DNA from: Candidatus Omnitrophota bacterium
GTDB taxonomy: Bacteria > Omnitrophota > Gorgyraeia > Zapsychrales > JAHFFX01
DNA length: 34,157 nucleotides
Assembly: GCA_023247755.1 (NCBI GenBank)
Contig: JAHFFX010000003.1
Location: forward strand, 1-34,157
Reading direction: 5' to 3'
A program made the translations under genes and the position numbers. Positions within the stretch are counted from its first letter, which is position 1; each line of letters begins with the position of its first letter. The notes under the pieces were generated by a model that worked only from the letters and a program-made list of their open reading frames with translations, searched no databases and was not told the DNA's origin. Of the stretch, positions 1 through 34,157 are shown one piece after another.

Positions 1-245
1 GGAACGACCTCCTGCAGCGAGGGGTCGATCTTATATTTGGTCAGGTTGATCGAAGGGATGTGCAGTTCTTTGACCAAAAGAAGCAGCAATTCCTTTTCGT
101 TGATCAAGCCTTTTTCGATGAGCGCCCGGTCAATGCTCATGCCTTTGGAGCGCTGCAGGCCCAAGGCCTCCTCGATCTCGGAACGCTTGAGCCCTTTGAG
201 GTCCATCAGGGCCCGGATGATCTTCTCTTTATGGGTTTCGCTCAT
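1..245 (-). CDS. N-terminus of a second PilB/GspE-family (MshEN-domain) protein, truncated by the window edge
   Basis: Not in the ORF track; translated by hand from ATG at 245: MSETHKEKIIRALMDLKGLKRSEIEEALGLQRSKGMSIDRALIEKGLINEKELLLLLVKELHIPSINLTKYKIDPSLQEVV, which parallels the N-terminus of the adjacent PilB (..LGLPPIDISRLKIDPSVVKII). Open to position 1. Confidence 0.8.
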   Translation of the reverse strand, partial: MSETHKEKIIRALMDLKGLKRSEIEEALGLQRSKGMSIDRALIEKGLINEKELLLLLVKELHIPSINLTKYKIDPSLQEVV

Positions 246-286
246 GTGTGTTCATTTGAAACGTGAAGATTCCTCGGGAAATGCCC

Positions 287-315
287 GGCGGGCCCCGCCT
301 TGGGCGGGGCCCGCC
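287..315. repeat. Perfect 13-bp GC-rich palindrome (REP-like), GGCGGGCCCCGCC-TTG-GGCGGGGCCCGCC
   Basis: Arms 287-299 and 303-315 are exact reverse complements; shares the core CCCCGCC-N3-GGCGGGG with the hairpin at 7452-7480; no convincing U-tract. Confidence 0.85.
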
Positions 316-324
316 CGCCAAAGA

Positions 325-2079
325 TCAGACCTTTTCATCCGGAGCGGTCACTCGCAGCACTTCTTCCAAAGAGGTCAGACCCTCCAGGGCCTTTCCAACA
401 GCGTCCTCCCGCATGGTGATCATGCCTTCCTGACGACCGGCTTCCTTGATCTTATACTCGCCGGCGCGCGCCAGGATCAGTTCTTTGACCTTGGGTGTCA
501 ACACCAGGATCTCACTGATCCCGAGCCGTCCGGCATAACCGGTATTGAAACAGGTCTTGCACCCCTTTCCACGGTAGAACTTTGTATCGGCACTCTGTAC
601 CAACCTGCCCAAATTCATCTTTTCCATGACTTCCCTGGTAAGTTTATATTCTTCTTTGCAATGCGAACAGACCTTGCGGATCAGACGCTGGGCGAGAACG
701 GCAATGGTCGAGGAGCAGATCAGGAACGGCTCGGTCCCCATGTTCATCATGCGGATGATGGAACCCGCCGCCGTGGTCGTGTGCAGGGAACTGAGGACCA
801 GGTGCCCCGTCAAGGCGGCCTTGACGGCAATATCGAGAGTTTCCGTGTCGCGGATCTCCCCGATGAGAATGATGTCGGGGTCCTGCCGCAGGATGGAACG
901 CAGGGCGGCGGCGAAGGTGAGCCCCACGCCGGGCCAGACGTTGACCTGGTTGATCCCCTCGAGCTGGTATTCCACCGGATCCTCGACGGTGACGATGTTC
1001 TTGCCCGGTGAGTCCACGAACTTAAGGATCGAATAAAGCGTCGTCGTTTTCCCCGAACCCGTGGGGCCGCAGGCCAGGATCATGCCATGGGGACGCTGCG
1101 AACATTCCTTGATCCGGGCGAGGTCCTCTTTGGTGTAGCCCAGTTTGACCAGGTCGAGCATGCCGGCGTTCTTATCAAGGATCCTCAGGACCACCTTCTC
1201 CCCCTGGATCGTGGGAAGAACGCTCACGCGGAAATCCACTTCCTTATCGCCGTCGATGATGGTGCGGAACCGTCCGTCCTGAGGCAGACGGTGCTCGGAA
1301 ATATCGAGCGTGGAAATGACCTTGATGCGGGAAACGATGGGAAAATGCAGGACCTTCGACATCTGGTCGATCTCCCGGATGATGCCGTCGATCCGGTAAC
1401 GGATGCGCAGCGATTTCTCCAGCGGCTCGATGAACACGTCGCTCGCTTTGGCGAGAACCGCCTGCTTGATGATGACATCCGTCAGCTTGATGATGGGCGC
1501 TTCCTGGCTCAGGTTCTCGATCGTGGACTTGTCCATCTCGGTCGCCGCTTCCTTGATGAGTTCCATCTCTTCAGCGTCCTTGATGTCCTTCATGATCTCT
1601 TCGAATTTCTCGGTCGTCTCGGTCTCCTGGCCGGGCTCGGGAACGACCTGGGCATAATATGTCTGAACGGCTTTCATGATGTCGCTCACCCGCCCGATGA
1701 TGGGCGTGATGCGCAGGCCCGTAAGGGCCACCACACTGTCGATGGCAAAGATATTGAGGGGGTCGGACATCGCGAGCGTCAATTGGTCCCCCATCTTGGA
1801 AATAGGCATGACCTGATACTTGACGGCGATGGCCTGGGGGATGATCTTGACGACGGAAGGGTCGATCTTTAGCCGCGAGATGTCGATGGGGGGAAGACCC
1901 AGGCTCTCGCTCAGCAACATGGTGAGATCGTCTTCGCTGATCAGCTTGAGTTGCACAAGGATCTTGCCCAGCGCTTCTCCGGTGCGTTTCTGTTCGGCGA
2001 CGGCCCGATCAAGGTCCTCCGGCTTGATGAGCTTATCCCGCAGCAAGATCTCTTTGATGCGGTCCTTGAGGGAAAACAT
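325..2079 (-). CDS. pilB: Type IV pilus / T2SS assembly ATPase PilB/GspE
   Basis: 584 aa; MshEN-like N-terminus, Walker A GPTGSGKTTT, Asp box TVEDPVE, LRQDPDIILIGEIRD, His box GHLVLSSLHT, tetracysteine motif CSHC...CKTC. Confidence 0.93.
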   Translation of the reverse strand: MFSLKDRIKEILLRDKLIKPEDLDRAVAEQKRTGEALGKILVQLKLISEDDLTMLLSESLGLPPIDISRLKIDPSVVKIIPQAIAVKYQVMPISKMGDQLTLAMSDPLNIFAIDSVVALTGLRITPIIGRVSDIMKAVQTYYAQVVPEPGQETETTEKFEEIMKDIKDAEEMELIKEAATEMDKSTIENLSQEAPIIKLTDVIIKQAVLAKASDVFIEPLEKSLRIRYRIDGIIREIDQMSKVLHFPIVSRIKVISTLDISEHRLPQDGRFRTIIDGDKEVDFRVSVLPTIQGEKVVLRILDKNAGMLDLVKLGYTKEDLARIKECSQRPHGMILACGPTGSGKTTTLYSILKFVDSPGKNIVTVEDPVEYQLEGINQVNVWPGVGLTFAAALRSILRQDPDIILIGEIRDTETLDIAVKAALTGHLVLSSLHTTTAAGSIIRMMNMGTEPFLICSSTIAVLAQRLIRKVCSHCKEEYKLTREVMEKMNLGRLVQSADTKFYRGKGCKTCFNTGYAGRLGISEILVLTPKVKELILARAGEYKIKEAGRQEGMITMREDAVGKALEGLTSLEEVLRVTAPDEKV

Positions 2080-2531
2080 TATTTGGGTTTACCGTAGTAT
2101 TTATTGACGGTGCTGCGGATATCCGTTGCGGTGCTGACGAACGTCTGAACGACGCACCCGGTGATCAGCTCCACGTCCTCCACCGCCTGGACATTGAGGG
2201 GATCGGCCATGGCAAGCGTGAGGCTCTTGCCGATCTTGTCAATCGGCACCAGGCAGAATTGACGGCAGACGTTCTCGGGCACGGAATTGATGACGTCCTG
2301 ATCGATCTCATAATTGGCCAGGGGAAGATAGGGAAAGCCGTACTGCGAGGTCAACGCCTGCGCGATGTCCTCTTCGGAAGCGAACTTGAGCGTGACCAGA
2401 ACTTCGCCGAAGAGCCCGCCCTTCTCTTTCTGATAATTGAGGGCCATCTCAAGCTGATCATGCGTGATGACGCCGCGCTCGATGAGGAGCTCGCCCAGAT
2501 GCTTGTTGGTGGCTTTTTTAAAATGTTTCAT
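2079..2531 (-). CDS. Stand-alone MshEN / T2SSE N-terminal domain protein
   Basis: 150 aa; HLGELLIERGVITHDQLEMALNYQ...LFGEVLVTLKFASEEDIAQALTSQ followed by LTLAMADPLN; no ATPase domain; stop overlaps the pilB start by 1 nt. Confidence 0.88.
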   Translation of the reverse strand: MKHFKKATNKHLGELLIERGVITHDQLEMALNYQKEKGGLFGEVLVTLKFASEEDIAQALTSQYGFPYLPLANYEIDQDVINSVPENVCRQFCLVPIDKIGKSLTLAMADPLNVQAVEDVELITGCVVQTFVSTATDIRSTVNKYYGKPK

Positions 2532-2592
2532 TTTATGGAACCAGCAAAGTGCTTTCGTGCCCGTGGGACTTAAGGAGCGGCACCGATCCGCC

Positions 2593-4026
2593 TCAGACCT
2601 TATAACAGATCCGGTTACCGCCCTGGCTTTCGGCTCCTTTGAGGATCTCCCGTCCTTTTTCGATCAGTTCATCGGCGGTCACCCCGTCCAGGGGATTTTC
2701 GGTGACCGCTCCCGTGCAGGTCAAGCGGTTCTTGGGCTCCTTTTCCTGGGAGAAAAGACCTTCGATCTTGCGGCGGACATTATCCGCAACGACGATGGAT
2801 TGCCGCTTGTTTTTTTCCGGAAGGATGATCGCGAATTCGTGGTCGCCGAATCGGGCCGCCTTGTCGGTCTCCGATATGCTCTCCTTAAGGACATTGCCGA
2901 TCTTAATAAGAATGTTCTCGGCGGCGATATTGCCGTGCGACTCATGATAGCCGCTGAAATTGTCGATGGTGAGCAAGAGCAAAGAACAAGGTCTTTGAAA
3001 ACTTGCCGCCCGCTTGATCTCCTCATTGAGCCGGTTGCGCAGATACGACTGGTTGAACAACCCGGTCAGCCGGTCCTTCACTTCCAACTTTTGGATCTCC
3101 CTTTGAAGAAGATCGTTGGTGTAGGCGATCGCGATCTGCCGGGCCACCACCTGCACCAGCTCATGTTCGGACTTGGAAAAAACGAAAGCGGGACTGTCGT
3201 TGCCGGCCACGAGCAATCCGTAGACGTTCCCCTTGGAATTGATCGGGACCAGGATCGCGTTGGACATCCCGAAGAGCGACCGGAACTGTTCGATCTCGGA
3301 GTTGGAAGTCGTTTCCTTGTCAATGACCATCGGAGATTGCTTAAGCAGGGCCTTTCCAAGTATCCCTTCCCCGAAACGGACGGTCGTGTTCTTGATCCCT
3401 TTTTCCAACAATTCGGAGGCCCTTGCTCCGGAAATGAAATGGACCTGGAATTCACTGGAATCAAGGTCCTTGAGGATCATGCAACCCTGGTTCAGGATCC
3501 CGGAAGAAAGGCACTTCCCCACTCCCACCTCAACGACCTCCTTGAACTGGGCGTTCTGGGAGATGAGATTGCTGATCTGCAATAAGTTCGAAAGCGTCAG
3601 GATCCGCTTGTTGATCTCCGTGTTGATCTGTTCGGTGGTCTGGCTGAATTTCTTGAGCTCTTCGACATTCTCCCGCATCCGCCGGGTCATGCGGTTGATG
3701 GCTTGCCCCAGCTCCCCGATCTCATCGTCCCGGAACAGTTCGATGTCGCGGTTAAAATCTCCGTCAGCGATGTGTTTCGCTTCCCGGCTTAACTTCAGGA
3801 CCGGATCCAGGATGCGCCAAATGATCAGGAAACCAAGACCGACGATCAGGAAAATGATCCCGATGATGGTCGTCATGGAACTACGCGTCTCAAAAAAGGA
3901 ATTGACGCCCGGGAAGAGGTAGGCCAAGAAGACCAGAAGGCAGAGCAAGATCAATCCGAAGGCAACGACGACCTCATTCCTAACCCCATTTGTGCTCAGC
4001 GACTTACGCCCAATCACAGTTTTCAT
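2593..4026 (-). CDS. Membrane HAMP-GAF-GGDEF protein with a degenerate GGDEF motif
   Basis: Two N-terminal hydrophobic helices, HAMP (DEIGELGQAINRM), GAF-like region, DRLTGLFN, and ARFGDHEF in place of RxGG(D/E)EF. Start moved from 4047 to ATG 4026, which follows GGGGGAAGGA. Confidence 0.85.
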   Translation of the reverse strand: MKTVIGRKSLSTNGVRNEVVVAFGLILLCLLVFLAYLFPGVNSFFETRSSMTTIIGIIFLIVGLGFLIIWRILDPVLKLSREAKHIADGDFNRDIELFRDDEIGELGQAINRMTRRMRENVEELKKFSQTTEQINTEINKRILTLSNLLQISNLISQNAQFKEVVEVGVGKCLSSGILNQGCMILKDLDSSEFQVHFISGARASELLEKGIKNTTVRFGEGILGKALLKQSPMVIDKETTSNSEIEQFRSLFGMSNAILVPINSKGNVYGLLVAGNDSPAFVFSKSEHELVQVVARQIAIAYTNDLLQREIQKLEVKDRLTGLFNQSYLRNRLNEEIKRAASFQRPCSLLLLTIDNFSGYHESHGNIAAENILIKIGNVLKESISETDKAARFGDHEFAIILPEKNKRQSIVVADNVRRKIEGLFSQEKEPKNRLTCTGAVTENPLDGVTADELIEKGREILKGAESQGGNRICYKV

Positions 4027-4067
4027 TCCTTCCCCCCATCGTTTCATCCTCCGCTCATTTTCGAATC

Positions 4068-4096
4068 ATTTTACTATACAGAAAATCAATAAACAA
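4068..4096 (-). promoter_or_regulatory. Possible sigma70-type promoter for the GGDEF-MshEN-pilB operon
   Basis: TTGTTT-N17-TAAAAT on the minus strand in an AT-rich intergenic region. Confidence 0.35.
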
Positions 4097-4131
4097 ATAT
4101 AGTTTCTTCTATTTCTCGATATAATTATACA

Positions 4132-5238
4132 TTAAAAAATGTTTCTTCTGCGGCTCAAGCTCAGCAGGAATCCCAGCAGGATGGCAAAAACGAGGAAGGA
4201 CGTCCGTCCGTAACTGATGAACGGCAGCGTGATCCCCACCACCGGACACAGTCCGATCACCATGCCGATATTGATAAAGACCTGCAGCATCAGGATCCCC
4301 ACGATCCCGACCGCGACCAACCGGCCGAAATTGTCCTTGGTGTGTTCAGCGATATCAAGTCCGGCGCGCACCACCATGAAATAGCAATAGACGAGCGCCA
4401 GGGCCCCCACCAGCCCCCATTCCTCCCCGATCACCGAAAAAATGAAATCCGTATGCCGCTCCGGCAGAAAATTGAGTTGGTTCTGCGTTCCGGAGAGCCA
4501 GCCTTTTCCCCATAAGCCGCCCGATCCGACCGCTATCTTGGACTGAATGATGGTATAACCAGCACCCAAGGGATCGATGTTCGGGTTCAAGAACACCAGC
4601 AGCCGGTCCTTCTGATATTGCTTCATGACGCACCACAGCAGAGGAAGGCCGGCGGCCGAGACGCCCAGGAGCCATCCCAGATATTGGAATTCCAATCCGC
4701 TCATGAAGATCATGATCAAGAAAATTCCCATCAGCAGTATCGCCGTTCCCAGATCCGGCTGCTTGAAGATCAATAGAACCGGAACGACCGTCAGCAACAA
4801 CGGAAGGATGAGGTTGCGCCAGAGCCCTCTTGACACGCTGACCAGATCGAACGACAACGCCGGCCGGCGGGTGCTTAAATACCTTCCCAGCAGGAGGATC
4901 AGGGAAAGCTTCATCAATTCCGACGGCTGAAAGCTCAATCCTCCCAATTCGATCCAGCGGCGCGCTCCCAGGGCATGGCGACCCGCCACGTGCACCCCGA
5001 CCAGCAAGGCCAGGTTGATGGCGAACAGGACATAAGCGACATCATAAAATTTCCTATAATCCCGACGGCTGATCCAGTACATGATCAGCACCGCCAGCCC
5101 CACGAAGGTCAGCTGATCGTAGAAGACCTGCGAACTTACGCGCAGGTTATCGTAAGAAGCGCTGTAAAGCGAGACCAGGCCGAAGGCCATGATCAACAGC
5201 GCATGGATCCAGATCGTTCGATTCCATTGCTTGTTCAT
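4132..5238 (-). CDS. rodA: Rod shape-determining peptidoglycan glycosyltransferase RodA
   Basis: SEDS motifs GARRWI, FQPSELMK, QPDLGTA, FLPERHTDFIF, GITLPFISYG; directly after mrdA. Confidence 0.95.
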   Translation of the reverse strand: MNKQWNRTIWIHALLIMAFGLVSLYSASYDNLRVSSQVFYDQLTFVGLAVLIMYWISRRDYRKFYDVAYVLFAINLALLVGVHVAGRHALGARRWIELGGLSFQPSELMKLSLILLLGRYLSTRRPALSFDLVSVSRGLWRNLILPLLLTVVPVLLIFKQPDLGTAILLMGIFLIMIFMSGLEFQYLGWLLGVSAAGLPLLWCVMKQYQKDRLLVFLNPNIDPLGAGYTIIQSKIAVGSGGLWGKGWLSGTQNQLNFLPERHTDFIFSVIGEEWGLVGALALVYCYFMVVRAGLDIAEHTKDNFGRLVAVGIVGILMLQVFINIGMVIGLCPVVGITLPFISYGRTSFLVFAILLGFLLSLSRRRNIF

Positions 5239-6954
5239 TTACAGGAGGTCCTCTTGTCGCATCCGCACCAGCAGGTCCTTCGCCACATCGACGGCATTGG
5301 CGCTGGAGCCGCCATATTCGAGAAAAATGCAAAAGGCGATCCGTCTCGTCTCGGATTCGGCATAACCAACGAACCAGGCATGATGCTCCCGGTCGCCCGA
5401 GGTCTGCGCGGTCCCCGTCTTGCCGGCGACCCGCAGCCCTTTGATGTCCAACGCATGCGCGGTGCCTTCTTCATCGGTGACCGTCGCGCGTAAGCCCCGC
5501 AACACGTCTGCAAAGCTCTTGGCCTTGAACTGGACCGTGTGCCGCAACGGATGCTGGTCGACCCGCTGGGCCCCGATGCTCAAAACGACATGCGGCCGGA
5601 CGTCCCGGCCCTCATTGGCGACGATGGCCATCAGGCGCACCAGCTGCAACGGGGTGGCGAGGACATCGCCCTGGCCGATGGACAAGTTCAATGTATCTCC
5701 CTTGAACCAACCCTGGTTGCGGCTGACCTTTCTTTGTAACGGGCTGGGAACGGTCCCCCCGGCCTCGTGAGGAAGATCGATATAAGTAGGATGCCCCAAC
5801 CCCAAGAGCCGCGCGTAACGATCCATCTCCGCGGCCCCCACCATCAGGCCCAGATGAAAGAAATACACATTGCACGAATGCGCGATCCCTTCGATGAGGT
5901 TCTGCACGCCGTGGGTATGCGCGCAGCGGAATTGTTGTCTTCCGACGGCATAAAACCCGGGACAATCGAAAGAGGTTGCCGGCGTGATCTTGTTGCTCTC
6001 CAGCCCCGCGAGACTGACCACGATCTTAAAAATGGAACCGGGCGGGTATTGGCCGTTCACCGCCCGGTTCAACAGGGGCGAATCGGGGTTCGAGAACACG
6101 TCCGCCGTCTCATTCCCGTCCGTCCGGCGGGAGAACATATTGGGATCAAAACCGGGGAAGCTCACCATGGAAAGTATTCCACCATCGGAGAGGTCCATGA
6201 CGATGATGGCGCCGTTCTTGCCCGCCAGCAGGTCCGCGGACATCGTCTGCAGGCGATGGTCCAAAGTGAGCGTAACGTCCTCGCCTCCGGCGGGACTGCG
6301 CAGGCCCAGCAATCGCACTTGCTGGCCGCGGCTGTTGACCTCGATCTGCAAGCCCCCGGGCTTGCCTCGCAAAAACTGGTTGTAATACTCCTCCACCCCG
6401 GATTTTCCAACGAGGCTCAACGGAGTGTATCCGTACTCCTTCATCTTTTCCAGGTCCAGGAGATCGGCCTTTCCCACATACCCCAGCACATGGGCGAACG
6501 TCTCGGAGAACGGATAAAAACGCCGGAAACTTTCTTCGATCAGGAGCCCCGGGAAACGGAACTTGTTCTCCTCCAGCTTCACCGCGATCTCTTCGGAGAG
6601 GTCTTCTTGGATCACAACGGGCGCGAAGGGGGCGAACTTTCCGGCCTGATATCTCCGGAAAAGCACTTGCGGGTCCTCCCCGAAGACCTGCCCCAAGAAG
6701 GAGAACAATTCCTTTTCATTGCGGACCTCCTGAGGGATGACGGAAGCGCAGAATGACAATCGGTTGTCCGCAATGATCTTTCCATTGCGATCCAGGACCC
6801 GTCCGCGTTTTCCTTCGAGAGGGACCACCCGGATGCGGTTATTGCGGCTCAGATCGAAGAAATACCGGTGGCGCACCACCTGCAGATAGGCAAGCTCGCA
6901 GGCCAGCAGCCCCAGCAGCCCCAGGGAGATCAAACGGATAATTTTAATACGCAT
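5239..6954 (-). CDS. mrdA: Penicillin-binding protein 2
   Basis: RGRVLDRNG dimerisation domain; transpeptidase motifs SIFK, SCN, KTG; mre operon context. Confidence 0.95.
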   Translation of the reverse strand: MRIKIIRLISLGLLGLLACELAYLQVVRHRYFFDLSRNNRIRVVPLEGKRGRVLDRNGKIIADNRLSFCASVIPQEVRNEKELFSFLGQVFGEDPQVLFRRYQAGKFAPFAPVVIQEDLSEEIAVKLEENKFRFPGLLIEESFRRFYPFSETFAHVLGYVGKADLLDLEKMKEYGYTPLSLVGKSGVEEYYNQFLRGKPGGLQIEVNSRGQQVRLLGLRSPAGGEDVTLTLDHRLQTMSADLLAGKNGAIIVMDLSDGGILSMVSFPGFDPNMFSRRTDGNETADVFSNPDSPLLNRAVNGQYPPGSIFKIVVSLAGLESNKITPATSFDCPGFYAVGRQQFRCAHTHGVQNLIEGIAHSCNVYFFHLGLMVGAAEMDRYARLLGLGHPTYIDLPHEAGGTVPSPLQRKVSRNQGWFKGDTLNLSIGQGDVLATPLQLVRLMAIVANEGRDVRPHVVLSIGAQRVDQHPLRHTVQFKAKSFADVLRGLRATVTDEEGTAHALDIKGLRVAGKTGTAQTSGDREHHAWFVGYAESETRRIAFCIFLEYGGSSANAVDVAKDLLVRMRQEDLL

Positions 6955-7415
6955 TTTTTGAAGAGACGGAACATCGCCTCGGCGATCAACGTTGTGGTGA
7001 TGACCTCGGGGACCAGAACATAAAGAATGACGGAATTAAAAGCCAGGTCGGTGAAAAGAACGAACACCCCGTACAGCACGAGCCCATAGATCAGCGTCAC
7101 CAGGAACACCACGAACGCCCGCAGCGATCTGTAACCCATGTGGAACAGATACCTTTTGACGAAGTTCGTCAGAAAAGCGCACACCATCAGGGCGAACATG
7201 TTGGCCCCGAAAGGACCGACGGAAATGCTGTCCTTGAACAGACCGCAGAACAAGGCCGCCACCAGACTGTAGCGGACCCCCCAGGTGAGACTGAAATAAA
7301 CGACGGGCAAGAGGGTCACCGCGGGCTTAATGAGGCCGCCGCCCACGTTGAACAGGACGAACTCCAGAAGAAAGCTGAGATAGGAAATCAGGAGAATGAG
7401 GAAAATACGCCGCAT
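6930..7415 (-). CDS. mreD: Rod shape-determining protein MreD
   Basis: 161-aa multi-pass hydrophobic protein with GLFKD motif between mreC and mrdA. Confidence 0.88.
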   Translation of the reverse strand: MRRIFLILLISYLSFLLEFVLFNVGGGLIKPAVTLLPVVYFSLTWGVRYSLVAALFCGLFKDSISVGPFGANMFALMVCAFLTNFVKRYLFHMGYRSLRAFVVFLVTLIYGLVLYGVFVLFTDLAFNSVILYVLVPEVITTTLIAEAMFRLFKKCVLKLSV

Positions 7416-7433
7416 GGGAAATTTTTCTTAAAC

Positions 7434-7582
7434 GAGGGACGTTGGACGTCCGCGCGACCCCGCCGTTGGCGGGGTCGCGCTCAGACGTAGGACGTAAGAA
7501 ATTGAACGTCGCTACATTCGACAACTCACGTCCGACGTCCCAGCGAACGAAGCGAGCGGACGTCACACGTCCAACGTCCTTC
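7434..7582. repeat. Gene-less inverted heptamer-array element (unit GGACGTN / NACGTCC) between mreC and mreD
   Basis: Left GGACGTT GGACGTC [insert] AGACGTA GGACGTA; right CACGTCC GACGTCC [insert] GACGTCA CACGTCC AACGTCC; outer ends 7434-7449 and 7567-7582 are 15/16 inverted matches. Confidence 0.85.
7452..7480. repeat. Perfect 13-bp GC-rich palindrome GCGCGACCCCGCC-GTT-GGCGGGGTCGCGC (REP-like) inside the heptamer array
   Basis: Arms 7452-7464 and 7468-7480 are exact reverse complements; TC occurs on both sides (7449-7450 and 7481-7482). Confidence 0.85.
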
Positions 7583-7586
7583 AGAT

Positions 7587-8369
7587 CTACTTTTGTATCA
7601 CCAGCACCTGCTCCAGCTGGGATAGGTCCACCGCCGGTTCAAGCAGCCATTCCACCGAAGAAGAACCGGGATTCTCCTCAAGGCCGATCACCTTGCCGAT
7701 AAGCAGCCCCTCCGGAAAAGCGGAGCTCATCTGCGAGGTGATGACCGGGTCGCCCACTTCCACATCGGCGTTCTCAGGAAGATACCGTAACCGGCACATG
7801 CCTTTGAGCGAACCGGAGATGAGACACCCCTCGCGGCTGCGCTGGACCAGGGCGGCCACGCTAAAGCTCGGGTCATTGACCATGATTACTTTGGAATTCT
7901 TACCGCTCACCTCCGCGATCTTGCCGACCACCCCGGACTCGTTGACCACGGGCATGCCGACGCGAATGCCTTGGCTCTCGCCGCGGTCGAGGATGATCGC
8001 GGAGTTCCAGTTGGTGGGATCCCGGCCGATGACATTGGCCGCCACCGAACTGAAGACGAGATCATTCTTGAAGTTCAAAAGTTTCTTTAAACGGTTGTTC
8101 TCCCGCAAGACCTCTTCCTGCCCGATCAACCTTGAGTGAAGGGCGCCGATCTCCCTTTGCAGGGAAACATAACGGGCATAGGTCGCGTGGTAGTGGAAAA
8201 GCTTGCGCGCTTCCTGTAATGGCCAGGAAAAGAATTTCCAAGGGCCTACGGTGAGGTCGTTAACGGAGGCTTTGATCGGGTTGAACTGGGAAGGGGAAGC
8301 GAAAATAAGGAACGCGGGAAAAGCGATTATGGCGAGGTAGACTAAAAGCTTTTTGTATTTCTTCGACAC
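7587..8369 (-). CDS. mreC: Rod shape-determining protein MreC
   Basis: TM helix, coiled coil (ENNRLKKLL), ILDRGESQGI, GVVGKI, VITS...FPEGLLIG; follows mreB. Confidence 0.94.
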   Translation of the reverse strand: MSKKYKKLLVYLAIIAFPAFLIFASPSQFNPIKASVNDLTVGPWKFFSWPLQEARKLFHYHATYARYVSLQREIGALHSRLIGQEEVLRENNRLKKLLNFKNDLVFSSVAANVIGRDPTNWNSAIILDRGESQGIRVGMPVVNESGVVGKIAEVSGKNSKVIMVNDPSFSVAALVQRSREGCLISGSLKGMCRLRYLPENADVEVGDPVITSQMSSAFPEGLLIGKVIGLEENPGSSSVEWLLEPAVDLSQLEQVLVIQK

Positions 8370-8384
8370 ACGTTAAGCGATTGA

Positions 8385-9479
8385 CTAAAAATCTAATTTT
8401 GAAGGGACCACGAGGCGGCGACGGACCCGGGCCGGCATGTTGAGCGTCTGCCCCGTCCCCAACACGACCGCTGTGAGAGGATCATCGGCAACATGCACGG
8501 GAAGGCCGGTCTCTTCGGCCAAACGCCGGTCGAGACCGCGCAAGAGCGATCCTCCACCCGCCATCACGATGCCACGATCGATGAGATCGGAAGCCAATTC
8601 CGGCGGGGTGTGTTCCAAAGTCGTTTTTGCGGCGTCCACGATGGCCTGGACCGGTTCGCTCAACGCTTCCCGCACCTCGACCGAGGTGATGGTCACCGTT
8701 TTCGGCAGACCGGAGATCAGGTCGCGCCCGCGCACGTCCATGCTAAGTTCTTCTTCCAGCGGATAGGCGGAGCCGATACGGATCTTGATCTCTTCGGCGG
8801 TGCGCTCCCCGATCAGGAGATTGTACGTCTTGCGTAAATATTCCATGATGGCCGAATCCATTTCATCGCCCGCGATGCGGATGGATTTCGCGTAAACCAG
8901 GTCGCCCAGGGAGATCACGGCAAAATCCGTGGTGCCTCCGCCGATGTCGATGATCATGTTGCCGGCCGCTTCTTCGACCGGCAGGCCCACACCCACGGCT
9001 GCCGCCTTCGGCTGCTCGATGAGGTCCACCGAGCGTGCCCCGGCGCGTTCCGCCGAGTCCCGCACCGCTCTTTTTTCCACTTCGGTGATGCCGGAAGGAA
9101 TCCCGATCACCATCGCGGGACGGACCAGCACTTTGCGGTTATGGACCTTCTTGATGAAATAACGCAACATCGCTTCGGTGATCTCAAAATCGGAAATGAC
9201 GCCGTCCTTCATCGGGCGGATGGCGACGATATTCCCGGGAGTGCGGCCCAGCATCTTCTTGGCCTCTTCTCCGACCGCAATGACCTGATTGGTATCTTTG
9301 TGGATCGCCACAACGGAAGGTTCGCACAAGACGACGCCCTCTCCCTTGATATAGACCAAGGTCGTGGCGGTGCCCAGGTCGATCCCCATATCATTGGAAA
9401 AAAGACCGAGCACGTAATTGACAAATCTTTTCGAAAGCTTATTTATCCTAGGGAAGGAATACGATGTTCTTTTAAGCAA
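8385..9479 (-). CDS. mreB: Actin-like rod shape protein MreB
   Basis: [26 protein letters not shown] motifs. The ORF-track start (9632) overlaps aroA; TTG at 9479, 5 nt after GGAGAG, is the more likely start. Confidence 0.95.
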
Positions 9480-9522
9480 GGGATCTCTCCAAAGTTTCTT
9501 GGGGGGTAAACGAATGGTGCTT

Positions 9523-9551
9523 ATACTATATGAAAAGCAAGGGGCTGTCAA
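9523..9551 (-). promoter_or_regulatory. Sigma70-type promoter of the mre operon
   Basis: TTGACA (9551-9546, overlapping the aroA stop)-N17-TAGTAT (9528-9523). Confidence 0.6.
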
Positions 9552-10846
9552 ACAATTTTTGGCAGGCGGAGGTGCCGCGGAACAAGCTTTTTTAGATCGA
9601 GGACAAAACCGGGATAGGACTTCCTCGTGCATTCAATATCTTTAACTATAGCACCGAGTTTTAACCCAAGAACAGAGAAGGCCATGGCCAGCCGGTGGTC
9701 ATGATGAGGATCAAAATAACAGTCATTTTTATAGCTTGATCCGGGGTCGATCGTAAGGGAGTCCTCCTTCGCTTTCAGCGAAGCCCCGATCTTCACAAGC
9801 TCTTTTTTCAGATCTTCTATCCGGTCCGACTCCTTGGCCCTGGCATGCCCAATATCAAGAAGCCTGGTCCTCCCTTTTGCAAAGAGAGCTAAAACCGCCA
9901 TGATCGGAACAAGATCCGGAGAATCCTTGAGAGAAAAATCCCCTCCCTTCAACTGGAATGGGCCGCGCATGCGGATGGCCCGGGAAGTCCTCTCCCACCG
10001 AACTCCCATACGCTTAAGGAAATGCAGGATCTGTCCATCCGCTTGCAGGAATCGATCATCAAAATGTCCGCGGAACGTGACATCCGAAGGGATCAGGGAC
10101 GCGGCCGCCATAAAGAACGCCGCTAATCCGTAATCGCTTGGGACCGAATAGCTTTTCAATCCGGCGAAATGTTGCCTACCGGGAATGAAATAGGCATTTC
10201 TGCCGTTGGGTCTGATCCCGATACCGGCCTTCTTGAGAATCTGCAAGGTCATGGTGATATATGATTCCGAAACGATCTTCTTCCCGCTGATCAACAGCTC
10301 GGTATCCTGATCAAGCCGGGGGCAGGCGATCAGCAGAGCGGAAATGAACTGGGAACTGAGCGAGCCGTCGATCTCCACCCCTCCCCCCTGTAATTTTCCC
10401 CCGTGAATGTGGATCGGGATGCTCCCGGCAGGACCGGTCCCGGAAAGCTTCACCCCCATACGACGCATCGCTTCGATCAGGAAATGATTCGGCCTTCCCT
10501 TAAGCGTGCCTTCCCCGGACACTACCACGCGCCCGCCGCTCATCGCCGCCAAAGGAAGAATGAGCCGTAACACCGTTCCGGATTCCTTGACATTGATCCG
10601 GCGAATCGGCCTGCTGATCAAAGGAGCGTCTATCCGGAACGAATTCTTTCCGTTCTTGGTTATTTTCGCACCCAAGCACCTGGCCGCGCTCATGGCGACC
10701 AGGGAATCATCACAATCCGAAGGATTTTTGATGATCGATCTCCCTCCGCAGGCGGCCACCAGGAACGCACGGATGGAATAGGACTTCGAGGCCGGCAGAT
10801 CGATCGTGCCCCGGAGCGTTGCGACAGGATTGATTCTTAGGTTCAT
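9548..10846 (-). CDS. aroA: 3-phosphoshikimate 1-carboxyvinyltransferase (EPSP synthase)
   Basis: [35 protein letters not shown] motifs. Confidence 0.95.
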
Positions 10847-11772
10847 TTCTTGACGACGATCTGATCGTTCTTGCGGACTTTTTGGCTGGAAAAAGGCGGG
10901 ATAAAATCGGCGGCGGCCATGTCGGGTTGAACTTTGGACACCTTAACGTCCCCAAGATAATCGCTGCCGCGATAGATGGACATCACGGTCCCAGTTTCGA
11001 TCCCATCCTGGTGCCCCAGATCAAAAATGATGAAATCGTTCTCCTTATCGATGCTCAGGATCCTTCCTTCCCGGCTGGCATCCTGGTTCACCACAATGGT
11101 TCCCAAGGGGATTTCGTCACTGATCCCGGCCCGGGGCTCATCCGCAGGAGAGTTGCTCTCAGCGGGAGGAGTCGAAGGCTTGACCGGCGGAGCAGTTTGC
11201 GGCTGGGGGGCGACATCCAGGTCTTTGAGGATCTGCTGGGTTGGCCCCAAGGTCGGAGCAGCCGGTTCCGGAGGTAAGGCCTGTTGCTGGTTCTTCATGT
11301 CTTCCAATGTCTTAAGTTTCTGCTCTAATTCCGTCTTTTGCTGCTTCTCGCTGTCCAGCGTGGCCTGGAGGTCGCTGACCGCCTTCTTGGCGTCCTCCAG
11401 CTTTGCGGAAAGCTCGGTTCGAAGCTCTTCCTTGGACTGGGATTCGCTTTCCAAAGCTTCCTTGAGCGAAGCATTCTCCTCCTTGATCTGGTCCCTGACC
11501 CCCTCCGCCAGTTCCAGGTCGGACTGCAGGTCGGAGAGTTTGGCCTCCGACTCCTTGAGCTTTTCTTCCAGTATGAACTTTTCTTTCTTGACCTCTTTGA
11601 TCTCGGCCTGAAGTTTTGCTTCCGTGGCCTTGCTCTGCTCGAGGTTCAATTCCGCCAACTTGCGGAGCTCACTTTCTTTCTGAAAAAAGAACATGGCGAT
11701 GACGGTCAAAGACAAAAGCAACACCGAGATCAGCACCAGAAAGATCGTTATTGTCTTACCGCGATTGCTCAT
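10843..11772 (-). CDS. Membrane-anchored coiled-coil protein with Pro-rich linker and a C-terminal FlgT-C-like beta domain (function unknown)
   Basis: N-terminal TM helix, long E/K/L heptad region, PPEPAAP...PPVKPSTPP linker, C-terminal IIFDLGHQDGIETGTVMSIYRG..LGDVKVSKV; ATGA overlap with aroA; AGGAG RBS. Confidence 0.75.
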   Translation of the reverse strand: MSNRGKTITIFLVLISVLLLSLTVIAMFFFQKESELRKLAELNLEQSKATEAKLQAEIKEVKKEKFILEEKLKESEAKLSDLQSDLELAEGVRDQIKEENASLKEALESESQSKEELRTELSAKLEDAKKAVSDLQATLDSEKQQKTELEQKLKTLEDMKNQQQALPPEPAAPTLGPTQQILKDLDVAPQPQTAPPVKPSTPPAESNSPADEPRAGISDEIPLGTIVVNQDASREGRILSIDKENDFIIFDLGHQDGIETGTVMSIYRGSDYLGDVKVSKVQPDMAAADFIPPFSSQKVRKNDQIVVKK

Positions 11773-11844
11773 AAAAGGATTCTCCTTTGAAAGGACATGC
11801 GGCTCCGAAGGGCTTGTAAGGAGGGCATCATAGAATTTGTTTTT

Positions 11845-11872
11845 ATTATAAGATATGCTGGACCCAAGTAAA
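11845..11872 (-). promoter_or_regulatory. Possible sigma70-type promoter for the hypothetical-aroA unit
   Basis: TTTACT-N16-TATAAT; adjacent AT-rich near-palindrome AAAGATT..AATCTTT at 11870-11890. Confidence 0.45.
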
Positions 11873-11960
11873 GATTAAATTTAAATCTTTTGATTAATGC
11901 CTTAACCGGGACAGCCTTCGTCTTCCGTTAAACGAGAGCCACTTTGATTCCGCCTTGAAA

Positions 11961-12863
11961 TTATTCTCGATTCAAGAATTCCCCTGGAGGGCGCACCGAG
12001 AATTCGATATAACGGGTGGTCCCGGGGTGGAAGAACCCGAGCGACTGGGCGTGCAAGGCGAGGCGCGGGAAGGAACTCTTCTTGCCGTACTTGTCGTCCC
12101 CGAGGATGGGGTGCCCCAGGTGGGCCATATGGACCCGCAGTTGATGGGTGCGACCGGTCTTCGGAAAGAGCGCCACCAGGGTCGAATCGTGAAAGCGCCG
12201 CAGCACCATGTAGAAGGTCTTGGCCTTCCGGGCATTCTCCTCGTAGATCACGGTCTTCTTGTCGAAATGCCGCGGATGCCGGCCGAGTGAAGCATCGATC
12301 AGCCCCTCATCGAACTGGACGATGCCTTCCACGAGCGCCAGGTATTTCTTGCGCACGATGCGTTTTTCGAACTGCCGGCTGATATTTGCGTGGGTGCGGT
12401 TGTTCTTGGCGATCACCATGAGTCCCGAGGTTTCCCGGTCCAGACGATGCACGATGCCGGGACGGAACGAGGTGTTGATGTCCGAAAGCTGATTTTTGCA
12501 ATGGTACAGAAGCGCATTGACGAGCGTGCCGGTATAGATCCCGCTGGCCGGATGCACCAGCATTCCGGCGGGCTTGTTGATGACCATGAGGTCTTCGTCC
12601 TCAAAAACGATGTCGAGCGGGATGTTCTCGGGCTCGATGTCTTCCCAGCCGATCTTCTCTTCAAACTCCTCGACAAAAATCTCATCATCGGCGGAGACTT
12701 TGAAATGGGCCTTGACCTTTTTATGATTGACGGTCACCTTGCCCGAGGAAATCAGCTCCTGGACAAAGTTACGGGAAGGAACGTTGGGGATGATCCGCGC
12801 GAGATAGACGTCCAGCCGCTGGCCGCTATGTTCGTCTTCGACTTTGAAGGTATAGTTTTGCAT
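11961..12863 (-). CDS. rluD: RluA-family 23S rRNA pseudouridine synthase (RluD-like)
   Basis: S4 domain (RLDVYL), INKPAGMLVHP, GIVHRLDRETSG, TGRTHQLRVH, LALHA; start ATG 12863 chosen. Confidence 0.9.
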   Translation of the reverse strand: MQNYTFKVEDEHSGQRLDVYLARIIPNVPSRNFVQELISSGKVTVNHKKVKAHFKVSADDEIFVEEFEEKIGWEDIEPENIPLDIVFEDEDLMVINKPAGMLVHPASGIYTGTLVNALLYHCKNQLSDINTSFRPGIVHRLDRETSGLMVIAKNNRTHANISRQFEKRIVRKKYLALVEGIVQFDEGLIDASLGRHPRHFDKKTVIYEENARKAKTFYMVLRRFHDSTLVALFPKTGRTHQLRVHMAHLGHPILGDDKYGKKSSFPRLALHAQSLGFFHPGTTRYIEFSVRPPGEFLNRE

Positions 12864-13560
12864 AAACGCCTGCCGCAAGGATCCCCAGACTGACCAGCTG
12901 AAAGATGCTTAACCCCAGAAAGATCTCCACGTGATCGGCGCGGAAGAATTCGTTGGCAAAACGCAAAAGGGCGGCCAGGACCAGATACGTGCAGAACACG
13001 TCACCGGCCGGATGCGGCCGGGTCGCGTAATTTCTCAGAAATAAGAACAGCAACAATAACCCAAAGGATTCATACAATTGTGTGGGATGGAGCCTTGCCT
13101 CGTGCACCGGGAAGTAGATCCCCCACGCCACCGGCTTACCATAACAACAACCGTTGAAGAAACAACCGATACGGCCGATAGCATGCCCGAGCGCGATATA
13201 GGGCGCCAGCAGGTCCATCACCGGCAGGGCCGGCATTTTCTTGCAGCGCAGAAAAAACCATCCGACAAGAAGGCCCCCCAAAAGCCCACCCTGGAAGGCC
13301 AGGCCGCCGTGGTGCAATTTGAACACCTCCAGCGGATCCCCGGCGAAGTGTTCCCAATCAAGGAAGATATAAAAGATCCGCGCTCCTACAATCCCCCCAA
13401 GCACGACCCAGAACATAAGGTCCAGGATGACATTGGGATCCAGCCCCCGCCGGCGGGCCTCCCGCGCCACGAGCGTGGAACAGACCAGCACCGCGACGGC
13501 GAGCATGAGGCCGTAGGAAAAGACCTTGAGCGGACCTATTTGGAAAAGTATGGGATGCAT
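12826..13560 (-). CDS. lgt: Prolipoprotein diacylglyceryl transferase
   Basis: MHPILF, SYGLM, GARIFY, GRIGCFFNGCCYG, HPTQLYE, RFANEFFR motifs. Confidence 0.93.
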   Translation of the reverse strand: MHPILFQIGPLKVFSYGLMLAVAVLVCSTLVAREARRRGLDPNVILDLMFWVVLGGIVGARIFYIFLDWEHFAGDPLEVFKLHHGGLAFQGGLLGGLLVGWFFLRCKKMPALPVMDLLAPYIALGHAIGRIGCFFNGCCYGKPVAWGIYFPVHEARLHPTQLYESFGLLLLFLFLRNYATRPHPAGDVFCTYLVLAALLRFANEFFRADHVEIFLGLSIFQLVSLGILAAGVYAKLYLQSRRRT

Positions 13561-14015
13561 TTGAGAAGAATGATGAAAGCACCCACCGTGATGGCGCTGT
13601 CGGCGACGTTGAAGACCGGCCAGACGCGCAGATCGATGAAGTCGATGACATAACCGTAGAAGATCCGGTCGATGAGATTGCCGATCGCCCCAGCGAGGAT
13701 CATGGAAAAAGCGACGACATAGACCGGACTAAGGGCCTTGTGATCGCGATAATAATAGATGTTGAAGATGAGCAATACGACCGCGATGATGGGGATGAAG
13801 ATGAAAACGACCCCCTTGTCCCGGAAAAGTCCGAAGGCGATCCCCGTATTGTGGACCAGGGTGAAATGAAAAACGTTGCGGATGACGGGGAGCGATTCCC
13901 CCAGCGACAACAGATCGGAGAAATAGATCTTGGAGAAACGGTCGGCGAAGATGATGAGGGAAACCGTTATCAGGGACAGAAAGATGTCGACCTGAGAACG
14001 GACCTGTTCGTTCAT
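13536..14015 (-). CDS. lspA: Lipoprotein signal peptidase II
   Basis: NTGIAFG, GAIGNLIDR, VIDF, WPVFNVADSAI; start ATG 14015 overlaps the upstream stop (ATGA). Confidence 0.95.
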   Translation of the reverse strand: MNEQVRSQVDIFLSLITVSLIIFADRFSKIYFSDLLSLGESLPVIRNVFHFTLVHNTGIAFGLFRDKGVVFIFIPIIAVVLLIFNIYYYRDHKALSPVYVVAFSMILAGAIGNLIDRIFYGYVIDFIDLRVWPVFNVADSAITVGAFIILLKCIPYFSK

Positions 14016-14398
14016 CTGCCCGCTTCGATTTTTTCCTGGCACTTCAAGCAGGTTTCCGTGTAAGGAATGGCTTTGAGCCTTATGGCGGGGATGGGTTTGT
14101 GACATTCCGTGCAGATACCGAAAGCTTTTTGCTCGATGCGTTTGAGGGCCATGTCCACTTTATGGAGCAACTCGCGATCGTTGGAGGCCAACCCGAGAGA
14201 AAATTCCCGGTCGTACATATCGCTCGCCACATCCGCCATATGCAGCGCGTGGCCCGAGACGTCCCCTTGAGTGTCCTTCTTGTCGGCGGAATTGTCCGAC
14301 GCCATCTGCCGGATGTCGTGGGCGACCTCTTCCTTAAGCTTCAGGAGCATTTTTTTATATTGATCGCTGGTTTTTTTGTCCATCTTCTTGTCAGGCAT
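14012..14398 (-). CDS. TraR/DksA C4-type zinc finger protein
   Basis: Coiled coil with HMADVASD, ALKRI..FGICTEC..IPAIRLKAIP...CLKC. Confidence 0.9.
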   Translation of the reverse strand: MPDKKMDKKTSDQYKKMLLKLKEEVAHDIRQMASDNSADKKDTQGDVSGHALHMADVASDMYDREFSLGLASNDRELLHKVDMALKRIEQKAFGICTECHKPIPAIRLKAIPYTETCLKCQEKIEAGR

Positions 14399-14461
14399 TC
14401 ACGATCTCCCGTCATTTTTCCACATTTCCTTTCCGGAAGGAAATGACGAGGCTCGCCTTGT

Positions 14462-17332
14462 TCATCTTACATAAGAGGCGGCCTTTATATTAACGATACA
14501 GCGGTCGCACAAAGCGGGGTGCTCTTGGTCCTTGCCGACGTAGGTGCTGTAATTCCAGCAGCGGCTGCATTTTTCGCCGGCGGCGGGGTGGACCTGGATC
14601 TCCAGCTGCGGGAAAGCTTCCCCAACAGGGCTGGAGACCGACTTGACTTCTTCTATATTGACCTGCGAAACGATAAAAAAGAACGGCAGAAATTTTTCGT
14701 GTTTGGAAAGCTCTTTGGCGTCGCGCGCCGAGGCGGTCCTAAACACCACCCGCGCCTCCAGTCCCCCGCCGATCTTTTCGGCACGCCGCAACTCGTCCAG
14801 GGCCTTCATCACGTACGGCCGCAGTTCGATGAGGTATTTCAACTCCGCGTGGCCGTCCATCGATTTCCAGGCATCCAGGGCCGGCAGCCATGGCAGAAGA
14901 TGTACGCTTTCAACAGCTTTCATGCTGGCGTCCTTGGCCATCGCCTGGAACACTTCTTCGGCGGTAAAGCTCAGGATCGGGGCGATCGCCCGCACCAGCC
15001 AATTCAAAATAAAGTAAAGAGCGGTCTGCGCACTGCGCCTTGCGGGTGAATTAGCCGCAGAAGTATACAGTCTGTCTTTTAAGATGTCAAGATAAATGGC
15101 GGACAGGTCGTCGTTGCAGAACGAATAAATGCTTTTGAAGGCCTTTTCGAAATCATACCGCTCGTAGCTCTTCCCCACCAGGTCGATCGTCCAGCCCAAA
15201 CGCTCCAGGGCCCAGCGGTCCAGCAGGTCCAGGCGCTCGAAAGGCAGCGCATGGCGCTCGGGATCAAAACCATCGAGGTTGCCCAATATATAGCGGAAGG
15301 TGTTGCGGATCTTGCGGTAGGCGTCCACCAGCCGGTCCAGGATCTCCTTGGAGATGCGGACATCTTCGTTGTAGCTGCTGGAGGCGACCCAAAGCCTGAG
15401 GATCTCCGCGCCGCTCTGATTGATGATGTCCTGCGGGGCGATGACGTTCCCAAGGGACTTCGACATCTTGCGGCCCGCGCCGTCGACGACAAATCCGTGC
15501 GTGAGCACGGCCCGGTACGGCGGAGCGCCCTCGATCGCCATCGACGGGATGATCGAAGACTGGAACCACCCGCGGTGCTGGTCAGAGCCTTCCAGATAAA
15601 GGTCCGCCGGCAGCGGCCGTTTCATATGGGACTTGAAGACCGCCTGGTGGCTGACGCCGGAATCGAACCACACATCAAGAATGTCGTGGGTCTTCTGGAA
15701 ATCGTTTTTGCCGCAGTCCTTGCATTTGAATCCCGGCGGCAGCAGATCCTTCAAATCCTTCTTAAACCAAACATCGCTCCCCTCTTTCCGGACGAGGTCG
15801 GCGTAATGTTCAATGACCTCCACAAACAATTTATGTTCCCCTTTACATCCGCCGCAGGAAAGCGCGGGGATCGGCACACCCCACAGCCGCTGGCGGGATA
15901 AACACCAGTCGGGACGGGTCGCCAGCATCCCCAGCATGCGCTCTTTGCCGGAAGCAGGGATCCAGGCGACCTCTTCGACGGACTTTTTGAGCTTTTCCCG
16001 TAATCCGTCTTTGTCCACCGCCAGGAACCATTGTTCCGTCGCGCGGAAGATGATCGGCTTCTTGCAGCGCCAACAATGCGGATAGGAATGGCTGATGTTC
16101 TCCTGAGCGAACAAAATTCCCCGGGAATTCAGATCCTCGATGATCTTTTCATTGGCTTTGAAAACATATTGACCGGCATAAGGCCCGGCCGCCTCGGTAT
16201 AAACGCCCTTATCGTTGACAGGCATGAGGACTTCGAGACCGTATTTCAATCCCGTCTTAAAATCATCCTGCCCGTGCCCGGGTGCGGTATGAACCAAACC
16301 TGTGCCGTCTTCTTTGGAGACATAATCTGCCATTACAACTCTGCAATTCTGCCTAAGATCAAAAGGATGTTTATAAGTCAACTTCGTTAAGAGATTACCG
16401 TCGACTTCTACGAGCGGCTTTTTGAATTCCGATATGCCCCCCTTGGCCAAAACACTTTGAGCTAATGAGCTTTCTAAAATTAGAATCTCCGAGCCCACAT
16501 CGAAGAAGCCATATGAGTAAGAAGCAATCAAAGCTGGGCGGTTGACATCTTGTTGTTCATAAAGCAAGGGATGAACCGCCACTGCGACATTCGCCAAAAG
16601 AGTCCATGGCGTCGTTGTCCAAATTAAAAGTGAAACGGGTTTGCCCAACGGTAACTCTTTAAAAACTTCAGGATTATTCACCCTGAACTTCACATACACC
16701 GATGGAGAGGTGTGGTTCTCGTATTCCACTTCCGCTTCCGCAAGTGCGGTCTCATCATTCGGGCACCAATTGACCGGCTTTAACCCGCGATAAATGTAAT
16801 CTTTCTTGCGCAGTTGTGCCAAAGATTTCAGGATCCAATGCTCGTAATCCGGCGCAAGCGTCAGATACGGGTTCTCCCAATCGCCGAGAACGCCCAGCCG
16901 CTTGAACTCTTCCCTTTGGATACCGACGAACTTCATCGCGTATTCGTGGGCCTTTTTTCGGAAATCAACGACGTCCACTTTGGATTTATCGGTCTTGAGG
17001 TCCTTGAACATCTGATGCTCGATGGGAAGGCCGTGGCAGTCCCACCCCGGGACGTACTCCGCATCGAGCCCTTGCATGGAACGGAACTTGACGATCATGT
17101 CCTTGAGAATTTTATTGAGGGCGTGGCCGATATGGATGTGGCCGTTGGCGTACGGCGGCCCGTCGTGCAGGATGAAGGCGGGTTTGCCTTTGGACTTGGC
17201 GCGGATCTTCTGGTACAGCTTGAGCTCCTCCCATTGCTTAAGGAGTTGCGGCTCGCGCTGCACCAGATTCGCTTTCATCGCGAAATCGGTCTTGGGGAGA
17301 TTGAGCGTATGTTGATACTTGTTGTCAGACAT
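14462..17332 (-). CDS. ileS: Isoleucyl-tRNA synthetase (type 1)
   Basis: [58 protein letters not shown]-terminal Zn finger CSRC..CDRC. Confidence 0.97.
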
Positions 17333-17344
17333 TTTATTCTTGGG

Positions 17345-17420
17345 GGACCCAGTTACCCAGCGACCCAGCGTCCCAGTAAATGCTTTTCCTGGGTTACTGG
17401 GTCTCTGGGGTCCTGGGACG
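17345..17420. repeat. Gene-less inverted octamer-array element (4x NNNCCCAG, 12-nt spacer, 4x CTGGGNNN) between mtnP and ileS
   Basis: GGACCCAG TTACCCAG CGACCCAG CGTCCCAG - TAAATGCTTTTC - CTGGGTTA CTGGGTCT CTGGGGTC CTGGGACG. Confidence 0.9.
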
Positions 17421-17430
17421 CCCTTCAGTT

Positions 17431-18291
17431 TTATTTCAAATACTTCCCAATGATCATCTGCAAATCCTTCTTCGCCTCTTCCGGCATGTGGTCCTTGGGG
17501 GTGATGATGGCGTACTTGAGCGCGTCGGCGGCGCTGAAGCCCGACAGCTGCCCGATGCGCGGGATGGCCTTCTTGAGGACTTGCCTGGAGTTCTCGACAT
17601 TCTTGTTGAGGTTGGCGATGATCATCTCAACGGTGACCGATTCGTGGGACGGATGCCAGCAGTCATAATCGGTGACGGCCGCGAGCGTGGCGTAGGAGAT
17701 CTCCGCTTCGCGCGCCAGCTTGGCCTCCACCATGTTGGTCATACCGATGATGTCCATTCCCCAGCTGCGGTAAAGGTTCGATTCGGCCTTCGTCGAGAAT
17801 TGCGGGCCCTCCATGTTGATGTACGTGCCCTTGGGATGGACCCGCACCCCCAATTCCCGGCAGCTGTCCACCAGGATCGCAGCGATCTCGGGACTCACCG
17901 GATCGGCAAGCGAAACGTGCGCCACGATGCCGTTGTCAAAAAAAGTGCTCGGCCGCGCCTGATGCGTGCGGTCGACGAACTGGTCCGGCACGACGAAATC
18001 CATGGGCGCAAGCTCATCTTTGAGACTGCCGCAGGCCGACACCGAAACGATCGCCTCCACGCCGAGCTTCTTCATGCCGAAGATGTTCGCCCGGAAATTG
18101 ATCTTGGAAGGGGAAATGGTGTGGTAGTGGCCGTGCCGGGGAAGGAAGACCACCTCGATGCCTTCCAGCGTTCCCAATTGGAACTTATCCGAGGTCAGTC
18201 CGAACGGGGTGCCGATGGCGACCGCATCCTGCTTTTCCAGACCTTCGATGTTGTAAAGACCGCTTCCGCCGATGATGCCGACCTTGGCCAT
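17431..18291 (-). CDS. mtnP: S-methyl-5'-thioadenosine phosphorylase (MTAP / PNP family 2)
   Basis: GIIGGSG, PRHG, SACGSL, EGPQFST, GMT, TDYDCW; true start ATG 18291 after GAGGAGG (the ORF-track extension reads through the repeat). Confidence 0.93.
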
Positions 18292-18314
18292 AGCTACCTC
18301 CTCAGATGAGAATG

Positions 18315-18388
18315 GGTGACCAGTGACCAGGTCATCCGTCACAAGTTACCGGAAAACCGCTGGTGACCGTTGACTGGTCACGGGTCAC
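18315..18388. repeat. Gene-less inverted heptamer-array element (unit GTGACCA / TGGTCAC); inverted empty copy of the element at 19195-19690
   Basis: GTGACCA GTGACCA G GTCATCC GTCACAA GT - spacer - TGGTGAC CGTTGAC TGGTCAC GGGTCAC; contains the proC stop codon. Confidence 0.9.
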
Positions 18389-19173
18389 TGCTTTGACAAC
18401 TCTTCTGCGCGCTTGCGCGCCGCCTGCAGCGCTTCCGCGATAATATCGTCGAGCTTATACTTGATGAATACGTCCGTGGCGGCCTGGGTGGTCCCGCCCT
18501 TGGAGGTGACCTTCGCGCGCAAAGCACCGGGCTCTTCCTTTTTCCGGTCGAGCAAGAGAACCCCGCCCAGGAACGTTTTACGCACCAGCTGCCGCGCCAG
18601 GTTCTCGTCCAGCCCCAGCTTTTTGGCGCCGCTGATGAGGCTTTCCATGAAAAGATAGACGTACGCGGGCCCGCTGCCGGAGACCGCGGTGACCGCATCG
18701 ATAAGATCTTCCGGAACGACCACGGTTTCGCCGACATGCTGGAAGATCTTCATGGCCGCATCGAGATCCCCTCTTTTGGCGAAGCGTCCCGCCGCCAGCG
18801 CCGTCATGCCTTCGCCGATCATGGCGGGCATGTTGGGCATGGTGCGGACCACCCGGGTCTTTTCGGGAAGACTTTTTTCAAGGAACCCGGAAGTGATCCC
18901 GGCCGCGATCGATACGACGAGCTTGGTCTTGTCCACGAGAAAGAACATCTCCTGCAGGGCCTCTTCGACGTCCTGGGGCTTGACGGCAATAATGACCACC
19001 TGGGATTGTTCGACGAGCTCTTTAACGCTGCAGGGTTTCAGCTTGTAGGTCTTCTGAAGATATTGCTGACGCGCGGGATCCTTCTCGCTCACCAGGACCT
19101 TGTAATTCTTGCGGATCCGCTGGAGGATCGCTTCCCCCATGTTCCCGCCGCCGATGATACCGATGGTTGTCAT
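18385..19173 (-). CDS. proC: Pyrroline-5-carboxylate reductase
   Basis: IGGGNMGEA, IIAVKPQ, SIAAG, RTMPN, TAVSGSGPAY, VTSKGGTT. Confidence 0.96.
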   Translation of the reverse strand: MTTIGIIGGGNMGEAILQRIRKNYKVLVSEKDPARQQYLQKTYKLKPCSVKELVEQSQVVIIAVKPQDVEEALQEMFFLVDKTKLVVSIAAGITSGFLEKSLPEKTRVVRTMPNMPAMIGEGMTALAAGRFAKRGDLDAAMKIFQHVGETVVVPEDLIDAVTAVSGSGPAYVYLFMESLISGAKKLGLDENLARQLVRKTFLGGVLLLDRKKEEPGALRAKVTSKGGTTQAATDVFIKYKLDDIIAEALQAARKRAEELSKQ

Positions 19174-19194
19174 GTGGTTGTTCCTTTTGTCAAG

Positions 19195-19223
19195 GTGCCC
19201 CGTGACCAGTCACAAGTGACCAG
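19195..19223. repeat. Heptamer array at the 3' end of the four-helix-bundle gene
   Basis: GTGCCCC GTGACCA GTCACAA GTGACCA G, directly abutting the TAA stop. Confidence 0.9.
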
Positions 19224-19583
19224 TTAATTCGAAGAAAAACTTTTATGAAATTTCCAAAGCAATGCGCCGGTTTCTGTTCTTATCGCTTCTAATTCTTCGT
19301 AAATCTCACGGCTGATATACTCTAACTTAAAACAAAACTCGAGCAAGTATTCGACCTCTCTCAGTGATCCTAATGCAATGTTAGAAAACTGTTTGATTTC
19401 ATTTCTATTCTGCCGGCCGATACCCTCAACGATATTGGTGGGGATGGAAATTGCCGCTCGGCGAAGTTGTGAAGTCAACCCGTACATTTCTTCTCTAGGA
19501 AAACTTCGGGTGGATAAATAGATTTTATACGCCAGTTGATCTGCTTTTTGCCAAGCCATTAGATTTTTATACGCCTTTTCCAT
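19224..19583 (-). CDS. Four helix bundle protein (23S rRNA-IVP family, PF05635/TIGR02436-like; bAvd-related fold)
   Basis: YKNLMAWQKA...FPREEMYGLTSQLRRAAISIPTNIVEG...IALGSLREVEY signature; AGGAG RBS. Confidence 0.93.
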   Translation of the reverse strand: MEKAYKNLMAWQKADQLAYKIYLSTRSFPREEMYGLTSQLRRAAISIPTNIVEGIGRQNRNEIKQFSNIALGSLREVEYLLEFCFKLEYISREIYEELEAIRTETGALLWKFHKSFSSN

Positions 19584-19658
19584 TTCCTTATCTCCTGGTT
19601 ATGGTTTCCTGTTAATAATTCAGGAAAAGGGTAGTTTTTCCTCCTTTTAACACCTACG

Positions 19659-19690
19659 ACTTGTGACTGGTGACTTGGTCACTGGTCACC
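19659..19690. repeat. Heptamer array upstream of the four-helix-bundle gene
   Basis: AC TTGTGAC TGGTGAC T TGGTCAC TGGTCAC C; ends 7 nt from the yggS stop. Confidence 0.9.
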
Positions 19691-19697
19691 AATCGGA

Positions 19698-20390
19698 TTA
19701 CTCTTTAAAGATCGCCGTCCCGATCCGTACCATGTTGGCGCCTTCGGCGATCGCGATCTCAAAATCATGGGACATCCCCATGGAAAGGTACTTCATTTGG
19801 ACGCCGGGCTTGTCCGGAAAGCTGCGCTCGATGTTTTCTTTCAACCGGCGCAGATCGCCAAAGCATGCCGAGATAACTTTTGCATCCTCGGTAAAAGGGG
19901 CCATCGCCATGAGTCCCAGGATCCTCACCTTCGGCAACTTCAGGACCTCTCCGATGAGCGGCAGGGCCTCTTCGGGAGCGATACCGTACTTTTGGGTCTC
20001 GCGGGCCGTGTTGACCTGCATTAAGATATCCGCAACGCGCCCGGCTTGGGCCGCCTGGCGTTCGATCTCGCCCGCCAGCTTTAGCGAATCAACGGATTGG
20101 ATCAGGTCGCAGATATTCAGGGCAGCCTTGACCTTGTTGGTCTGCAAATGCCCGATCAGATGACGAGTGAGCTTCCGACCGGCTGGATTAACCAGCGGGA
20201 ATTTCTTTTGGGCTTCCTGGACCCGGTTCTCGGCGATATCGTTGATCCCCGCGGCGACCGCCTGATCGATATCTTCGATCGAGGCGAATTTGGTAACGCC
20301 TACCAGGGTAATCTCTTCGGGATGTCTTCCGGCTTTGGGGCAAATGGCGGCGATACGGTCCCGAATTCTCGCCACATTGTCGCGAATCAT
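19698..20390 (-). CDS. yggS: Pyridoxal phosphate homeostasis protein YggS/PROSC
   Basis: LVGVTK, ENRVQE, HLIGHLQTNK, GLMAM, LSMGMSHDFEIAIAEGANMVRIGTAIF; start is either ATG 20396 or ATG 20390. Confidence 0.95.
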   Translation of the reverse strand: MIRDNVARIRDRIAAICPKAGRHPEEITLVGVTKFASIEDIDQAVAAGINDIAENRVQEAQKKFPLVNPAGRKLTRHLIGHLQTNKVKAALNICDLIQSVDSLKLAGEIERQAAQAGRVADILMQVNTARETQKYGIAPEEALPLIGEVLKLPKVRILGLMAMAPFTEDAKVISACFGDLRRLKENIERSFPDKPGVQMKYLSMGMSHDFEIAIAEGANMVRIGTAIFKE

Positions 20391-20396
20391 TGCCAT

Positions 20397-20425
20397 AAGC
20401 TATCACAAAAGGTTGGGGGCGTCAA
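20397..20425 (-). promoter_or_regulatory. Promoter of the yggS...ileS operon, probably giving a leaderless yggS mRNA
   Basis: TTGACG (20425-20420)-N17-TAGCTT (20402-20397) with extended TGn; ATG 20390 lies 7 nt downstream and has no SD. Confidence 0.55.
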
Positions 20426-20447
20426 TCCTTCGACTGCGCTCCGGATT
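20424..20447. repeat. REP-like imperfect palindrome AATCCTTCGACTGCGCTCCGGATT
   Basis: AATCC/GGATT ends; the reverse strand reads ATCCGGAGCGCAGTCGAAGGAT, resembling recalled CCTGAGC-N3-GTCGAAGG type REP units. Single copy in the window. Confidence 0.45.
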
Positions 20448-20538
20448 GTTCTTCTGCATGTCGTTCCCCGCAGGGCACGCTGAAGTTGCCGCTTCTTTCA
20501 ACAAAAAATGGTGCGGGTCATCCCGCCCCAGATAGATA

Positions 20539-20566
20539 TTGACATCCGCCATGGGGGGAATAAAAT
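20539..20566 (+). promoter_or_regulatory. Sigma70-type promoter of the regulator-Ehr operon
   Basis: TTGACA-N16-TAAAAT, 49 nt upstream of ATG 20616. Confidence 0.6.
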
Positions 20567-20615
20567 ACAAAGACGTTTTCCCTAAAATTGGATTTTCCCC
20601 CAAAAAAACAATACG

Positions 20616-21299
20616 ATGAACTTAAAGATCAGGGATATTGCCGAATTGCTGCAAGTCTCGGAGCAGACCGTCTATCGCTGGATCCAGGAAAAAAAGATCC
20701 CCGCCTACAAGATCAATCATCAGTACCGCTTTAACAAGCTCGAGATCAACGATTGGATCCTGAAGAACCGCCTGGCCGTTTCGAAAAGAATCTACGACTT
20801 CAGCGCCGCCGGAACACCCGTCAGCCTCACGGACCTCCTGAAAAAAGGGGGCATTTTTTACGACAACGGTGGATCTTCGGTCGCAGAAATCATCCGCAAT
20901 GCCGGGGAGACGCTTCCCTTGCCGCCGGGCGCCGACCGAAAGACCGTGATTTACTCCCTCTTGCAGCGGGAGGAGATGATGCCCACCGCCATCGGTCGTG
21001 GGATCGCCATCCCGCATCCCCGCAACCCCCTTATCGCGGACATCGAGCATGAAAGCGTTTCGATTTTCTTGTTAAGAAATAAAATCGATTACAAAGCAAT
21101 CGACGGTGAACCGGTCCACACGCTCTTCATCGTGCTAAGCGCCAACCCGCAACGCCATCTAGAAGCCCTGGCCAAGATCTCCTTTTTGTGCCAACAAGAC
21201 GACTTCATCGGCCTTTTAAGAAAACCGGCGTTAGCAGAAGAAATTCTCGGTTATATCGAAAAAAAAGAAGCGGCCTGGCTTAAGAAAGACCCGAGATGA
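20616..21299 (+). CDS. Excisionase-type HTH + PTS EIIA (Ntr/Fru-type) fusion regulator
   Basis: IRDIAELLQVSEQTVYRW..IPAYKI..QYRF HTH_17-like domain; EIIA domain with RE..PTAIGRGIAIPHPR phospho-His motif. Confidence 0.9.
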   Translation: MNLKIRDIAELLQVSEQTVYRWIQEKKIPAYKINHQYRFNKLEINDWILKNRLAVSKRIYDFSAAGTPVSLTDLLKKGGIFYDNGGSSVAEIIRNAGETLPLPPGADRKTVIYSLLQREEMMPTAIGRGIAIPHPRNPLIADIEHESVSIFLLRNKIDYKAIDGEPVHTLFIVLSANPQRHLEALAKISFLCQQDDFIGLLRKPALAEEILGYIEKKEAAWLKKDPR

Positions 21300-23290
21300 A
21301 TAATTTCTTGCTGGGAATTCTTTGTATATCCTTGGGCGGACTTTCTTCCCTGCTCAGCCCACCTCGCCAAAAAGGAAAAATCGTTTCCTTTTTTACCGGG
21401 ATCGGGATGTTGTTCATTCTTCTGACGACCGTGCCGGTCCTGCTCGTCGGCGGGACCTTGACGGGTTCATTCTATTTTAAACCCCCCATCGGCGCCGTTA
21501 CGCTCATCCTCGATCCCCTGGCGGCCTTTTTCGTCGCCTTGACCGCCGTCATGAGTTTTTGGGGAATAGTCTATGCCTCCGGGTATCTGCGGCACTATCA
21601 TGAGCGGGAGATTTACCCGCTGGGCTCACACTACTTCCTGATGTGCCTCCTCATCGTGGCCATGCTGCTTGTCCCGGTCGTACAGAACGCCCTGGCCTTT
21701 CTGGTCATTTGGGAAATCATGTCGCTGGCCTCGTTTTTCCTCGTTCTCTTTGAACACGACAAAAGCGAAGTGATGGAAGCCAGCTTGAACTACCTGGTGG
21801 CCATGCATGTCGGAGTGGCCTTTCTCTTGCTGGGTTTCATTTCTCTGGCCGTCAAATCGCAGAGCTTTGATTTTGCCTCCTTCCCTATAATAATAAGAGG
21901 AAGGGATTCATTCTCGGGAGGGTGGATACTCGCTTCGCTTTTGGTTGGGTTCGGCCTTAAAGCCGGCTTCGTCCCCTTGCACACCTGGCTTCCCAAGGCC
22001 CATCCGGCGGCCCCCAGCCCCATCTCGGCGCTCATGTCCGGAGTGATGATCAAAACCGGGATCTATGGCATTCTGCGGACATTGACCTTTATCGATCACC
22101 CCACCCTGACCCTTGGTTACACCATTTTGGGGCTGTCCCTTGTTTCAGGACTAATGGGCATTATCTATGCCGTTGCCCAAAACGACCTCAAAAGACTCCT
22201 CGCTTACAGCAGCATTGAGAACATCGGCATCATCGGCATCGGGATCGGCCTGGGTGTTTTGGGACAAGCCTATCATATCCCGGCGGTCGCGGCCTTCGGC
22301 TTTGCCGGCGCGCTTTTGCATGTCCTGAACCATTCCATATTCAAGGGACTGCTTTTTTACGGCGCGGGACTCGTTTACCAGAAAACGCATACCCGGGACA
22401 TGGAGATGTTGGGAGGACTCATCAAGAAAATGCCCGCCACGGCTTTTTGTTTCCTGGTGGCTTCGCTTGCAATCTGCGGGTTACCGCTCTTTAATGGATT
22501 TATCAGTGAATTTCTCATTTATTCCGGCTTTTTGAACGGCCTGAACTGGAAATTGCCGTTTTTCTCCGTTGCCTGCGTTCTATCGACGGCCGCGCTCGCC
22601 TTGATCGGAGCGGTCGCGCTTTTATGCTTCACAAAAGTCTATAGCATCGTATTTCTGGGATCTCCAAGAAGCGAGTTGGCGAAAACCCCTTCTGGGGTGG
22701 AACCGAAAAGCATGACGATCCCCATGATGATCCTCACGGGAGCGTGTCTTGGTCTGGGAATTTTCCCTCAAGAGCTGATTTTGTTGGTGGGACAACCGCT
22801 GCGCAGTTTGAACGTCCCCGACGGCCCCTCCCTTTTGGGAGGAAATATCTTTGTGACCTTGAACCAAATCTCCTCGGGGCTGCTGCTGTTTATCGCGGTC
22901 ACCGGCATAATTTATTTCCTGCGGCGGCAATTGCTGAAGAATCGCACCGTCCCGGCATTCCGAACCTGGGATTGCGGCTATCCGGTCCCCACTCCCCGCA
23001 TGCAATACTCCGCGGCCTCGTATTCCGCGTCTTTTCTCTCGCTGGCCGAATTTCTCATCCAGCGTCAGACGCAAAAGGATCCTCCTGAAGGACTCTTCCC
23101 CCAAAAGGCGCAATACCGGTCCCACAGCAAGGACATTTTTGAAGCATATGTCCTTCACCCGTTGTTGGTCGCCTTTAAAAAGTTCATGGATCTTTTCGCG
23201 GGGATCCAGAGCGGTAGCATTCAACAATATATCCTCTATGGATTGGTTTTTCTGACGGGCATCCTTCTGTGGATCGCCACGGTGAAATGA
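21296..23290 (+). CDS. Ehr / hydrogenase-4 antiporter-like membrane subunit (HyfB/EhrA-like)
   Basis: 664 aa multi-TM; WEIMSL, KAGFVPLHTWLPKAHPAAPS, KRLLAYSSIEN, HSIFKGLLF, TWDCGY. Confidence 0.92.
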   Translation: MNNFLLGILCISLGGLSSLLSPPRQKGKIVSFFTGIGMLFILLTTVPVLLVGGTLTGSFYFKPPIGAVTLILDPLAAFFVALTAVMSFWGIVYASGYLRHYHEREIYPLGSHYFLMCLLIVAMLLVPVVQNALAFLVIWEIMSLASFFLVLFEHDKSEVMEASLNYLVAMHVGVAFLLLGFISLAVKSQSFDFASFPIIIRGRDSFSGGWILASLLVGFGLKAGFVPLHTWLPKAHPAAPSPISALMSGVMIKTGIYGILRTLTFIDHPTLTLGYTILGLSLVSGLMGIIYAVAQNDLKRLLAYSSIENIGIIGIGIGLGVLGQAYHIPAVAAFGFAGALLHVLNHSIFKGLLFYGAGLVYQKTHTRDMEMLGGLIKKMPATAFCFLVASLAICGLPLFNGFISEFLIYSGFLNGLNWKLPFFSVACVLSTAALALIGAVALLCFTKVYSIVFLGSPRSELAKTPSGVEPKSMTIPMMILTGACLGLGIFPQELILLVGQPLRSLNVPDGPSLLGGNIFVTLNQISSGLLLFIAVTGIIYFLRRQLLKNRTVPAFRTWDCGYPVPTPRMQYSAASYSASFLSLAEFLIQRQTQKDPPEGLFPQKAQYRSHSKDIFEAYVLHPLLVAFKKFMDLFAGIQSGSIQQYILYGLVFLTGILLWIATVK

Positions 23291-23291
23291 C

Positions 23292-24200
23292 ATGTTGACC
23301 ATTCTCGTTTTATTAACTGTTTCGCCGTTGTTCATCGGCATCATCAACCGGGTGAAATCCGTCTGCGCCGGACGGCAGGGGCCGGGCCTCCTTCAGCCGT
23401 ATTTCGATTATCTGCGTCTTTTTAGAAAAAGCCAGGTCGTGAGCCCCGCGACCTCTTTTATCTTTCAACTGGCCCCGACGATCTCCTGGACCACCGTCTT
23501 CTTCGCGGGACTCCTCATCCCCTTCGGCCCGCGACCGGCCGTGATCAGTTTTCCCGGGGATTTCATCCTCCTGGCTTATGTGTTGGCCTTCGGGCGTTTT
23601 TTTGCTTTGCTTTCCGCCATGGACACGGGCAGCAGCTTCGAGGGAATGGGCGCGAGCCGCGAGGTCACCTTCGCCACACTCGTCGAACCGGCCTTTTTCA
23701 TTCTTTTTTCCACCATCACTTTTCTGTCAGGCTTTCGGTCGCTCAGCGATGTCTTTGCGGCCCTCCACCAGAACGATTCCTGGACCCTAATAGTGATCTC
23801 CTTGAGCGTTCTTATCTTGTTTCTGATGATGCTAGTGGAAGGAAGCCGCCTCCCCATCGATGATCCCAACACGCATCTGGAACTGACGATGATCCACGAG
23901 GTCATGGTCCTGGACAACTCCGGTCCGGATCTGGGACTGATCCTTTACGGGACGGCCATGAAATTGGCGGCGATCGGCCTTTTGATCGCCAACCTTCTCG
24001 TTCCACCGGGGTTTGATATGCCTTTCTTGATGGTCCTGTTTCTCGGCATCCTTTTCGTATTGGCCGTGGCCATCGGAATCCTGGAATCGTCCATGGCCCG
24101 GCTGCGGATGGTTCACGTCCCGCAATTCGTTCTCGTCATGACATCCATCGGACTGCTAATCCTTTCGTTCGTATTTTTCAGCATCGGGGGGCACCGATGA
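23292..24200 (+). CDS. NuoH/HyfC/HycD-like membrane subunit (EhrB-like)
   Basis: GRQGP.LLQPY.D, DTGSSFEGMGASRE, RLPIDDPNTHLELTMIHE. Confidence 0.92.
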   Translation: MLTILVLLTVSPLFIGIINRVKSVCAGRQGPGLLQPYFDYLRLFRKSQVVSPATSFIFQLAPTISWTTVFFAGLLIPFGPRPAVISFPGDFILLAYVLAFGRFFALLSAMDTGSSFEGMGASREVTFATLVEPAFFILFSTITFLSGFRSLSDVFAALHQNDSWTLIVISLSVLILFLMMLVEGSRLPIDDPNTHLELTMIHEVMVLDNSGPDLGLILYGTAMKLAAIGLLIANLLVPPGFDMPFLMVLFLGILFVLAVAIGILESSMARLRMVHVPQFVLVMTSIGLLILSFVFFSIGGHR

Positions 24201-24832
24201 CCGACCTGGTGATCGTCCTTTTCGGCCTCACGCTGCTTTACATTTCGGCCATCAGCCGCCTGGAAGGATACATCCGGGCCTTGGCGGTCCAGGGATTTTT
24301 ACTGACACTCCTCGTAGTGGTCGCCGGTGGACGAATCAATATCTGGAACCTCGCCTTTATCGTTCTGGAAACGCTGGGGTTCAAGACTTTCGTCATTCCG
24401 TGGTTTCTCACCAAGGTGGTTCGGGAAAACGAAATTTCCCGGGAGACCGAACCCTACATCACCAATTTCTACTCCCTGCTGTTCACAAGCCTCATTTTCG
24501 CTTTTAGTTTTTTCATCGCCTACTGGGCGGTCAGGAACGTCACCGATGTTCGGCCGCTCCATTTTGGGATCTCGATCGCCACCATCGTGTTCGGGCTCTT
24601 TATTATCCTCACGCGAAAGAAACTGATCACGCATACGATGGGGTTTATGATTATCGAAAATGGCATCTTCCTTTTGTCGCTGGCCAAAGTGCATGAAATG
24701 CCGATGATCGTCAATACCGGAATCCTGCTGGATCTATTTTTGGCGGTATTCCTCCTGGGAATTTTCATCAATAAGATCAAATCCTCTTTCGAAGAATTGG
24801 ACGTCAACGAGTTGACGTACCTGAAGGACTGA
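24197..24832 (+). CDS. HyfE-like membrane subunit (EhrC-like)
   Basis: 211 aa hydrophobic; QG, K..VIP, ENGIFL motifs; operon position. Confidence 0.88.
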   Translation: MTDLVIVLFGLTLLYISAISRLEGYIRALAVQGFLLTLLVVVAGGRINIWNLAFIVLETLGFKTFVIPWFLTKVVRENEISRETEPYITNFYSLLFTSLIFAFSFFIAYWAVRNVTDVRPLHFGISIATIVFGLFIILTRKKLITHTMGFMIIENGIFLLSLAKVHEMPMIVNTGILLDLFLAVFLLGIFINKIKSSFEELDVNELTYLKD

Positions 24833-24835
24833 CCT

Positions 24836-26245
24836 ATGATCGGCACCCTGCTCATCGCACCGTTGGTCTTAAGCGCCGTTCTGATCCTGGCCCGCTCTCC
24901 TCTCCTCAACCGGCTGGCCATTCTGGCTTATGCTGTTTTACATATGGGACTGTCGGTGGCGCTTTACTGGCGGCCGGAAAGCTTCCTTTCCTATTTTATG
25001 ACCGACGATCTGAACATCCTGTTCCTGCTGATCCTTTCGGTCCTGAACGCGGGGGTGGCCGTTTACAGTCTTGATTTCCTCAGAGAAGAAAGCATTTCGA
25101 AAAAATGGAACACCTACTATGCCGTGTTCCTGCTGTTGTTCGTTTTTTCGCTGACCGGGGCCATTTTAAGCGCGCACCTGGGGCTGTTCTGGGTCTTCAT
25201 GGAAGCGACGACACTCACCAGCGCCCCACTGGTGTTCTTTTACGGCCAAAAATCAAGCCTGGAGGCCACCTGGAAATACATCTTCATCTGCTCCATCGGG
25301 ATCTCCCTCGCTTTCGTGGGAATCGTCCTCCTTTCGATGGGCCAGACAAAACTAACGGATTCCCTCTTTTTTGCCGACCTTTACCGGAACGTCGATAAGC
25401 TGGCGCCGTTCTGGCTTAAGATATCCTTTCCTTTTATTTTGATCGGGTTCGGCACCAAAATGGGTCTGGCCCCGGTCCATGCGTGGCTTCCCGACGCCCA
25501 TTCCGAAGCACCCTCCCCGATCTCGGCTTTGCTTTCCGGGACACTCCTGAATGCCGCCTTCCTGGGGATCCTCAGGATCTATAAAATGATCGAAATCTCC
25601 CGACTACACAGCGAGATGGCGACGCTGTTATTATTGATGGGGTTCCTTTCGCTCTTCGTAAGCGCCATCTTCATCCTGAAGGTCAATAATTTTAAACGGA
25701 TGCTCGCGTACTCCTCGATAGAGAACATGGGGATTCTGCTGATCGGTATCGGCGTGGGTGGCGTGGGGCTTTGGGCGGCGATGCTGCACCTGCTGGCACA
25801 TTCCCTCAGCAAGGCCTCGTTCTTTTTGACTTCCGGGAATATCCTGCATCTGTACCAAACAAAGAACATCGACGGCGTGAAGGGACTTCTGCAGAAAGAC
25901 AAGTGGTCCGGGTGGCTCTGGATCGGGTGCTTCTTAAGCATCGTCGGGTTCCCGCCCTTTCCCATTTTCTTAAGCAAGTTTTTCCTGCTGACCGCCCTGC
26001 TTTCGAAGGGCTATTATTTTTTGGCGGCGATCTTTGTGCTGCTCTTGACCGTTATTCTCTTAGGTATGGGCCGTTCGGTTCTGTCGATGTCCTGCGGGGA
26101 ATGCAACGTGCCGACCTCGGGATACCGGCTGTCCTATTGTGCCCTGGTCCCTCAAATCGTCTTTATGATCATTTTGGTGTGGATCGGCATCGCGATGCCG
26201 GATGTCCTTAACGAGCTTCTTCGCCGATCGGTCCTGCTGCTTTAA
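24836..26245 (+). CDS. HyfF-like antiporter subunit (EhrD-like)
   Basis: WVFMEATTL, SLEATWKY, GTKMGLAPVHAWLPDAHSEAPS, KRMLAYSSIEN. Confidence 0.92.
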   Translation: MIGTLLIAPLVLSAVLILARSPLLNRLAILAYAVLHMGLSVALYWRPESFLSYFMTDDLNILFLLILSVLNAGVAVYSLDFLREESISKKWNTYYAVFLLLFVFSLTGAILSAHLGLFWVFMEATTLTSAPLVFFYGQKSSLEATWKYIFICSIGISLAFVGIVLLSMGQTKLTDSLFFADLYRNVDKLAPFWLKISFPFILIGFGTKMGLAPVHAWLPDAHSEAPSPISALLSGTLLNAAFLGILRIYKMIEISRLHSEMATLLLLMGFLSLFVSAIFILKVNNFKRMLAYSSIENMGILLIGIGVGGVGLWAAMLHLLAHSLSKASFFLTSGNILHLYQTKNIDGVKGLLQKDKWSGWLWIGCFLSIVGFPPFPIFLSKFFLLTALLSKGYYFLAAIFVLLLTVILLGMGRSVLSMSCGECNVPTSGYRLSYCALVPQIVFMIILVWIGIAMPDVLNELLRRSVLLL

Positions 26246-26267
26246 CCGCGGGGACCCGGAAAAATCC

Positions 26268-27770
26268 ATGAACTGGAAAATCACAAAAAACAATAAACCC
26301 ATCGGGATCGCGGACATTCCCCGCGGCAATGTCCAACAGCTGCGCAACGCCCTCATCAACCAATGCCGGCAGGGGAAAAGAGTCGTGTCGTTCTTTGGCC
26401 ACCCGGACCGCAAGGGGATGGTCTTGTTCGCCGTTCTCACCGATGACCAGAACTCCCGATTGCTCGTGGCCTGCGCCGATCTCGGAGCTGAGAGGGCGTA
26501 TCCATCGATCACGCCGGAAGTGCCGGCCTTGCATCTCTTCGAGAGGGAGATCTTCGAGCAATTCGGCATCGAACCGCAGGGGCACCCCTGGCTAAAACCG
26601 GTGCGCTATCCCTTCCGCCGCTTCGATCCCTCTCAGAACATAGGCAACTATCCTTTCTTCCGGATCGAGGGAGAGGACATCCACGAAGTCGGCGTAGGCC
26701 CCATCCACGCCGGGATCATCGAACCCGGCCATTTCCGCTTTCAATGCCGGGGAGAAAAGATCCATCATCTGGAAATCCAGCTGGGATATCAACATCGCGG
26801 CGTCGAGGAGCTGTTCGTGGGACCGATCAATCCCGGCGAACCGCGATTCAAACCACATCTCGCGGAAAGAATCGCGGGGGATTCGGCGGTCGCCCACGCC
26901 ACCGCTTATGCTCAAATCATGGAATCCCTCGCCCGGATCGAAGTGTCCCGCCGCGCCCAGGCCATCCGGGCCATCGCCCTGGAACTGGAGCGAATCGCCG
27001 TCCACGTGGGCGATCTGGGCGCGATCTCCAACGACATCGCCCATCTTCTGGGAAGCGCCGTCTTTGGGGCCATCCGAACGGCGGTCATCAACACCTCACT
27101 GTCCCTCTGCGGCAGCCGCTTCGGCCAGGGATTGATCCGGCCGGGAGGCGTTCTTTACGATCTTGATGATGAATTAAAGGAAAGAATGAAGCGGACCCTC
27201 AACAAAGTGCTCGAGGACGTCATCCGGATGAGCGAATCAATGCTGGCGACCTCCAGCGTCCTATCGCGTCTTGAGAAAACCGGGATCGTTACCAAGCAAC
27301 AGGCCCTGGACATCGGGTTGGTAGGCCCGGTGGCAAGGGCTTCGGGCGTGGCCATGGATACGCGTGCGGACCACCCGTTCGGTAACTACCGTTATTTTCC
27401 GATCCATAAGATCACTATGCCCGGCGGAGATGTTTTCGCCCGGACATTCATGCGTTACGTCGAGATCAAGCAGTCCGTCAATTTTATCCTGGAGCAGTTG
27501 GAACATTTTTCCCGGGAAGGCTCCTTATCGGATCCGGTGGAAAATCTTATGGCGGAGGGCTTCTGCGTGTCAATGGTGGAAGGCTGGCGCGGGGAGATCG
27601 CGCATGTGGTTCTCACCGATATCCAGGGGAATCCGGTCAGATACAAAATCAAGGACCCTTCGTTCAATAATTGGCTGGGACTGGCCATCGCCGTAAGGAA
27701 CAACGGCATTTCGGATTTTCCGTTATGCAACAAGAGTTTCAATCTGTCCTATAGCGGTCACGACCTGTAA
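26268..27770 (+). CDS. Ehr large subunit (NuoC/D-, HycE-like fold) lacking NiFe ligands
   Basis: VGPIHAGIIEPGHFRF, YQHRGVE, EGWRGE, DPSF; L1 site reads ERIAGDS and the C-terminus reads SFNLSYSGHDL. Start ATG 26268. Confidence 0.92.
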   Translation: MNWKITKNNKPIGIADIPRGNVQQLRNALINQCRQGKRVVSFFGHPDRKGMVLFAVLTDDQNSRLLVACADLGAERAYPSITPEVPALHLFEREIFEQFGIEPQGHPWLKPVRYPFRRFDPSQNIGNYPFFRIEGEDIHEVGVGPIHAGIIEPGHFRFQCRGEKIHHLEIQLGYQHRGVEELFVGPINPGEPRFKPHLAERIAGDSAVAHATAYAQIMESLARIEVSRRAQAIRAIALELERIAVHVGDLGAISNDIAHLLGSAVFGAIRTAVINTSLSLCGSRFGQGLIRPGGVLYDLDDELKERMKRTLNKVLEDVIRMSESMLATSSVLSRLEKTGIVTKQQALDIGLVGPVARASGVAMDTRADHPFGNYRYFPIHKITMPGGDVFARTFMRYVEIKQSVNFILEQLEHFSREGSLSDPVENLMAEGFCVSMVEGWRGEIAHVVLTDIQGNPVRYKIKDPSFNNWLGLAIAVRNNGISDFPLCNKSFNLSYSGHDL

Positions 27771-27780
27771 GAGAGGGAGC

Positions 27781-28542
27781 ATGCTCAATCCATTGAAAAT
27801 CCGGTGGCATCAAGGACATCAGACGATTCCCAACGTCCGGACGGCCGCAGTCGATGCCAAGTTCCCAGGGCTTCCCGTCCTCAACGACGACCTCCTTGCG
27901 GAGGATGCGGCAGCGCTTCAGAATCTTTGTCCGACGAAAGCCATTTCGATCGATCCTTTGAGAATCGATCTGGGCAAGTGCATCTTCTGCGGGGATTGTG
28001 AGCGCTTCTGCAAGAACGGGGCCATCCGTTTCTCTAACGAGTACAAGCTGGCTTCGACCTCCCGGCAGCAGCTCATCGTCGATCGCCGCACCAGCGCGGA
28101 CACTTATCGGAAAAGCGCAATTCGCGTGCGCGAGGAAATCAAACGCCTCTTCGGAAAGTCTCTAAAGTTGCGCTCTGTCTCCGCCGGCGGCTGCAACACC
28201 TGCGAAATGGAACTGAACGCTTGCGGCAACGTCAACTTCGACATGGGCCGCTTCGGCATCGAAATCGTGGCATCCCCCCGCCACGCGGACGGGATCGTCA
28301 TCACCGGCCCCATTTCGGAGAATATGGCCCAGCCCCTGGAAGACGCCTACCGTGCCACTCCCGATCCCAAGATCGTGATCCTCGCCGGAAGCTGTGCGAT
28401 CAGCGGCGGGATTTTTGCTCACTCTCCCACGCTTAAGCGGGAATTTCTGCAGAAATATCCCGTGGACCTGTTCGTCCCAGGATGCCCCTTTCATCCGCTC
28501 ACCTTCATCAATGGTGTGCTGGATTTCCTGGGTCGCAAATAA
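27781..28542 (+). CDS. Ehr small subunit: ferredoxin-like domain + NuoB/HycG-like Fe-S domain
   Basis: CPTKAI..CIFCGDCERFC, GGCNTCE, SPRHAD, GSCAISGG, VPGCP; GAGGGAG RBS. Confidence 0.92.
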   Translation: MLNPLKIRWHQGHQTIPNVRTAAVDAKFPGLPVLNDDLLAEDAAALQNLCPTKAISIDPLRIDLGKCIFCGDCERFCKNGAIRFSNEYKLASTSRQQLIVDRRTSADTYRKSAIRVREEIKRLFGKSLKLRSVSAGGCNTCEMELNACGNVNFDMGRFGIEIVASPRHADGIVITGPISENMAQPLEDAYRATPDPKIVILAGSCAISGGIFAHSPTLKREFLQKYPVDLFVPGCPFHPLTFINGVLDFLGRK

Positions 28543-28552
28543 TTCTCTTAGA

Positions 28553-31414
28553 TTATCGGCAGGCGTCGTAGAACGGGCAGGTCGCGCAATAGCGGGGTTC
28601 GCGGTCATCGGGCCGGAAGTGCACCTGGGGGTCGAGGATCTCCGAGAGTATAAAATCGAGCGGACGGGCAAAGGCCTCGCGCACGCCCTGCTGCTCCGCT
28701 CCATTCTCCGACTTGGGAAATTCCTTTAATTCGAGCGTCCGCAGATTATAGAAGGCCGCCTTCAGCGGTTCGCCGGGAAAACGCCGGCTCAGGAAATCGA
28801 AATAAAGCGGCATCTGAAAAGAGATCACCTGCTTCTTAATGTTGTCCCGGCTCAATTCCATGGACCGGATGACCTCGAGCCTCTTGGGCATCGGATCTTC
28901 GGACCCGGCCTTGAAATCGACCAGCAGGACCGTCCCGTCCGCGAGCCGCTCGATGCGGTCGATCTTATAGACCAGCTTTACTGTGACGGAGGAAAAAGAA
29001 ACTTGCTCCGCGTGATCCTGCTCGATCTCCAGGATCTTCTTCACATCGCGCAGTCCCTCGGCCTCCTTCTCTTTATCCAGAAACTGCTGCAGGCGCGTCT
29101 TGAGAACGGCCTTCAAAAGAAAAGCGTCGGATTTCATGCTGCGGCCGAACGTTTCCTCGAACTTCGTCTCGAACGCCTTGAAGAATTGTTTGCGGAAAGC
29201 GGCCGTGATCTTCGGTTGCTTGCCGACGAATTTTCCGAAAGCCTCCTGCAGCAGCTCATGCAGGAACGTCCCCACCTGCCGGTTCTCGGGCTCTTCCAGC
29301 AGGTCTTCCTTCTCTTCCAGTCCCAGGACATATTTGTAATAAAACCGCAGCGGACAACGGAGGTAAGTGTTCAAGCTCGATGCCGAGTAACGGTGTTTCT
29401 TAAGGAACTCGACGACCTCGGGGGTTTTGGGAATGTCGGTGGTCTTCGGCGTCACCCGGACGGTGTACGCGGCCTTCAGGGCCGGGACGGGTTGCGACGA
29501 TCCCTTTTTCTTTTGGGTTCCCCAGATCAGTTCCTCCACAAAACGGCTCTTTTCCCGCTCCGCGCTTTCTTCATACACGAGATGGACGTTCCGGGCGGAA
29601 TGGATCAACCGCAGGAACTGATACCGCTGGATCTCCTCTTCCTGTTCCAGGCGGTCCAGGTTGAGACTGACCATCACTTCCCTGGGGATCAAGGGGTCAT
29701 AGACCCGCAGCCGCGGCAGCACCCCTTCATTGAGCCCGAGCACGATCACGTTCTCGAAATTGAGCGCCCGTGTTTCCAAAAGCCCCAGGATCTGCAGGCC
29801 CCTAAGCGGCGAGCCCAAAAACGAAACCATCTCATGTTCCATCCGGTTGTTGCAGATCTTGAACATCTCCTCCGGAGTGAAGCTTTCCTTATTAAAGGAG
29901 GCCCCGCGGATCTCCTCGAGAAGCGCCATCATCCGTTCGGCGATCTTGAGATTCAACGGGTAGCCGCCCATGAAGCTCTTTTGCAGGAAAAGATCCAGAA
30001 AATCTCCCAGGGCCCCGGCAAAATCCGACAAGCTCGCGATCGATTCCCACGCCGTCAGCAGACGCGCATGGATTTCCTGAAGAATTTCCCGGAGGTCCTC
30101 TCTACGCACGGATAATTCCATGCCTCGCAAGACCCCGACGGTCAAATCATAGAGGTCTTCCAGCTTCTCCAATTCCTTCAGCTCCACGAACAGTTGCCCG
30201 CCCAAGGGGGTCTTCACCGCTCCGGTCAGTACCTCCTCGATCTTGTGGACGAGCACCCGGGTGACCGTGGGGCTCTTTGAAAACCGGAGGTTCTTGACGA
30301 ACGGATGCCGAAGCAGCTTCAAATAATCCTTCGCGTAATAGGACCCGCCCTTGCGGGAAAGCTGGGCCGAGAACACGAACTGCAGAAGCGAATGGAAGGA
30401 ACTCCGCTTGAGGGGATACCCCAAAGAAACGTTGAACTCTTCGATGAGCCCGGAGACCTCCGACAAAAGCGGGATGACGTGCGTGTTGTCCGCAAGGACA
30501 ATGACCGTCCGCTCCAGCCGCTCGCCCTCCGCTAACATCTTTTTAAGGATCTCACGCACCAGACCGACCTGGGAATGCGTATCGAAACCGGAATACAGTT
30601 CGATGCGGGGATCGTTTTCCCCGGACGATTCTCGGGAATCGTCCGGAGCCGTGATCGGCACTCCAAAATCCCTGGCGTTCTTCTTCAGAGCAGGCCACCG
30701 GTCCTCGTCCCCTTGGAAGAAAAGCGCGGCCTTACCCGCATCGAACAGGGCCTTCATCAATTTCTTTTCCGTCGCGTGCAGCGCGAAGAAATGGGCAAAA
30801 TATATTTGGTCGAATTCCGGGAAGTCGGCGGCGGTTACGGCTCGGGAGCCCGTAAGATACGCGTAGCCGCGGGTCGAACGCCCGCTTTGGCGCAGTTCTT
30901 CATGAAAGGCCTCCCGCAGGTCGATGATGTTCTCAAGCAGGCGGTTGACGTCCGGAGGGATCGCGTAGCCGATCTCGGCGTTGAATTGAACGTTGCGCAG
31001 CAGTTCCGAGGGGACATCTTCCAGGTCCAGCTCTTCGATGAAGGCCAGGATCTCCCTGGCCCACGGCAGGAATTCGGCAAAACTGCGGCGCTTCTTGAGG
31101 ATCTGCGGGCAGCGGGTCCGGACGTTGCGAAACAGCAAGTATTGCGCATCAAGGTCCGACAACCGGAGGAAAACCTGCCGTTTGCGCAGAACGTACTCGA
31201 CGAACTCATCGATCGTGAAGAATCTGGGAGGAAAAAAACTTTTTTCCGACCGGCGGGCCAGCTCCCGCTTTAAGAACAGCGCCGGACGGTGGCCTCCGAA
31301 AACGACCGCCAGCCGCCGCAGATCCCCGCCGGGCTCGCGGCCGAAATGTTCGCATTCGTCCGCCAGACGCCCCAGAAAATCGTCTTTGAAACCATAAGTC
31401 ACTAAGCGCTTCAT
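28553..31414 (-). CDS. AddB/RexB-like inactivated helicase + PD-(D/E)XK nuclease
   Basis: 953 aa; GLQILGLLETRAL, NEGVLP, YSASSL..YLRCP, KIDRIE..LVDFK, C-terminal CATCPFYDAC (four Cys of an Fe-S staple). Confidence 0.85.
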   Translation of the reverse strand: MKRLVTYGFKDDFLGRLADECEHFGREPGGDLRRLAVVFGGHRPALFLKRELARRSEKSFFPPRFFTIDEFVEYVLRKRQVFLRLSDLDAQYLLFRNVRTRCPQILKKRRSFAEFLPWAREILAFIEELDLEDVPSELLRNVQFNAEIGYAIPPDVNRLLENIIDLREAFHEELRQSGRSTRGYAYLTGSRAVTAADFPEFDQIYFAHFFALHATEKKLMKALFDAGKAALFFQGDEDRWPALKKNARDFGVPITAPDDSRESSGENDPRIELYSGFDTHSQVGLVREILKKMLAEGERLERTVIVLADNTHVIPLLSEVSGLIEEFNVSLGYPLKRSSFHSLLQFVFSAQLSRKGGSYYAKDYLKLLRHPFVKNLRFSKSPTVTRVLVHKIEEVLTGAVKTPLGGQLFVELKELEKLEDLYDLTVGVLRGMELSVRREDLREILQEIHARLLTAWESIASLSDFAGALGDFLDLFLQKSFMGGYPLNLKIAERMMALLEEIRGASFNKESFTPEEMFKICNNRMEHEMVSFLGSPLRGLQILGLLETRALNFENVIVLGLNEGVLPRLRVYDPLIPREVMVSLNLDRLEQEEEIQRYQFLRLIHSARNVHLVYEESAEREKSRFVEELIWGTQKKKGSSQPVPALKAAYTVRVTPKTTDIPKTPEVVEFLKKHRYSASSLNTYLRCPLRFYYKYVLGLEEKEDLLEEPENRQVGTFLHELLQEAFGKFVGKQPKITAAFRKQFFKAFETKFEETFGRSMKSDAFLLKAVLKTRLQQFLDKEKEAEGLRDVKKILEIEQDHAEQVSFSSVTVKLVYKIDRIERLADGTVLLVDFKAGSEDPMPKRLEVIRSMELSRDNIKKQVISFQMPLYFDFLSRRFPGEPLKAAFYNLRTLELKEFPKSENGAEQQGVREAFARPLDFILSEILDPQVHFRPDDREPRYCATCPFYDACR

Positions 31415-31436
31415 GGGAACATCCGGGAGAGTGCAG

Positions 31437-32297
31437 TTATTTGCCGGGCATTAGTTCGAGCTGCTTGACGAGTTTTTCGAACTCGAACACGAGGGGGTGT
31501 CGCCAGCGTTTTCTGGCGATCTTGAGGACCTCCTTCTTGAACCATAGTTCCTTTTCCTTGCCGGCGGGGAGCCGCTGCCAGACGGCGGAACCTTCCTTCA
31601 AATATTGCCCCAGGATGGAATTGATCAAAGATATCTTTTCGGCCACGGTAATCACGACGGCCTCCACATCGCTGGCCCGCAGCGTCTCGAGGTGCCGGCG
31701 TTTGCGTTCTTCCCAGGCCTCCCCGGAAAGGGCATCCGAATCATCGGTGATCGTCTCCACGAGACTGAGCGCGTCGGGGCCACAGGCCTGTTCGATCTCA
31801 TTGGGACGGCAAGTGGTCTGATTGAGCAACGCGTGGCACAAGGACGCCGCGATGATCTCGTCCTTGAGGCTGAAATCCAGATGGGCCTTGCGCAGGATAT
31901 TGGCCACCTCCAGCGCATGCTCGAGAAAGGAGCGGCCGTTCACCCGCAGGACCTGCTCCTTGTGATAGTTGACGGCCAAGTAAAGCGCATATTCGGTCAT
32001 CGGGTTGAACACGGTGCTCACCCGGAAGATCTCGCGCCCGTCGGGATTGAAGATCAGATACTCGTAACCGCCTTCCGTGGCCTGTTTGAGCCACTCGTTG
32101 TAGGAAAGCTTGACCTTCGTGATGTTGTTGTTCTTCTTGAACTCGTAAATGGCGAACACCAGCAGGTCCGCCAGGTCACTGCCCTCGCGGATGATCACGC
32201 TTTTTTCCTGCGGAAAGCTCTCAAGGTTGGGGTCGATATCCTGCAGATCGACCTGGACCAGGGAATAAGACGCGCCTGTCTCCCGGCTATTTGACAT
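31437..32297 (-). CDS. Protein with an unknown N-terminal domain and a degenerate Mesh1/SAH-like HD domain
   Basis: ALYLAVNYHKEQ..NGRSFLEHALEVANIL..IIAASLCHALLNQT..LVETITDD..WEERKRRHLE; start ATG 32297 overlaps the upstream gene. Confidence 0.75.
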   Translation of the reverse strand: MSNSRETGASYSLVQVDLQDIDPNLESFPQEKSVIIREGSDLADLLVFAIYEFKKNNNITKVKLSYNEWLKQATEGGYEYLIFNPDGREIFRVSTVFNPMTEYALYLAVNYHKEQVLRVNGRSFLEHALEVANILRKAHLDFSLKDEIIAASLCHALLNQTTCRPNEIEQACGPDALSLVETITDDSDALSGEAWEERKRRHLETLRASDVEAVVITVAEKISLINSILGQYLKEGSAVWQRLPAGKEKELWFKKEVLKIARKRWRHPLVFEFEKLVKQLELMPGK

Positions 32298-32604
32298 AAG
32301 AACCCTTTCGCAAGCCATGAACGTGGCTGTTTTTATTCTGAACCGCTTTCTGACGGCGCGCAACGTCCGCCTGTTTTTTCTTTTGCAGTTTCTGCAGCCG
32401 CTTGATCCTTCTTTGCTCCTGCCGCTCCTTTTTAATGGCCGCCGCCTGGACGTCAGATTTCCCCATCGTCGCGATGGAGTCCGTCACCCGGTTGAACAGA
32501 TTGACCTCGTTGAGCTTATCGGCGGTCGTGGGCGGCTCTCCTCCCGCCGAGACCGCTTGCCCCGCCAGCAAGAACACAATGATAAGACCGGTTATTTTCT
32601 TCAC
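32287..32604 (-). CDS. Small exported basic protein, function unknown
   Basis: GTG start after GGGAG; MKK + hydrophobic core + AxA-type signal peptide; K/R-rich helical C-terminus. Confidence 0.7.
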   Translation of the reverse strand: MKKITGLIIVFLLAGQAVSAGGEPPTTADKLNEVNLFNRVTDSIATMGKSDVQAAAIKKERQEQRRIKRLQKLQKKKQADVARRQKAVQNKNSHVHGLRKGSYVK

Positions 32605-32615
32605 TTTTGATCTCC

Positions 32616-34157
32616 CTATGAAGTTGCAAAAGAAAGACCGGGAGAGACCCCCGTCACTTCCTTCACCTGTTTCTGCTGCAGCGCCAGCAAGTACCCTCTG
32701 ACCTTCTTGCCTGGGTACAGTTCTTCGATGAGTTGCATGTAATCCAGGACCTGCCTTTCATATTCTACCAGGGCAGACCGTCCTTCCGCCGTTGCCTGCG
32801 GCAGGCTCAGCTTATAATCGACCACCCAGACCTCGTCGGGTCCCACGATAAGACGATCGACCCGCCGGGTGTGCCCGAAACGGTTGATGATCTCCACTTC
32901 CGTGGCGACCGCCGCCTCCCCGACCGCGAAGAATGGCCGAAAGCTCTCGCACGAGAGGATCTCATCCAGTTGTTTGCGAAAACGTTCCGCGTCGGCCACC
33001 GCAGGAAAGACCTGCGGCAGGGCGGCCAGGCCCTCTGCGATCCGTTGCGCCTGGCCGCCCGGCGCCAGATTTCCCACAAAGGACAACAGAAAATGCAGGA
33101 CCTCGCCTTCCGCGATGAGCTCCCGGCGCTGCAGTGCGGAGACCTGGGAGAACTCGTCCTTAAGGAAAGCGATCCAATCCCGCCCGGAAGAAGCCGGAAT
33201 AGGGAACAGCCGGGTCCCCACTTCCTTTACCGGTGCGAGACAGCTTTTCTTGATGCCCGATTCCAGTTCCTGGGCGATCAAACCCCGGGCCAGGTTCAGA
33301 CTGTTGCCGCAACGTTCCGGGATGAGGACATACAGTTCCTCGCGGGAACGGGTCAACGCCACATAAATGTTGTTGAGCTCTCCGACAAAAGATTTCCGGT
33401 ATTCCCGGTGGTAGATCTCCGCCAGTTCCGCGGAAAAGGCCGCCGGCCTTTTCCGGAGCTGGATCAAACGCAGTTCCCCGGAAGCATGATCGAGCACGCA
33501 GGATTTCTGTCCCTGGCGGACTCCCCGGCCAACCTGGATGTCCATCCCGAGGAACGGGATGAGGACCGCCGGGAACTCCAAACCCTTTGATTTGTGGACG
33601 GTGAGGACCTTGACGGCCTGGTTCTCCGAGATGTTCACATACAGATCTTCGCCGGGCGCTTCCTGCAGATACTCCAGGAACGAAGCGATGTCGGAGACCT
33701 CTTCCTCCCGGTCCTGGATGAGCTGCAGGAACCGCATCAGAAAACCCTGGTATTCCGGGAACCGCTCCAGGCAGTTGAATTTGCCGCAGACACTTACCGT
33801 CATTTCGTAAAGCGGATACAACCCGGCGCTCTTGAAGAATTCCTCGAAATACTCCTCCCAGATCGAAGGATAAACATCGCGGAACAGCTTATAAAGATAA
33901 AGGTCGCGTTCGTTCTCGCGGCGTTGGCGGTAGCTGAAAATGAATTCGCGCAGTTCCTCGGGGGTCAACCCCGCCGCCCGGCCGAAGATCTCGCCCAAGA
34001 GGAACGAAGCGAAGTTCAGATTGTCGATGGGGCTGTCCAGGAACTTGAGGAGCGCCACCAGTTCCTTGACCAAAAAGTTCTCCCGGATATTGGAAGTGCG
34101 CTCCGAATCAACGAGGATACCGGACTCAAGCAGCCAGGACGTGACCAGTTCGACCTC
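32616..34157 (-). CDS. AddA/RecB-like UvrD helicase-nuclease, C-terminal part (5' end outside the window)
   Basis: Frame is open to the window edge (EVELVTSWLLESGILVDSERT..); SF1 motifs LTVHKSKGLEF and YVALTR; nuclease motif RVDRL..VVDYK. Confidence 0.88.
   Translation of the reverse strand, partial: EVELVTSWLLESGILVDSERTSNIRENFLVKELVALLKFLDSPIDNLNFASFLLGEIFGRAAGLTPEELREFIFSYRQRRENERDLYLYKLFRDVYPSIWEEYFEEFFKSAGLYPLYEMTVSVCGKFNCLERFPEYQGFLMRFLQLIQDREEEVSDIASFLEYLQEAPGEDLYVNISENQAVKVLTVHKSKGLEFPAVLIPFLGMDIQVGRGVRQGQKSCVLDHASGELRLIQLRKRPAAFSAELAEIYHREYRKSFVGELNNIYVALTRSREELYVLIPERCGNSLNLARGLIAQELESGIKKSCLAPVKEVGTRLFPIPASSGRDWIAFLKDEFSQVSALQRRELIAEGEVLHFLLSFVGNLAPGGQAQRIAEGLAALPQVFPAVADAERFRKQLDEILSCESFRPFFAVGEAAVATEVEIINRFGHTRRVDRLIVGPDEVWVVDYKLSLPQATAEGRSALVEYERQVLDYMQLIEELYPGKKVRGYLLALQQKQVKEVTGVSPGLSFATS

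Follow-up and report, generated by a model that had tools for sequence, protein, structure and literature searches.

Among the systems closest to the locus described here are the IVSs of 23S rRNA (Coxiella burnetii helix 45, Leptospira, Salmonella and others), in which terminal inverted repeats pair as a long stem and an ORF of the IVP/S23p family (PF05635) occupies its loop; they are excised by RNase III and are treated as selfish, horizontally acquired elements. As described in the part of PMC4990558 drawn on here, the C. burnetii IVS has a 28-bp terminal stem and, at its 5' end ahead of the S23p ORF, tandem GACAGAT heptamers in 2-3 copies, the first of which is the place where RNase III cuts. 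Also comparable are cyanobacterial STRR and other bacterial heptanucleotide repeats, which are short intergenic tandem arrays of 7-nt units, often just upstream of start codons and in several unit families per genome; REP and BIME sequences, which are short extragenic palindromes, many per genome, often located between operon genes and transcribed as hairpins; and MITEs, in which many short gene-less copies accompany a rare gene-bearing copy with similar ends. The TAACTGA heptanucleotide repeats of Beggiatoaceae are direct and, in the portion of PMC4679880 drawn on here, are linked to no IVP gene; according to the same portion, a Beggiatoa genome holds 169 direct sets and one indirect set. The anatomy of the gene-bearing cassette described below is partly in print already for rRNA IVSs, to the extent of the published text drawn on here, and literature searches, supplementary files aside, found no paper in which IVP genes are connected with both inverted heptamer arrays and gene-less operon copies.

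The window analysed here, a stretch of 34,157 nucleotides, consists of bases 1-34157 of contig C184 of a 91%-complete genome assembly (2.42 Mb, 232 contigs). It contains a gene-less hairpin, here called E, one gene away from a cassette that bears an IVP gene. The features of the locus are as follows.

14462-17332, minus strand: ileS
17346-17417, no strand assigned: second gene-less hairpin, of CCCAG-type units, in the mtnP-ileS gap
17431-18291, minus strand: mtnP-like phosphorylase (PF01048), downstream of E, with its ATG at 18289-18291, a start codon picked through alignment to relatives
18297-18303, minus strand: mtnP ribosome-binding site, GAGGAGG
18310-18392, plus strand: the whole of E in the orientation of its family (91.0 bits with covariance model R1, 65.5 bits with a leave-one-out profile)
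18312-18390, no strand assigned: E, a gene-less hairpin of 79 bases made of 7-base repeats, between proC and mtnP
18312-18346, no strand assigned: left half of E, with units GTGAC, GTGAC / GTCAT, GTCAC, a small palindrome by itself
18347-18359, no strand assigned: loop sequence of E, TACCGGAAAACCG, which forms part of the motif GTTAC[CG]GGAAAAY shared by loops of the family (alignment A1, seven members)
18360-18390, no strand assigned: right half of E, with units GTGAC, TTGAC / GTCAC, GTCAC, the last of which carries the proC stop codon
18385-19173, minus strand: proC, pyrroline-5-carboxylate reductase (PF14748 and PF03807), between E and the cassette
19193-19693, minus strand: IVP cassette, between yggS and proC
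19193-19227, minus strand: 3' arm of the cassette (profile positions 43-79, 24.0 bits)
19224-19583, minus strand: IVP gene, encoding a 119-aa four-helix-bundle protein (23S_rRNA_IVP / TIGR02436; PF05635, E-value 5.2e-35)
19655-19693, minus strand: 5' arm of the cassette in gene orientation, with units GTGAC, GTGAC / GTCAC, GTCAC (profile positions 2-39, 29.0 bits)
19698-20396, minus strand: yggS

The genes around E (yggS, the IVP gene, proC, the mtnP-like gene and ileS) are on the minus strand throughout, and E sits entirely between the proC stop codon and the mtnP ribosome-binding site. Because the CCCAG-type hairpin (repeat pairs I3 and I12; -51.4 kcal/mol, z -6.33) occupies the mtnP-ileS gap as well, all four gaps of the yggS-ileS row hold array arms; units of its type also flank an IVP gene on contig C194. 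Divergent from yggS and upstream of it, positions 20616-21299 of the plus strand encode a 227-aa protein in which an excisionase-type HTH_17 domain is fused to PTS EIIA-2. A repeat search of the window returned two inverted pairs joining E to the cassette, I1 (18312-18346 with 19659-19693; 35 nt, 31/35, 89% complementary) and I2 (18360-18388 with 19195-19223; 29 nt, 24/29, 83%), and these contain the reverse-complement matches of 29/32 and 24/29 claimed by a first-pass annotation of the window. The unit GTGACCAGTGACCAG, sought as a doublet with at most three mismatches, occurs eight times in the window, always within 18316-18388, 19195-19223 or 19660-19689; 100 shuffles gave a mean of 0.46 and never reached eight. 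That annotation also correctly placed the proC stop codon (18385-18387) inside the repeat, within the last unit, GGGTCAC at 18382-18388. An independently assembled Logan contig of 990 nt, from a run that is probably the source sample and not independent data, covers 17697-18686 with 0 differences, and E is therefore not an artefact of MAG assembly, an explanation that the annotation had itself put forward for checking.

Each arm of E contains four units of 7 nt, giving the tandem direct repeats that define STRR-type sequences, and its two inverted arrays of ~7-nt units are able to pair into one stem. Folding predictions for the minus-strand RNA give an imperfect ~30-bp hairpin (-40.1 kcal/mol, z -5.24), and that of the plus strand has the same predicted energy (-40.1 kcal/mol, z -4.03). 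E would not act as an intrinsic terminator, as no terminator-like site, in which a T/U run follows a GC-rich hairpin, was found on either strand of 18305-18395. The Rfam search gave no match at E and no rRNA match within 17000-20700; a mir-221 match (E-value 0.61) on the CCCAG hairpin was judged to be due to chance.

E belongs with six other gene-less copies, named after their contigs (C107, C221, C151, C14, C77 and C178), and with the single gene-bearing cassette. The gene-less copies are ~75-95 nt long, with two GTGAC units followed by two GTCAC units in each half, and with a purine-rich, GGAAAAC-like loop that reads GTTAC[CG]GGAAAA in E, C107 and C77 and varies in the remaining four. When a profile is trained on the six copies other than E, E reaches 65.5 bits with it on the plus strand (34.5 on the minus strand), and in this leave-one-out comparison (range 60.2-81.2 bits) E outscores two of the six training copies. 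With a profile for which all seven copies served as the training set, the copies reach 60-81 bits, as against 47 for one plain hairpin and at most 36 for ~30 generic GTGAC hairpins. The first-pass annotation had described E as a gene-less relative of a repeat-armed four-helix-bundle cassette and as inverted with respect to it, and both descriptions are borne out. The cassette has the same unit and arm architecture as E (two GTGAC and two GTCAC in both), and its two ends match the profile with 29.0 and 24.0 bits. On the minus strand, which encodes the IVP, the two scores thus add up to 53.0 bits, versus 42.6 (23.2 and 19.4) on the plus strand, whereas E scores 76.4 on the plus strand. Because each arm is palindromic, the right arm can be read almost equally well as a direct or as an inverted match (alignment scores of 33 and 33), and the orientation is decided only by the summed profile scores.

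The relationship of E to this particular cassette is looser than had been proposed. The best genome-wide match of the left arm is indeed an end of the cassette (31/35, the next matches being 27-28/35), but the right arm (31 nt, compared genome-wide) matches the cassette at 24/31, less well than it matches C107 (26/31) or C221 and C151 (25/31 each). When gaps are allowed, E and the cassette are 31/37 identical on the left and 26/31 on the right, values within the range of the eight family members, other pairs of which give 32/35 (C107-C77), 30/37 (cassette-C107) and 28/32 (E-C178). On these alignments E does not appear clearly closer to the cassette than to the other copies, and the proposal that it represents both ends of the neighbouring cassette fails on the right arm and on the gapped identities. 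Nor is it supported that the 13 nt of its loop replaced a cargo, as had been suggested: they are a loop that recurs in the family and that could not be derived from the cassette interior. The 1-nt register slip that the annotation took as common to E and the cassette is real and marks the centre of the GTGAC,GTGAC / GTCAC,GTCAC palindrome, but it is present in all seven gene-less members and is not private to these two. The annotation's caution that other arrays might match equally well is justified for the right arm and not for the left, which matches best with the cassette, and what is shared extends to an architecture beyond the unit. Judged from these comparisons, the likeness of E and the cassette is more than that of a shared unit and reflects a shared architecture specific to this genome. 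An argument that the arms are conserved beyond complementarity was dropped, as complementarity of a copy to its own opposite arm (71-82%) is about equal to the identity of the same half between copies (74-83%).

The specificity of this architecture emerges from covariance model R1, built from the seven gene-less copies (23 pairs in their consensus fold) and searched against 151 of the 168 genomes of the order, this genome included. Eight matches in this genome score 68.9-95.1 bits and later ones at most 53.4; the eighth, at C107:11541-11616, is by sequence a plain hairpin and not a double palindrome. Nothing in the 150 other genomes exceeds 52 bits. Some GTGAC-type hairpin is present in 48 of the 151 genomes, this one included, and the 13 best foreign matches of R1, all of which were inspected (nine of GTCAC type and four with other units), lack double-palindrome arms and are plain hairpins with one unit orientation per arm. 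Within this sample of sequences, double-palindrome arms are a derived character common to the cassette and the seven gene-less copies of this genome, and their sharing is the strongest evidence that the gene-less copies and the cassette constitute one propagating family.

ProC of the window is 46-64% identical to that of 40 relatives (the closest at 64% in genomes and 57% in metagenome contigs), a distance too great for comparison at strain level. The order yggS-proC-mtnP(-ileS) recurs in 27 of 29 relatives, the other two loci (L020 and L022) ending before yggS. In all seven genomes of the same family the proC-mtnP gap measures 2-24 nt, with the mtnP ribosome-binding site usually inside the last proC codons, and none of the seven has an IVP gene at this locus; among the 29 loci examined, none of the 27 that reach yggS has an IVP gene between yggS and proC. 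Thus E and the cassette are both insertions, and the orthologous site of E is without the insertion in 7/7 same-family genomes. Arrays that abut stop codons are to be expected, since it is only by landing in such tiny gaps that an insertion leaves both genes intact. From their sequences, the same gaps are used independently in relatives by other hairpins and cassettes: hairpins with other units occupy them in at least 9 of the 29 relatives (L002, L004, L005, L007, L008, L010, L020, L025 and L027); a plain GTGAC hairpin in the proC-mtnP gap of L020 overlaps the CAG-TGA end of proC; and at L024:2262-2722 (genome G028) the proC-mtnP gap is occupied by a complete IVP cassette that has GAAATNN arms and encodes an IVP of 129 aa (PF05635, E-value 1.5e-21), its left array extending over the proC stop codon as well as the start of the IVP gene. 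In L015 and L016, proC ends in CAGTGA and the array is absent. The Logan contigs of two groundwater runs from one study, which as contigs cannot show rare variants, contain no inversion. No RNA run was found to contain the stretch. A joint from 19223 to 19669 with 32 inserted letters, considered as an excision product, turned out to be the loop of the paralogous copy on C151. Two further joints, 18291 to 18392 (side 30) and 19170 to 19763 (side 22), have 85% likeness and are too short to use; they may come from related organisms without E or the cassette.

Arrays of this general kind are abundant. The genome contains 239 period-7 arrays, versus 14 after block shuffling; for 69 of them a reverse-complement array follows downstream, in 60 cases within 100 nt. 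All six IVP genes of the genome are bordered by inverted ~7-nt arrays, the unit being a different one for each gene (GTGAC, CCCAG, CGTG, GGACG, GCTGCTAA and AGGGC). The 38 loci of GTGAC type comprise 36 gene-less ones (E counted) and the two arms of the cassette, and they are clustered, with eight neighbour pairs at most 3 kb apart, one of which is formed by the cassette's own two arms, versus 1.45 on average and never more than 6 when the loci were placed at random 2000 times. For at least five classes of hairpin unit (TTAACAC, TAGCGTA, AATGNCA, TTTGGAA and ATGAGCT) the 91%-complete assembly contains no arm-matched IVP gene, which argues against a strict need for a resident cognate IVP. Across the order, homologues of the window's IVP occur in 72 of 168 genomes, and GT[CG]AC-type arms accompany 8 of 16 homologues at 59% identity or more versus 0 of 17 below, in a count where related genomes are not independent and a few flanks are cut by contig ends or start-codon choice.

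Some further observations concern arrays of other classes. Positions 7432-7580 of the window form a compound GGACGT-type hairpin in a 170-nt gap between two minus-strand ORFs, and the same type of unit flanks an IVP gene on C134. A motif resembling GGGTTTSCCKGYAATTCAAT is found just inside arrays of differing unit classes (C151:~31940-31970, C194:~35430-35500 and C7:~2950-2975), namely in a GTGAC-type loop on C151, with CCCAG-type arrays on C7, and twice in the 5' flank of the IVP gene on C194, which hints at shared inner modules with exchangeable arms. A search for the motif CCTGYAATTCA with one mismatch was discarded, most of its 84 matches being noise and only four adjoining arrays.

The IVP protein of the cassette matches TIGR02436 ('four helix bundle protein') with an E-value of 2.6e-32, has a weak, distant likeness to Avd, and has solved relatives in PDB entries 2gsc (E-value 4.5e-18) and 2rld (E-value 7.5e-9), each with five chains; no enzyme family in Pfam or NCBIfam matched this 119-aa helical bundle. 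As in the rRNA IVSs, its ORF lies in the loop of a long stem, the 3' and 5' arms of the cassette being paired in both the MFE and the centroid fold of 19180-19705, with the 3' arm overlapping the last codon and the stop of the gene. E, with its 13-nt loop, encloses no ORF. The cassette and E differ from IVSs in being located between protein-coding genes and not in a 23S rRNA helix (9, 25 or 45), and in having whole arrays of four units on both sides as arms. The first-pass annotation had characterised the relationship between them as MITE-like without any transposase, and the latter part agrees with the searches made, which covered the Y1 transposase and reverse transcriptase: the search for the former (PF01797), positive in 6 of 14 control genomes, had 0 matches in this 91%-complete assembly, and no reverse transcriptase (RVT_1) was found in the genome.

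The rRNA IVSs are excised by RNase III, whereas canonical RNase III (PF14622) was found neither in this genome (0 matches) nor in 28 of the 30 other relatives searched, so that 2 of 31 have it; most of the 31 genomes are at least 90% complete, and 8 of 14 control genomes were positive. The order may have undergone a lineage-wide loss of rnc, and the processing route known for rRNA IVSs is doubtful in this lineage. The only match to PF00636, at 22.9 bits, lies in a 957-aa open frame that runs to a contig end (C197:2056-4929, minus strand) and combines weak RNase III-like segments with hydrophobic stretches; to judge by these features, it may encode an unusual membrane-associated relative of RNase III.

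Because E is inverted with respect to the cassette, like halves of the two face each other. The computed duplexes between the cassette arms (a1, a2) and the arms of E (e1, e2) reach -52.2 kcal/mol for a1 with e2 and -43.2 kcal/mol for a2 with e1, and the local duplexes are weaker (-34.8 kcal/mol for a1 with a2, -39.0 kcal/mol for e1 with e2); co-transcriptional folding should nevertheless favour the local stems. The longest exact DNA identity between the inverted arms is 15 nt, which is short for RecA-dependent inversion.

We consider it probable that E is a gene-less member of a hairpin family found only here among the genomes searched, and that E and the cassette were inserted after the split from the sampled relatives. 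The yggS-ileS row is probably transcribed as one operon, in which E would fold as a ~30-bp hairpin between two cistrons, and the copies would have arisen from a common template, not by local slippage. An origin in situ, in which a seed at the proC end (...CAGTGAC) was multiplied by slippage, became palindromic under selection for a hairpin and resembles other loci by convergence, could draw on the status of heptanucleotide repeats as the commonest slippage-prone class in many bacteria (stated in the part of PMC4679880 drawn on here), on the CAGTGA ends of proC in L015 and L016, where no array follows, and on the varying number of units between copies. Seven dispersed loci, however, share a four-unit arm order, a 1-nt offset and a related loop (60-81 bits), compared with at most 36 bits for generic GTGAC hairpins, one plain hairpin at 47 excepted, and slippage does not predict the shared loop; this origin, already disfavoured, is highly improbable. 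In another reading, that of the first-pass annotation, E is a deletion derivative of the cassette, which kept the ends, exchanged the cargo for 13 nt and landed inverted beyond proC. The distance is 0.8 kb (1.3 kb between the matching outer arms), and by rough arithmetic the chance that one of seven copies in 2.42 Mb lies within 2 kb of the cassette is ~1%; the left arm finds its best genome-wide match in the far end of the cassette (31/35 vs 27-28/35), and the inverted orientation is favoured by ~10 bits. Yet three other copies surpass the cassette as matches to the right arm, gapped alignments place the cassette equally near C107 (30/37) and E (31/37), and the loop, which could not be derived from the inner flanks of the cassette, is that of the family (C107, C77). 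Since the right arm, the closeness of C107 and the loop all point to the family, a gene-less template is the more likely source of E, and a deletion derivative is distinctly unlikely. Local spread in the vicinity of the cassette would be a more probable origin of E than loss of the cargo by deletion.

It is also conceivable that the hairpins came first, being made or tolerated by the host as RNA or DNA structures between cistrons, and that the IVP gene is a cargo that landed in their loops, in which case E would be an unoccupied hairpin. The 60 inverted array pairs with gaps of at most 100 nt far outnumber the six IVP genes, several unit classes exist without any IVP, IVSs replace helix tetraloops with an extended stem-loop (in the portion of PMC4990558 drawn on here), and with canonical RNase III missing from 29 of 31 genomes long hairpins in mRNA could accumulate unharmed. 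This order of events is harder to reconcile with the finding that IVP sequence and arm unit go together across the order, with the arrival of a gene and its arms together at a new site (L024), which is easier if they move as one unit, and with the double-palindrome arms common to the cassette and the seven copies and not seen in the foreign matches inspected. We therefore regard it as unlikely, and retain the reading of E as a gene-less member of a family that includes the cassette.

How such a family might propagate can be approached by analogy. Like MITEs, it includes many short gene-less copies and a rare gene-bearing copy with similar ends, and it is intergenic, present in either orientation and patchy among relatives. 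In contrast to MITEs, the only gene of the cassette encodes a 119-aa PF05635 protein and not a transposase of a known class; no target-site duplication is visible by eye at E (flanks GAATGG and TGCTTTG) or at the cassette; and the ends, instead of being unique terminal inverted repeats, are arrays with an internal period. The hairpins resemble REP and BIME sequences in being short, extragenic and numerous, but differ from BIME-RAYT systems in that Y1_Tnp was not found in the assembly, that the arms are arrays of 7-nt units, and that the associated gene encodes a four-helix bundle inside the element and not a transposase flanked by REPs. They share the short intergenic 7-nt arrays of STRRs and of Beggiatoaceae but, unlike those direct arrays, form inverted pairs that fold as hairpins and are tied here to IVP genes. 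By analogy with a MITE and its parent element, the IVP protein might recognise arrays of its own unit type and so act as an element-encoded factor that lets gene-less copies spread in trans, a possible but doubtful role.

A wider proposal, which is unlikely as matters stand, is that IVP proteins in general are sequence-specific readers of their own 7-nt unit, small non-enzymatic adaptors for which the five chains in each entry of the solved relatives may be set against 4-5 units per arm, and that cassettes and hairpins together represent a new mobile or copy-amplified class of element. Such a class would colonise intercistronic gaps and the tips of rRNA helices, and where RNase III is absent, as in this order, mRNAs would retain its hairpins; cyanobacterial STRRs and other 'orphan' heptamer repeats would be its footprints; and a host gene flanked by an oppositely oriented pair, such as E with the cassette, could be enclosed by a long-range RNA stem of the a1 with e2 kind.

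For genome annotation, the 2.4 Mb of this genome include ~60 such hairpins in gaps between genes, where they can provide a stop codon or shift a ribosome-binding site out of place; the apparent absence of RNase III from most of the order bears on their tolerance. A cassette with its gene and a copy without one, only 0.8 kb from each other and with an architecture found only here among the genomes searched, come close to the minimum evidence for one propagating family. The function of the IVP family (PF05635/TIGR02436) and the origin of heptanucleotide repeats are two long-standing puzzles without a mechanism, and this locus links the unexplained heptamer repeats to the small protein family PF05635.

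What the first reader, a model, noticed from the sequence alone, without database searches (positions are those of the whole stretch)
19195..19690. Candidate undescribed system: four-helix-bundle (IVP/bAvd-like) gene enclosed by inverted heptamer arrays, with gene-less relatives in housekeeping operons
Seen: a roughly 42% GC, 119-aa gene lies co-directionally between yggS and proC, bracketed by arrays of GTGACCA-type units that can pair and loop the whole gene out of the mRNA. Three gene-less elements of the same design occur in this window (18315, 17345, 7434), always between co-directional essential genes. Known: this family was first found in 23S rRNA intervening sequences that are excised from a flanking stem, and it is structurally related to the oligomeric nucleic-acid-binding DGR accessory protein Avd; its function is unknown. 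Inference: a transposase-free mobile or 'mRNA intervening sequence' system in which an oligomeric protein recognises periodic repeats, or in which the stem is processed or recombined. I cannot verify from here whether this association has been published.
Basis: partly seen in the sequence, partly recalled or inferred. Interest (0 to 1): 0.85.

Follow-up and report, generated by a model that had tools for sequence, protein, structure and literature searches.

The report
Repeat-bracketed IVP gene cassette in operons
A small gene of unknown function sits between two housekeeping genes, boxed in by mirror-image runs of 7-letter repeats; the same design surrounds this gene family in many bacterial phyla, which points to an unrecognised kind of selfish genetic element.

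Summary
Window 19224-19583 (-) encodes a 119-aa PF05635/TIGR02436 protein (39% GC in a 56% GC genome). It lies between yggS and proC, bracketed by inverted GTGACCA-type arrays. The three gene-less hairpins (17345, 18315, 7434) also exist.

The design is general:
- By eye, all 6 IVP genes of this genome have inverted arrays, each with a different unit.
- 25 of 29 loci in related genomes and 66 of 77 loci across about ten phyla score above controls.
- Only 2 of 605 other small ORFs do.

Arms are about 4.3 units long, with period 7 or 8. The unit sequence tracks the protein sequence. The gene is co-directional with both neighbours in 82 of 95 loci.

The site is not fixed. Only 1 of 30 yggS-proC junctions in the order holds the gene, and other junctions hold hairpins of unrelated unit families.

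No reverse transcriptase or RAYT was found. RNase III was not found in 38 of 41 genomes of the order.

Best reading: a promoter-less, sporadically gained, operon-riding cassette. Its arms pair in the transcript and are probably the binding site of the pentameric protein. The hairpins are its non-coding derivatives. How it moves is unknown. I found no paper that links this gene family to such repeats.

The parts
19224..19583 (-). IVP gene: 119-aa PF05635/TIGR02436 four-helix-bundle protein, 39% GC
   Evidence: Sequence match to the chain of entry 2GSC (5 chains), E 4.5e-18.
19658..19690 (-). 5' arm in the sense of the gene: about 4 GTGACCA/GTCACCA-type heptamer units. It starts 7 nt after the yggS stop codon.
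   Evidence: (TRF period 7, 4 copies).
19194..19223 (-). 3' arm: the reverse-complement heptamer array. It starts directly after the IVP stop codon and ends about 20 nt before the proC start.
19633..19651 (-). Inner inverted repeat, leader side. It pairs with 19223-19241 (19 nt, 79% complementary).
   Evidence: I2; paired in the fold.
19223..19241 (-). Inner inverted repeat, 3' side.
   Evidence: I2.
18305..18395 (-). Gene-less hairpin of the same GTGACC unit family, between proC and the mtnP-like gene.
   Evidence: MFE -40.1 kcal/mol, z -5.2.
17335..17432 (-). Gene-less hairpin of the CCCAG octamer family, 4 + 4 units, with a 12-nt near-palindromic loop. It has a CTGAAGGG 5' terminus and a TCCCCCAAG 3' terminus, and lies between the mtnP-like gene and ileS.
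   Evidence: z -5.9.
7428..7575 (-). Composite nested hairpin of GGACGT units with a side hairpin, between mreC and mreD. It also begins with CTGAAGG.
   Evidence: (z -9.2).
19698..20396 (-). Upstream host gene, yggS-like (PF01168).
18385..19173 (-). Downstream host gene, proC.
   Evidence: The same gene order is seen at most of the 30 proC loci read from 30 genomes of the order.

Best explanation
The gene belongs to a compact, promoter-less cassette, laid out as:
- a 5' array of about 4 tandem 7-8-nt units
- a short leader with a ribosome-binding site
- the IVP ORF
- the reverse-complement array

This is the general way PF05635 genes are packaged across bacterial phyla; the ORF-bearing 23S rRNA intervening sequences look like a special case.

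The cassette behaves as a selfish insertion. It sits in the short spacers between co-directional genes. It is read through from the host operon. It is gained and lost sporadically. Gene and arms travel together.

The gene-less hairpins are non-coding derivatives that keep the arms, termini and polarity. They have multiplied in this genome.

In the transcript the two arms pair into an imperfect stem of about 30 bp. Its foot lies at the upstream stop codon and about 12 nt before the downstream start, so the cassette is looped out of the operon message.

The same periodic arms are most likely the cognate binding site of the basic pentameric IVP protein. This would parallel its homologue Avd, which grips an RNA stem-loop with all five protomers.

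Shown here: the architecture, its generality, the sporadic distribution, the protein-unit co-variation, and the polarity.
Inferred: pairing in vivo, protein binding, and derivation of the hairpins from cassettes.
Unknown: how copies move. RNase III cleavage, shown for rRNA copies elsewhere, is unlikely in this lineage.
For: Generality:
- By eye, 6 of 6 IVP genes of this genome carry inverted arrays, each with its own unit. By score, 4 of 6 reach IR >= 26.
- 25 of 29 loci from 29 related genomes reach the 99.9th percentile of 3000 random intervals.
- 66 of 77 scorable cross-phylum loci exceed the 99th percentile of 800 in-locus controls. 52 of 80 have exact 5-mer cores at step 7/8 on both sides, against 2 of 800 controls.
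- 14 of 18 of all copies in five genomes of five phyla reach IR >= 26.
- Matched control: 2 of 605 other 90-160-aa ORFs of this genome.

Periodicity:
- Among arms of 24 nt or more, the best period out of 4-12 is 7 in 67 and 8 in 9 of 76.
- 74 of 76 have autocorrelation >= 0.5, against 30 of 1203 control segments.
- Arms span 4.3 units (IQR 3.4-5.2).

Co-variation:
- Mantel r = -0.37, with 0 of 2000 permutations as extreme. Mean unit distance is 1.3 at >= 75% protein identity and 3.6-3.7 below 40%.
- Three protein clades, at least two of them with visibly different units, occupy the same fabH-fabD junction in different genomes.

Sporadic distribution:
- The IVP lies at yggS-proC in 1 of 30 loci. 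Of 28 readable junctions, 19 have spacers of 55 nt or less and 5 hold periodic hairpins of other unit families.
- The mtnP-ileS junction holds four or five different unit families in 13 loci.

Operon riding:
- Both neighbours are co-directional in 82 of 95 loci.
- No sigma-70-like promoter lies on the - strand in 17000-20700.
- The arm starts a median 2 nt after the upstream stop and ends a median 12.5 nt before the downstream start.

Pairing:
- 86% Watson-Crick over 2941 aligned columns.
- Unit-specific variants are mirrored in register: 75%, against 49% when slid by one unit.
- The arm-arm stem closes the fold.

Polarity:
- The G-rich arm is upstream in 73 loci and the C-rich arm in 20.
- The CTGAAGGG terminus of the CCCAG hairpins is 5' in 9 of 9 scorable cases.

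Derivatives:
- 182 arrays, against 10-21 in shuffles.
- 28 CCCAG hairpins with a shared loop and shared termini. The CCCAG-flanked IVP cassette on contig C194 has the same termini.
- Cognate gene-less arrays also occur in a Syntrophus and a Methylohalomonas genome.

Protein:
- pI 9.0, net charge +3 per chain.
- Both solved relatives are deposited with 5 chains.
- Avd binds an 11-bp stem-loop through all five protomers, with flipped-out bases in the crevices between protomers (passages of 10.1101/2023.10.23.563531).
- The Coxiella IVS has tandem heptamers in its 5' region beside a 28-bp terminal stem (passages of PMC4990558).
Against: - No RNA signature: sense-strand G:U-type mismatches number 81, against 68 of the A:C type (p = 0.33). 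Most mismatches are transversions (265).
- Within arrays, mismatches are not concentrated in particular columns (variance 0.81 observed, 0.91 expected, p = 0.09). A 'conserved core plus free spacer' pattern is therefore not general.
- The whole-cassette fold is no more stable than shuffles (z -1.1).
- The ribosome-binding site of proC lies outside the stem.
- Canonical RNase III was not found here or in 38 of 41 genomes of the order.
- Gene-less copies are not an obligatory companion. An IVP-rich relative has only 6 arrays in 300 kb. The Ruminococcus unit occurs only at its own IVP locus.
- The AGTGT hairpin family (12 arrays) has no cognate IVP in this 91%-complete assembly.
- No target-site duplication, exact boundary or strain-level empty site was found.
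- The co-variation and polarity counts are inflated by shared ancestry among loci.
- Gene calls for neighbours came from my own crude ORF picker.
Confidence: 0.6

Rival explanations
1. DNA-level mobile element. The two arrays are terminal inverted repeats made of multiple subterminal binding sites. The IVP oligomer binds them on double- or single-stranded DNA and brings the ends together. Cutting and joining are done by a host enzyme or by replication template-switching at the hairpin. The gene-less hairpins are MITE-like copies mobilised in trans.
For: - The same sequence on opposite strands at the two ends is what a DNA binder would see.
- Each paralogue within a genome has its own unit, which suggests orthogonality.
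- Multi-copy families share termini.
- Gains are sporadic at conserved junctions.
- There is no G:U bias in arm mismatches.
- IVP genes are AT-rich relative to their hosts in 112 of 114 loci, as in imported DNA.
Against: - No catalytic domain is known in the family, and no transposase, RAYT or RT was found nearby or in the genome.
- Strict co-directionality with host operons (82 of 95) and strand polarity are not required by a DNA-only mechanism.
- No target duplications were seen.
- The homologue Avd is documented as an RNA binder.
Confidence: 0.2
2. Host-serving intercistronic hairpins, comparable to REP/BIME elements. The periodic hairpins would be host elements that stabilise or partition operon transcripts or tune coupling between cistrons. 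IVP genes would be unrelated passengers that tend to land in hairpin loops.
For: - The hairpins sit precisely between co-directional genes, with fixed polarity.
- They are far more numerous than IVP genes in this genome (182 arrays against 6 genes).
- Similar paired heptamer arrays in Xanthomonas and Geobacter were read as structural or regulatory elements (passages of PMC4692102 and PMC2700814).
Against: - Unit type follows the protein clade across phyla, not the host.
- Several genomes have the arrays only around the IVP gene.
- Junction occupancy is sporadic, with unrelated unit families at the same site.
- Sampled stretches of IVP-free relatives had 0 arrays in 300 kb and 0 in 100 kb (low power).
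Confidence: 0.12
3. A classical intervening sequence transplanted into mRNA. The stem would be cut by RNase III, releasing the cassette RNA and separating the flanking cistrons, exactly as in 23S rRNA.
For: - RNase III excision at the stem was shown for the Coxiella IVS, whose 5' processing site lies at the first heptamer (PMC4990558, passages).
- Here a stem of about 30 bp is predicted.
Against: - PF14622 and PF00636 find a canonical RNase III in only 3 of 41 genomes of the order, while 33 of 41 carry IVP genes.
- This genome has only a marginal 21-23-bit match inside a 944-aa ORF.
- The stems of the gene-less hairpins are interrupted by internal loops.
Confidence: 0.08

Closest known systems
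ORF-bearing intervening sequences of 23S rRNA (Coxiella burnetii S23p IVS; Leptospira IVS, recalled)
   Same: - Same protein family.
- The ORF is enclosed by terminal inverted repeats that form a stem.
- The Coxiella IVS has tandem heptamers in its 5' region, beside the 28-bp terminal stem.
- It is transcribed only as part of a host transcript and is regarded as selfish (PMC4990558, passages).
   Different: - Here the host transcript is a protein-coding operon, not rRNA.
- The arms are whole arrays of units on both sides.
- Gene-less copies are dispersed through the genome.
- The RNase III that excises the rRNA versions was not found in this lineage.
REPIN-RAYT systems (recalled from the literature; no paper read here)
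   Same: A single-copy gene is flanked by the same short palindromic repeat that is dispersed in the genome as inverted doublets in intergenic spacers. Different gene copies have different cognate repeats.
   Different: - No Y1 transposase (PF01797) is in the genome.
- The flanked gene is a 119-aa four-helix bundle with no known catalysis.
- The repeats are tandem 7-8-nt units rather than one REP hairpin.
Intergenic heptamer and octamer repeat arrays (Xanthomonas GGGAATC, Nostoc/Calothrix heptamers, Geobacter metallireducens 'paired global-regulator sites')
   Same: - About four tandem 7-8-nt units per array.
- Frequent convergent pairs on opposite strands at variable distance.
- Mostly between co-directional ORFs and close to the upstream gene (PMC4692102 and PMC2700814, passages).
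   Different: - Those papers interpret the arrays as G-quadruplex formers or IHF/HU-type regulator sites, and their main texts do not mention the S23/IVP gene family.
- The units here have no G-tracts.
- Whether the Xanthomonas and Geobacter arrays flank IVP genes was not testable: supplements are closed, and the pattern search found no such genome.
Avd of diversity-generating retroelements
   Same: - Homologous basic pentameric four-helix-bundle barrel.
- Avd binds a structured RNA stem-loop next to its own gene through all five protomers (10.1101/2023.10.23.563531, passages).
   Different: - No reverse transcriptase is in this genome.
- The Avd models score below their cut-offs (PF22296 24.5 against 40; NF033474 29.4 against 80).
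- No template or variable repeats were seen.
MITEs
   Same: Short non-coding palindromic multi-copy elements that share ends with a gene-bearing relative.
   Different: No transposase-encoding parent, no target-site duplication identified, and a strict polarity relative to transcription.

Membership tests
PF05635 / TIGR02436 (23S rRNA IVP, 'four helix bundle protein') | Profile score above the curated cut-off | tested here: met
   PF05635 120.3 bits against 33.8. TIGR02436 111.3 bits against 24.
PF05635 / TIGR02436 | Four-helix bundle that assembles into a pentamer | not tested
   Sequence relation only: 2GSC at E 4.5e-18 and 2RLD at E 7.5e-9, each deposited with 5 chains. No structure or oligomer was predicted here.
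Classical 23S rRNA intervening sequence | Inserted in a helix of 23S rRNA | tested here: not met
   It lies between yggS and proC. Rfam finds no rRNA or any other family in the window.
Classical 23S rRNA intervening sequence | Terminal inverted repeats form a stem that encloses the ORF | tested here: met
   General for the family.
Classical 23S rRNA intervening sequence | Excision by host RNase III | tested here: not met
   Cleavage itself is not testable here. The enzyme was not found in this genome (only a marginal 21-23-bit match in a 944-aa ORF) or in 38 of 41 genomes of the order.
DGR accessory protein Avd | Profile score above the cut-off | tested here: not met
   PF22296 24.5 against 40. 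NF033474 29.4 against 80.
DGR accessory protein Avd | Reverse transcriptase in the element | tested here: not met
   PF00078 has 0 matches in the whole 91%-complete genome.
REPIN-RAYT | Y1 (RAYT) transposase gene flanked by the repeat | tested here: not met
   PF01797 has 0 matches in the genome.
REPIN-RAYT | Dispersed inverted doublets sharing sequence with the flanks of the gene | tested here: met
   The CCCAG, GTCAC and GGACGT hairpin families share units with the IVP cassettes on contigs C194, C184 and C134.
MITE | Target-site duplication and a transposase-encoding parent | tested here: inconclusive
   Termini are defined by comparing copies, but no duplication was recognisable. No close strains were available. 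The parent encodes no known transposase.
Intergenic heptamer/octamer SSR pairs (Xanthomonas, Nostoc, Geobacter type) | About 4 tandem 7-8-nt units, in convergent pairs between co-directional ORFs | tested here: met
Intergenic heptamer/octamer SSR pairs | G-tracts able to form quadruplexes | tested here: not met
   The GTGACCA and GTCACxx units have no GGG runs. Some other families do (TAGGG).

The most novel reading that the evidence does not exclude
IVP proteins are the sequence-specific drivers of a previously unrecognised, transposase-free class of mobile elements found throughout bacteria. Each pentamer reads its own 7-nt (sometimes 8-nt) repeat code on the arms that bracket its gene. It maintains or spreads the cassette and its gene-less hairpin derivatives. 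The long-unexplained excess of intergenic heptamer arrays (Xanthomonas GGGAATC, cyanobacterial heptamers, Geobacter 'paired sites') and the ORF-bearing rRNA intervening sequences would then be products of this one system.
Probability: 0.35. Interest if true: 0.92.

Novelty: new variant of a known kind. Interest (0 to 1): 0.8.

Why it matters
PF05635/TIGR02436 is a very common bacterial gene family. It occurs in 33 of 41 genomes of this order, with 1-12 copies each, and in every phylum sampled. No function is known for it. It has so far been discussed only as an oddity of rRNA intervening sequences or as the cousin of DGR Avd.

Three results change that picture. The gene is almost always packaged between inverted arrays of a cognate 7-nt unit. 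It rides inside operons. It is accompanied by gene-less hairpin families.

This has practical consequences:
- It gives the family a concrete, testable molecular partner: its own arms.
- It offers an origin for abundant intergenic heptamer repeats that have been interpreted in unrelated ways.
- It suggests a pentamer that reads a periodic nucleic-acid code, which could be of practical use.
- It shows that annotators and repeat or CRISPR finders should expect these arrays next to 'four helix bundle protein' genes.

Tried and rejected
Explanations rejected:
- Chance or simple slippage. Arrays are about 10-fold over Markov shuffles. The flank signal is seen in 2 of 605 matched ORFs, against most IVP loci.
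- DGR remnant. No RT was found and the Avd models score below their cut-offs.
- REPIN-RAYT. No Y1 transposase was found.
- Known RNA family. Rfam gave 0 matches.
- Anti-phage defence component. PADLOC gave 0 families.
- Intrinsic terminators. No hairpin on the - strand of the operon is followed by a T-run.
- Other genes as cargo. rpmF (contig C4) and a BamE-like gene (contig C79) looked as if they sat inside the arms. Each is in fact flanked by two complete separate hairpins.

Dead ends:
- No RNA holder was listed for the stretch.
- The metagenome scan with ProC found nothing closer than 57% identity, so there was no strain-level empty site and no target duplication.
- Testing whether the Xanthomonas GGGAATC arrays flank XCC0516 failed. 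The pattern was found in 0 of 401 sampled gammaproteobacterial genomes, and the papers' supplements are closed. Those supplements (repeat lists of PMC4692102; Tables/Figures S3-S6 of PMC2700814) may bear directly on the link.
- Array density in IVP-free against IVP-rich relatives pointed in the expected direction (0/300 kb and 0/100 kb, against 6/300 kb and 2/100 kb), but the power was low.
- A weak extra HMM domain upstream of proC in L061 was not in the Pfam search, so I disregard it.
- The GTCAC-type arm after mtnP in G005 runs into a contig end. No IVP could be confirmed there.
- The idea that terminating ribosomes melt the stem foot and unmask the downstream ribosome-binding site fits the median geometry. 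It does not fit this locus, where the proC site lies outside the stem. I keep it only as a possibility.

Literature. Six searches found no paper linking PF05635/S23p/'four helix bundle protein' to flanking tandem-repeat arrays outside rRNA. Subscription journals are not covered.

Full report
WHAT IS AT THE COORDINATES

The ORF 19224-19583 on the - strand encodes 119 aa. It matches PF05635 (23S_rRNA_IVP) at E 5e-35 and TIGR02436 ('four helix bundle protein') at 111 bits. The Avd models score below their cut-offs. Its closest solved relatives by sequence are 2GSC (XCC0516, E 4.5e-18) and 2RLD, each deposited with five chains.

ORF GC is 39%, against 56% for the genome. The gene lies in a run of - strand genes: yggS-like, IVP, proC, an MTA-phosphorylase-like gene, ileS. 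No sigma-70-like promoter and no terminator-like site was found on that strand inside the run.

GTGACCA occurs 10 times in the window against 2.5 expected, and 7 of those are at this cassette and the next intergenic hairpin. The arms 19194-19223 and 19658-19690 are complementary in several registers. They close the predicted RNA fold, although the whole 521-nt fold is no more stable than shuffles (z -1.1).

They lie between co-directional genes and fold far better than shuffles, with z of -5.2 to -9.2.

THE SAME DESIGN SURROUNDS THE WHOLE FAMILY

The window is a whole-contig piece of a 2.42-Mb, 232-contig, 91%-complete assembly. That assembly has six PF05635 genes. By eye all six are bracketed by inverted arrays of 7-8-nt units, each with a different unit: ACGTGAxx, GTGACCA, xxxCCCAG, GCTGCTxA, GGACGTx, TAGGGCxx. 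My scores catch 4 of 6 at IR >= 26 and 3 of 6 by the strict core test.

In the order, 33 of 41 genomes carry the family, with 1-12 copies each. The wider tests gave:
- One locus from each of 29 relatives: 25 reach the 99.9th percentile of 3000 random intervals. 15 pass the strict test, against 11 of 20000 random intervals.
- A scan of one genome per species with a closer alignment returned 80 loci. They come from Planctomycetota, Omnitrophota, Atribacterota, Nitrospirota, Bacteroidota, Desulfobacterota, Campylobacterota, Gammaproteobacteria, Firmicutes and candidate phyla.
- Of those, 66 of 77 scorable loci exceed the 99th percentile of 800 in-locus controls. 52 of 80 pass the strict test, against 2 of 800 controls.
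- Taking every copy in five genomes of five phyla, 14 of 18 score. Two of the four misses are pseudogenes.
- As a matched control, only 2 of 605 other 90-160-aa ORFs of this genome score. The one reaching IR >= 28, which I inspected, is a gene lying between two separate hairpins.

ANATOMY

Over 115 loci, 95 give an arm alignment.
- Arms are a median 30 nt, or 4.3 units.
- Among arms of 24 nt or more, the best period out of 4-12 is 7 in 67 and 8 in 9 of 76. 74 of 76 are strongly periodic, against 30 of 1203 control segments.
- Arms are 86% Watson-Crick. Unit-specific variants are mirrored in register: 75%, against 49% when slid by one unit.
- The upstream arm starts a median 2 nt after the stop codon of the preceding gene. 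The downstream arm ends a median 12.5 nt before the next start.
- Both neighbours are co-directional with the IVP gene in 82 of 95 determinable loci.
- The sense-strand upstream arm is G-rich in 73 loci and C-rich in 20.
- IVP genes are more AT-rich than their surroundings in 112 of 114 loci.
- The proteins are basic, with median pI 9.0.

These counts use my own crude ORF picker, and related loci are not independent.

GENE AND ARMS TRAVEL TOGETHER, AND THE SITES ARE NOT FIXED

Unit distance falls as protein identity rises. Mantel r is -0.37, with 0 of 2000 permutations as extreme. Mean unit distance is 1.3 at >= 75% identity and 3.6-3.7 below 40%. The same unit types recur with the same protein subclades in different phyla (listing). 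Divergent paralogues within one genome have different units.

At the fabH-fabD junction, three protein clades are found in different genomes (33-47% identity between clades); at least two have visibly different units.

The yggS-proC-mtnP-ileS order is seen at most of the proC loci read. ProC was found in 39 of 41 genomes. The junctions look like this:
- yggS-proC: the IVP cassette is present in 1 of 30 loci, the window itself. Of 28 readable junctions, 19 have spacers of 55 nt or less, 5 hold periodic hairpins of other unit families, 2 hold other palindromes and 1 holds other sequence.
- proC-mtnP: hairpins in 3 loci and an IVP gene in 1.
- mtnP-ileS: CCCAG, GTCAC, CCAGTT or CAGATG hairpins in different genomes, and short spacers in others.

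This is the pattern of repeated gain and loss, not of a fixed locus.

THE GENE-LESS HAIRPINS

This genome has 182 arrays of three or more cores at step 7/8, against 10-21 in shuffles. Thirty-four pairs are inverted, mostly with loops of 12-70 nt.

The CCCAG family has 28 hairpins, two of them identical at contig ends. They share a near-palindromic loop and asymmetric termini (CTGAAGGG... / ...TCCCCCAAAG). The CCCAG-flanked IVP cassette on contig C194 has the same termini.

By my ORF picker, 12 of the 28 hairpins lie between co-directional ORFs. Nine of those have one recognisable terminus, and in all nine it is on the 5' side. The window's own copy agrees.

Three of the four largest families share their unit with a resident IVP cassette. 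The AGTGT family has none in the assembly.

Cognate gene-less arrays also occur elsewhere:
- A Syntrophus genome has 21 matches, against 2 for the control.
- A Methylohalomonas genome has 93 matches against 1. There a GGTGATT family resembles the arms of its second, stop-containing IVP copy.

The companion arrays are not obligatory. A Ruminococcus unit occurs only at its own IVP locus, and IVP-rich relatives have few extra arrays.

WHAT IT IS NOT

- No reverse transcriptase and no Y1/RAYT transposase is in the genome.
- Rfam and PADLOC give nothing.
- Canonical RNase III was found in only 3 of 41 genomes of the order with either Pfam model. This genome has only a marginal match inside a 944-aa ORF.
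- So the RNase III excision demonstrated for the Coxiella rRNA IVS (PMC4990558, passages) can hardly be the point of the stems here.
- Arm mismatches show no G:U preference on the sense strand: 81 against 68.
- Mismatches within arrays are not column-specific.

MECHANISM

I commit to the following reading. This is a selfish, promoter-less cassette that lives in intercistronic spacers and is transcribed by read-through. Its arms pair in the transcript, so the insert is looped out at the junction of the two host cistrons. The arms are also the cognate site of the IVP pentamer.

The second point is inferred from four things:
- the protein-unit co-variation;
- the distinct units of paralogues within one genome;
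- the constant 7-nt period and about 4-5 units per arm despite complete turnover of the sequence;
- the precedent of Avd, whose five protomers grip an 11-bp stem-loop through flipped-out bases held between protomers (10.1101/2023.10.23.563531, passages).

A DNA-level reading is the main rival, in which the arms act as transposon-like ends. How copies move is unknown.

PRIOR WORK

The pieces are in print, and I read passages only:
- the ORF-bearing rRNA IVS and its heptamers (PMC4990558);
- the homology to Avd (PMC10053308);
- heptamer arrays in convergent pairs between co-directional ORFs in Xanthomonas and Nostoc, read as G-quadruplex formers (PMC4692102);
- 'paired' octa- and heptanucleotide arrays in Geobacter metallireducens, read as regulator sites (PMC2700814).

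None of the main texts connects the arrays to this gene family. Six searches found no paper that does. Supplements were closed and subscription journals are not covered.

VERDICT

I rate it a new variant of a known kind: the intervening-sequence element outside rRNA, with cognate periodic arms and non-coding derivatives. Interest is high.

Noticed in passing
Own genome and G001-G040; L241:286-3120 (-): Canonical RNase III (PF14622, PF00636) was found in only 3 of 41 genomes of this order, most of them at least 90% complete. This genome has only a 21-23-bit partial RNase III-domain match in the middle of a 944-aa ORF with no other Pfam domain.
   Followed up: partly
L006:500-1000 (G000:C4) and L240:520-1300 (G000:C79): rpmF (L32) and a BamE-like gene are each flanked on both sides by complete GTCAC-family hairpins. 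In some operons, consecutive intercistronic junctions are all occupied.
   Followed up: yes
G041 (Methylohalomonas), e.g. L244:1095-1545 and L249:1500-1830: GGTGATT heptamer arrays occur at about 50 loci (93 matches against 1 for the control). Some form inverted pairs enclosing 250-400 nt of non-coding sequence, with internal CCCCTTGA..GGGGGAAG hairpins. One such pair lies between convergent genes.
   Followed up: partly
L070:1800-2000; L147/L222 downstream arm; L145/L227 upstream arm: Some arms are greatly expanded on one side only: about 26 TCGTGAA units upstream against 5 downstream, and 12 units downstream against 4 upstream. The arrays therefore also change length, probably by slippage.
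   Followed up: no
G000:C21:10294-10364 and G000:C169:10-80; G005:C50 end (L041): [quoted passage not shown] These repeats seem to break assemblies, so counts in draft genomes are lower bounds.
   Followed up: no
PMC10910872, figure legend: A large CRISPR-association screen lists '23S rRNA IVP' among genes linked to CRISPR arrays. Given the tandem arrays next to nearly every IVP gene, this link may come from repeat finders calling these arrays. That is my speculation and is untested.
   Followed up: no
115 IVP loci: IVP genes are more AT-rich than the DNA 250-1500 nt away in 112 of 114 loci (36% against 47% GC). The gap widens in GC-rich hosts.
   Followed up: partly
L043 (G001), mtnP-ileS spacer: This 'empty' 19-nt spacer reads ATTATTCCCAGATCCCCC before the ATG. 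It resembles a single CCCAG core plus the TCCCCC terminus of the CCCAG hairpin family, and could be a footprint or a coincidence.
   Followed up: no
L042, L048, L039, L058: Other, non-periodic GC-rich palindromes (for example CCCCCGC...GCGGGGG hairpins) occupy the same operon junctions in some relatives. These junctions attract more than one kind of hairpin element.
   Followed up: no
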